From the NCBI GenBank assembly GCA_963575745.1, contig CAUYUJ010000203.1:248001-312000 (forward strand): a stretch of DNA of 64,000 nucleotides, given 5' to 3'. A program made the position numbers and the translations under genes. The notes under the pieces are model-generated. The model did not search any database. It was not told the origin of the DNA and saw nothing but the letters and a program-made list of their open reading frames with translations. Source of the stretch: Prorocentrum cordatum (taxonomy: Eukaryota). Position 1 is the stretch's first letter; every line of letters starts with the position of its first letter. Below, piece by piece: positions 1-64,000 of the stretch.

Positions 1-34
1 ATGTAATGAAATGCGTAATGTGCGCCTCTTTCAG

Positions 35-250
35 ATGTCCTGGGGTCTTCTTGGAGACTTCGTGGGCGATAGTGAAAGCCTTGTCGGCCATCTTGAGGCC
101 ATTTTGGGCCGTCTTCGAACGTTCTTGGGCCGTGTTGGAGCCATCTTGGGCCGTTTTGGAGCCATCCTGGGCCGTTTTGGAGCAATCTTGGCCTCGAGAG
201 CGCGATTCATTTTTTTGTGCGCAAACGCAACCCCGCCACCGTGCCTGGGT
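35..250 (-). repeat. Fragment of the CCAAGA/TCTTGG-rich repeat family with its conserved ACCCRGGCACGGTGGCGGG motif
   Basis: TCTTGG-rich subrepeats at 35-195. The reverse complement of 232-250 matches 34466-34484 at 18/19. Confidence 0.75.
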
Positions 251-303
251 TGTTGATATGAGACTTGTGCGGTGATCGTTGGGATCTCTTGGGGGGCTTT
301 TCG

Positions 304-403
304 NNNNNNNNNNNNNNNNNNNNNNNNNNNNNNNNNNNNNNNNNNNNNNNNNNNNNNNNNNNNNNNNNNNNNNNNNNNNNNNNNNNNNNNNNNNNNNNNN
401 NNN
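304..403. other. Assembly gap (100 N)
   Basis: Run of N characters. Confidence 0.99.
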
Positions 404-1729
404 GAGGGGCGAGAAGGAGGCAGCACGTGGGGCGACGGGAAACGGGGCCACCGTCTCCCCCAGACCCCTCCCCTCCCTTTCCGCCTCACGCTCCTCTCCC
501 CTCCTCCTCACCCTCCTCCACCATCCGCCCTCCTGCTTCTCACCTTCCCCCCGCCGCTGCCCACCTTCCTCCTCTTCCTCCTCCTGCCCCGCCGCCGCCC
601 TCCTTCCTCCTCCTCCTCCTCCTGCTCATCCTCCCTCCCCGTCGCCCTCCTCCCCTCCTCGTTCTCTTCCCCCCTCCGCCTTCCTCCTCGTCTCCTCCTC
701 CTCCTCCTCCGCCTCCTCCTCCCTTCTCCCCCTGCTCCTCCTCCTCCTCCTCCTCCTCCTCCTCCTCATCCTCCTACTCAGTATCTTCCTCCACCTCCTG
801 CTCCTCTCCCAATCGGGAAAGAGAGGGGACGAAGAAGGGACCGTCCTGGACGACTCGGGGCTCGCCTCTCGGGAGCGCCCTGGGGTCTCTCCTCCGAAAA
901 GGCGCCGGGTCGGTCGGGGCCTGCTCGAGCCCTATCCGGGAGCGGGAGCAGAAGCGAAACGCCACAGCCCGCCTGTACCCACCAGGGCATGGAGTGACGT
1001 CCTTAGCCTCGCAGATGGTTCGCCTCAGGGCCACGTCATGGTATCGTGGATGATCTTGTCCAGGCGATATGGTGCTCTGTTCGCCTTCTGATTGGAGGCA
1101 GGCACGGGGGGGTTCTTTGAGGTCGCGCGGGGGCTCTGGACGTCCCCCCCGACGTCACGATTTCGTCAACGACGTGGAACCCCAGGATCCTAGACCCATT
1201 CCCCGAGACAAATTTTGTCCCGGGGCTCGGCGAAGGCCCTCAAAGGCCGAACACAGCACAATCCTTGCGTCGTGCCTTTTCCCCCGGTAGCGCGTTGCTA
1301 GAGGGTTCTCCTGGGGCAGGAAAGGATTACAGAAGAGCCCCACAAGGGGGACGGGGAGCCGTAGACCGCCCACTGCGGCAGCTGTTTCGCCCGAGGTTTC
1401 ATCGCACACGATTCAGGAAACGTGCTCTCGCCTCGATGCTGGCTGCACTTTTGGTCTGGGTGGCCACGAGCCCTGGTAGACCAACATGCACGTGGCCGTG
1501 CTCCCACCCCCGTCCCGGGCTGCATCTTCCCTGGGAGCCCCTAGGAATGTATCGGCATGCACGTTCTCGCCCCCGGGCCCCGCTCCTCGATCCCCGCCTC
1601 TTCACCTGTTGCTGCTAGTTCGGGTGCTCTTTGCTGAAATAGAATTCTCACAACGAGGAGGGAGGGGAGGGGGAGGAAGACGTGGGGAGGAAGATGAGGA
1701 GGAGGTGGAGGAGGAGGCGGAGGAGGAGG

Positions 1730-1765
<36 letters not shown>

Positions 1766-2368
1766 AGGAGGAGGAGGAGGCGGAGCAGGAGGCGGAGGAG
1801 GAGGAGGCGGAGGAGGAGGAGGAGCAGGAGGAGCAGGAGGAGGAGAGGAGGAGCTCCCCGGAGCCCAGAGGAACGGCGCGGCGCGGCGCGGCCGTGGCGG
1901 CCCGCGGCGGCGCCTCGCCAACGCTCAAACGGCGGCGTTGCACTCCGACGGGCTGCGGCGACGACCCGCCGGAGCCTGGCGCCGTGCCGCCCGCGGGGCG
2001 CCGCTCCCTCGTCGCGCCCTTCGGGTGGTAACCCAGACAGCGGGCGTCTCGTCAAAAATGAGACGGAGGTTTTCCATCGTTTTGGGCCTCTCGGGGCCCT
2101 CGTCAGGCCTCGGGACAGTCAGAAACGACTCGGGGTGAAAAACCTGTCCTGGGGAAGTGGTCGGGAGGTCGGGGGCCCGGGTCTCGAAAAAATCGAAACG
2201 TCGGATGCCTGGGAAGAGGGGGTGACCGAAATGGGGGGTGGAGAAAGGGGCCCTTTAGGGCCCTTTTCTTCACCCCCCCATGTAGGCCCCTCCACTACCA
2301 CCCTCTCATGTCCTCGGCCCCTCGGCCTCCTGCTTCGGCTGCACACGTCCTCCTCAGCCTCATCCTCG

Positions 2369-2407
<39 letters not shown>

Positions 2408-3511
2408 GCATCCTCCTCGTCGTCTCCGGGGTCCCCTCCTCCTCCTCCTCCTCCTCCCCCTCCTCCTCCTCCTCCTCCTCCTCCTCCTCATGCTGCTGCT
2501 GCTGTTGCTGCTCCGCATCCTCCTTCTGGCCTTCGTTGAACTATCCTTCCACCCATGCTCCTCAGCGCACGGGTCCACTATTCTGATTGCGCATAACACG
2601 ATGGCGCCTTCTGGGGGATTATATGTCCGCTGTGACGCGCCTCGGCGGATAGAGGACAAGTCAACGCGACTAGAAATGATGGGTGGGAGGGGTAGGATGT
2701 CAACCATGGCGAGAGCGCGCGCAGCGTGTCACCCGCCCTCTCCGTGTTCTATCCCGCATCCGCCAAGGCATCTGCATCATCTTCCCAATCATGGTCCTTC
2801 TTCTCCTGATAGCCCTCTATGCTTCCCTTGATCCTCCTCCGTATCGTTGCAGCTGCACCCCTTCTCTTTGGCTGAACACTTTGGCAAGGAACGTGTGCAT
2901 GAGACGACGCGTCAAGAAACACATCGGGGACATTCAGGGGCTGCCTCACTGGGGCCACTTGCCGCCACCTCCTCATGACTGTCTTTCTCCCGCTCCAGCT
3001 TGTTGCGACCATCGCATATTCCTACAATTCTCACCCGTGCTGGTCGGTATGCCTTCTATGGATTGTGCCTCACTGAAAGATCCCGCACCCATCCTCCAAA
3101 CTAACCAACTCTTATGTCAACCGGTCAATGGCAATCGGTCACATGGGGCGCCCCCCCCTCATCAAGGTCTGTAGCCTACGTGCCCAATGACATCCGCCGC
3201 AACATCAGTAGCACTGGCAACAACAACGCGCAACAACGATGCCATACGCACTAGGGGCAACAACACAATCTGCACCAAACCAAATGGTAATGCCGTCAGC
3301 ATCGGCGCGGGCAACAACTATCCACCAACAGACGCACCAGCGGCAAACCAGCAGCTGCAGAAGCAAGAACCTGGGATTCCTTGAGCCCCTCAACAAGCAA
3401 TACAAGAAAGACTTCGTCAAAATACGACAGGCGGAAACTGATAATCATGCGCTCCATCGTCGCAGGGCGTTTTCCCGCCAGGACGAACTTTTCGCGACAA
3501 GGGCGTTTCTT

Positions 3512-4098
3512 CCCAACCATCCTGTGGTGTTGGGTCCTCGTTTTGGAGAGACAGCGCCCCGAGTTCCTGCCCCCGCTGCCCCCTCCCCCTCCTCCCTCCT
3601 CCCCTTCCTTGCCTCTGCCCTCCGCATGTTCTGTTTCATCACCCCCCTCACTTTGGCACACCCCTCGCACGTTTCGTGGCCCCATAGGGAGCTCCATCGA
3701 AGGCGCCAGTGGCAGGGTCCGCATGCGTTCCCCGCCCATGTCGGCACACCCCTCACACGTTTCGTGGCCACATAGGAAGCTCCACCGAAGGCCTCGGTGG
3801 CAGGGTCCTCCTTTGGTTTCCCGCCCTTTTCGGCACACCCCTCTCACGTTTCGTGGCCCCATAGGAAGATCCACCGAAGGCCCTAGTGGCAGGGTCCGCA
3901 TGCGGTTCCCCGCCCATTTCGGCACACCACTCACACGCTTCGTGGCCCCATAGGGAGCTCCACTGAAGGCCTCAGTGGCAGGCTCTGCATGCAAACCCCG
4001 CCCATTTCAGCACACCCCTCACACGCTTCGTGGCCCCATGGGGAGGCCCGTCGAACGATGGACCCAGAAAACAGTATCCACAACTGTTTATGGTTGGG
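3512..4098 (-). mobile_element. Non-autonomous element with CCCAACCAT inverted ends and ~5 copies of an 88-89 bp tandem unit
   Basis: CCCAACCAT (3512-3520) and ATGGTTGGG (4090-4098) are inverted. The unit anchor CACGT/CACGC recurs at 3668, 3756, 3845, 3934 and 4022. Both ends are shared with 19839-21359. Confidence 0.75.
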
Positions 4099-4505
4099 TC
4101 CTTCGTCCGGCTAATTTTGCCACGACGGCATGGCATTCGCACGGCGTTTATCAAAGGAGGGCCTGCGCCAGAGCCACGTCGGCCCAACTTTCTGCACGAC
4201 TGTCCGCCTTGGGCATTGGCCAATTCACTCGCGTGTTCAACGCAACCCAACAATACCTAATGTTCGCAACAAGCCCTCCTCGAAGAGCCTGGGAACTACG
4301 CGCGAATGGTATTCGTCGCCGTCCCGATCCTCGTCCTCGCCGTCGTCAACGGCATCGTCTTCGTCGTCGTCGTCGTGATTCTCCTCCTCCTCTTCCTCCT
4401 CCTCCTCATCCACAAGTCCTCTTCCTTATGAAGAACTCCTCCCTGTCGCACCCCGGGGTTGGTCCAAAAAACGGGCCAGGCGTTTCGCCTGAGACTTCCT
4501 CACCA

Positions 4506-4660
4506 ATGTTCATACCGACGTTTGAATCCTGCAGCAGTTTTACTGATGGAGGGCGGGACGCTTTCAGATTGTCGCCCTCGCTTCCAAGCCGCGCACATTC
4601 GGCTTAATCCAGAGCAAGACGCTTCACGGATGGAGGGCAGGTGCGTTCCAACATGTTGGT
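4506..4660. repeat. 82-84 nt repeat, left flank of the YR retrotransposon (~2 units)
   Basis: GATGGAGGGC at 4545 and 4629, and GCCGCGCACATTCGGCTTAA at 4588. The same blocks recur at 10267-10450. Confidence 0.7.
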
Positions 4661-4989
4661 TCCAGGAAGGGCGTCTGGCTGGGTGTCGGAGACCAGCTGT
4701 ATCTTTCTCTCAGGCACCAGGAAGTTGCCAGAGCGGCAGCTCGGTCAGAGTAAGATTGCGTGTGGCAATACGCAACGCACAAGCACTGGAATCGCGGCTG
4801 GTCCTGACCTGCCAGGACAAAACAGACAGCCATACAATTCGCATGACAAAAAAAAAACACAATTCCAAGACCAAGAACAGGGATGTGAGCGGGCGGTGGC
4901 GGGGGAGAGCTCGGTATTATATGTGTAGATAGATACAAAAAAACAAAACAACAAACAACGAGTGCCTCGCACGCACAACGCCACAACAA

Positions 4990-5900
4990 AAAACCTTTCA
5001 GATGGCACTGTGCCCATTCGCAGTACTGACGATTCGCGGGAGTCAAACGATTGAGAGATCGCTGGGACTTACCAGGTTTTGCACAACGGCGCACATTATC
5101 TCCACACTTGACTCTGACGCGGGACTGTATCTCACTCAAGGTACGGCGGCGCTTCAGCAGATCATCTGAGGCACCGCCGTTGCGCAACTGGTACAACGAC
5201 GCAACAACGCCGAGCTTGGCTGCAGCAGCTTTGAAGAGGCGTGCAACTCTGACGGCGCAACACAAGAAGGAGGGGGCGCCCGGCCGAAACATAGCCTACC
5301 CAGGCCCCCAGGACGTCGCCCAGCCAATCTGGGTAGTCGGTAACGACGGTGTCATCGAAGGTCTGGGTCTCCGACGGCAGCAGCAGCCCCTCCTCAGGCG
5401 CCGCGATCAGAGACCACCAAGGGAGAGCCGCCTCCTCTGATGTCCCTGGTTGGATCAGGCCCCCCGCCGCGGCGCGGAGCACCTCCCCAGGGCGGAAAGG
5501 GGCCCGCGAAGACGGTCTCGGCGCGCAGGGCCGCGGCCCTTTCGCCGTCGCCGACGGGGAGGGCGCAGCTGCGCGACTTGGCCTCGATCGGCAGCGGCAT
5601 TCTGCTGACAGGCGGGACCCGCTTTCTGCATCCCTCGAGGGCTCGCTGGAGCCGAGGGTAGTCGCGGATCTTGCCCGGCAGGGTGCTGTAAAGGAGGCCG
5701 TGCGCCGTCTTCTCGGCGCGGGTGAGCTTCGCGTCGCCCGCCAGGAGCTCGCCCAGGTAGTCGAGCAGGTTGACCTTCAGCTCGCCGTGGTCGTCGGCGG
5801 CCCTGCCTCGGCGCTGCTGCCGCGCGCGGAACAGGTCCTCGAAATCCGCGTGCGCGGCCGCGCCCGCGGGGCTGATGGTCGCGAGCTCGCAGGCGCCGTG
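4990..5900 (-). pseudogene. Tyrosine recombinase (YR) domain, frameshifted
   Basis: Motifs in order: LLDYLGELL...PRLQRALEGCRKRVPPVSRMPLP; FRPGEVLR in an alternative frame at ~5483-5497; PSETQTFDDTVV; SLYQLRNGGASDD at 5161-5196 (LRHG box with H>N); VRRCAKPG, with Cys at the expected catalytic Tyr position. Confidence 0.85.
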
Positions 5901-6149
5901 GACGCCCGCCTGAGCAGGGCGCACGGGCGTCGGGGGCAGCGGCCGCGCAGCAGGAAAGGGGCCGCGGCCGGGCGCCGTCTCGGGGCGCCGCGCCCTCGGC
6001 CGCGGCCCACTGATTGCGCCGCCCGCCGCGGCGCGACCCCCGCGGGGGCCCCGGCGGCCTCGCGGGGAGTCGACGGCGCGGCGGCTTCTTGACAGACCGA
6101 CAGGCTCTGCCCCCGACGTAGGCGCTTCATAGAGCGCAGGCCGCGCCTC

Positions 6150-6770
6150 CGTCAGCCGCTCGAAAAGACGAGACGGAGCATCAGCAGGATTGAACTCGCT
6201 CGGCACCCATCTGAGCGCCACCCAAGAGCCCGTCGCAATCGAGAGGGCCGCCAGGCGTCGGACCAGCTGCAGGCGCCCGAAGGAAGCTGCACGCCCTCTT
6301 GAGAAACAAAGGGCTACGCCGAAGTTGTCAAAAAGGACGAGGCGCCTCTGGTGGAGCTGATGGGGGCCCCGAAGCTTGAGGCACATGCCTTTGATGACAG
6401 CCTTCCCTTCCTTGTTGCCGATGGGCCCCTCGGAACTGTATCTCCCCGCCCTCCAACATTTCCAAGACCGACCTGGGATGGGGGACTGCGGGGCCCCGGG
6501 GGGGCCCGCGCGTGGCCGCCGGGCCATGTCCGAGGGGGCGCCGCCGATCATGTCGAGGTCGCAGGGGCCCGCGTCCGAGGTCACGGCGCCCCCGGAGGGG
6601 GTCCCGGCCGCCAGGGCCCGTCTACGAGGGCCCACTCCGAGGGGGGTAGACGCTGGTATCCAAACCTCTCGTTGCACCGACCCATCTCCCCGACCTCGTC
6701 ACTGGTGAACTTGGCCCCCATCACCCCCCGCCCACTGCCAGAGGCATCGGCTGCGAGGACTGACGAGGAC
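6150..6770 (-). pseudogene. DIRS-type RNase H domain
   Basis: VLAADASGSGRGV, IGNKEGKAVI, LVLFDNFGV..FSRGR and RWVPSEFNPADAPSR fit the DIRS RNase H motifs DAS, E, DN and W.PS..NPAD..SR. Confidence 0.88.
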
Positions 6771-6849
6771 CACGGGCGCCCGAAGTTAACTGAGAGCCAG
6801 GTCCGGCTTGCGCGCGCCAGGGGCTCGCAGCGCACGGATTCCCACGGGG

Positions 6850-8060
6850 GCCCTGGAGCGTCGCGGCAGTCCCGAATGAACGCGTAGGAGGCCCGCAAGA
6901 CCGATGACGCAGGCCGCAAGTTGGGGGCCTCGACGACGCAGTGGCCCAAGAGGCGCACGAGGGTCCTTCCAGGGGCACAACCACTCCGAGCAGCGCGCCG
7001 TGGAGCACCCCGAAGAGTCCAAGCCCACTTGGGCCTGGGCAACACCGCGCGCCTCGCCCCGTCGAACGAGGCCCCCAAGATGTCCGGGGAGGTGGAGGCC
7101 CGAGAGATCTCGGGCAGAACGAAGCCCCCCCCCCAAAAAAAAACAGCGATGTGCTCGTGGAGACTCTGATCAACCCGATCCCGACATCCTGAAGACGGTC
7201 AAGTTGTCACAACGTGGCAGAGCAATGGGATCGTCCGACAGAGGGGGGGCGGGCCAGGAATTCGACATGATGAGCTCCTGTCTAAATCCAGCCTCTCTGA
7301 GCAACTCTGCGCGCAAGGCCTGGGCACTATAAAACGATCGCATCCAGCCCATCGGCTGCGAGAGCAGACAGGGGAAGACGCCCCCCTCCGAGGGCAACGG
7401 CCCCCCCCCGCACATCTGATGTCGCTCCCCACTTTCCTGCAGGGTCAACTGCCGCGGCTCCGGAGCTGAAAAACGCACCGAGCGCAGCTGGCACGCCGCG
7501 CTGGCAGAAACAATTCTGGATGTCCCCCGTCACCATGAAAACAGGGGCGTCTCCGCCGGGGGCCCCGAGGCCGCGCGCGTTCTCAGCCGAGCACATCTCA
7601 GGCTTAGGGGGGTGGCGGAGTAGCTGGTTGACCCTGCGAATATCGCGGGCGAGTCTCTAACGATTCTGTTTCTTTCTGACGATGAACGGCATGATCCCCT
7701 CATTGGGAACCTCGCTGAAACCCGAGATCCCACGCTCGAAAAGGCTTCTCAGGAACGTGACTTCGACATCCTTACCCCCCTGGGTTCGGGCGTCGGTGCG
7801 AGGTCCCTTGGGGTCGCGGCGCAGACGGTGACGGGCAACATCGGCATCGGCCAAAATATTCTCGAGATCGAGACAGCCGCCGAGCTCGGGAGAAACTATA
7901 TTAGTCAAATCGACGGGCGGGACCTGCACCTTGTGCAAGCGCACGTTGGTCGGGTCGCACGGCTCGACCGCGCGCGCAAGCGTCTCGCAGTCCACATTGG
8001 CACCAGCCAACTCACGCAAAGAGGCGTGGCCAGATTGCACATGATCGAGAATCCCCGAAG
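6850..8060 (-). pseudogene. Reverse transcriptase domain, with stops and frameshifts
   Basis: PFIVRKKQNR*RLARDIRRVNQLLRHPP, GDIQNCF, PMGWMRSFYSAQ and LPRCDNL (degenerate YxDD/YxDN box at ~7203-7214) appear in canonical order. Confidence 0.87.
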
Positions 8061-8439
8061 CGGTAGAAGAGAACCGATGCTTGCGAATAACACTGTGCAC
8101 GTACCTGGGGCCGACCTCGGCGCCAGCTCCCCCGCGCAGCGGCAGCGCTGAGAGCTCCCGCGGGCCGCGCCCGAAAAGCAGGCCCAGGCCGTCGACTGCC
8201 CCCTGCGCCAGCGGCAGGGCGCCGAGCCACCGCTCGCGGCGCAGCCGAGACTTCCCCCAGCTGCCGTTCCCAGGGCGCTGGCCACGAGGAGCGTCGGGAA
8301 GGGGTGAGAGACCGCGACTGCGCCGATCTCCTGATGTCTCTTGCCGTCGGCGAGGCCAGGCCCCAGGACGGCGCCGCGCAAAACGGCTGCCCCAGGAGAC
8401 CCCCAGACATCATGCGCATCGCCACCCCCGCTCCCTTCT

Positions 8440-9669
8440 TCATGTCTTGGCGGGGGCTGCGGGTTCTGCCTTGGCCTTCGCAGTCGCGACGCCGGTAGCC
8501 CTGGTCCCCCGAGCCTTCCTATTCTCCTTCAAGATAGCCGTCTCTTTGCTGAGCCCCATCGCAACGTGGGCCCGCCGTAACGGGGCCGTCTGTGCACCGC
8601 CTGCCCGATCGCTGATGCCGAGGTAGTAATCGCCGCCCTCGTAGCTCGGGGCGTCGGGCATCTCGGCCACTGCCTCCTCGCGCAACGTGATCCGCCGCGG
8701 GAGGGGCTCGACCCCCACCGAGTTCTTGACGTCGAGCCCACCGACCGTCTCCAGCAGGTGGACTGCGCGATGGAGGATGGAGTGTTCGTGGGCGGCCGAG
8801 CTGCGTTGCCTCGCGCCCCTGCCACTTCGCCACTCGTCCGCGCGTGCAACCAGATTTGCGACGCCTCTCCTGATAACTGAATCGACCCACGCGGCCCCGA
8901 CGGACGGCCCCAGCAAAGGCGACGGAGGCAGGCCCTCAGCCTGACGCGTGCACGCTGTCATGGGCCCGCCGGCCTCGACCACGGCGCGCTCCGTCGGGGC
9001 CCGTGCCGAGATCCTCGGGTCGCCGCAGAGGAAACTACTGCGAGCAAGGGCCCACTGTGTGATGTCAACCCCCTCCGTGAGCATCTCGAGGCTGGCGACG
9101 GCGCCATCGATGACCGCCAGCGCCCTCGACCCCAGCACCACAGCCCCCGCGGGCAGCGCGAACTCGGCCCCGACGTCGTGGCCGATGTGGGGCTCGGTGA
9201 GGACCCAAGCGCCGCCTGCGGGAGCCAGGCGGGCTCCTCCGGGCGCGGGGGCGACCGCAGGCACGGGCGTCGCCACTGCCGCGGCGCCGCCAGGCGTTCG
9301 AGCGGCCTCGCCCAGCCGCGGGAGCCCGCGGCGGGCTCGCTCGAGGTTGCAGACCGGGTCCGCCTCCGCGAGCAGCTCGCTGATCTTGGCGGCCGTCAGC
9401 GGGGCGCAGGTGTAGAGCACGCTGCCAAGGCTGGGAACTCCACGAGGCCGTGCGCCGATGGTGGCCGAATAGCGGATCCCCTCAATATCCGCGCTGTTCA
9501 GGCTGAGCTGCTCTACGAATACATCGTAATCGGGGAGCACGACAACAGACTCGTCATTCTCCACGCGTGCACCCACCAGCCTCGCATGATGCTCGACAGC
9601 GCCGTAGTGGACCCAGGCTGCGGAGCCTCGGTCCAACACGGCAGCGGCAACGGCTCCTGCCGCCGCCAT
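8440..9669 (-). CDS. Gag-like ORF1 of the YR retrotransposon (~409 aa, uninterrupted)
   Basis: Long complex ORF immediately upstream of RT, ending in VE.L.RR...PSYEGGDYYLG...HVAMGLSKETAILKENRKAR. The gag call is positional. Confidence 0.7.
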   Translation of the reverse strand: MAAAGAVAAAVLDRGSAAWVHYGAVEHHARLVGARVENDESVVVLPDYDVFVEQLSLNSADIEGIRYSATIGARPRGVPSLGSVLYTCAPLTAAKISELLAEADPVCNLERARRGLPRLGEAARTPGGAAAVATPVPAVAPAPGGARLAPAGGAWVLTEPHIGHDVGAEFALPAGAVVLGSRALAVIDGAVASLEMLTEGVDITQWALARSSFLCGDPRISARAPTERAVVEAGGPMTACTRQAEGLPPSPLLGPSVGAAWVDSVIRRGVANLVARADEWRSGRGARQRSSAAHEHSILHRAVHLLETVGGLDVKNSVGVEPLPRRITLREEAVAEMPDAPSYEGGDYYLGISDRAGGAQTAPLRRAHVAMGLSKETAILKENRKARGTRATGVATAKAKAEPAAPAKT

Positions 9670-9674
9670 GGAAC

Positions 9675-10125
9675 TCACAGACTGTCAGTGGACGCCGTGG
9701 CCACGACGCCCTTGCCGCCCCCCTTGCCCCCCTGGACCGAGTCCGCGGGCGCCTCCCCGCCCGACCTCGCGGGCGCCTGAAACCTGCTGGTGATGGCCGT
9801 CCGCGGCGGCGACGGAGCAAGGAAACCCACCACCCCGCGACGGATCAAGTCCTGGGCGACCGCCACCAGCACCGAGAGCGTGACGGCCACGCCCGCGAGC
9901 ACCCCGAGGAAAAAGACCCCCAAAGGCTCGCAGGGGCCTCGGCCGCTGGCAGCGGCGTGGGCCCGCAATGTTCCAGCTGCTTTGCCAGAGCCGCACCGAT
10001 GCCGGGGTCGCCGCGGCAATCAGCGTCGCAATAGCAATGCTGCGGGCGTTCGCGAACAAACTGGCCGAGCGCTGCTCCAGACGCAGCAGCCCCCACTGTG
10101 AGAGGAGCGGCCACGCCTGCCCGAA
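9675..10125 (-). pseudogene. Small upstream ORF0, putative two-TM Cys-rich membrane protein, one frameshift
   Basis: Joining ORFs 9845..10114 and 9675..10019 gives VAAPLTVGAAASGAALGQFV-HCYCDADC-LAKQLEHCGP-GVFFLGVLAGVAVTLSVLVAVA. Confidence 0.5.
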
Positions 10126-10132
10126 GTCCGTT

Positions 10133-10172
10133 CCTGAGCCAGAAAGGACTGCAGAGCCAGATCTACTACAGA
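10133..10172 (-). promoter_or_regulatory. Two overlapping degenerate dinoflagellate spliced-leader-like relics
   Basis: Minus-strand TCTGCAGTCCTTTCTGGCTCAGG aligns by eye at ~17/22 to DinoSL (DCCGTAGCCATTTTGGCTCAAG). The upstream TCTGTAGTAGATCTGGCTC is a weaker copy. Confidence 0.4.
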
Positions 10173-10266
10173 AGACTGCGCAGACATATTTAACACGCCT
10201 CCTCGCGACGCAACTCCCTCTGAGGAATCAACCACCAGCAAAGGAATTATAGGCTCGCGCCTCAAC

Positions 10267-10450
10267 GCCGCGCACATCCGTCTTAAACAGTGCAGCAACT
10301 TCACGGACGGCGGCGGTTCTTGTTTACACATGTGGTAATTGCCTTCGCGCCGCGCACAGTCGCCTTAAGACAGGCAAGAGCTTTACGGATGGAGGGCGGC
10401 TCCTTTTCAACATGCACCTCCAGCCTCAGCGCAGAGCGCATTCGTTCTAA
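10267..10450. repeat. 82 nt repeat, right flank of the YR retrotransposon (2 units plus a partial one)
   Basis: GCCGCGCACA at 10267 and 10349, and degenerate GCAGAGCGCA at 10431; exact 82-nt period. Confidence 0.75.
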
Positions 10451-11189
10451 GAGCTTACATCAGGTTCGAGCATTCTCTTTGTTCACATCCTAGAGGTCAT
10501 GTGTTAGGGCGATGTCGGACCGTCAGGGCGTAACACTTACGGTGGCTCGCGGTGTTGAAGTCCCAGGAACGACGTTCTGGCACGATTCAGGACCGTCAAT
10601 ACGCAACTGTAGCGGTGATTTGCGGCGTTGACATTCGAGGGACGGTGTTCTGGCACAGCTTAGGAGTTTCAAACGGCTGTCTTCAAACGGGACACCTTCC
10701 TCAGTAAAAATGAACCCTCGCAGGAGCCCATGAAGAGGGAGTTTGGAGGGAGGGCTTATGGCAATGCCATTGATGAGTCTTGCGTTTGCATTTGTGTTCC
10801 TCCTCCTCCCCGTTCTCGTCATCCCATCCGTCCTTCCCCCATCAGCCTCATCCTTCCTCCTCCGGGCTCCGCCCCCGCTCCTCCCTTCAGCTCCCCTCTC
10901 GTGCCGTAGCCTCTGCTGCTGCCTGCTCCCCCTCTGCCTCTTCTACCTCCTCGTCCTCCTCGTCATCCTCCTCGTCATCCTCCCCTTCCTGGTCCTCCTC
11001 CTTGGCCCCACGGCCGCGGCGCTTGATGAGCAGCAGCCCATGGCGTCCGCGGCGCAGTCCGCGGGCTAATGTGGGGGCGACGGCCTTGCAACGCGTTGGC
11101 GCTGAGACAGGACGTGGCAGCGCTGCGGGGCAGTCGCGTTGAAGAAGGAGGAGGAGACAGCGCCCCAAGATGACACTTCCAAACCTCAA

Positions 11190-11390
11190 CTGAATCATGT
11201 CGCAAAATCGGATCGGATCGGCAACGGATCAGATCGCCAACGAACCGTCCCGAATCGAATAGAAATCGCTCCGTCGCGCTGGGCTCCAACTGGCTCTGGC
11301 CGATACCACGGGATAGAGCCGCATCGAATCGAATCGAATCGGAATCGCGGCCCCAGCCTGCGACTCGAATCGCATCGAACCGGATCGGAG
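11190..11390. repeat. GAATC/GGATC pentamer-rich minisatellite
   Basis: Repeated ATCGA/ATCGG/GAATC words. Confidence 0.7.
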
Positions 11391-14223
11391 GCGGCCCTGA
11401 CTTCTTGACATTATTGTACTTGGTATATGCAGATCCTCATCATCTCCATTACCCCCTCCAAGACCTGGTGAGCATAGACTCTGCGCCCTTGCGGGCTTTG
11501 CATATTGTTTTATGTTTCTCTGTTGCCCTAACTACCGGGACGGGCAGGCGGACGGGGGCGGAGGATGCCAGCAAGAGGACGGGAGGAGGCATCAGAGGAG
11601 GCATCAGAGGAGGAGGAGGAGGAGGAGGAGGAGGAGGAGCAGGAGGAGGAGGAGGAGGAGGAGGAGGGCGGGGGCGAGGGCGGGGGGCAGAAGGCTCAGG
11701 ACAGGCACGGCCCCTCGGAGGCCAGGCGAGAAGCCCTCCGTGCGGGCACTGCCCTGGGCGAAATTGGGGCACTTGCTTGGGAACCTCGCTCGGGGATCTT
11801 TCACCGGGATCCTCGATACAAGCGACGAATGTAACTGTCACGCAGCCTCGTCTCTATCAGGAGGGTGTAGTCGCCGAAACTGTGCCCGAAAATCGGGCCG
11901 TTGTGGCCAGAACTGGCGCCCGAGTTGCCCCGACCGTTCCCGAAGGTGACCGAAACGTTTGGTGCTAGCCGATACGCTTTCCAATGTCAGTCACAAGCTC
12001 GGTCGCACTAATTCTTCGGTCACAATTTCGGGTATGTTATCGGTCACATACTTGTTTCGGTCACACGCACACGCACTCACCTGTTTGGCTGAGAGGGGCC
12101 AGGCGCCATGAGGAACTGCTTTCCTCGAGAAGACATAACGCCCTTACGCCGCGGCTTACGCGGGTCGCCAGCGTGGCACAGCGCGTGGAGAAAGAGGGCG
12201 CTTACGCGCGGCCTTGCGCAAGGAGCTTACGCGCGAGAGTCCCCGCACAGGTTTCCAATTCGGGCGCCGTCTTCTACTAGTTTCTGGGAGCCTTCTCCTT
12301 GTCAGTGCCAAGCCATGTTCCAGAAACAACTGTTTAACATATTGCAAAAGGTACCGCCCAGCCGTGTCCCGGGCCCACTGCGCGGCACGTGCTCCCTGGA
12401 GGCGCGGCCGCACGACGCACGGGAGGCCGCGGCGCAGGCTCAATGCCTCCCCACGTCGCGACGAGGACGAGCACGGGATGTGCCGTGTCTGAGTGTCGAC
12501 CAACGCTGGGATCGAGTCAGTGCTACCGTCTGCCCGTATCTCATAAGGAGGCGCGAGAAGGATGCAATGGCCTTGGACACCCATTTCGAAGCTTTTCGAG
12601 CGGGGTGCGGCCAACGAAAGTGGCCAAGGATGGACCGAGGAGGTAAGGATGCAAGGGTACCCTTGGGAACATCTGCTCATCCTTGCTGTGCGGGTCGACA
12701 GTAGCCGACGCTGATCTACGCGACACCGGCGCTATCTCCTCGATTGTCGATTGCCTGCCCTCCGCGGCCTCGCCCCTCGCACTGCACCTCCGGCCCCTCG
12801 CCGCCTCGCCTCGCCCTCCCCGCGGCGCCTGGCGCGCACGCTAGGAGCCGCGGCTGGCCACCGCGGCCTCCCCGCGCGTCGGCAGCTCACCGCCGCGCTC
12901 CGCGGCGCCCGCCGCCTCCCGCGTCCGAGCTCTGCGGCCGCGCGGGGCCGAGGCCGCCCAGCGCGGCGCCCCTCCTCGGCGAGCGGCGTGTTCACGCCCT
13001 GCCTCGTCCTCCGCGGACTCGCCGAGGCGCGAGCTCGAGAGGCTGCCCGCCACAGCCCCCGCGCGCGCCTGCCTCGCATGGCGCCCCAAGCCCGAGCCGT
13101 GCCCTCTTCGGTGCGCGCGTCGGCGTGTCGGCCTCCGTGGCCGCGACGCGCCACGGTGTTGGCAGCGGCGTCGGCACGCGGGCGCAGCAGGTGTGCGGCT
13201 TCTCCTCGGGCTGCAGCTGCGCGCCCCCTCCTGGCCCAACCGCATGCGCGACGACTGGGCAGGCCACCAGGTACGGATGCCGCTGCTCCCCGGGCCTCCC
13301 CCGGAGTGCGCTCTGAATAGAAGTGCGAGGCAAATCCAGCGGTGGCGACGAGGGCCTCCCAGGAGTCTCAAAACAGGCAAAAACGAGGGAAGGGCAGGGG
13401 TATGGGTACTTTTTCCTCCGCTGAACGACGTCGTCGTCACGCAGCCGGCAGGCAGACCCTGGGAGAGGTTGCGGCAGGCAGAGGCTCAACAACCATCGGA
13501 GGGACATTTTCTGGCAGCGGCGAGGCCGAGCGCACAACGCGCTCTTGTGGCCGGCGGGGCCGCGCGGGGGCTGGGTGCACACCCTGCCAGAGGGGCACGG
13601 AGGCAGGACGAAATAAACAGAAACATTATCCTGGTTCGATCCTCCTCCTCCTCCTCCTCCTCCTCCTTCTCCTCCTGCCCAGGACGGTGCAGGCCAGGGC
13701 CTTTTTCCCGCTGCATGGCGACATGTCCGAGGAAGCCCAGAGACTACCCAAGATGCCCTGGAGAGTGTTCCCAAAGCTGCACCGAAGCTTGCTGCACTGA
13801 CCGAGGCAGGAAGAGGGGAAGGAGGGAGGAGGACCAGCACGATGCCGGAGCAGGAGGAGGAGGAGGAGGAGGAGGAGGAGGAGGAGGTAGGAGGGGGGGA
13901 GGAGGGGGAGGAGGGAGGAGGACCAGGGAGGTCGAAGGTAGGGAGGAAGGGGCAGGCACTCGGAGCAACGAGGGAGGAGAAATGAGGAGACAAATCAATG
14001 AGGAGACGCAGCAGGAGTAACGAGGAGGAGGCTAGGCGGCGACGGCTCTCGCCTCGTCCCCTTTGGCCGTGCAGGTCGCGCTTGCCTCCTCCTCCTCCTC
14101 CTCCTCCTCCTCCTTCTCCTCCTTCTCCTTCTCCTCCTCGTTTTCCTCCCCTCCGCAACCGAGGCAGGGGGGGAACAGAGGAGCAAGAAGTGGAGTCAGA
14201 GGAAGCATGCGGGAGGAGACTTG

Positions 14224-14273
<50 letters not shown>

Positions 14274-16331
14274 TCGTCGATGCCCGGCGGCGACGGCGCT
14301 CCGCTTTTGCCCCCGCCCCCTCGGCGGTGCGGCGGATCGCGCACCCGCCGCTCCCTCCGCGCCAGTCGCCCGCCCTGGGCGGGCGCGCGCGCCGCCCTGT
14401 GTGGGGCGCGCGGCGGCGAGCACTGCGGCCGCGCCCACTCCTCACCGGCGACGCCGGCAAGCGCTGCTTCTTGTCTCCTCCACCCTCCCCTGGCTGCTCC
14501 GCGCTCCCCCCCCCCCTCCCTGCTCCTGCTGCTCCTCCCTCCTCCTCCTCCTCCCGCTTCCTCCGCTGCCTCCTCCTTCTCCCGCCTCCTCCGCCGCCTC
14601 TCCCCCACCATGGTCGCCATCGCCTCGCGCTGCCGACTTCGACGGTCGCGCTGGGTCCGCTGTCTTCGCGATGCAGCTGGCCTGGCGACTGCCCTTTCCT
14701 CCTCCCATCTCCCCCTCCTTCCCTGTGGTCCTTTTCCTCATCCTCATGCTCGTCCTCCCCCTCTTCCTACTCCTCCACCACCTCGGGCTGCGGGGTCAGA
14801 GAGACATGATGTGCGATGCTATGGGATGGAACTCACTGCGGCAACGTCCAGTCCTCGGCAAACACCCGCCTATCCGCGAGCCTAGCCGGCCTGCCTGCGT
14901 GCGTGATGGGTGGCTTGCTCGCTCTCCGGCCTGGTCGCCTGCATGCTTGCTCGCGCGAGGTCGCAACGCGAGGAGACGTCGAGGAAGCTCGGCCTTCCGT
15001 GCTGTGGGTTTCCCACCCTGCGAGCCAGGCTCGCTACTCCTGCTCGCCTTCGCGATCTAGAATACCTCGCCATCGCAACAAGCCTGAGCGCAAGCCTCCA
15101 CCCGCGCTCCGCCTGGCGGCTGCCAGGGACCGCCGAGGGCTCCGTGGCTCTGCGAAAAAGCTGCCCGTTCTCACCCGCTCGCTGTGCTTTTTTGTGTCAC
15201 TTCGGGGCTTGTTGATTGATCGACTGACTGGCCAAACAATGCGGTTACTCTGCATGCACATGTTTCACTGGTTGGTCCACCCATGGGGACAATGGTGACG
15301 TGATTGATTGACCAAAAGGTCGTCATTAAACTTGTGATGTGTGATGGATCGGGGTAACGCCATCCGTGTCAAGTGGGTCTGCATGAGTCGGACTTGTGCA
15401 CAACCCTCCTGTGCTAGGCACTCGCTCTGGAACGAAGCTGCTCCCGTCCTCCGGGCTTCTCTGCTCCCCTCCTCCTCGCTCCCTCCTTGACGGTTGCTCC
15501 ATGCCCTCCCTAGAGACACAACAAGACGCATAAACATACACTTTCGACGGTTCGCGCGGATGCCAGGGAAGGAGGTCCAGCGCAGATCCAGGAAATCCGA
15601 GCGGACCGTCAACAGTTTATGTTTGTAGCGTAGTTTCTTCTTCGACTCCCTGGATGCCGCCAACTGCGCAACGGTCGCCACCTTCGGGAGCTCCCAGGAG
15701 GCCCAACAGAAGTCCAACGGAGCTGTCCTGTGGCCAGACGCGCGGGGGGCGCGCTGCCTGGGCTCCCAGAGAGCGGCGATGGGGCCCACCCACGCGAGCC
15801 GCTCGGCGACCGCGGCCCTGCCGACCGCAGGGGAGGGGAAGTACAGTAGGAGCTCGACGACCAGAAACCTTCCACAAGAAACCCAACCCTGAGACCCCAG
15901 GACGTGCATTGGTTTTTGGAGTGGGAACGTCACGCTTTCCATCGCAAAGCCATCGAAACCCACGAAACCCAGGGCAACCTGGAGGCAAACAGGGTGTTTC
16001 TTGGCACGGGTTTCCACTGTAGAGGAAAGATCGCCAATGGGTGGCGACATCCGAGCCCTACACCCACCAACCGTCGATTCTCCCGAATCGATGGGAGGCG
16101 GGGATAGGGTTCGGATTCCGCCGCGTGCTCCACGGATTCCGCACCCTAACCCCTCGCCGCCCATGGGGTTGCCTGAGTCGTTGATCGGCGAGGGCAGGGT
16201 TCGGATTTCACCGCCGAGCGATGCACATACACCGACTCTGGCCAGGCCCATGCTTAGCACAGGGATCGGTGCATACGGCCCCTCCTTGAGGGGCAACGTC
16301 TTCCTCCTGCCTCTCCCCTTTGCACGCTTAC

Positions 16332-16503
16332 CCGCTGACGTATTGCAACCGCTGCCCACCGCTGCGAACTCGGTGGCCGCGTTCCGGCGCGCATGCACTG
16401 AGCGGTCCGATGTTTCTTTGACTTTGTCCGTGGCTTCCGCTGTTGCGCGTCTTCCTGCCGATGCGCCGTGCCAACGCGGCTTCTTCCACTTCCAGTTCTG
16501 GCT
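16332..16503 (-). CDS. Candidate exon of an unknown minus-strand gene
   Basis: Complex open stretch (SQNWKWKK...GSGCNTSA) bounded by CAG| and G|GTAAG. No homology recognised. Confidence 0.25.
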
Positions 16504-16689
16504 CTGGGCCCAGGAGGGCCCCCCGGGCCGAAGCTCGGTGCACGTGCACAGGCTCCCCTCGCCCCGAGGAGCCGGGGCGCCCTTCGCCCCCAGGGGGGCG
16601 GGCGCGGGGGCCGCTCCTGAGGCCTTGGATCGGGTGCGCCCGGGGGGATCGCGGGTCGCCGACGAGGACGAGGACGTCGAGGACGACGA

Positions 16690-16794
<105 letters not shown>

Positions 16795-17131
16795 TCCCGA
16801 CGACGACGACGACGACGGGGCGGGCCTTCTCGAAAGGTCCGCAGGGCCTCCAGCCTTCTGAGAAGTGCTCCAGGCCCTTTCCGACTACGCAGGAAGAGCT
16901 TCTCGGAGGGCCAGGGGGCCTCCTTAGAAGCCCCGCCGACGTCTGAGAAAGCCTCCTCCTCGTCACTGCCCCCCCCCCCCCCCCTCGCTCGCCGCCCGTC
17001 TCCGCCCTGAACCACAGCAGGAATCCCGAGGACTCTCGCCTCCTGGGGCCCTCCCCCAGGCCCCAGGACCAGGAGAGCACCGCTCGGGATGAGAGGCCTC
17101 GCCCCAAGAGAAAGCCCATGGGGTGCAGCAC

Positions 17132-17326
17132 CCGTTTCCCCTCCGGGCTCGTGCGCTTCAGGATCGGCATCTGCGCACCTCTGCCCCTCGGGCGCACCGA
17201 CAAGGCCCTGCCGCTCCTGCTCTCACGCCTCTCCTGCGCCCGCCTGCCACTCCTGCTCGGGCTTCTGCTCCTGCTCTCGGACCGTGACGAGCCGAGCTCT
17301 CGGTCGACATTGCTCTGGCTGAAGCT
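17132..17326 (-). CDS. Candidate RS-rich exon (65 codons)
   Basis: TAG|AGC...CGG|GT, phase 0-0, encoding SFSQSNVDRELGSSRSESRSRSPSRSGRRAQERRESRSGR...PILKRTSPEGKR. Confidence 0.35.
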
Positions 17327-17939
17327 CTACATTGCGAGCGACAGGAAAAGCCACTTCGGCAATGAATTCAGAGCGTCTGGCCCAGGCAGGGCCAAAGCAG
17401 TGAAACGTGACAGAGCGGCAGCGGTAGCACCGGGGGAAGAGAAGGAAGAGGCATGTAGAGGGAGGAGGGATGATGATGATCAACAGTATAAGGAAGACGA
17501 AAGGGTTATTATGCGGAAGTTTTCCGTTCGAAGCATACCATGCCATAAGTGACCAATGCCTCGCCTCCATCTGAGAGGAACAGCAAGGGAATCCTGCTGC
17601 TCCTCCTCCTCACCCTCCTCCGCCTGTTCCCCCCTCCTCCTTCTCCTCCGGCCATCCCCTCTTCCTCCTACCCGTCTCTCCATCCCCCTTCCTCTCCGAC
17701 TCCTCTCTCTTCTCACAGCATGAGCGAAGATGACCGGGGGGAAACCAACAGGAGCGAACGAGGAACGATGCGGACCCAGGGGGGGACCAAGAGGAGTGAG
17801 CGAGGGACCGAAATCATCGGATCACCCACGCCACGTGCGGCAAAAGGACACCAACGGTCTTCAACTTTGATCCTTTCTCTCGGCGGTGAATAGGACTGGT
17901 CCTGAGACCTCCTCCTTTTCGTGAGAGCGCTCCTGGGGC

Positions 17940-18137
<198 letters not shown>

Positions 18138-19838
18138 CCTCGTAGTCTGATTAACCCAAAAAGAACCCCCTAACCCTTTGGGATGGGGCCTAAGTTAGGA
18201 AAGCCAATAACATTAGGGATAGGGGGTCTGTTCTGCAAATGTATCAGATCAAACCGCCCAGATCGATCATCCCTTATGCGAAAACGGGGGCCACAGTGAG
18301 GCCACGTCTTCGTCGTGTTATTAGGGTGAGGGGTTTGTCTATCCTCGATGATAGTCGTACTCGCAACCGTAGTCGTAACTGTCGTGGTCGTTCTTGCGCG
18401 GCGGGTGCCGCGGAACAAAAATAATCAGTCACCCACTATTGGTGGGCCCCCAGTCCTTCGATGAGGCCGCCGAAAGAATCACCAGTCCCCCCCTACTGGG
18501 GAGGGGTCTGCAGACCTTGCGTGCCACGGGAAGGGGCTCCATCGTGGGGGCGGGGCAAGGCCTGGCTCTCCATGCCGGCACCGGGGGCGAGGCAGTATGG
18601 CGCCTCTCCTCTGAGTGCGCCGACGGGCCCCCACGCCCGGGGGCCACGTGTGCGACGCGGGTCCGCCGAGGTCAGTCCGGGTCGGTGCCGTCGCGCGCGG
18701 AGGGCAAGGATGAGGGGCACGGAGGAAGGGAGGGAGATGGGAAAGGGGGACCGCGAGGGAGAGGGGAAGCGGGAGAGGGAAGGAGAGGGGGGAGGAGGCT
18801 GGGAATGGAGTGGGAGGAGGGGGAGGGGAGGGAGGGAGGGGATGGGGGAGGGGGGTGTAGAGAAGGAGGTGGGGGGAGCGGAGGGAGAGAATCTGGATCC
18901 GCGATGGCTCCTGACATATTCCTGCGGCCCCCTCTTGCGGGCACCAGGCTCGAAAACTGATGGACTCGTGTACTGCTGCTGTCTCTCGTCTTCTCTCCCA
19001 TGACGGCTCCCTGGTGAGGCGAGCGGCAGATACGCAGCCCTTCGGATCTGGCTGTGCCCATTATCAGGGGCGCTGGGGCTATGTCCGAGCTACCTCTCAC
19101 AGGACACAGTGTGGAACCTGCAGGCGGCCCCACTCAGAGACAAGAAGCACTTGAGCACATGAACCGATTGTTGTTTGCTGTGGTTTTGCCCTTGCTCCTC
19201 CTCCTCCTCCTCCTCCTCCTCCTCTTTCTGTCGGATGTTGCCCCGCCCCTCCCGGCCCTGGGGGGGTGATCAAACGAATAACCCTGGCTCACCTTTTGGG
19301 CTTCTGGTGTGTCGAGCTGGTCCCCTGGAGGTCGCAGCAGAACCCAAAGAAGGGCCCCCGATCCCGCGATGGCCCCACGAGTCGCAGTCGTCCGCTTGGC
19401 TCAGCAAGCCCTCCATGAAGCTGCAAGACGCCCCCAAACATCGCACACGAGGCGACCGCGACGCATCAGTTCCTGGAACTGTGCCCCACACGAGACGTTT
19501 CGACACACGAAACCTTCGAAGATTGGGAAACACTGTCGACAGGACCACCTCGACAGGAACACGTCGACAGGCCACACGAGGCGTCCCACCTCCTGCTCCC
19601 ACACGAGGTGGGACGTCTCGCACTTCGACACAGGAAACCTTCGAAGATCGCACACGGGGCTCCCACACTTCTGTGGTAACTTATGGAGGCCTCCCATGCC
19701 ATCTTGCTGGCTCTTGCGTATCGACGCTAATCGGCCGCTCGATCGACGCTACATGTGCGCTTTCTCATCGATGGCCAGACGCTTCGGCACGCCAATGCAC
19801 TGTGGAGACGGAATTTCTAACATTAGCCTGACGAAAGA

Positions 19839-21359
19839 CACAACCTTATGCAACTGCGAGTGCCGCATTGTGGGTACAACTTTCGGTGGAGCTCCTTATG
19901 GGGCCACGACCCGTGTGAGGGGCGTGTCGAATTGGGCGCGGTGCTGTCATGCGAACCCTCCCACTGGAGCCTTCGGTGGAGTATCCTCGGGGGCCACGAA
20001 ACGTGTGAGGGGGTGTACCGAATTGGGCGCGGTGGTGCCATGCGAACTCTCCCACTGGAGCCTTCGGTGGAACTCCTTATATTATGGGGTGCGCCGAAAT
20101 GACGGTGGAACTGCATGCGAACTCTGCCATTGGGGCCTTCGGTGGAGCTCCCTATGGGGCCACGAACCGTATGAGGAATGCGCCCGAAATGAAGGTGGAA
20201 CTGCATGCGAACCCTGCCAAGAATCCTTCGGTGGAACTCCCTAAGGGGCCACGAACCGTGTGAGAGGGGCACAGACATGGGGGCGGAACTGCATGCGAAC
20301 CCTGCCGCCGGGGCCTTCGGAGGAGCTCCCCATGGGGCCACGAACCTTGTGAGGGGTGCGCCGAAACGAAGGTGGAACTGCATGCGGACCCTGCCTCTGG
20401 GGCCTTCGATGGAGCTCGCTAGGGCCACGAACCGTGTGAAGGGTGCGCCGAAATGAATGTGGAACTGCATGCGACCCCTGCCACTGGGGGCTTGAGGGTG
20501 GAACTGCATGCGGACCCTGCCACTGGGGCATTCGATGGAGCCCCCCACGGGGCCACGAAGCGTGTGAGGGGTGCGCCGAAATGAGGGTAGAACTGCATGA
20601 GGACCCTGCCACTGAGGCATTCGATGGAGCCCCCCATGGGGCCATGAAGCGTGTGATGGGTGTGCCGAAATGGGGGTGGAACCGCATGCGACCCTGCCTC
20701 TGGGGCCTTCGGTGGGGCCCTCTGTGGGGCCACGAAGCGTGTGAGCGCTGCGCCGGAAAGGACATGGAACCGCCATGCGGACCCTGCCAATGGCGCCTAG
20801 CTCCCCATGGGGCCACGAAGCGTGTGAGGGGTGTAACGTGTGAGGCGTGTGCCGAAATGGGGGTGGAACCGCATGTGGACCCTGCCACTGGCGCCTTCGG
20901 TGGGGCCCCGTATGCCGAAATGGGGGTGGAACCGAATGCGGACCCTGCCACTGGGGCCTTCGGTGGGGCCCTCTGTGGGGCCACGAAACGCATGAGGTGT
21001 GTGCCCAAATCGGGTGGAAACGCATGCGGACCCTGCCGCTAGGGCCTTCGGTGGGAACGCATGTTGGGGCCACGAAACGTGTGAGGGGTGTGCCGAAATG
21101 GGGATGGAACCGCATGCGTGCCCTGCCACTGGGGCCTTCGGTGAGGCTCCCTGTGGGGCCACGAAACGTGTGAGGGGTGTGCCAAAATGGGCACGGAACC
21201 GCATGCGGACCCCGCCACTGGGGCATTCGGTGAAGCTCCCTGTGGGGTCACGACGGAGGAGGGAGGGAAGGAGTAAGGAAGGAGGGAGGGGAGGAGGGAG
21301 GGAGGGAACGCGGGGACCGTCTCTTCAAAATGGGGACGCAACACCACAGGATGGTTGGG
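19839..21359 (+). mobile_element. Second, inverted copy of the 3512-4098 element with ~15 copies of the 88-89 bp unit
   Basis: GGGGCCACGAAACGTGTGAGGGG array. The end CAACACCACAGGATGGTTGGG matches the reverse complement of 3512-3532, and 19839-19889 aligns with the reverse complement of 4048-4098. Confidence 0.8.
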
Positions 21360-21639
21360 ACCAAAACATGAGGCCCACATGAGTTGCCGCGGGACCAAGC
21401 TATCCTCGGCAAGCGCCCCAAGGCCCCCGCGACTGCCATGACGGCCCTGCTCACGAGCGACGAGCCTATCCACATTCACGCCCTCGCGGTATGGATTCCA
21501 GGGCCCGATCCCGCGGATACGCAGCCTCACGGATACGTTCCTCGCAGAGCACCCGCGGCAAAACGCCACACATCCGCGGGGTCGAGGCACAAGGGCCCAG
21601 CCCGCGAGGCCGCGGATGCGGATGCAATGTGTCTCGCCC

Positions 21640-21900
21640 ACGACCTGCAGCGCACAATTGAGCAGGGGCCGACCATCCCGGCATCCCGATAGGCCTACCA
21701 CGCAATGTCTGTAGAACTGAAAAACAAGTTCGAATAAATATGAAGCACTGTCCTTAGAACATAAGCCCGCTGTATGACAACAAAACGATCGCAACCAGAA
21801 ATGTTCTAAGAACATCCCGTGCAAAGCCACAACAGATTCTTAGAACACTCTCTGGTGGGTCTATAGGCAAACCAAGACGCTCCGCCACTGCTTGACACAG
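21640..21900 (+). repeat. Dispersed repeat, also at ~56520-56850
   Basis: Shared CCAGAAATGTTCTAAG and GACGCTYCGCYACTGCTTGAC blocks. Confidence 0.65.
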
Positions 21901-22109
21901 CAGGAGTGGGCGGGCGGCGGGGCGTTCCGCCGCCACCTGCCGGCCTCCATGGTCTGCCCCTCCGTGCCTGTCCTCCTCCCCCCCCTACCGCATGTCTTCC
22001 CAGTGTCTTCGCCATATGATCGTAATCTGAAACGCCTAAAGCCTGTAGGCCCCGGGTGGCTCCAAAACGGCCCTCCCGGAAAGGCCCGGTCGGCCCACGA
22101 CCCGGCCCT

Positions 22110-23110
22110 TCCGAAAGGAGCCCATCCGGCGCGCCGAATGGACTCCATCGAGCGCGCGGCGTGGGAGGTGCCCACAAGCCGATCAACAAAAAAAAAGATG
22201 GAGACCATCCGGCGCCGCATGGACTCCCGAGATTAGAGCCCATCCGGCGACAAAGGAGTCCATCTGGCGTAAAACAGAGTCCATCAGGCGAACCGATAGA
22301 GTCCATCCGGCGGCGTTAGAGTCCATCCGGCGCCAAATTAGAATCCATCCGGCGGCATTAGAGCCCATCCGGCTGGCAAAATGACCATCATAGCATCCGA
22401 GTCCATTCGGCGGATAGCCCCGTTGTGCGCGCTGCTTGCACATCCCCTCGACCCCTCGACCCCGCGCCCCATGCCCCCAAGACCAATGCCACCCGCGACC
22501 TTCTCACCCCGCCACCCCGCGACCCTATCCCGCGACCACAAGTCCTCAAGACCCCGCGACCCCACCGCTCACCACATCACCGCCATGTCACCCCGCCGCC
22601 CCACGAACCCGCGACCTCACGCCACTGCCCCGAGACCCCGCTGCTCCGCAACCCCGCAGTCCCACCGCCCCGCCACGCCACCGCCTCAGCGGATCCTCAG
22701 GATCCCTCTCCCTAGGAAAATCCTGGGGATTATTGAGGATCCCTAGCGAATCCAAGGGGGGGCCCACGGATCTTTCGGGATCCTTAGCGAAACCCTGAGG
22801 GAACCTTGGGGATCCGTGGGGATGTTTCGCTGTTCTCGAAGGAAAGCCTTAGGATCCTTTGGGATCTTTAGCGCGCCCCCCAAGAACACCGTAAAGATCT
22901 AGGGATCCTCAGCGGTCCCGAGGGAAACCTGGGGATCCTTGGGGATCCTCAGCGGATCCTTAAGGAAGCCTGGAACCCCTTAGCGGATCCCCCGAAGGAT
23001 ATTTCGGGATTCTGAGCGGCACCCTCGAAAACCCCGAAGGACCCTTGGGGATCCTTCGCGGATTCCCACAGGGAAGCCGTAGGAATCCTTGCGGATCCTG
23101 GGCGGTGTCC
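22110..23110. repeat. Compound minisatellite block: GAGYCCATCCGGCG units, CCCCGCGA units, GGATCC-rich tract
   Basis: Three adjacent degenerate arrays at ~22110-22420, 22430-22690 and 22690-23110. Confidence 0.8.
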
Positions 23111-26100
23111 TGAGGAAGAGAGTCCATCTGGCGACGCGACCTATTATTTGCAATGCTGTCTACACGTTTAGCTCACGCAGATCAGAGCCCATCCGGCGCT
23201 TATGCGGAGATTCGCCGAATGCAATTTCATTCGGCGCCGAACGGGCTCTTTTCGAAAGGGCTGGGGAAGCGATCAAGACGGCCCCAGAAGGCCCGAAGAT
23301 AGTTCGTTTGCCATGCAGGAACTGGTGATCCTGGACCCCGGGGCCTCCTCCCCCAAGACAGATGGGCAAACTTTCCACCAACAGTACCTCATGTAGGACG
23401 GGGGAGAAGGGAGGATGAGAAGGTCCTCCTCCTCTTCCACCTCCTCCTCCACCTCCACCTCCTCCTCCTCCTCCTCCTCCTCCTCCTCCTCCCTCTCCAA
23501 ACTATGGTAGTGGTGGTGGAAAATGGGCCCATCAAAAACCAACCCTTTATCTGGGGCCGTTTTCTTTTCGCCAGCCGCGGGGGCCTAGGGAAGGCCCCGA
23601 GAACCCGAACATTGAGACAAAGGAGGACACGTTACCCTCTGCATCCGCTTGCTTCGTGGCGGCCTTTTCGCGCCGAAGGGGGCGGCGGCGGAGGCTCGTC
23701 AGAGCCGCCTTCGATCAAATATTTTCACATGCTCTTACGACTTAAACTTCGGCGGCGAGCGAGGGGGGGGGGACATGAGACGGACAAGGCCCTCTCCGAA
23801 GGCGGCGGGGCTTCTCAGAAGCCCTCCAGCCTTCTGAGAAGCTTCCCGTGTCTTTGGGGAAGGCTCACAACAACTTCTCAGAAAGCAGGAGGCCTTCCGA
23901 GCCTTCTTGGGGAAACCACAAGGTATCGACACCGCTTCTCCCCAGACCTCTCCCGGGCCGCGTTCTGACCAGACTTTCGAGGCGAAACCAGCTGTGGCGG
24001 CGAGGGCCTCTCAGGAGGCTCGAGAAGGGGAAAACGGGGGAAATGTACAGGTATGGGTAACGTCTCCCCCTCTGGCTTCTGGGAAGGCCGGCGCTCCACC
24101 CCCCCGCCCCTGGGCTCGCCGCCGCTGCAGAGCCGCGGGGCCGCAGGTGTTCTGCTCGCCTCGCCAGCAGCGCTCGGCCGTCGTGGCTCTGGCCTCCCGC
24201 GCCTCCTGCCCCACCCCGTCCCCCACCTCTCCTCCTCCAGCCTCCTCCGCCCTTCTCCTCCCAACCCTCCCCCCCGCCCCTCGGCCCTCTGGTGACAATG
24301 TCTCTGACCCCCTGCCCCTTCCTATTCCTCCTCGGCCCTCCTTCTCCTTTTTCCCCCTCCTCGACCGCCTTCTGCTTCTCCTCGTCTCTCTCCTCCCGCC
24401 CCTCATCCTCCTCATGACCCCGCCTCCTCTCGTCCGACGTCCTCCTCTGAACAGTCTGTCGACTATCCCGCGTCATGCCGCATTTTTCTTTCCTTCCGGC
24501 TCCATCCTGCCCTCCTCTTCCTCCTCCCCCCTCCCTCCCTCCCTCCCCGTTTTCGCTCCTCCCTCCTTTTTCCTCGCTCCCTTTCCTACCAGTAGGTAGG
24601 AGACATCAAATTAAGCCCAGCTTCTTCCACCGGGCACGACCCCACCAATACGCCGACATAGGGAGAGGGGGCCAGTTAGCACTTGCCCCGTGCAGGACCC
24701 CATGGACAGCAGCAAGGACCGAAGAAGCAAAACCCCCCAGAGTGGTGAAGTGCATGCAGGAATGAATGCCCGCGGAGCATCTGCGCAACGACCCATGTGT
24801 TCAATCATTGCGAAGGAGGCAGGGCCCAATGCCCTTGGAAAGGTCTGGGAACTTGACCTGTCTGATCTGGATTCGTTCAAAGAAGTCAAAGACATAACGA
24901 GATGGGCTTGGGTCATTATCCTGCTCAAATCCACGGACTGCGTCGGCATACAAGCAATCACCCCAGACACCTTTGCCCTGGGTATCTAGATGCCCATTCC
25001 AAACAAACGTTCTGCAACAATGACGAACATGCCCACCCGGCCTGAGTCGGCGGACATAGCTGAAATGCCATCCGTGCCTCGGTTGTGGAACGGTGGGCTG
25101 GCCATTTTCATGCGCCGCACTTGCCGCACGTGGGCGGAGACATACCTTACACGGGCCCTCCTGAAGGCCCAATTGAGGATACACGTCAAACCGTGGACCT
25201 TCGATGGGTTGTTGAAAACCCCTCGGTCCAGCAGGGAAACAATCATCCCAGCGGAATTGGTTATCCTCGGCCTTGCAGCCCCTGCCCAAATTGCGGCGGC
25301 AAAGAGTGCGTGCTCGCGAGTCTGTCAAACGAGCTAATTACTGTGACACATGCCAGGCCAACCTGCACTGCAGCACTGCTATGCGAAGGGAGGCCCGCCT
25401 TGGTCGTCGGGATCACCCTGGCGGCAAACTAATTTCCCTGAGTGCGACCTACTCCCAGCCGCACCTGCAAAAGTTCGGTTCGCTTCGCGCACCCGTCGCG
25501 CGCTGCACGCTGTCGATTGCTCCTATAGGCTGCGCGAGAGGAGCATCCGCTGTCGCGGTGGGCCGCAAGACCACGCCAGGAAGGGCGAAACGGACAGCTG
25601 GCCACAGTCCAGCTGGCCGAGAGTGAGACTGCCAGGGAAGCCCCCAAAAAGAGCATGCTTCCATACCCCGGAGGAAGCCACTCTCAAATGGGGGCTCCGC
25701 TGCCCAGTCGCAGTCTTCTTCCCTCCTCCGTTATCCAAGGGCCTGAGACAGACGCCTCGGACAACAGGACGGCTTTGCACGTCAGCGCTTCCACGTCGAG
25801 CAATCTGCGTCTTGTCGTAGAAACAATCGTGCTTGGCATCCCGGCGCGGTGTGCGGGCAGGTCGCGCCGCCCGACTCTCGCGTTCTGCGCGGGTGGCTGG
25901 GCGGAGGCGCGCGAAGCACCCCGCCGCCCGCCGGGCCGCGGCGTCGCGCGGCAGGCGAATCCGCGATTGGCGCGCTGGCCCACGCCATCGATCCCGAGGC
26001 ATGGGCCACGGGCACCCGTCCGAGACGGACAACAAGCTGCACCCGGGCCACGGACAGGTACTTCTGGGCCGAGGCGGGCTGGCTCACGGGAGGAGCTCCC

Positions 26101-26759
26101 CTCTCGCTCGCAGAGTCGCAGAGGGGACGGGCCCTCTCCTGCTGCTGGCTGCTGCCGGCGGTGTCCCGACGTCCACCCTCCCATCGAGGACCCCCAAGAC
26201 GGTGTGGTGACCACCACGCCGTGTGGCGAGTCAGTTTTGGGACCCCCGATCATATGGCAGTTATGGACCACTCCCGCCGCAACCACACCAGTGACCAGCG
26301 CGTGCACCAGGACCAACACCACGCTGCTGCCGTAGCAGGGCCCTCCCGGGAGCGCAAGTTGGCGGTGCCAGCCCGTGTAACGGGCGCCGCCGCTCAGAGC
26401 CTGGGCAGGCCTGACATCGACCTGAGCGCCTCGCGAATGTTTTCTCATTCGGCGTTTCGACATTGGGCGGAAGGGGGGGGGGGCGGGGATCTTGCTCCGG
26501 ACCTCTGCTTAACCCGCCTGTTTGCAACTGTGCGTCCCATGGGGGAGACTCGTCCTGCTCGAAACAGGCGCCAAAAAAACCGAGATCTACTCCATGAGGG
26601 GGGGGTAGGAAGGGGGGGGTGCGAGGGCCCGCGCCAATCGGCAAAACAATGAATAAGAATTATTCACTGCGTGGGGATCCCCATATGTGCATCTCCTTGC
26701 TGGCGCTCCCTTGGTGGTGGGACTCGGTGAGGACGAATCTGGATTTAAGTGTGACTGAG

Positions 26760-27860
<1,101 letters not shown>

Positions 27861-28009
27861 CTACTGGCTTCTGACGGAGTCTGGGTTAGGTGAGCCTGAG
27901 TGTGGGTGAGTCTGAGTATGGGTACGTCTGTGTGTGCCTGACTCTGAAGAAATGAATCTGAGTGTGAGTGAGCTTGTGTATGAGTGAGTCTGGGTGCGAG
28001 TCTGAATCC

Positions 28010-28930
28010 CAATGGTGCCCCTGGCAGTGTCTGGCGACTAGGAGGCCCGGGTCGACTCCTCTTTGGGAAGCCAAAATGCTGCCCCTGGCAGCGTTTGGTG
28101 ACTATGAAGCCCCTGGTGGACCCCCCCTGGGGCTCCCAAATGATGCCCCTGGCAGCGTTTTGTGACCATGAGGCTCTCAAGAGATACATGTTGGGGACGC
28201 CAAACGGCAATTCTAGCTGAGGCGTCCCACCAAAATCGGCGCGAACGGGCTCGTGAGATCAGCCAGGGTGGCTCCCCCTTGGGGCTCCCAAGTGATGCCC
28301 CTGGCAGCGTTTTGTGACCATGAGGCTCTCAAGAGATACATGTTGGGGAGCGCCAAACGGCAATTCTAGCTGAGACGTCCCACCAAAATCGGCGCGAACG
28401 GGCTCGTGAGATCAGCCAGGGTGGCTCCCCCTTGGGGCTCCCAAATGATGCCCCTGGCAGCGTTTTGCGACCATGAGGCTCTCAAGAGATACATGTTGGG
28501 GAGCCAAACGGCAATTCTAGCTGAGGCGTCCCACCAAAATCGGCGCGAACGGGCTCGTGAGATCAGCCAGGGTGGCTCCCCCTTGGGGCTCCCAAATGAT
28601 GCCCCTGGCAGCGTTTTGTGACCATGAGGCTCTCAAGAGAGACATGTTGGGGAGGCCAAACGGCAATTTTAGCTGAGACGTCCCACCAAAATCGGCGCGA
28701 ACGGGCTCGTGAGATCAGCCAGGGTGGCTCCCCCTTGGGGCTCCCAAATGATGCCCCTGGCAGCGTTTTGTGACCATGAGGCTCTCAAGAGAGACATGTT
28801 GGGGAGGCCAAACGGCAATTCTAGCTGAGACGTCCCACCAAAATCGGCGCGAACGGGCTCGTGAGATCAGCCAGGGTGGCTCCCCCTTGGGGCTCCCAAA
28901 TGATGCCCCTGGCAGCGTTTTGTGATCATG
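28010..28930. repeat. ~152 bp near-identical tandem repeat (5 full copies plus partials) flanked by TGAG-rich tracts
   Basis: TGATGCCCCTGG at 28141, 28293, 28446, 28597, 28749 and 28901. Confidence 0.95.
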
Positions 28931-28984
28931 AGAGAGTGTGAGTGTGAGTGAATGTGACTGTGAGTGAGTCTGAGTGAGAGTGAG

Positions 28985-29237
28985 TCTCATCTTATCTTAT
29001 CGAGTCCTATCTTATCTTACCTTTATTACCCTCTATCTTATCTTATCTTGAAATCTCTTATCTTGTCTTAGCTTATCTTATATCAACTCATCTTATCGCA
29101 TCATATCTTGTCTTATCTTATTACTCCATAGGCTGTCTTATCTTATCTATTATCCTACCTTGTCATATATCTTATCTTACCTTATCATATATTGTGCTAT
29201 CTTATCTTGTAGTATCTTATCTTGTCTTGTCTTATCT
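28985..29237. repeat. (TCTTA)n pentamer tract
   Basis: Direct reading. Confidence 0.9.
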
Positions 29238-32200
29238 GGTGATTATCATTGGGAGGAGGGAGGCGCGAGCGGGAGGAAGGAGGAGCAGTGGGAGGCGTCA
29301 GAGTAATAACAAGAACCCCAATCCTTAGGATATGGGGAAAAAGAAACCGATCACCTCCAAACCAGCGGGGGGGGCCTTGCCCGACGCCTGGGCGCACTCA
29401 GGGGCACGCCGTCCAATGAGGCTGGCAGCCTGATCGCGAGCCACCGGGCGGGGACGGCCGAAAGCGGGAGAATGCCTGCGGCTGCGGCCCAAGACTCTCC
29501 GGGAGTCTCCAACGGCCTTGACCAAAACAGCCATGGGCACTCCCCATCTGTCCTCCCCCTCCTCCTCCTCCTCCTCCTCCTCCTCCTCCTCCTCCTCCTC
29601 TCCGCCTCCTCTTCGTCTTCCTCCTCCTCCTTCTTCTCCTCCTCCTCCTCCTCCTCCTGCTCCTCCTCCTCCTCTTCCTCCTCCTCCCCCTCCTCGTGCT
29701 CCCAACTTCCCTCCCTCGACCGGCATCCGCTTAGAATCTGCCCACGGACCCCTCTGATATTCATCGGCCCGGAGGGGTCTCCGAAGACCCCAAGTGGCGA
29801 GAAACCTTCCCGCAACCGTCCTCCTCGATCCTCCTCCCCTCGCCGCGCTCTTCCTCTCGCGCCCGCTCGGCCACGCGCACAGAGGTACCCCACGCAGGCA
29901 GGAGTGCCCTCCTGCGCGCCCGGCTCTTGGGGAGCGCGACGGGGTGGCCAGACCCAGGCGCGCAAGCCGCTGCCGTCGCATCGAGTTCAGCGGGCGGGGG
30001 ACTAAGACGAAGTCAGGATCGGGGCAAAATCGGACCAGGATAAATCGGAGGTCTCTGGGATCTGGCGGCCCTCGAGGATATATGAGGCGCCGCGGCTGTC
30101 TCAGAGCGTTCCCGAACGCTCCAGCAGCGCTCTGGAACAATATGGGATGATCTATCTCCTCCTCCTTATCGTCCTCGTCTTCGTCCTCGTCCTCCTCATG
30201 TTCCTCCTCGTCCTCCTCCTCCTCCTTGTTTGACGCTGCTCGGACTGAATGCTGCAGCATGGAGCGAGCCGTGCGAAAGGAACAAATCACTTGCAGATTG
30301 CTGCCTTCGGCAAAGTGCAAAAAAATAGGCCTGGCGGGCGCAGCAAGAATAGGAAGGGCCAATATACGCGAAAAGAGAGCATGGCCCTTGGACCTTCGAG
30401 CAAGCGCCCGCCATGCCGCAATCATCCGCTAAGCCTGGTAGTTCCTCGGTGCTCCCCGTACCCTATAGCAAAAGCGCCACCTCCCGCTTCAGCTCATCCA
30501 GGCAAGCTGTGACGCGGTGAGAAAAAAAAGAGAGTGCACATTAGTATGTTGAGGCAAGGCGAGGTGAGTAAGAGAGGGGCGCGCAAGTTGTGCCGGGGCT
30601 GGCACAGGCTGGGCTGGCTGGCCCTCTAGAGAGAGAGAGAGAGAGAGGAACAAAACACATTTCTTGGGCTGCTACTTTTTTTCGGCTCCTCGGGTGGAGG
30701 CCCTTTTCACCGTTTCAATTTCTTGGGGGGGGTCCCCCGTCACTGTGGCCACCATTGTGCCTGTTGTACCCCCCCTGAAGGTAGAGCCTGCTGAGGCTAA
30801 CACTGAGTAGGCTGGCCTGTGATGTGAATGAGAGCGCGCAGCTAAGCGTAAAGAACCAAGCGAGTGTGATAGACAGTGTACTGGCAAGATAAGGATGATT
30901 GGCCTGTAGCAGTTGGGTGGGGACACTCTCTGTGTGCAGGGGTTCCCGAAATAACAAACGAACACGACTAAAGTGCGTAATTGAAACCGCGTAGGCTGCG
31001 CAAAGAGAAGCTGTCGAGTAGCGGCTGCTTTGACAGCGAAATGCTACTGAGGTGTTGCGAGGAAGCTAAGTGCCTCGACCAATAGAAGGTTAGCGATCGA
31101 AGGGTAGAGGTGAGCAATCAGCAGGCACCGAAGCTGACTGGCCGAATATGGCTGGGACAGAAAAAAAACACATCGTGAATAGCATCACGTGCTTTTCGCT
31201 TCGCAACCCGATCTCGTCCCCCAATCAAGGCCCGCCACCATCCCAACCCAAATAGATAGGTCAGCTAGCAAATGATCTAGTGAGCAATGAGCAGGCACTC
31301 GAGAAGACTGGCCGAGTGTGGCTGTCCACGTACTGTCGCGTGGGACAGGATGAAGGCATGCCGCGTGTAGCATCACGCGCGGCACGCACCCCAACCTCCA
31401 CCCTCGTACCCGCCAGATCCCCGCCATCAGGACGCTGCTAGGCCGGCGCTGCCTGGCCGATGGCATTGGCACGCAAGAGGCTGGGGCTGTATTAAGAAGA
31501 CCAAGCAATAAAAATCCAAGCCACGTAAGAGAGGACTGGCAGCTGTGATGCACTAAGTTGGCCTGGCTGTAAGGAGGCAAACTAAAGACTGTAAGTGACG
31601 TGCTGCCCTATGGCTAGAAGATGCAGGAGGGAGAGAGGATATATAACAGGCAAAGATGTGTGGCAGTGGATGGCGACGGCTGTACCTGCTGATGCTTACG
31701 CTGTAAGGCTGGCCTGTGTAGGCTGGCTCCTCCTCCTCCTCCGCCTCCTCCTTCTCCTCATCCTCCTCTAGTATCCTCCTCCTCGATCCTCGTCCTCTAT
31801 CATTATCCTCCTCCTCCCCCGCCTCCTCCTCCTTCTCGTCCTCCTCCTCCTCCACCCCCTCCTCCTCCTGGACCTGCCGGCGGTGGGCCACTCCTACGTG
31901 TTGTCGGCCCCTGCGCGCGACGTCTGGGCGCACGCGCGCTCAGCCTGGCGCGGCCTGAGGGCGCGGCGGGCTGTGGCGCGCGTCGCCAGGGCACAGGGTC
32001 CTCCTCCCCCATCCCATTCCTCACGTCACCACTCCTCTTCCCCCGTCTCCTCCTCCTCCCTCCTCCTCCTCCTCCTCCTCACCCTCCTCCTCCTCACCCT
32101 CCTCCTCCTCCTCCTCCTCCTCCTCTTTTCTCTTTTTCTTCTTCTTCTTCTTCTTCCTCCTCCTCCGCCTGTCTCATCCTCCTCTTCCCCATCGCTACTT

Positions 32201-32680
32201 CTCCTCCTGCTCCTCCCTCCCTCCTGCCTCCTCATCCCACCTACACCTCAACCTCATCAACTCCTCTCCTTCCCGTGCCCTTCCGACCCCCCCTCCTTTC
32301 CCCTGCGAAAATCTGCCGCAGGCCCTCCAAGACCGAAGGAGGAGATTTACGGGAGCGCTTTCTGCACGTGCTCAAACCATGTCTGCGCTCAAGGGTTGGA
32401 TATTGCATCCATCGAGCAGCACTGTTCGAATGGAGCGCGGTTCCATATTCGCGCGCAGTGTTCTTCGTGCTGCAGTACCTGCGCCGTTTACAGGAATCGG
32501 GTCCGCCTCAGTGCCAGCACGTTGCGGGCGTGCGAGAATGCCAGGTACTATCGGAGGTGAGGGGGTGAGATCGAAGTGGAACGGAGAGCCCCCCTTCCGG
32601 GAAATCGATTTCGGTTTCGTGTTCGTGCGTGCCGTGCGTGCGGGCGAGGCGAAGCTGCGTGGGCGGGCGAGAGGAAAGTC

Positions 32681-32831
32681 TCCTGTGGCTGAGGCGCGGC
32701 CGGACCAAATGATTCTCCACCGGGCGGCCGGTGGCGCGCGGTGTCCTGCCGGTGTCCCGGTGGTGTCCTGTGGCTGAGGCGCGGCCGGACCAAATGATTC
32801 TCCACCGAGCGGCCGGTGGCGCGCGGTGTCC
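32681..32831 (+). repeat. Local direct duplication, period ~86 bp
   Basis: TCCTGTGGCTGAGGCGCGGCCGGACCAAATGATTCTCCACCG occurs twice. Confidence 0.9.
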
Positions 32832-32876
32832 CGCCGGTGTCCCGCCGGTGTCCCGTCGGTGTCCCGTCGGTGTCCC

Positions 32877-32911
32877 GATGATGATGATGATGTTGATGTT
32901 GATGTTGATGT

Positions 32912-32961
<50 letters not shown>

Positions 32962-33635
32962 GTGCTGATGATGATGTTGGTGATGATGATATCGATAGAG
33001 AGACCGAATGTGATATCGATAGTGAGACCGAATGTGAGATCGATTGTGAGATCGATAGAGAAATCGATAGTGAGACCGAAAGTGAGATTGATTGTGAGAT
33101 CGATTGTGAGATCGATAGTAAGATCGATTGTGAGATCGATTGTGATATCGATAATGAGATCGATAGTGAGACCGAATGTGAGATCGATAGTGAGATCGAT
33201 AGTGAGATCGATAGTGAGATCGATAGTGAGACCGAATGTGAGATCGATGGTGAGATCGATAGTGATATCGACAGTGAGATCGATAGTGAGACCGAATGTG
33301 AGATCGATAGTGAAATCGATAGTGAGACCGATTGTGAGATCGATTGTGAGATGGATTGTGATATCGATAATGAGATCGATAGTGAGACCGAATGTGAGAT
33401 CGATTATGAGATCGATAGTGAGATCGATAGTGAGATCGATAGTGAGACCGAATGTGAGATCGATTGTGAGATCGATAGTGATATCGATAGTGAGATCGAT
33501 AGTGAGACCGAATGTGAGATCGATAGGGGAAATCGATAGTGAGACCGAATGGGAGATCGATAGTGAGATCGATAGTGAGACCGAATGTGAGATCGATAGT
33601 GAGATCGATAGTGATATCGAGAGTGAGATCGATCG
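32877..33635. repeat. (GAT)n grading into a 12-mer minisatellite (GAGATCGATAGT / GAGACCGAATGT)
   Basis: Direct reading; dense ATCGAT palindromes. Confidence 0.95.
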
Positions 33636-33899
33636 AGTGCGACGTTGGTCCCTCCCCCCCCTTACCTCCTTATCCCCCGAAGGGTGGTCGTATAGGTCTA
33701 GTAAGATTCCTGTCAATCTCCTAAGTTCCCCTCCGCCACCCAGGTCACAATGGGACGTGCATGGCTCCCCACCCGCCCACTGGCCCGCTGCAGGGACGCC
33801 TTCACAGAATTCGCCGGCCCAACGGGCCAGAGGCCTGCTAAGATCTTCTGCAACTGGTTTAGAACACTTCTACTTCGCGCGCGCGCGGGACACTCTGGA

Positions 33900-36301
33900 G
33901 GTCCCCGAGCGAAAGAAACCCGACAAGGACCCCCCAAGGATGCCAGAACTCCCCGGGCCAGTTTTCAAGACCCCAAGAAGGCCCCAAGCCGGTCCAAGCA
34001 AGCCCCGCATCGCTGAAAGATCGGTCCAAGACGCCCAAGATGGCCTCCAGTCGGCCGAACAAGCACCCAAGACATCCCAAGAGGCCATCAAGAGCATTCC
34101 TAAGAGGGCTTCGAGAGGTCAGAAGGATCAATGCTTCGTAGTTTCAATCAATGTTCTGTGGGTTTTCCACGTTTTGAATTTCCCACGCTTCAACACGTCC
34201 CAAGAGGTCCCCAAGACCTCCCCAAGACGGCGACAGAGACCCCCAAGAGGGCCCGAAGACGGCCCAAGAGGCGCCCAAGACAGACAGAGGGGGAACCCGG
34301 AGGCCCCAAGAGGCCCCCAAGAGGTTCCAAGAGGCCCCAAAGAGGCCCCACGAGGCCCAACAGATGCCTCAAAACAACACCCCAAAGCCTCAGAACTGCC
34401 TCTAGGAGGCCCCTGACAGACCTCGACGAAATCCGGACGAATATCCAAGAGGCGTCGGACCCACTACCCGGGCACGGTGGCGGGATGGGCCGAAGGCCAT
34501 TAGATCCGCCGCCCCCTGTGGTCTTGCCACAGGGGTGCACGGCGTGCTGGATGTTTCAGGTTTTGGTTTTGGTTCTTATTCTAAAAGAACTCCCCAGTGG
34601 GCTTCGGCCCGTCCCGCCGGCCACCCGCAAGTTTCCGAAAATCCATCTGTCAATGCCTTTGTTGCCCCAACTTGGCCCAAGATGGCCTCCAAGACGGCCA
34701 AAATGGCCCAAGATGGCCTCCAAGATGCTTCCAAGACGGCCAAGATGGCCTCCAAGACGGGTAAGATGGCTCCAAGATGCACCCAAGACGGCCCAAGATG
34801 GCCTCAAGATGGTCTAAGACGGCCCAAAAGGCCCGCAAAAGGCCTCCAAGACGGCCCAAGAGCCCTCCAAGACGCCCTCCAGGAAGGCCCGAATAGGTTA
34901 AATCATTGATTTTCCTTAGGTTTTTCAAGGATTTTGGCATGTTCTTCTTTTCAGCTCTCCGACGGCCCAAGACGGCCCAAGAGGTCCCCAACATCGCCCC
35001 AACAGCACCCAAGAGGCCTCCAAGATGGCCCCATGACGGCCCAAGAGGCCCCCAAGAAGGCCCCAAGAGGGCCTCAAGACGGCCCAAGAGGCCTCCAAGA
35101 CGCCCAAGATGGCCTCCAAGACGGCCAAGATGGCCTCCAAGACGGGTAAGATGGCTCCAAGATGCACCCAAGACGGCCCAAGATGGCCTCAAGATGGTCT
35201 AAGACGGCCCAAAAGGCCCGCAAAAGGCCTCCAAGACGGCCCAAGAGCCCTCCAAGACGCCCTCCAGGAAGGCCCGAATAGGTTACAATCATTGATTTTC
35301 CTTAGGTTTTTCAAGGATTTTGGCATGTTCTTCTTTTCAGCTCTCCGACGGCCCAAGACGGCCCAAGAGGTCCCCAACATCGCCCCAACAGCACCCAAGA
35401 GGCCTCCAAGATGGCCCCATGACGGCCCAAGAGGCCCCCAAGAAGGCCCCAAGAGGGCCTCAAGACGGCCCAAGAGGCCTCCAAGACGCCCAAGATGGCC
35501 TCCAAGACGGCCAAGATGGCCCAAGATGGCCTCCAAGATGCCTCCAAGACGGCCAAGATGGCCTCCAAGACGGGTAAGATGGCTCCAAGATGCACCCAAG
35601 ACGGCCCAAGATGGCCTCAAGATGGTCTAAGACGGCCCAAAAGGCCGGCAAAAGGCCTCCAAGACGGCCCAAGAGCCCTCCAAGACGCCCTCCAGGAAGG
35701 CCCGAATAGGTTAAAATCATTGATTTTCCTTAGGTTTTTGAAGGATTTTGGCATGTTCTTCTTTTCAGCTCTCCGACGGCCCCAGACGGCCCATGAGGTC
35801 CCCAACATCGCCCCAACAGCACCCAAGAGGCCTCCAAGATGGCCCCATGACGGCCCAAGAGGCCCCCAAGAAGGCCCCAAGAGGGCCTCAAGACGGCCCA
35901 AGAGGCCTCCAAGACGCCCAAGATGGCCTCCAAGACGGCCAAGATGGCCCAAGATGGCCTCCAAGATGCCTCCAAGACGGCCAAAATGGCCTCCAAGGCG
36001 GGTAAGATGGCTCCAATATGCACCCAAGACGGCCCAAGATAAACCCAGAGTAGCCACAAAGGCACTCAAGAGACCTCCTCCTCCATTGCCCCCCTTCCTA
36101 TCTCTCCTCTCCTCCCCGTCCTCCCCCACGTGTTCCCCGAAGGCTGTAAAGACCGATTCGGGGAACATATGGCCCAATAACTTGGCAGACCTCTGGCCAC
36201 AGCAGTCGGCCGCATCGGCGCTTCCGAAAGGGCAGGGGGCGGCGGTGATTCGCCGTAGGCGTCTTCGATATGGGGTGGCGGAATGAGCGAGGCGATTCAA
36301 T
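33900..36301 (+). mobile_element. CCAAGA-rich element(s) with a 385-428 bp higher-order tandem repeat and structured GGYGGCGG-hairpin termini
   Basis: GAATAGGTTA anchor at 34891, 35276 and 35704. Hairpin motifs at 34466-34550 and 36237-36301. Confidence 0.6.
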
Positions 36302-36749
36302 AAAGTATTGTAGAGGAAGGCGCACGAAGTCTGAATCCCAAACCTCGAGCGCAGTCCTGGTTGTCAAGAGGTGGCGTTCGAAACAAATAGTCCTCCTTCT
36401 CCTTCCTCATTTCATCAAGGTCCCCGTCCTGATCCTCCTCCTCCTCCTGCTCTTTCCCATTTCTCCTGTCCGCCCTCCGCTTCCTACTCCTCCGCCTCCT
36501 CCTCCTCCACTTCCTCCTCCTCCTCCTCCTCCTCCTCCTCCTCCTCCTCCTCTAATTCCGCCTCCTCCTCCTCTTTGTCTTCTTCCCGCTCTCGGCACCT
36601 AGGAAACCCTGCAGAGGCCACCTAGAACGTCAGAAGCAACATCTCCCTCCTCGTCCCTCTCCCTCCTCTCCTCCTCCTCCAACTTATAATTATTAGTATT
36701 CTGAGTATTCGTATTATGAATATTATTGTTGTTAGTATTCTTATTCGTA

Positions 36750-37055
<306 letters not shown>

Positions 37056-37784
37056 ATTATTAGTATTATACGTATCCTCCTCCTCGTCCTCCTCCTCCCC
37101 GCTGGTCATTCCGAGAACCTTTCGAGAAGTAGCATGGCGAAGGGCCCCAAACCCGATGCAGCTGCGTACAGCGCAGGGCGTGGCCCTCTCTGCATGTGCT
37201 GCGCGCCGCGGGCCAGTGCGGGGAGGAAGCCGCGGAGCGGGCGGGCACAATCGCGCTGAACTCCCCGTGGGCCACGATCTGTTTGAGAGGTCTGACGATT
37301 TCGGCGGAGACACACGCGTGAGCGCACCCACCGAAGCCTCAGGTGGAACCCCCTGTGGGGCACGCTCCGCGCGAGAGGTGTGCCGACTCGGGCGGAGGCC
37401 CGCGCATGAGCTTGTCCGCAAGGGCATTCGGTTCCCAGTGCGCGCTCCATGAGGGGTGTGCCAGTGGCAAAGGGCCGCACGCAGACCCTGTCACTCTGGC
37501 CGAAGGGCCCGGGCGAAGGGCGTGCCGAAATGGCCCTGGGGCAGGGAAGGAGGAGAGGGAGGAGGAGGAGGAGGAGGAGGAGGAGGAGGAGGAGGAGGAA
37601 AAGGAAGAGGAGAATAAGAAGAAGACACTCCCGCGGTCGCGGGTCGCCCCCTCGGGGGCCGCCGCGCCCGAGCGCCCGCGGCCGCGGGCACTCAGCGCGG
37701 GAGCCAGCGGCGTCGCCAGCTCGGCGCTCGGCGCCTCCTCAGATGAGGAGCACGAAGGAGCCGCCGACGAGCTCCGCGTCGGAC

Positions 37785-38510
37785 TTACCGCTTCTTCTTG
37801 CCCTTGCCCTTCTTGCAGCTTTCCGCCGCCGCCCCAGCGGCAGCACCGTCCACGAAGGGCTGCGCGTCCTCGAAGGCGACCTCGCACACCGTCGCGCGGC
37901 GGCCGCTCTCAACCAGGACGCACACGAAGCCGTGCGGGTCGACGCCGTCGTTGGGATCGCCGTACGCCGACCCTTGGCGCCCATCTCGAAGACGAACGCG
38001 GTCGCCGTCCCGCAGGATGTGCGGGGTGCGCCTCGGGGGCACCTCATCTGCCCACTCGTCGTCGTCGACGTCGGAGGGGAGCTTCATGTCCTCCTGGACC
38101 ACCGCCTCCGCCGCCGCCGCCGCCGCCGCACCCGCCACGCCGCCGTCGGCGGGGGCCCCCACGCCCGCCGCCGCCGTCGCCGCCGCACCGCCACCCAGGG
38201 GCTTCTCCTCCACGACGTCCTGCAGCTGGAAGCGCGAGTCCACCTCCATCCGACCACCGCGGCCGCGCGGGCGACGGCGCCGAGGCGGCACCGCCTGGGG
38301 ACCCGCGCCGACCTCGGCGGGAGGGGTGGGCTGCCCGACCAGCTCGGCCACAGCCGTGCGGACGAACCCCTCCGCCGCACGCAGGAGGCGTGCCGAGTCA
38401 CGCATCCCTCCTGCGGCGGCCAAGCCCGCGGCCGCGTGGACCGCCATCAGGGCCCCACGCGAGGCCTCCAGTGGCGCCACGGCGCGTGCCGCCTTGGTCG
38501 AACCCGGCAT
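37785..38510 (-). CDS. Hypothetical ~241-aa protein: helical N-terminus, possible KOW/SH3-like C-terminal domain, basic tail
   Basis: Complex ORF from the ATG at 38510, containing ARLLRAAEGFVRTAVAEL and LRDGDRVRLRDGRQG...FVCVLVESG and ending KKGKGKKKR-stop. Confidence 0.55.
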   Translation of the reverse strand: MPGSTKAARAVAPLEASRGALMAVHAAAGLAAAGGMRDSARLLRAAEGFVRTAVAELVGQPTPPAEVGAGPQAVPPRRRRPRGRGGRMEVDSRFQLQDVVEEKPLGGGAAATAAAGVGAPADGGVAGAAAAAAAEAVVQEDMKLPSDVDDDEWADEVPPRRTPHILRDGDRVRLRDGRQGSAYGDPNDGVDPHGFVCVLVESGRRATVCEVAFEDAQPFVDGAAAGAAAESCKKGKGKKKR

Positions 38511-38670
38511 CGGAGGCGAGGCGGGAGGCGCGGCGCGGCGCGGCGCAGCCCGGCGGCAAGGCGACCTGATCCAGTACGGTTCTGGAAAAGGAAGAGGAGG
38601 AGGAGGAGGAGCAGGAGGAGGAGGAGGAGGAAGAGGAGGAGGAGGAGGTGGAGGAATAGAAAGGAGGCGC

Positions 38671-38758
<88 letters not shown>

Positions 38759-39639
38759 GGAGGAGGACGTGGAGGAATAGGAGGAGGCGCAGGAGGAGGA
38801 GGAGGAGGAGGAGGAGGAGGAGGAGGAGGACTAGGAGGAGGAGGAAGAGGAGGAGGAGGAGGAGGAGGAGGAGGAGGAGGAGAAGGAGGAGTTGGAAGTG
38901 GAGGAGCAGAAGCAAAGGCAGCAGCAGCAGCAGCAGCAGGAGGAGGACGCGGAAACCTTAGGAGGGAGGGAGTCGGGGCGCGGCGCTGCGAAACTACCCG
39001 GAACGAGGGCACGTTCTGAGAAGGCCTGCCCCTCTCTCTTCATCCCTCGGCGCGCCGTCGAGCTTGGGTTTCGGGTCACACCTCGGGCCTCTGGCGGCCC
39101 TTCGGGGCGTCTGGGTACCCGAAGGTCCTCGGCGAGGCGCAGCAGACTGACAACCTCCCGGGAACCGATGAGAACGTCAGAAAACGTCGAACCCAAGGAA
39201 CTGACGTTGCGAACAACAAAATGCAGCGTCGAAAAAAACACGGCCGGAGCCCTACGCAGACCCAGACATTATTCTTCGAATTCCGAGCCGGATCGACCTG
39301 TGATGGTCCCCGGGCCCTGTAACCGCTAAAGGTATTTAACTCTTTAACTGCTCCGAAAACCTCGTCATTCTCCTCCAAATCCGTGAGAGCTCTTCTGAGG
39401 CATTAGTAGAAGTAGTCGTCGTAGTCGTAATCGCAATCGTAGTCGAAGCTGTCGTCGGCGATGTAACGCGGCGGATGCTGCGGACAAAAAACACTTAGTA
39501 CCCTGCAGTTGCGGAGAAGAGTGAGAGGGGCGGGGGGGAGGTCGGCAGTATGCGGCGCTCTGAAGAAGCCCGCCGCAGGCGCCAAATTTTTACAAGTTCT
39601 ACAACGAGCCCGCCACAGGCGCCGATTTTTTCGTTCAAG

Positions 39640-40600
39640 CAATATGGTGGGTCGCGGGGTGGGTCGCAGGTGGGTCGTAGGTGGGTCGCGGGTGGATCGC
39701 GGGTGAGTCGCGTGTCGGTCGCGGGCGGGTCGCGGGGTGGGTCGCGGGTGGGTTGCGGATGGATCGCGCGATGGTCGCGGGTGGTCCGCGGCCCAGGTCG
39801 CGGCCCAGGTCGCGGGAGGGACGACAACGACAACAACAAAAACACCAACACCAACACCAACAACAGCAGCAACAGCTGCAACGCTCACAACGGCAACAAC
39901 AGCAACAACACCAACACCAACACCAACAACAACAATAAGAACATCAGCAACGACAGCATCAACACCATCATCAACACCATCATCGATAACCTCATACACA
40001 ACAACGACAACAACCCCAATAACAACAACCACATCAACAATCATTTTAAAACTGTTCGCTCTTATCTGCTCGCGTGTCATTCAATACGCATATCCCAAAC
40101 CCTGGGTACCCGCCCTCTTCGTCTTCGATCGTGCCCCCTCTTGGGGGGTATAGTCATTCCCTGCCACGCGCGGTCCGTGAAGCCCATGAAAACGAAAGGT
40201 AAGAATGAACGGGGGAAAATGATGGCGAAGGGATCGGAGTAAGGGAAGGGAAGGGGCAAGAAGGAGGGAGGACGAGGATTTGCGCTGTAAGTGGCGATTT
40301 CAGCTTGCGCCATGGCTCGCGCCAGCCCCACTCCAACACAGGATAACAATAAGTTTCGCCACGAGTCCCGCCATACACAGCGCCACGTACCTTTGAAAAC
40401 AACAACAACAACATATCGTGGATACCCCCACGGGGGGACGTACAGCTGCGAACTGGTGTCCGAAACAAATTTCGTGAAACCCTGAAAAGAAGCGGGATGT
40501 TGGGAGAATGGGGCGGGAGGATAATGAGAACTGCAACAGTGTCGAGAGGAGCGCGGGATCCCAAAGTGAGAGCGCGATTCTTCAATGAGACCGGAGGAAA
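39640..40600 (-). repeat. Inverted copy of the composite unit arrayed at 53200-56170 (GGGTCGC tract, CAA tract, unique core)
   Basis: 40040-40140 matches the reverse complement of ~55155-55260 and ~55945-56050. Confidence 0.75.
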
Positions 40601-40601
40601 A

Positions 40602-41338
40602 CCCCAATCAGGGCTATAGGGCCAGGGGGCTATAGGGCTATTGAACTATAGGGCTATAGAACTATATGGCTATACAGTTGTAAGGCTATACGGCTTTTGG
40701 GCACCCCCGGGCACCCCCGGGCACGCCCAGGCACCTGGGCAGACGGGCGCATGGGCACCCCCGGGCACCCGGGCACCCGGGCGTGCAGCGAAAATCGGCG
40801 GCAAACCTAAACTAACCATATGAATCCGCTGGGACCCCTACGGCGGCAAGCTCTGATTGGGGAATAAATTGTGAGGAAATATCGAGCGGGAGCCGCGATC
40901 CGGTGGTACATCGCCAGTCCTATTGTTTAAAGGACTTCAGGGCTATGGGGCTATGAGGCTATAGAGCTAGAAGGCTATGGGGCTACAGGGCTAAAGGGGC
41001 ATAGGGCTATAGGGCTATTGGGCTATAGGGTTATGGGGCTGTAGGGCTATAGGGCTAGAAGGCTATAGGGCTATTAGGGCTATAGGGCTACAAGGCTATA
41101 GGGCTATAGGGCTACCCGGCACCTGGGCACCCGAGCACCCGGGCACGCAAGCACCTGGGCACACGGGCGCCCGGGCGCCTGGGCACCCGGGCACCCGGGC
41201 ACCCAGGCACCCGGGCAGACGGGCACCCGGGCACCCTGGGGCACCTGGGCGCCCGGGCGTGCGGCGAAAATCGGCGGCAAACCTAACCTAACCATATGTA
41301 TCCGCTAGGACCCCTACAGAGGCAAGCTCTGATTGGGG
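40602..41338 (+). mobile_element. Element with ~13-bp inverted ends and duplicated (GGGCTATA)n-(GGGCACCC)n-unique modules
   Basis: CCCCAATCAGGGC at 40602 versus GCTCTGATTGGGG ending at 40862 and 41338 (12/13 inverted match). The module repeats with a 476-bp period. Confidence 0.65.
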
Positions 41339-41527
41339 AATAATTTGTTAGGAAGTATCAGGCGGGAGCCGTTGTTGTTGTAAACCGGGCCAACGCCACA
41401 GTTTGACCCTCAAGACTTTCCCTGATTAAAAACAGGGTGCGAGCCCCGGGAAGAGCACTTCAATCGAACAAAACAATGTGCACCGGACGGTGGGGATCAA
41501 CAATAACTAGTCCTCAGAAATGAGAAT

Positions 41528-42052
41528 TCAACAACAACAACAACAACAACTACTACTACTACAACAACAACAACAAGAACAACAACAGCAGCAACAACAA
41601 CAACATCAACAACACCACCACCACAACCAACGACAAAGACAACGACAACAACAACAACAACAACAGCAGCAGCAACAACAACAACAACAACAACAACAAC
41701 ACCACCACCACCAACAACAACAACCCCAGCAACTGGCAACTAACAACAACAGCAGCACAAACAGCAACAATACCAAAAACACCATCAACAACAGAAGCAT
41801 CAGCAACAACACCATCAACGACAGCAACGACAATAACAAGCACGACTAACATCAACATCAACAACTACCAACAACACCAGCAGCAGCAACAACAACTCCA
41901 ACAGCACCACCAACAACAACACATACACCAACACCACCAGCACCAACGACAACAGCAACAACAACAGCAACAACAACAACAATGGCAACACCAGCACCAC
42001 CAACAACAACACCACCACCAGCAACAACACCACCACCAACAACAATAACAAT
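41528..42052. repeat. Degenerate (CAA/CAC/CAG)n tract
   Basis: Direct reading. Confidence 0.95.
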
Positions 42053-42639
42053 CCGCACAGCAGAACCTTACTTCAGCCACGCGCTCAGGGACAGTGAATG
42101 ACCGTTCAGCCCACTCACTCTGAATTAGTTACCCCCTATTGGTGGGACCCCAGTCCTTCAGAAAGGCCGCCGAAACGGTCTTTGGTTACTCGGTTCTGGG
42201 GGCTCTAAAAACTTTTCGGGCTTAGCCAAGCGAAACCGCCCGGTGCGAACAAAAATTGCAACGCCAAGATCTCAGGGAACGCCGAACTCCCCCCCCCCCG
42301 GCGAGCCGCCGAAACACAGGAGACTGATCTCTCCATGGACGCATCCAGCCCAGAAGCTCTAAGGCGAATCCGGCCGAGGCGACGTGGGCTCTCCAGGACG
42401 AGCAGCGGACCCTTTTTCCCTCCTCTAAGAGTCGGGGCGCAGCGCTGCGCAATGTGAGCCCAAGGCTTCTATCTTACGTGAGACCACGTGGGCCAACAGT
42501 GCAAAATATTTGAGCGGCCCCAGATCGCGGGAGACACGTCTCTCGACATCACGCGAATCACAGCAGCCCGCAGAAGCTGAAACGCCGCAGCTCCGTAGCC
42601 GCCGCAGCCGCGGGGGAAGCATAATCACAAGTCTCTCGC

Positions 42640-43650
42640 CGCATCCGCGGATGGCCTAGCGTTCTCTCCCGAACGGGGACTGGCGGAAGAAAGAAGCACA
42701 TGAAGGTCTACTTGCCGACTGGCGTTGCTTATGATGCGGAGAGCCTCAAGGAATCGGTGGCGGAAGCTATTCGGCGATGCATGGTCAACTCGAGATTTAC
42801 CATTTATCCGAGGCATCGTTGGACTGGCGCCGACGACGCTTTCAGCGAGTTCTGCTTGCTAGAAGGGTGCCACGGTCTGGCCACGGCATCGTGGGACACG
42901 TTCGCTTTCGAGGCGGGGCACCCTTCCAGAGGGGGGCTGCCGACGCACAGCTGTTACAATCAGCTCCCAACTCGGGGACCCACTGGCCGAGAGGCCACCC
43001 CGATGCTCTTGGATTCGTCCACCGGCGCCGATCAGGCCCCTCGAGGGCTAGATGACGGGCGCCACCCAGCAGGGAAGGCGGAAGAAGATGAAGCGCGCGA
43101 TCCCTTGGAACATCGAAGGAAAGAACAAGCTGAATTGAGGAGAAAAGCCAGGGAGTTTCTGGAGAAGGACCCGCTGGTACCGGCGCTCATCATTCGCCAG
43201 GTATTGGAGCCACTTGCCAGGCTCCTGCCACATCAACTGAAGCTGGCTGGCGCCGATTGGGACCTCGAGCAGGAAGCCAAGGCGCTGAAGAGAACGAGCA
43301 GCAGCGACCGACGGGTCAGCAGAACCTTCCCGATCGTGCACGCCGCGAGCGGCAATGCCGAGGCGACGTTCCACACCGGCATCGACTCCATCTCATTCCA
43401 CAGGTCAACGCGGCAAGACTTAATCACCATTCCGAAGCAGACGATGGACGATGCGAATGCGTTCCCTGGCGGACCGCCTGATCTCCAGTGCGGACTTCTG
43501 GGTGCACGAGTCCCTCACTAGCATGCACTTCCCACTCAAGCTGTTCCTGCTGCTTGATGAGGCGAAAGACTCGACCTCAGCGACGTTCCGCCCAGCATGT
43601 TCGACGCTTTCACCAAACGCCGAAGCGCTGCTCTCCCCTGAGATCGGATA
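42640..43650 (+). pseudogene. Protein-coding fragment, probably DNA-transposase-related
   Basis: 273-aa complex ORF (YPRHRWTGADDAFSEFCLLEGCHGL) with out-of-frame flanking continuations (PNGDWRK upstream, HFPLKLFLLL downstream). The transposase assignment is from recall and is unverified. Confidence 0.45.
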
Positions 43651-46548
43651 AGGGGCCTCCGAATAAAATTCCGGGTCGAACGTTACCCGATTTGCGGGTC
43701 CCAAAACCGTGTTGTGACAGACCGCGCGGCGACCTCGAAATGAGGCCCCACCGCACGGTCCGTCACCGCACGGTTTTGGGACCCTGAAGGCCCCAATCGC
43801 CCGAGACGCCCTCGGAGAACGACCCGGGTTCCAAAACCATGCGACCCCGGATCCCCACTGACGCACCACGCGGTGTGGTCACCACACTGTTTGGGGGCCC
43901 TCGACACCTGGTGGCTCTCGGGCCATAGCTCGGGCCTCAGGCGGCCGTCTGGGACGATCCGGGCACCCCAGGAAAGCCCTCGGCGATGTGTTTTGCGTAG
44001 GCGGCTAGGCAGAGGAGATCTGCGCTGGCGATGGGATGTCTAAACGGGGATGCCGTTAGAGAAAATTGTGCCACCGTGCAAGAAGAGGAGCGGGGGGAGG
44101 GCGCGGCCGAACGAGGAGGGCGGACGCAGCGAGCGACTCAGGGGGACGGATCGCTCCCCGAGCGAGCGGCGCGGCCAGCCCCGCCCCCCAACAAAAACAG
44201 CCGAAACCTTGCCACTGGCGAGGGAGAAGGAAACGCACCACCACCACCACCACCTGGAGGATGGAGGCAGAGGGTGGTCAGGGCGGGGGGGGCGTATTGT
44301 TTCCGGCGCTCTCGCGGGACATCGTGCACACACGCATACGCACACCAGCTCATCCTGAATCCCACCAGGTGCTCTCAACTGACTCGCCACGCGGTGTGGT
44401 CACTCGGGCCCCCGCCCGACGCAAGGGCCCCGCTCAGCAGAGGTAGCCAGCCTCGAACTTATTTATCCTTATCCCTAAGTGAGGGGCATCGATAGGGAGG
44501 GATAGAGCTAGGGGGAAACATCGACCTGGAATCGGCGATACATCGCCGATAGATCGGCGATAGGCCTCCGATAGTGAATCCGCAAGTTCGTGAGCAGGTT
44601 CGGGCTCTATCGGGCCCCTATCGGCGATCAATGAGCGATTGTGGGTCGATGCATACCCCCTATGCCTGTCCCCCCAAATCGTTGCCCCTGACTAAGATCG
44701 GCAAGCCGAAGGGGATGTCAATCTTAGGAGATGTGCCCTCAGAAACTGAGACAACCTTGACATCGGCACTGAGGTGAGCTTGTGCACATGGGATATACTT
44801 CAAGCTGGAAAACAGGAGTAGGAAATCTAACTCTATACACCGACGCTTCTTCAGGCCCTGCATTAGAATTTGCACTGGAGAGCGGATCCTGGTGTATACG
44901 GGACCCTGGTGTATACATGTTTCGCTGCTTCCCCGGGACGTCGGGGAACAAACATATACACCACACCACCACGACGTCGCCCCCGGCCCTCAAAAAGTCC
45001 TGGGATTGAAAAGCCGCCCGCCACTGGTAATGTGTATGCTCCAATTTTCCGACTTGGCAAATGATTCAAGCTGGAAAACAAGAGAGCCCGAAGCGGCACA
45101 CGGCGCGGCGCCTGCCGCGTCGGGCTGCTGTGGGGCCTGCGGCGCCCCCGCGCCCCGGCGGCGCCGGAGGAGCCCGAGGCCGGCCGGGTGCGGTCTCCTG
45201 CGGGACGCGGCAAGGCGCGGGAGTACACAAGGAAAAGGTGAGGGGGGATCCCCCTGCCTTCACAGAGATCCGACGCTCCAACAGAAATTGGGGCGGGCGT
45301 TTTTGGGCCGACTTCGGCCTCTGGGGGCCCTCGCCGGGCCTCGGGACTGAGAAAAAACGGCTCAGGACGAAAAACATGCCCAGGGCAATGGTCCAGACCT
45401 CCAGGGCCTACGCATCGAAAAAATTGGAGCCGCCGGATGTCATGGTTGGAGGCGGGGGCAGATGGCCCCTTTAGCCGCCTAGGCTAGGCGGCGAGACGAT
45501 GATGCGATGGAGTGTCGGGCCGCGCCTGCCGGGCCAGCCGGATCAGAAATTTGCCTATATGGCTCAGCCAACGGCCTGCGGGGGCACTTAGCCAGGGAGC
45601 ACGGTTGGTGTTGGAAAGATCGCGTGCAGCATCGATCTCGGAGACACACGCTGTCCCTCTGAGGCGATCCCCTGCGAGGGCCTCTTCGGTGATGGGCGCA
45701 GGAGGAGGAGAAGGAGGAGGATGAGCGAGGAGGAGGAGGAGCAGGAGGAGGAGGAGGTGGGAGGATGATGAGGAGGGGGAGGAGGAGTAGGAGGAAGGAG
45801 GCTGAGGAGGAGGATGAGGATGAGGATGACGATGAGGATCAGGAGGAGGAGGAGAGGAGGAGGAGGAAGGAAGGAGGAGGAGGAGAGGAGGACGAGGAGG
45901 GCGGACAGGGGGAGGAGGAGCAGGAGGAGGAGGAGGAGGAAGAGGCAGGAGGAGGAGAAGGTGGAGGAGGTGGAGAAGGAGGAGGAGGAGGAGGAGGAGG
46001 AGGAGGAGAGGAGGAGGAGGAGGAGAAGGAGGAGAAGGGAGGAGGAGGAGGAGGAGGAGAGGGGAGGAGGAGGAGGAGGGAGGGAAGAGGGAGGAGGGAG
46101 GAGAAGGAGGAGGCGAAGGGCGGAGGCGGAGGCGGAGGAGGGGGAGGAGGAGGAGGAGGAAGAGGAGGAGGAGGAGGAGGAGGAGGAGGAAGAGGAGAAT
46201 GGAGGGAGGAGGGAGGATGAGGAGGAGCAGGAGGAGGAGGAGGCGTAGGAGAAGGAGGAAGAACAGGAGGAAAGGGGGAGGGGGAGAAGGACAAGCTAGG
46301 TGCGCTCGCGTCATATCTGACGTCCTACCCCTCCCTCCCATCCCTTACCATGGCGCTGATTTTCTCTATCCGCGGACGCGTGTCGTAGCGGACCTGTGGC
46401 TCCGCGCGCGCGTGCGTAGTGGGTGGTGGTGCGCGTGCGTGCGTGCGTGCGTGTGTGCGTGGTTGTGGTGGTGGTGGTGGTGGTGGTGGTGGTGGTGGTG
46501 GTGGTGGTGGTGGTGGTGGTGGTGGTGGGGTGGTGGTGGTGGTGGTGG

Positions 46549-46579
<31 letters not shown>

Positions 46580-46780
46580 GGTGGTACTGGTGCTGGTGCT
46601 GGTGGTGGTGGTGGTGGTGGTGGTGGTGGTGGTGGTGGTGCGGTGCGGCGCGGTGGTGGCGGGCGGATGGGCGCGCGAGAAAAAGGCCCGCGCTGGGGCG
46701 AGAACGCCATCCTGAACGACGGAGGCCAAACACCGATCCGAAAATGAGGCCCACGCTGCAGCGGGAGCACGATTCGGAAC

Positions 46781-47151
46781 GATTCGGGAGCAGAAATGAG
46801 GCCGGCGCCTCAACGAGAGCAGCATTTTGGGAAAAAATGACGCCGGCGCCTCAGCGAGAGTCGTTTCCCGGGATTTCCCGGGCATCCTGTGTGTAAAAAA
46901 ACAGTACGCGGAGGGTGCGCGGCTATCACCCGGACGCCATCAGGGGAAGGATTCGGGAGCAGAAATGAGGCCGGCGCCTCAACGAGAGCAGCATTTTGGG
47001 AAAAAATGACGCCGGCGCGAGAGCAGCATTTTGGGAAAAAATGACGCCGGCGCCTCAGCGAGAGTCGTTTCCCGGGATTTCCCGGGCATCCTGTGTGTAA
47101 AAAACAGTACGCGGAGGGTGCGCGGCTATCACCCGGACGCCATCAGGGGAA
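46781..47151 (+). repeat. Tandem duplication of a ~170-200 bp unit
   Basis: GATTCGGGAGCAGAAATGAGG...CGCCATCAGGGGAAG occurs twice. Confidence 0.9.
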
Positions 47152-47299
47152 GAGGGAGAGTATATTCATATTGAATAATTGTAGAGGGGGAGAAGGAGGA
47201 GGAGGAGGAGGAGGAGGAGGAGGAGGAGGCGGAGAGGGGGAGAAGGAGGAGGAGGAGGAGGTGGAGGAGGAATAGAATCGAATGACCAATGCCTTGTGC

Positions 47300-50200
47300 A
47301 ACAATCCGTACTTACACTCTTATCAGCGTTTCAGCTTTGCTAAGAACTTGGGAATATACATCTGCCACCATTCGCCGAAGATGCTCTCGACCAGCGGAGG
47401 TTTGCTTGCATTCAGCTGCTTTGAGCGATTGCAGACTGTTTGCTGCAAACTTCCCACAATGCTGACACAAATGCAAGTTCAAATCATCGTGATAGGCCAT
47501 GCGGTGATTCCAATGTACCCACCCTCCAAACAAATGGATGCGCGCCCCAACGGGTGTACAAGTCAGTGCAAAACAATTCGCGTGGCTAATCCATTCGGTG
47601 ATCGTGCTGGCTGAGGTTGAACACCGGCACCGTGAGCATTTACGCCCGCACTCAAGTAACGTGTGCTGCGTTGCGAAAGAAGCGGGGAGGCCGTCCAGCA
47701 GCGGCAGGAGGAGGCGGAGGTGGAGTCTGCGCTGGGCACGCGATACGCTGCCGCAGCTTCCAAGGACACATTGTCAACCAATTCATTTCCGAGCCGCACC
47801 CATTCTGGAATGCCACGATCAGCTGCTTCGCTGACTGTGAGGTGGGAGTGGGAGTTGATGTGCACAACTGTAGAATCAGAAGACTCGAAGCGGAAATTCT
47901 GGCCAATCCCCCCATAAAAATGCGTCGGGGCCAGAGGGAGACATAAATCTACCAGCATGCCAGCCGTGAAGTACTGGCTCGGCGTCAGTGACAAACTGTG
48001 GGACCAGAAAAAAGACGAATAACAAGTTCCAAACTGGCCAATTCACCTCTGGGCACTGACTGACAAAATCCGGGTAATTAGAGGCCCGGACACGCCTGCC
48101 CTCAACTCTCGCCCATCGCGTCGAAGAGCACCGGTTGCTAGGCCAATCCTTCTCAAGTGACGGTCCCGGCTATCAAAATCGCCACTCGCATCCCCGAAGA
48201 AACGGGGTGCCTGTGCCAAAACATCCCGGACCGAGGACACCGTCGACAAGTCCGAAATGCGACCACTGATCCTAGTGAGTGGGCGGGAGCACTGAGGTCC
48301 AAGATGCTGGTATCAAACCACGAAGCCAAAAACACGCATCACTTTCATGATGGATCTGAACTTCGCAAGATAAAGCGTCAAACTCAGCGTACGCCGTGTT
48401 ACCTCTGTTGCAAAGACAAACCCAAATACGATGAAACAGAATCTCCGTAGCTACACGGCACCGCGGGCACGCCACGTCCACGGCGACATTCGATACTGAT
48501 GGTTTGCGCTCTCCAGTCCAGGTGCCCCCGACGGCGATAGCAACCATGAGCACTGAAGCGATGCCCTTTATGGGGCGCCTTGCGCAACATCTTGATGAAT
48601 TCTCGCAATGAGGCGTTGTCGACACCGTCCTCCATTCCATTCCCAAGGTAGTGTGCAGCTGCGCCCCGCCATAGTCGAGCTCGAATGCTGGTCTCAAGAT
48701 CACAACATAAATCATCGGATTGTCAATGCGGATACAACGCTACATCTGGGAAGTGCCATTCGATGGACTCACCGTCGCTAGTTGCAGGTGGCGCTTCCCA
48801 CAGAGAAGCAGAGCGTGGTACCCAATCGTTTTCCAACGGGTGCATCATCGGCGCGGAGACGGGGCCCCGAACGTGACGAGCCCGTCGCGTAGGATCGAGT
48901 GCTGCCAAGTCGGCGACCAGCTTCTCCCAGATACGGTGCACGCCAGGTCGAATGAAAAGTTCGCGCGTCCAAACAGCAAATCATTGTCGGAGGCATTCTC
49001 TCGGCAGCTTGTAGGCTGGGTCCCCGTGGGGCAACTTGATGTCCAATAAGGTGGTCAAGTATCGGCCCCTCGTCGTGGATCCAAGAACGACGCCCCCCGC
49101 CTCCGTCGGAGCGTAACCATAGCGGAACCGAACAAACCGTGCACTTGATGTCCGTATACCGCCGCCTGCTGCGCACCCGCTCGTTCTAATTTCCTGGTGA
49201 CCTCGAAGCGTCTCGAGGCCTGGGCAAATCGCCCTATTCTCCCATTCATCGCACACGATTTGGCAACTCGCTTACACCGAGGAGGAGGAGGAGGAGGAGG
49301 AGGAGGAGGAGGAGGAGGAGGGAGGAGGAGGAGGAGGAGGAGGAGGGAGGAGGAGGGAGGAGGAGGGAGGAGGAGGGAAAAGGAGGGGGGGAAGGAGGAG
49401 GAGAAGGAGGAGGAGGAGGAGGAGGAGGACGAAGGCGTGCATCGGGAGGGGACGCGCGGCAGGGCGCGGGAGGAGACGGGAACGAGGGGGCGGGGAGGGG
49501 GCGGGGAGGGGGCGAGGGGGTTTGGGGGGAGGGGGTGGGGGAGGGGAGAGCGAGTGGGCGATGGGGCGGGAATGAAGGTGGTGGGAGAACGACGAGGATG
49601 AGGAATCGGGAGCCACGAACAGCTTCGCGCCCTCGTGCGCGGCAGGGCGCGCGAGGGAGAAGCGAATGAACGGCGCGCTGAGCTAGAGGGAGAACACACT
49701 GGCATACGTGTACATAAACTTTTGGCGCTCCGCGCGGTTTTCGCAGACCTGGGTTAGAACCCCCTCCCTGGCGCGCGGAGCGTGCCAGGGACGGCGCCTG
49801 AGGCGCCGACAGTTGTTTTGTTATTGTTTTAGGCAACCCCACGCCAACATTGTTGGAGTTCGCGGCAAGGAGGTCGAGGATCCCCTCGAGCAAGTGAAGT
49901 AACTAGCGCGACATGGTGGTGAGGCAGCTCCAGCGGAGATCCAAGAAATCCGCGCGGCCTGCCGACAGTTCATGTTTAGGTCGCATTTTGTTGCTTTCTT
50001 CGAGAGGGGCGAGCAAACGACGCGCGAAGCGTCCCTGGGAGGGGGCGGGCGGCAGGGCGCACGAGGGAACGAACGAACGAACGAACGAACGACGCGCGAC
50101 GCCTCCCCTGGAGGGGGCGGGACGGGCCGGCTGGCGGCCTGCGCGGGGCGGACGTGGCCGCGGGCCTGAGCAGCCTCAGAGGGTTCCTCAGTAGAAAATC

Positions 50201-51170
50201 CCACCGTTCCTTGTCCACTGCTGCTGCAAGCCATGCGACGTTGTTGGCATCTCGGTGGAGGTGCCGATGGGGGAGGGGGCAACTCCTGGGAGGTCTCCAG
50301 AAGAATGATTAATAGCTCTAGGCCCGAAAAGGGGGCCCCTGAGGCGGACTAGGACCAGGATTAAGCCCATTGAGGCAGATTATTCGGGACTGTGCGAAGC
50401 CAATCGTGCTTTGCCAGATTCGGCCCCGGTCTTTCCACCACGGGTATACCAGCGCCGATGCTGAATTTAACGAGTTGAGGAAGAATGGGAGGCAGAACTG
50501 TAACAAGAGAGGACGAGGAGCATCACGTTGTGCAGGCAGACGTGCTCTGGCACGCTGCACGGCGCCTGCACAGGAGAAGCAAAAGCAAGCACTTCAGAGT
50601 GCTAACTTGTTAGCTTTGCGTCGACGAAGGAAGGGGAAACAGCACGGAACAGGCGAGGAACTGGTGCAGGAAATGAGGACGAAGAAATGAAGAACGAATG
50701 AGGGAACTCAGGCATCGCAACCGAAACATGTACGGAGACTGCCTAGTGCACGTCTGGGGGCCGCTCCCCCCAATCGGCAATCACATGAATGGCCGAGGCC
50801 AGTGGCGCGCAGTCCTGAAGCGTGGGCCAACTGTGCAGGAGCCCGCCTCCCTCGCCTTTGGCTGGCCCCCCGAGGTTGAGCTGCACGGCAGACTCCGAAT
50901 CCTGGTGGATGGGCCGGGGAAGTGGTCAAGGCGCCCGTGGTGAGTCAGAATTGTGGTTGAGATTGTATCTCAGTGGAAGAGGCAAAGATGGCGGAGACAA
51001 CGAGCCGGTTGACGTCCAGCGGGTTGGAGTCTGACTTGCGCAACTGTCTATCGCAATGTTGTCCCGTCGCGTGGCGGTTGAACTATGTGCTGCTGATTGC
51101 CATCGTGCTCGATATACCAGCTGGTCCACCTGATGCCGAAAACGGTCAAAAACCTCCCGTAGCGAAACTG
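47300..51170 (-). mobile_element. Degenerate non-LTR retrotransposon (LINE) with zinc finger, RNase H and C-terminal Cys/His motif, interrupted by GGA-rich inserts
   Basis: In order: GPVSA..HPLENDWVP...LW; CPRC..EILFHRIWVC; CFWLRGLIP; FFGDASG...LRRIG; INSH...GNELVD; HWNH...CQHCGK...C. The RT core is only weakly recognisable. Confidence 0.7.
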
Positions 51171-52262
51171 TCACGACGCGAGCATGCCTGGGCCTCCTCC
51201 TCCTCCTCCTCCTCGCGGATCAATGGCGGGCGCGGGCAGCAGTCCGCGATACGCTTGGGGACAGCATGGAGCACTCGAGGGCCTGAGTCGGAAAAGCACG
51301 GGCTGCTCGAGGATGGCAGGGAGGGGGGGGGGAGAATGCACGGAGGCGCGGGGGAGGAGGAAGAGGATTAACAAGGATAGGAAAGAGGGGAAGAGAAGAG
51401 AGGGGGGGAGACTGACGAGGAGGAAAAGGAGGAACGCAGGGAGGCGACGGAGAGCTGGCAAGCAGATCGGGGCAGCGGGCCGCGCGCGAACCCCTGCAGC
51501 CCGCTCCCACCGCTGCTCTTGCTCCCTGCTCCCTCCTGCCACCACGCTCCTCCCTCCCTCCCTCTGTCTCTCTCTCTCCCTCCTCCTGCTCCTGCTGCTC
51601 CTGGCTCCTGCTTCTGCAGCAGCTGCTGCTACTCATCCCCCCTCTGCCCCCCTCCTCCCCCGCCTCTCTTCCCTCCCTGCCTCCTCCCTTTCGCCTCCTG
51701 ACAACAGTTGATCCTGGGGCGGCGAAGGTGGCAAACGATGAGCCACCCCAGGGCACCCCTCGCCCCGACATCGCCGTCTGGCATCTCGCCCATCTGGCCC
51801 CTCCCGTCTCGTGCCCTCCTCCCTCGTCCCTCTCCCTCCTCCTCCCTCCTCCTCCCCATGCGTAGCGATTCCCCCCTCCCGCCTCTCCCCTGAGAGAGGG
51901 AACGAGAAAGGGGGCAGTGGCTCCTGGAGGGGGGGAACCTCGATCTGTAATCGGCGACACATCATCGATAGACAGACGGCCTGCCCCCGAAGCCGGACGC
52001 TCCTAGGCAGGCCCCTGCCGGCGACGAATGAGGGCCCGGGGCCGACGCGCACCACAGCGAACCGACCCGCCCCTGACGGCGCCCCCAGGCTGTCGGGCCA
52101 ACATACTTCTGGCCTCCTCGAACCCTCTCGGCGGTACTCTTGGGGGCCTCTCGGTGCTTCGGGGGCCTCTGGGCCGTCTTGGAGCGCCCTCGAAGGGCCC
52201 TCGCGCCGCCGCCGCCGTCGTCGTCGTCGCCGCCACCGCCGCCGCCGCCGCCGCCGCCACCG

Positions 52263-52326
<64 letters not shown>

Positions 52327-52599
52327 TCTCGTCATCGTCAGTTTTGAAGCCGTACAGGGCCATCTTGGAGCGCCCTCGAAGGGCCGTTTCGGGACAGCTT
52401 GGGCGCTCTCGGGCCCCTCTTGGGCCTCTCTTGGGCGTCTTACAAATATATCATGGCGTCTTGGGCGCGTCTTGGACCGTCGTAGGGGACTCGTGCGCGC
52501 TCTGGGAACTCTCTTGGACCGAAAGTCGGGGCCATCCGAACGCGAAAGGAGGGCATGCACCCCAGGGGGGCCACATCTGCGACCCCCCTGGGCCTGTTT

Positions 52600-52920
52600 C
52601 TATGTATATCTCTATATATATATCTATCGATCTATATATATATATGTATGTGCGTATGTATGTATGCATGCATGTATGTATGTATGTATGTATGTATGTA
52701 CGTACATACGTATGTAAGTATGTATATATGTATGTATGTACGTATGTCTGCATGTATGTATGTATGAATGTATGTATGCATGTATGAATGTATGTGTGCA
52801 TGCATGTATGTATGTATGCATGCATGTATGTATGTATGTGTGTGTATGTAAGTGTATATGTATGTATATATATATGCATGTGTATAACGACGTGTTTATA
52901 TGTAAATATAGATATACATA
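52600..52920. repeat. (TATG)n / (TA)n microsatellite
   Basis: Direct reading. Confidence 0.97.
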
Positions 52921-53199
52921 CGGCGGATTCAGGAAACCCTAAACCAAAACACCTTGTCATCTCTTTGGGGCGAATCTTTTACTTCCGCTGCCTTCCGCCG
53001 GCCTTGCGCCGAGGAAGAGATGACAATTCGTTAAAAACTCGAAGGCGAGGCCATGTTTGGATCGCTCCATATATATATATGTATGAGAGAGAGAGAGAAA
53101 ATAAAACCAGGGGACCGAATGGTCACTCATTGTCCTGGAGCGCGTGGTGGAAACAGGATTCGGTGGTCAGGATTCGATTTTCCATTTTATCAAAGAAAT

Positions 53200-56170
53200 G
53201 TTGACCACCCCCATCGGTGCCCATGCTGCTTGTTCAATTGAAGTGCTCTTACTGGGGCTCACACCTTGTTCTTTTTGGGAGAAGCGATTGGTCCTGGACA
53301 TCAACATCGGCTCCGGCCAGATACTTCCTGACACCTCATTCAAAATTGCGCTCTCGCGCGGGACTTCTTTCAATGTGTGCATGAATCGCACTCTCGCGTG
53401 GTATTTCCTCGAAATTGTTGCGGCGCCGTGCCTCCAACACTCAGGGATTTCGCTCTCGCTTTGGACTTCCTCACGACTTACCTGTGAATCGCGCTATCGC
53501 TCGAAATTTCCGTGCGATCCATGTTGGAATGACGCTTCAGTGACCCACCAGTTCGACCACCCGGCCGCCTGTGCCCGCCCGCCCGACCCGCCCGTCTGGT
53601 TCTGCCGTTTGTACTCGTGCTCCTAACACCCCTCCTGCAAATCCCTCTCACTGCCTTTTGTTTCTTTCCTCCTCCCTTCCTTCCCCCGTTTTAGGGGTGG
53701 CGCCAACCACTCGTGGCAGGTCATGCAGATATACTTCCAAGGGTGGTACGATCGAAAACGAAGAGGTCGGGCACCCAAGGTTTGGGATACAATCTACGTA
53801 AGAACGAACAAATATAAAATGATTGCTGTTGAATTCTTACTTCAAAATTCATAATTATTCTTGGCGCCCCCTCCGGTAATCATTTTGTTTTTCAATTAAA
53901 GCGCCCCTCCCGGGGCTCGCACCCTGATCGCAACAAACCGAAGTGTCACCTAACTGCGACCCTGGCTCCCGAGTTACAACAACAACGGCTCCTCGCTGAT
54001 ACTTCTTTTCCATGTACTTCAAAATCGCACTGTCGCGCGGGACTTCCTCACACATCATACAGGAATCGCACTCTCGCGCGAAACTTTCTCGCACTTTATT
54101 CAGACGCCCGCCCTCGACACAAACGCGCTCTCGTTTCGGCGTTTCTCCCGATTTACTGGGGAATCGTGTTATCGCTCGAGCTTTCTTCGCTGTTCATGCA
54201 TTCACGTTTCAACCCGTCCGTTACGGTCTATATACCCGCCCTCCGTTCGGTTCTGCCACATGGTTTCTGCTCCTGTCCCCCCTCCTGCTGATCCCGTGCT
54301 CCATCCTTCTCCCTTCCCCTTCCATCCGTCCTCCCTTCCCGTGTTTTGCGGGCTGCGCCAATTATGGGCGGCGGATAGGGAAAAGATACCCCCGGAGGGA
54401 GTACGGGAAGGGGGCGGGTGCCGGGGGGTCTGGGCTATACGTGGCACGCGGCCGGGTACGGGCGGGCCGTCTTGAAGTGGGTGTTGTTCGTTTTTGTTGC
54501 TGTTGGTGCTGCTGTTGTTTTGTTGCTGTTGCCGTTATTGTTGAACTCTCACTATTGTTGGTCCCCACCGTCAGGTGACCCTTGTGTTTTTGCAATTGAA
54601 GTGCTTCCCCCGGGGCTCGCACCCTGTATTTTTCTACTCGGGAAAATCACAAGGCTCTCAAACGGAGTCCCTGGCACCCGGTTTACAACAACAGCGGCTC
54701 CCACCTGCTACTTCCTCACAAATTATTCCCAAATCGCGCTCTCGCGCGGGACTTCCTCACAAATCAATACGCATCGCGCTCTCGCGAGGGACTTCCTCGC
54801 AACATATTCAGACGATGCGCCCCCGGCGCTCAAGAATCACGCTCTCGCGTTGGCTTTTCTCGCGATGTACTTGGGAATCGCGCAATCGCTTCCTCGCGAT
54901 TCATGCACGACCCACGCTTCAACAACCCGCCTGCTCGACCTCGTCGCCTGGGCCCGCCTTCCCGACCTGCCCGCTATGCGTCTGCCCACCCGATCTGCCC
55001 GTCTGGCTCTACCACTTGTTTTCTGTTCCTCGCCCCCCATCCTGCTAATTTCCCTCGTGTTCCATTCTTCACCCCCCCCTTCTACATGTCCTCTCTTCCC
55101 TTATTTTGAGGGCTGCACCAAATGCGCGTGGCAGGTAAGGAAGATCTACACCCAATGGGGCACGATCAAAAACGACGAGGGTGGGTACCAAGGACTTGGG
55201 ATATACGTACTGGTTGGCACGTGAGCAAATAGAAGCGAACAGTCTTAAAATGATTGTTGTTGTTGGTGGTGGCGCTGTTGTCGTTGTTGCTGTTGTTGTT
55301 GATGGTGTTGTTGTGTTTGTTGTTGTTTGTAGCGTTGTTCGTGTTCTTATTGGTGGTGTTGGTGTTGGTGTTGTCGCTCTTATTTAAAAATCGTCAGCAT
55401 ATTGTATTGTGAAAGAAGTCGTTCCCCCTTCCGGGTGACTATTGTTTTTCTTCAGTTAAGCGGGCTCCTCCTTGGGCTCGCACTTGTTTTTGCAAGGGAC
55501 ACTGTGGGGTCACCAAGCTGCGACGTTGGGCCCCGAAATCAGCAAGAACAACAACGGCTCCCGCCGGTTATTTTTTCACACATTGTTGAAAATTCTCGCT
55601 CTGGCGCGGGACGTGCTCTCGCGTGGGGTTTCCTCGCATTGTTTTCAAACGCCACGCCTTTCTGAATCGCATTTTCGCTCGAGACCTTCTCGCGACTCAT
55701 GCAGTACCCACGCTTCAAAAACCCGCCTGCTCGACCTGGCCACTGGGGCCCGCCTTCCCGATCCGCCCGTTAAGATCTATCGCCTGCCGTTCGGTTATGT
55801 CACATGTTTTCTGTTCCTAGCCCCGCTCCTGCCCTTCGAATCCCGTGTTCCATCCTTCTCCCTTTCGATCCATCCGTCCTTTCTTCCCCTGTTTTAGGGG
55901 TTGCACCAATTACGCGCGGCAGGTAGGGAAAATATGCCCCAATGGGGGTGCGATCGAAGACGAAGAGGGCGGGTATCGAGGGTTTTTGATATACGTTTTG
56001 AATGGCACGCGAGCAAGTAAGAGCGGACAATCTGAAAACAATTGTTGTTGCCGTCGTCGTCGCCCTCGCCCGCGACCCCCACGACCCGCCTGCGACTCAC
56101 CCCGCGACCCGCCCGCGACCCGCCCGCGACCCAACCCGCGACCCACCCGCGTCCTACCCGCGACCCACCC
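53200..56170 (+). repeat. Four diverged tandem copies of a ~660-860 bp composite unit
   Basis: CAATTRAAG...GGGCTCRCAC anchors near 53235, 53895, 54595 and 55455, with recurring CTCTCGCG and ACGAAGAGG...GGGATA blocks. Confidence 0.8.
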
Positions 56171-57102
56171 CGCGCCACTCTTTTCTTCAACTGCGGTGTG
56201 CTACGTGTACATATTGAAACAGACAGCCAAACAGGATAGTGTGAACAAACCATCTGCGTTGGCTGCCTCCTTCCCTCCATCCCATCCCTCCCCCCCTCAA
56301 AACACCGCGGACCGTGGACCGGCGGCCAGTGCCGCCCCGCCGGCCTGTAGATTGCCTTGACGAGCGAGCCTTGCAGGTTCGGGAGCCTCTCGGCGCAGAG
56401 GGGGGAGGGGGACTGCGCATTCGGCCTGCATGATGCAGGGACCGGCCGTCCCAGCATAGATGCCTACAACGAGTCTTACCGAGAGCAATGGAGTGTTCCA
56501 AACACAAGCACTCTAGTCTTAGATTGTATAGCTGACGTGTTAAACCATAGGGGCCTCAGCCAGAAATGTTCTAAGCACGCTTCTCGACCACACGCACGAG
56601 TGACCTGGATAATAGTGACCTTTGGTGCGCGGTTTTTGGGGGGCCGCGGGGGGGCCAAACACAAGCGCGCAAGACGCTACTACCGCACCGCTGTCGGCGA
56701 TCGGGGGGCCGCAGTGGGCCCGCACCAAAGGTCACTTTGGCGAAGGCTCACTCTTACGTGTAGTCCAATGTCGTGCAAATAACAAGAGGCCCTTAGGACA
56801 TTGTCTGGTTGGCCAATAGGCAGGCCACGACGCTTCGCTACTGCTTGACTAGGGGCGGTCCGCCGCAAGAGCAGGCAGGAAAGGGGGTGGCGCGAGGGCC
56901 CGGACATGCGTCGTCATATTTTGGAGACGGGATCCCCGGGCTCTACCCTCTCCCCAGGACATGTTTCTCGTCCTGGGTTGTTGTTGAACGGTCCCACGGC
57001 CCAGCGAGGCCCTCCGGACGCAAAAAACGGCCAAACGTCTCTCCCGTGAGGATTTTGTCACGACACGAACATGTCCCGGGAGGGTCGACCTCTTCTTTCT
57101 TC

Positions 57103-57136
<34 letters not shown>

Positions 57137-58369
57137 AATTCCAAATCACATGCTGGACGGGAATTCCAAATCACATGCTGGACGGACAGCTGGCTGCCTA
57201 TTGCACTTGTGAGTTCCCCCACCGCCTCGACCGCAACCTCCGAAGCAATCGAATCGGCCGTGACGGAAGAAATCGGATCAAGAATATGAGTATACATGCT
57301 ATGACGATTGGTTTGGGGCTCTTTCCCCCGAAACTGGCCCCCGAGACCGCCAGCAAGCCCCCAAGGGGCCCCCAACGGGACCCCAAGAGGCCCTAAGAGG
57401 CCTTCCAAACACCCCGGGAGGCCCCAATGGCTCCCGAACGCCGTCACGAGGCCCCCGAGAGGCATCCCAAGAGACCCTAACAAGCCTCCTGACAAGGGCC
57501 CTTGTCCACGACCCAGTCTGGCCAGAGGCCACTACACCCGACCTACAGTATGCGCCAGTGGAAGAAGCGAAGCGATTGAACAAAAATACCTGATAGGATG
57601 ACTGGTGTCGTCGCTGCAAAGCCTGCCTTGCACACGGCCGCCTCGATGTACCAAGCGGCTGATGAGCACGTCCTGGCACGCGGGCCACAACCTGTGTGCA
57701 CCAAGCGGTTCGCACTCGCAAGGCCGTCGACGAAGATTACGCCCGGTGAGAGACCAGGATCTCAAAGCGCCCCTCTGGGAGGACAGGCTGAGCTCGGCCA
57801 GGCTGAATTCGGCCCGCGCCGAATTCAGCCTGGCCGAGTTTCGCCTGGCCGAGTCTTCCCCTTGTCGTCTGGGCGAGGAGTCTCCGTGGAAAGAAAGAAT
57901 GACACAAAACCAAAACCGGGGGCGCCGCCAGAAGGGCCCCAGCGCCGATCCGAGAAATCCGCGCGGACCTCCGAAATGTTATGCTTATGCCATCCAAACT
58001 TTCTTCCTCTACGGAGACTCCTCGCTCAGACGACAAGGGAAAGACCCCGCCAGGCGACACTCGACCAGGCGGAGCTCGGCCAGTGAAGCTCGGCCATTGG
58101 AGCCCTTGTCTGGGCGAATGTTGCTCCCATCGCACTTACAGATCACACCCCACACATAACTTCGAACACTCAGAAGAAGTATCGAAGCAATTTCTTTCCG
58201 ACACGCCAGCAAAATGTCGAGCGAGTACCGCCTCCCAGGGCCCGACACTAGAAAACCTTTTCCTTTCGGTATTTCCCTGGTGGTCGAAATTCTTTCTGGT
58301 CATCAAGGCTAATGTCGGTTGGAAAATCATACCTAGACGTCGGGCTGCTCCAATTGTTTCGCTGCGTGG

Positions 58370-58510
58370 GCCCCGGAGGTCTGGACCACTTCCCAAGGGC
58401 CGGTTTTTCGCCCTGCGTCGTTTTTTGACGCTCCCGAGGCCTGGCGAGGGCCTCCGGAGGCCGAAATCAGCCCCAAACCGCCCGCTCCAAGTTTCTTGGA
58501 GCGTCGGCTC
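58370..58510 (+). repeat. ~120-bp dispersed repeat, also at ~1190-1250, ~2080-2190 (-), ~45270-45410 (-), ~56935-57030 and ~63360-63450
   Basis: Shared GACCACTTCC...TTTTTC...CCCGAGGCC.GGCGAGGGCC core. Confidence 0.7.
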
Positions 58511-58599
58511 TCTGGGTAGGTCTGGGCGAAAAATCTCCCCCCTGCCGTCTTAGAGGCCTCCTAGATGGGGTCGGAGTAGATGTGGTCGGAGGATCGCGC

Positions 58600-58750
58600 C
58601 GCATCGCCGATGCATCGACGATGCATCGGCGATGCATCAGGGTTGCAGCTGCGATGCATCGTCGAGGTCGGCGATGCATCGGCGCCGTCGGCGTGGAGGA
58701 AATCGGGCTCCGCATCGAGCTGCGTCGCCGATGCATCGACGATACGGCGC
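58600..58750. repeat. CGATGCATCG palindrome minisatellite
   Basis: Repeated GATGCATC words. Confidence 0.85.
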
Positions 58751-60559
58751 GATCCTCCGGCCCCCGTCTAACTCCACCCCACCTTGGGAGGCCTATAGGC
58801 GTCTGGTCGAGGCTCGCGTGCGCCTCTGGCGAGGCCTCCGCTCGCCAAGGCCGCACTCGCAGGGGCGGCGGGGCGGCGGCGAGGGGTCGGCCTCGGCGCG
58901 TCGCCCGAGGCCGAGCTGCCGCCGCCGGGCGTGGCGGCGAAGGGGCCTCCCCGGCTGGCGGGGGACGACGGCGACGACGACCACGACGACGACGACGACG
59001 AACACAACAACACACTACACCCGCAGGAAAAGGGAGGGGATACTGGCACAGATGCACGTCAGAAACGGGGCCTCGGGACTGGGCGCCGTGGCGGCGCAGG
59101 GGACTACCTGGCCCGGGGGAGCGTGCCTGACTTCAGATCGGCCGTGCTTTGGAAGTCGATTTCCGCCCGACTTCGCCGTCGCGGCTTCCGCCACAACTTT
59201 GCGGAAATATCCGCCCTACTTTTTCGCATCGTTTGGGCTGCATTTCCGACACAATTGCAGATCGACGATTTAAAAAACAAAAATGCGGCGGATCTGCAGT
59301 CCGGGGGGGAGCGCTCGGTCCTGGCTGGCGCATGCGAACAAAAACACGACAGGGCGGTTTTCGACACTTCTTGGCGGATTCCGAGGGAACCCCCATGACC
59401 GTCAAACAACGACTCAGGATGAGATGTCAGTCCTGGGGAATGGCCCAAACCTGCAGGGGTCCACGTGGAACAACAAAAATGCGACGGGCGGATGTTGACA
59501 ATGTCGGCTTCCTGGAGCCCTTTGGACCGTTGCAACGCGGCTCACGATCAGGTGCAGGTCCCTGGGGAAGAGGTGCAGACCTCCAGGGTTCCACGTGGGA
59601 AAATGTGGACGCCTGAAATGGGCACAGACGAATAGGTACGATGCCCAACAACAAACATTGTCCAACATCGACGGCGGCTGCTGTTAGGCAGGCGGCCTTC
59701 TGTCTCAAATGGACGACGTCCGCGGCGGCGAGGACAACGAGTCTTGTTCAAAATGAAACAGAAACTGCTGTTGGGCACGCCACGTTGGAAACGAGGGTGC
59801 CTATACCTACGCACGACCTCACGCGGATAGCTGACGCGCCAGTGAACACGACCCCGTTTTCCTGCGTCGCCAAGCTGGAAAGAAGCAAGCGACCTTCAGG
59901 ACGCCGTGGTCTCGGAGGTCTCAGGGGCCGTCAGGAGACTCCACCGTCGCAGGAGTCCTGAGCTCGGGAACCTCGCCCCTCCTCCCCCTGGTCTCTGATA
60001 TCCGACGGCGCCAAAATATTAAAACATCGTAAAACATCACGGCAGGAGCCCCAGTCCCTTTCTTTCTGCTAAATGTTCCGAACCGGATCGGTCGGAGTGT
60101 CCCGGGTGCCCGAAACCAGACGAAAACGCCCAGCTCGAAAACATTGAGACGCCAGGGCCTCAGGGTCCCTGGGGCCGCCGAGAGAAGCGGCTAGGGACGA
60201 GGAGCTGGCCCTGGTAGAGGGACAAACGAAGGGCATACGTATAAACGCTCGGATGTCCGCGCGGAGCGCTCCAGGGGCGCCGCTGGAGCCGTCGCCTGCG
60301 GGGTCCCAACGCCGATCCAAGACACCCGCTTGGAGCTCCGAAAGTTTATGTTCATGCCGTTGTTGATGTCAGTCGACCTGGGGAACAGCCCCCGCCTGTA
60401 TGCGGGGCGCATCTCCACCAGGGCCCTTCTCCCTCATGTCAGTCCTCCCCCTGCAGGGCCCGTCTCCACCAGGACACCGCCCCCTCGTGCCAGTGCTGCT
60501 CCGCCTCGGCCTCTGCCTCCAAGTCCTCCGCCTCCTCTCCGCCGGCATTGCTGCCACCG

Positions 60560-60830
60560 TCACCATCAGTAACCATCACCACCACATCATCACCATCATC
60601 ACCATGACCATGTCCATTTCCCATGACCATGTGTATCATCATCATCAGCAGCAGCAGCAGCAGTATCTTCATCACCATCATCGCAATCGCCAGCATCATC
60701 ATCATCATCAGCAGCATCATCATCACCGCCACAACCAACATCATAATCACCATGATTGTCGGCATCAACATCATAACCATCATCATTCTGATCATCATCA
60801 TTATTACTGGTGTTATTGTTGTTATTTCTA
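60560..60830. repeat. Degenerate (CAT)n tract
   Basis: Direct reading. Confidence 0.9.
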
Positions 60831-61233
60831 TAAGTAACATGATGATATTACTGGCCGGCATGATGAATATGATAATGATTGTTTTCCTCGCCATCAGAGC
60901 CAATAAGCAGGGATAAATTTCGCCCTGCAAAAAAATATTCGAGTCAATAGGGTGGCTCGGCGCAGAGAGCGAGGCATCGTGTCTAGAACCGCGCGAGGGG
61001 TGGGCAATTAAAGAAAAAATCCGAGTCCCTACGCATGGTAAGGCGAATGCACTCATTCCCCATTAGCCTCACGGCGGTGCTGTGTGGGGTGCTGCACGCA
61101 CGGGGTACGCCGCGTTGCCCATTAAGCTTCGGAGCCACAGCGCGGATGATGCAAGATGCTCGAGCGGGAGGAGGTGGAGGAGGAAGAGGAAACATAGTCA
61201 GCAGTGAAAAGAAGAAAGAAAAAAACCATAGGC

Positions 61234-62307
61234 TCATTCAGTGGTGGCCTCGGCCACTGTTTCGCGGCCAAGGAGTCCTCCCGAGGGCAGGGACGTGTAG
61301 GACAGCGCGTACTCTTCGTTAGTCATGTCCTCGGACTGGCTCTTCACGCTGAGATGTTGCACGGCCAAGGAGCCCTCCCAGTCGTTGGACATGGACGTGT
61401 AGTGCATAGCGTGCTCTTCGTTGGTCATGTCCTCGGACTTCCGCTCCACGCTGAAGTGTTTCACGGCCATGTGGTCCTCCCAGTCGTTGGACAGAGACGG
61501 AGAGCACTCGTCGTTTGTCATGTCCTCGGCCTTCCGCTCCACGCTGAAGTGTTTCGCGGCCACGTGGTCCTCCCAGCCGTTGGACAGGAATGTGTTCTCG
61601 GACTTCCGCTCCACGCTGAGGTGTTTCACGGCCAGGTGATCCTCCCAGTCGTTGGACAGGAACGTGTAGATCGGTGTGTACTCTTCGTGGATCAGGTCTT
61701 TAGGCTTCCGCTCGATGCTGAAGTGTTGCACGGCCAAGTAGTCCTCCCAGTCGTTGGACAGGGACGTGTAGATCGAGGCGTACTCTACGGCCAGGTAGTC
61801 CCCCCAGTTGTTGGACAGGAACGTGCAGATCGAAGCGTACTCTTCGTTAGTCGGGTGCTCGGACTTCCGCTCCATGCTGAAGTGTTTCACGGCCAGGTTG
61901 TCCTCCCAGTCGTTGAACAAGGACGTGTCGAGCGAGCCGTACTCTTCGTTGACCGTGTCCACGGACTTGCGCTTCACGCTGACGTGGTTCCCGGTCCGGG
62001 GGTCCTCCCACTCGTTGGACAGGGACATGTATAGCGAGGCGTCCTCTTCGTTAGTTATGTCCTTGGACTTCCGCTCCACGCTGACGTGTTTCACGGGCAC
62101 GTAGTCCTCCCAGTCGTGGGACAGAAACGCGTAGGACGAAGCGTACTTTTCGTTATTGATGTCCTCGGACTTGCGCGCCACGCTGAAGCCCCTGGCCTGC
62201 ACTTGCACATCCACGCTGCGCGGCGACGCGCCGTGCGGCGCACGCGCGGGCACGCCGAGTCGGCGGCGCGTCTGCCCACCGCACCATGCCGCGAGGAGCC
62301 ATTGCAT
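61234..62307 (-). CDS. HSP90: ORF built from ~10 tandem copies of a 34-aa Hsp90 middle-domain segment (not a full-length Hsp90)
   Basis: Unit consensus [34 protein letters not shown] matches the conserved cytosolic Hsp90 stretch ...[29 protein letters not shown]. 102-nt period; array at ~61258-62187. Confidence 0.85.
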
Positions 62308-62402
62308 GAGACACCACGCTCTCTGCCTGTTCGCAAGCCGAGAGAAGGAGAGAAGTGGAGGCCGCTGTGTCGGCGATGTCCTGAGCAGATGGCGGCCTTA
62401 TA

Positions 62403-62407
62403 TGATA

Positions 62408-62441
<34 letters not shown>

Positions 62442-62460
62442 GAATGATGATGATGACGCT

Positions 62461-62521
<61 letters not shown>

Positions 62522-62891
62522 GTCGTCCTCCGCATGAATGGGATAACCATCGCCGTGGTCACTACCCACATGCTCACCATCACCACCGCCATCACCATCG
62601 ACATGACCAACATTAGAATCGTCAACGTAGGCGTCATAATATCCGTCGTCGTCGTTAGCAACATCATCATCATCATCACCATCAACATCATCATCATCAT
62701 CACCATCAACTTCACCATCGCCATAACCATCATGGTCGGCAACAGCACACTCAGCATCAACATCATCATCAATGTCACCATCATCACAATCATCAACATC
62801 ATCATCACCACAACCGTCATCATCGTCACCAGCAGCATCAGTGCCATCAGCACAAACATGATCATCATCAACATCATCATCATCATCACCC

Positions 62892-62924
<33 letters not shown>

Positions 62925-62990
62925 CCCTCAACATCATCATCACCATCACCATCAACATCACCATCGTCATCATCATCAGCATCAACATCG
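62403..62990. repeat. (GAT)n followed by long (CAT)n tracts
   Basis: Direct reading. Confidence 0.95.
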
Positions 62991-64000
62991 TCGGAACATT
63001 GTTGGCACCTCTGCCGCAGCTGGCAAGCCACACCCGCTCCAATGCTTCAAAAGGAGTGTGTAACATATGCCAGCCAGCGCAGACCCCAAGCAGTTCGTTA
63101 CTACTCTGCGCGGGTAAGAAAGACATGCGAAGCAAGCCATGTAGTGGTAATTGCGTGCTGTGCAAACTATGCTGCCAGGCCAGGGTACGAGGCGCCCACG
63201 AGCGCGCAAGAGGCGACCACGGGGCGGCCACGAGGCGACACCTCGGCGGACCCACCTGGGTCACGGGGCGCCCATCAGGCGTACCCAGAAGCACAAAGCG
63301 AAAACCCCTAGGTGCAAGACCTGTGTGGGGAGGAGTGTACTTTCCACGCCACTGTGCGGGGTCCCCTGCGCTCTGGACCACTTCCAAAGGACCAAAGTTT
63401 GGTCCCGGTCCCAGGGCCAAGCGAGGGCCTCCAGACCCTGAAAACTACGAAAACCTCCATCTGGGAATTTTCAGTAGTGAGGCGTCTGGGGTGGGGATCG
63501 CTCGAACTAAAGCAATTCATCGAGACTGTACTTTCAAGGCCTTTTCTGATCGAGCTGACCCGCCCCGCCGGAATCCGTCGGCCACTGGTCCCCGGAGTCG
63601 CCCAAGTACGAGGCGGCGCGCTCGGCGGCCGCCAGCGCCTATGGCGTTGCCGTCGAGGCAGGGATGCGAAGGCGAGGGAAGGGTGAAATCCCAGACTTCC
63701 GACGATCGGGTTTCTCAATCCGGGCGTTTTCCTCGACGTCGGCCTCTGCCATCGCCTGGCTGGGGCCCATTGCCCAGCCCAGGGGCCGTCAAGCATGGAT
63801 CTGGACGAAGAACTACCCCCCGGGGAAGCGGTCGGGACCTCTGGGGCCGCGGATTGAAAAAAACAACACCAGCGCGTGTGAGGGGGTTCGGACGCCGCCA
63901 AGGATCATTAAGGAATTTGGACTCCGCCAAGGATCATCAGGCAGAAGGGAGGGAGAGAGGAGGGAGGGAGGGCACAGGCCGGGGATGGAGAAAGGATATG

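What the first reader, a model, noticed from the sequence alone, without database searches (positions are those of the whole stretch)
61258..62187. A repeat protein made by polymerising a 34-codon piece of Hsp90
Seen: ~10 head-to-tail, substantially diverged copies of [30 protein letters not shown], with no stop over ~300 codons. The three internal deletions (the fusion of units 4/5, -10 aa in unit 7, -3 aa in unit 8) all keep frame, and only the last unit runs out of register. No other Hsp90 sequence flanks the array. Known: this is the conserved start of the Hsp90 middle domain. Inference: a chaperone fragment was amplified, by rolling-circle reverse transcription of a circularised exon/RNA or by DNA-level slippage, and may be maintained as a new tandem-repeat protein. 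Such a protein could present a multivalent Hsp90 surface to co-chaperones.
Basis: partly seen in the sequence, partly recalled or inferred. Interest (0 to 1): 0.88.

Follow-up and report, generated by a model that had tools for sequence, protein, structure and literature searches.

The report
Decaying Hsp90-fragment tandem repeat
A 102-base piece of the Hsp90 chaperone gene really has been copied about ten times head to tail here, but the copies change as unconstrained DNA does, so it is most likely a decaying gene-fragment repeat and not a new protein.

Summary
On the minus strand, 62188..61258 carries about ten diverged 102-nt units (69-90% alike). Each matches Hsp90 Pfam positions 91-126, and they lie in a 387-codon stop-to-stop frame.

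The reading "maintained as a new repeat protein" is not supported:
- dN/dS among units is 0.89 (median pairwise 0.96). Differences from the consensus fall 54/28/27 on codon positions 1/2/3.
- A neutral simulation leaves the frame free of stops in 8% of runs. One antisense frame is almost as open.
- Contigs of two other organism labels differ from the window by 2 syn:6 nonsyn and 5 syn:18 nonsyn changes, against 22% synonymous sites. One contig carries a net -17 nt indel.
- No confident fold was predicted, mean pLDDT 45.5.

The window is packed with other mini- and microsatellites and shows no Pfam domain elsewhere.

Best reading (0.8): a neutral minisatellite seeded by an Hsp90 pseudogene fragment.

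Side observation: at least eight other public predicted proteins carry short tandem arrays of this Hsp90 segment, most with other unit boundaries where these could be read.

Transcription and the amplification mechanism remain open.

The parts
61258..62188 (-). Tandem array of about ten diverged 102-nt units derived from Hsp90 (Pfam HSP90 profile positions 91-126)
   Evidence: TRF; Pfam; nhmmer unit profile; edge alignment
61234..62397 (-). Stop-to-stop open frame of 387 codons containing the array; first ATG at 62303-62305; stop TGA at 61234-61236
61786..61869 (-). Unit 4, 28 codons, fused in frame to unit 5 (61711-61785, 25 codons); together -45 nt
61537..61608 (-). Unit 7, 24 codons (-30 nt)
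61444..61536 (-). Unit 8, 31 codons (-9 nt)
61258..61341 (-). Unit 10: in register for 18 codons, then a net -5 nt, so the frame leaves the Hsp90 register and stops 24 nt past the array
61224..61254 (-). Possible decayed start of an 11th unit (marginal)
   Evidence: local alignment against the expected continuation of the unit, P(shuffle)=0.052
61198..62034 (+). Antisense frame also open for 278 codons (control for 'no stops')
62402..62989 (.). Long ATG/ATC-type trinucleotide/hexanucleotide microsatellites directly beside the array
60572..60801 (.). ATC/ACCATC-type microsatellites on the other side of the array

Best explanation
This is a neutral minisatellite seeded by a fragment of an Hsp90 gene copy, a pseudogene fragment covering the first about 34 codons of the middle domain. 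The fragment was amplified at the DNA level to about ten head-to-tail copies, by replication slippage or unequal exchange, in a genome region that makes tandem arrays of every size. The copies have since drifted apart without homogenisation and without selection on the encoded peptide.

The long open frame is a leftover. The founder unit had no stop in that frame, the DNA is G+C-rich, and the frame ends at the first frame-shifting indel.

Shown: the origin from Hsp90, the tandem structure, the neutral substitution pattern, and the presence of the locus in contigs of other runs. Inferred: the DNA-level amplification route and the absence of function.
For: 1. Origin. Pfam HSP90 E=4.4e-27, 7 stretches at profile positions 91-126. 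PDB matches to HSP90-alpha residues 299-336. The closest full Hsp90s carry the same 34-residue segment, among them a record named HSP90 of Symbiodinium natans.

2. No constraint among units.
- Nei-Gojobori summed over all pairs of 10 units gives pN/pS 0.90, Jukes-Cantor omega 0.89 and a median pairwise value of 0.96.
- The 109 differences from the consensus over 296 codons fall 54/28/27 on codon positions 1/2/3.

3. The open frame is not surprising. In 20,000 neutral simulations with the observed substitution spectrum, the Hsp90 frame gains a mean of 2.39 stops and stays open in 8.4% of runs. The antisense frame a0 has the same expectation (2.47) and shows 1 stop.

4. No constraint between organisms.
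- Differences listed for contigs of run X3 inside the frame: 2 synonymous, 6 nonsynonymous.
- Differences listed for run X10: 5 synonymous, 18 nonsynonymous, on codon positions 8/8/7.
- Synonymous sites make up 22% of the frame.
- P0122, a 95-residue predicted protein 94% identical to the frame's C-terminal end, has 6 residue changes. Three of them are the same changes as in X3.

5. One X10 contig (386 nt, depth 6.85) lacks 15 and 2 nt in unit 2. That net -17 breaks the frame there.

6. Context.
- TRF at score 200 or more lists 40 rows in the window: 89-, 152-, 386/428- and 12-nt arrays, a (CT) run of 558 copies and many trinucleotide runs.
- Of 156 ORFs of 160 aa or more, 148 were scanned against Pfam (the eight from 60442 onward were not sent). 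141 had no match and 7 had only matches below the curated cut-offs.
- No Rfam family was found.

7. AlphaFold2 on the single sequence gave mean pLDDT 45.5, with 0 of 387 residues at 70 or above.

8. The array is not an assembly artefact. X1 contigs cover 60900-61659 (3 differences) and 61886-62388 (0 differences). X3 contigs cover 61098-61786, 61821-61948 and 61919-62352.
Against: - The three internal length changes (-45, -30, -9 nt) are all multiples of three, a naive chance of 1/27. Two of the three X10 indels inside the in-register part (+6, -15) are multiples of three as well. In the flank downstream of the stop, only 1 of 6 listed indels is. Counting the frame-breaking events too, 5 of 7 are multiples of three (my binomial estimate: P about 0.045). 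This could mean past selection for an open frame. It could also mean a trinucleotide-biased indel process, since the window is full of period-3 microsatellites.
- Sites vary unevenly: 44 invariant sites against 32.6 expected. Shared ancestry of units inflates this figure.
- A frame open from an ATG for 357 codons exists, and a predicted protein from another data set (P0122) ends at the same stop.
- The X10 pieces are only 90-95% alike and could be a paralogous locus and not the ortholog. Six rows of the difference table were not shown by the tool.
- Whether the locus is transcribed was not settled.
Confidence: 0.8

Rival explanations
1. An expressed tandem-repeat protein: a young, loosely constrained gene. 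The frame is translated from the ATG at 62303-62305 into about 357 residues of Hsp90-derived units. Selection acts mainly on keeping the frame open, not on the residues.
For: - The frame is open for 387 codons and has an ATG.
- Internal deletions of -45, -30 and -9 nt are all in frame.
- Indels that are multiples of three are more frequent inside the array than in the downstream flank.
- P0122, a predicted protein in another data set, shares the C-terminal 95 residues and the stop.
Against: - Omega is 0.89-0.96 among units and about 1 between organisms.
- There is no third-position excess of differences.
- The antisense frame is nearly as open, and neutral P(no stop) is 0.084.
- One contig of run X10 has a net -17 nt indel.
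- P0122 starts at an internal Met, not at the frame's start.
- pLDDT is 45.5.
- No near-length homologue with the same unit structure turned up among 358 hits (120 listed) or among 106 hits.
Confidence: 0.08
2. A functional non-coding RNA source. The array, whose + strand is antisense to hsp90 message, would be transcribed and would yield antisense or small RNAs that act on the very abundant hsp90 mRNA. This would be in the manner of pseudogene-derived small-RNA loci.
For: - Short contigs that run on into true Hsp90 coding sequence lie on several units at 90-95% identity, so stretches of about 50 nt stay close to the real gene.
- The locus occurs in contigs of several runs of one organism label whose kind is not on record.
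Against: - No strand information, no small-RNA data and no proof of transcription are available.
- Units are 69-90% alike and drift freely, with no sign of conservation of any subsegment beyond what shared ancestry gives.
Confidence: 0.05
3. The array came in as, or grew from, a small circular molecule: a circular DNA of repeat units, or a rolling-circle cDNA of a circularised hsp90 RNA piece. It did not arise by slippage in place.
For: - The recognisable array starts at unit phase 89 (62188) and ends at phase 88 (61258). That is a whole number of units in a permuted register with no Hsp90 flank, as a circle opened at one point would give.
- Other public proteins show independent arrays of the same Hsp90 segment with other unit boundaries.
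Against: - The 3' flank shows a marginal continuation into an 11th unit (P=0.052), which would remove the coincidence of phase.
- No spliced-leader relic was found: 0 matches at up to 3 mismatches in the window.
- The parental gene and its introns could not be examined.
- The window makes many unrelated arrays of similar period, so a special route is not needed.
Confidence: 0.07

Closest known systems
Cytosolic Hsp90 (Pfam PF00183), dinoflagellate-type sequences such as the record named HSP90 of Symbiodinium natans (P0177)
   Same: Each unit is homologous to about 34 residues at the start of the middle domain. The segment in P0177 and in many marine transcriptome Hsp90s is nearly the same as the unit consensus.
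   Different: Only profile positions 91-126 of 518 are present. There is no ATPase domain, no rest of the middle domain and no C-terminal domain anywhere in the window.
Gene-fragment-derived minisatellites or satellites and tandemly amplified pseudogene fragments (general class; recalled, not from a paper read here)
   Same: Head-to-tail units of about 100 nt derived from a coding sequence, drifting neutrally, in a repeat-rich and gene-poor stretch.
   Different: The source is a chaperone gene segment, and the frame happens to have stayed open across about ten units.
Dinoflagellate retrogenes and processed pseudogenes tagged by spliced-leader relics, and tandem hsp90 gene arrays. PMC5585692, PMC6050394 and PMC12014239 were seen as search listing and abstracts only; passages of PMC12584245 were read.
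   Same: hsp90 is a multi-copy, tandemly arrayed gene in dinoflagellates: 9-27 copies in six genomes according to the passages read in PMC12584245. Retroposition is common in that group according to the abstracts. Decayed Hsp90 copies are seen in the DNA-type run X3.
   Different: Here a sub-gene piece is repeated, not whole genes. No spliced-leader relic is present in the window. That the organism is a dinoflagellate is inferred from the Hsp90 type only.
Other Hsp90-segment arrays in public predicted proteins (P0123, P0126, P0140, P0124, P0176, P0209, P0133, P0154)
   Same: Short tandem repeats of the same Hsp90 region, decayed, with 2-9 unit matches each.
   Different: Unit lengths and boundaries differ where they could be read (about 19, 26 and 55 residues). 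Some sit inside longer decayed Hsp90 copies. None shares this array's VE-RK junction as a 34-residue period. Their DNA and organisms were not available.

Membership tests
Hsp90 chaperone (PF00183 plus GHKL ATPase) | N-terminal GHKL ATP-binding domain | tested here: not met
   Pfam on the frame finds only HSP90 positions 91-126. tblastn of P0011 and P0012 against the window hits only the array.
Hsp90 chaperone (PF00183 plus GHKL ATPase) | Complete middle and C-terminal domains | tested here: not met
   All 7 Pfam stretches map to the same short part of the 518-position profile.
Minisatellite / tandem repeat DNA | Head-to-tail units of constant period in several copies, far beyond chance | tested here: met
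   TRF period 102, scores up to 503. Ten nhmmer unit hits at E of 1e-16 to 1e-29 in the whole window.
Minisatellite / tandem repeat DNA | Neutral divergence of units (no coding constraint) | tested here: met
   Omega 0.89-0.96 and codon-position counts 54/28/27. Between-organism changes are 2:6 and 5:18 syn:nonsyn against 22% synonymous sites.
Processed (retro)pseudogene of a dinoflagellate | Spliced-leader relic upstream | tested here: not met
Processed (retro)pseudogene of a dinoflagellate | Lack of the parental gene's introns, or unit ends at exon ends | not testable with these tools
   No genome is held for the window and the parental hsp90 is not in the window.
Functional tandem-repeat protein | Purifying selection on the residues | tested here: not met
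Functional tandem-repeat protein | Reading frame kept in relatives | tested here: inconclusive
   One X10 contig shows a net -17 nt indel, but it is a single contig of depth 6.85 and possibly paralogous. X3 contigs show no indel inside the frame; their one listed gap is at 61218, downstream of the stop.
Functional tandem-repeat protein | Confidently predicted repeat fold | tested here: not met
   Mean pLDDT 45.5 and pTM 0.44 from a single sequence without an alignment. This is weak evidence.
Functional tandem-repeat protein | Translation (peptides, ribosome footprints) | not testable with these tools
   No such data could be reached.

The most novel reading that the evidence does not exclude
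The first segment of the Hsp90 middle domain may be a recurrent seed of tandem arrays in dinoflagellate-type genomes. At least eight other public arrays exist, with other unit boundaries where these could be read. Under this reading they are made by a specific route, such as small circular DNA or cDNA from the very abundant hsp90 message, and this array is transcribed and acts on hsp90 expression as antisense or small RNA, or is translated.
Probability: 0.1. Interest if true: 0.6.

Novelty: new member of a known kind. Interest (0 to 1): 0.2.

Why it matters
As it stands this is an ordinary product of a repeat-prone genome. It matters mainly as a caution: a long open frame across a tandem array of coding origin is expected by chance in G+C-rich DNA, and gene predictors do call such frames as proteins (P0122, P0123 and others). 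The recurrence of arrays built from this one Hsp90 segment is a small curiosity. A genome-wide census could turn it into a statement about how highly expressed, multi-copy genes seed satellites.

Tried and rejected
- Own genome: none is held, so paralogous arrays and the parental hsp90 could not be sought.
- Sequencing runs: no RNA holder is listed. All four runs laid were contigs. No listed piece spans the whole array, and 61787-61820 has no listed piece in X3. Strand, ends and level of any RNA cannot be told.
- X1 depths: X1 shows short Hsp90-like pieces at word depths in the thousands beside about 7 for the locus. I read that as a hint that X1 is RNA. Its kind is not on record, so I draw nothing on expression from it.
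- Metagenome scan: a 20-nt degenerate pattern across the unit junction gave 65 loci with one match each. None of the 65 matches the unit profile at E<=0.01, so all are chance matches.
- Spliced-leader relic: none found.
- Rfam: 0 families matched.
- Shorter-length homologue search: it returned only P0122 and two Hsp90 fragments, 3 hits among 706 candidates.
- Earlier scan notes: nothing on this genome, on this sequence, or on Hsp90 arrays.
- Circle reading: the whole-number, permuted-register reading of the edges was considered and then weakened by the marginal 11th-unit match.
- Exon reading: the idea that the unit is one exon drew on a table entry '25' for hsp90 introns in PMC2488372.
- P0122 label: the label that the source gives P0122 (a Pyramimonas sp. 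strain) was not found in the taxonomy or in 0 of the papers searched. It does not fit the dinoflagellate-type Hsp90 segment, and I leave this open.
- Literature: searches for dinoflagellate + hsp90 + pseudogene + tandem repeat (204 papers, 20 listed) and for retroposition terms (15 papers, 12 listed) showed no description of sub-gene Hsp90 arrays in what I read. That was passages of PMC12584245, PMC3229502 and PMC2488372, and otherwise abstracts only. Supplements were not opened.

Full report
**What is there**

The feature lies on the minus strand. Tandem Repeats Finder reports a 102-nt period over 61291-62188 with 77-92% matches. A stop-to-stop frame of 387 codons runs 62397..61234 on the minus strand. 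I split it by coordinates into ten units, and a DNA profile built from them finds exactly these ten. The only other matches in the 64 kb window at E<0.1 are weak antisense echoes inside the array.

- Units 4 and 5 are fused (-45 nt).
- Unit 7 lacks 30 nt and unit 8 lacks 9 nt, all in frame.
- Unit 10 loses a net 5 nt and leaves the register. The stop follows 24 nt past the recognisable array.

Units are 69-90% identical to each other. Only a few pairs stand out: U7/U8 at 90%, and U3/U5 and U4/U5 at 88%.

**It is Hsp90**

Pfam HSP90 matches at E=4.4e-27 in 7 stretches, always at profile positions 91-126 of 518. Among solved structures the units align to human HSP90-alpha residues 299-336 and to the equivalent parts of yeast and other Hsp90s.

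The closest full-length Hsp90s in the large protein collections are marine transcriptome proteins, plus a record named HSP90 of Symbiodinium natans. These carry almost the unit consensus at that place.

tblastn with two long Hsp90s finds nothing else of Hsp90 in the window.

Short contigs of the runs laid on the array run on, past the unit end, into letters that translate as the true continuation of Hsp90 (loose ends). So the organism's own hsp90 is 90-95% like parts of the units, and the array derives from the host's gene.

From the Hsp90 type I infer a dinoflagellate or a close relative. This is an inference only. The one near-identical protein on record, P0122, is filed under a prasinophyte label. 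I could not resolve that.

**Is it maintained as a protein?**

Four tests say no.

1. Substitutions among units. Nei-Gojobori counts summed over all unit pairs give pN/pS 0.90, a Jukes-Cantor omega of 0.89 and a median pairwise omega of 0.96. The 109 differences from the consensus over 296 codons fall 54/28/27 on codon positions 1, 2 and 3. There is no third-position excess.

2. The open frame.
- With the observed number and spectrum of substitutions placed at random on consensus units, the Hsp90 frame gains 2.39 stops on average. It stays open in 8.4% of 20,000 runs.
- One antisense frame has the same expectation (2.47) and shows one stop. That frame is open for 278 codons in the window.
- Shared substitutions were counted as independent, so the true chance of an open frame is, if anything, higher.

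3. Differences between organisms.
- Contigs of run X3 (organism label B) differ from the window inside the frame at 8 listed places: 2 synonymous and 6 nonsynonymous.
- Contigs of run X10 (label C) differ at 23 listed places: 5 synonymous and 18 nonsynonymous, on codon positions 8/8/7.
- Synonymous sites are 22% of the frame, so both ratios are what neutrality gives.
- P0122, which is 94% identical to the last 95 residues and ends at the same stop, has 6 residue changes. Three of them are the X3 changes.

4. Indels and fold. One X10 contig lacks 15 and 2 nt within unit 2, a net frameshift. A single-sequence AlphaFold2 model has mean pLDDT 45.5 and no residue at 70 or above. That model is weak evidence.

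**What speaks the other way**

All three internal deletions are multiples of three. So are two of the three X10 indels within the in-register part. Only one of six indels listed in the downstream flank is. Counting the frame-breaking events as well, 5 of 7 are multiples of three (my binomial estimate: P about 0.045).

This could be a trace of selection for an open frame. It could also reflect an indel process biased to triplets in a genome whose microsatellites are mostly of period three. I cannot decide between these.

Site-to-site variation is uneven: 44 invariant sites against 32.6 expected. Shared ancestry of units inflates that figure.

The X10 pieces could come from a paralogous locus, and six rows of the difference table were not shown.

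**Surroundings**

The window is a repeat field. It holds 89-nt arrays at 3641-4045 and 19900-21253, a 152-nt array at 28115-28932 (97% matches) and 386/428-nt arrays at 34674-36040. It also holds a 12-nt array of 54 copies, a (CT) run of 558 copies and many long trinucleotide runs, two of which flank the Hsp90 array.

I scanned 148 of the 156 ORFs of 160 residues or more against Pfam. The eight from 60442 onward were not sent; of these only the array frame was scanned, separately. Of the 148, 141 had no match and 7 had only low-complexity matches below the curated cut-offs. No Rfam family matched. A genome stretch that makes arrays of every period needs no special mechanism to amplify a 102-nt piece.

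**Is the array real DNA?**

Contigs of X1 cover 60900-61659 (3 differences) and 61886-62388 (no difference). Contigs of X3 cover 61098-61786, 61821-61948 and 61919-62352. No listed contig spans the whole array, so the unit number rests on the assembly. With units this diverged, collapse or inflation is unlikely.

**Mechanism**

The recognisable array begins at unit phase 89 (62188) and ends at phase 88 (61258). That is a whole number of units in a permuted register, which a circle opened at one point would produce.

The sequence beyond 61258, however, aligns marginally with the expected start of an 11th unit (shuffle P=0.052). The 5' flank does not align (P=0.37). The coincidence of phase is therefore unreliable.

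No spliced-leader relic is present. The parental gene was not available, so unit ends could not be compared with introns. I therefore prefer DNA-level slippage or unequal exchange, and I keep the circle route as a minor rival.

**Relatives elsewhere**

The search of 1.84 billion representatives gave 106 hits at E<=0.001.
- One is P0122, the counterpart from another data set.
- Eight show short-period tandem copies of this Hsp90 segment, with other periods and boundaries where these could be read, and mostly decayed: P0123 (9 matches), P0126, P0140, P0124 and P0209 (3 each), and P0133, P0176 and P0154 (2 each).
- The rest look like whole-gene-scale duplications or chimeric assemblies.

Amplification of this part of Hsp90 has therefore happened repeatedly. 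My query covered only this part, so I cannot say that it is a hot spot.

A metagenome scan for the unit junction found only chance matches: 65 loci, none matching the unit profile.

**Literature**

In what I read, hsp90 is reported as a tandemly arrayed multi-copy gene in dinoflagellates (passages of PMC12584245), and retroposition as common there (abstracts). I found no description of sub-gene Hsp90 arrays in the two searches or in the passages read.

**Verdict**

The Hsp90 origin is confirmed. The protein reading is not supported. The feature is best described as a neutral, old minisatellite seeded by an Hsp90 pseudogene fragment (confidence 0.8). Transcription and the amplification route remain open.

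Noticed in passing
window 3641-4045 and 19900-21253: An 89-nt tandem repeat family occurs in two blocks about 16 kb apart. Judged by eye from the TRF consensus units, the two blocks are in opposite orientation.
   Followed up: no
window 28115-28932; 34674-36040; 32987-33633; 26764-27857: Further large arrays: 152 nt x 5.4 at 97% matches, 386/428-nt higher-order arrays built of a 32/63-nt unit, a 12-nt unit x 54, and a (CT) run of about 558 copies. Of the 148 long ORFs scanned, 141 have no Pfam match and 7 have only matches below the curated cut-offs.
   Followed up: partly
proteins P0123, P0126, P0140, P0124, P0176, P0209, P0133, P0154 (public predicted proteins, DNA not available): These are independent short tandem arrays of the same Hsp90 segment, with periods of about 19, 26 and 55 residues where they could be read. 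Some lie inside longer decayed Hsp90 copies. P0123 and P0126 share one unit type on two different contigs.
   Followed up: partly
protein P0122: This is the only near-identical protein on record (94% over the last 95 residues, same stop). Its source files it under a Pyramimonas sp. label, although the Hsp90 segment is of the type seen in a Symbiodinium record. The label is not in the taxonomy copy.
   Followed up: partly
window 61244-61257 (+), then 61200-61226: A 14-nt near-perfect palindrome (6-nt arms, 2-nt centre) sits right at the array's 3' edge. On the minus strand it is followed by a T-rich run. It overlaps the possible decayed 11th unit.
   Followed up: no
run X3 and X10 loose ends on window 61444, 61609, 61711: Contigs of the DNA-type run and of organism label C run on into variants of the Hsp90 continuation with altered residues. 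This suggests several decayed hsp90 copies in those genomes.
   Followed up: no
window 304-403: A run of 100 N (scaffold gap) lies near the window's start.
   Followed up: no
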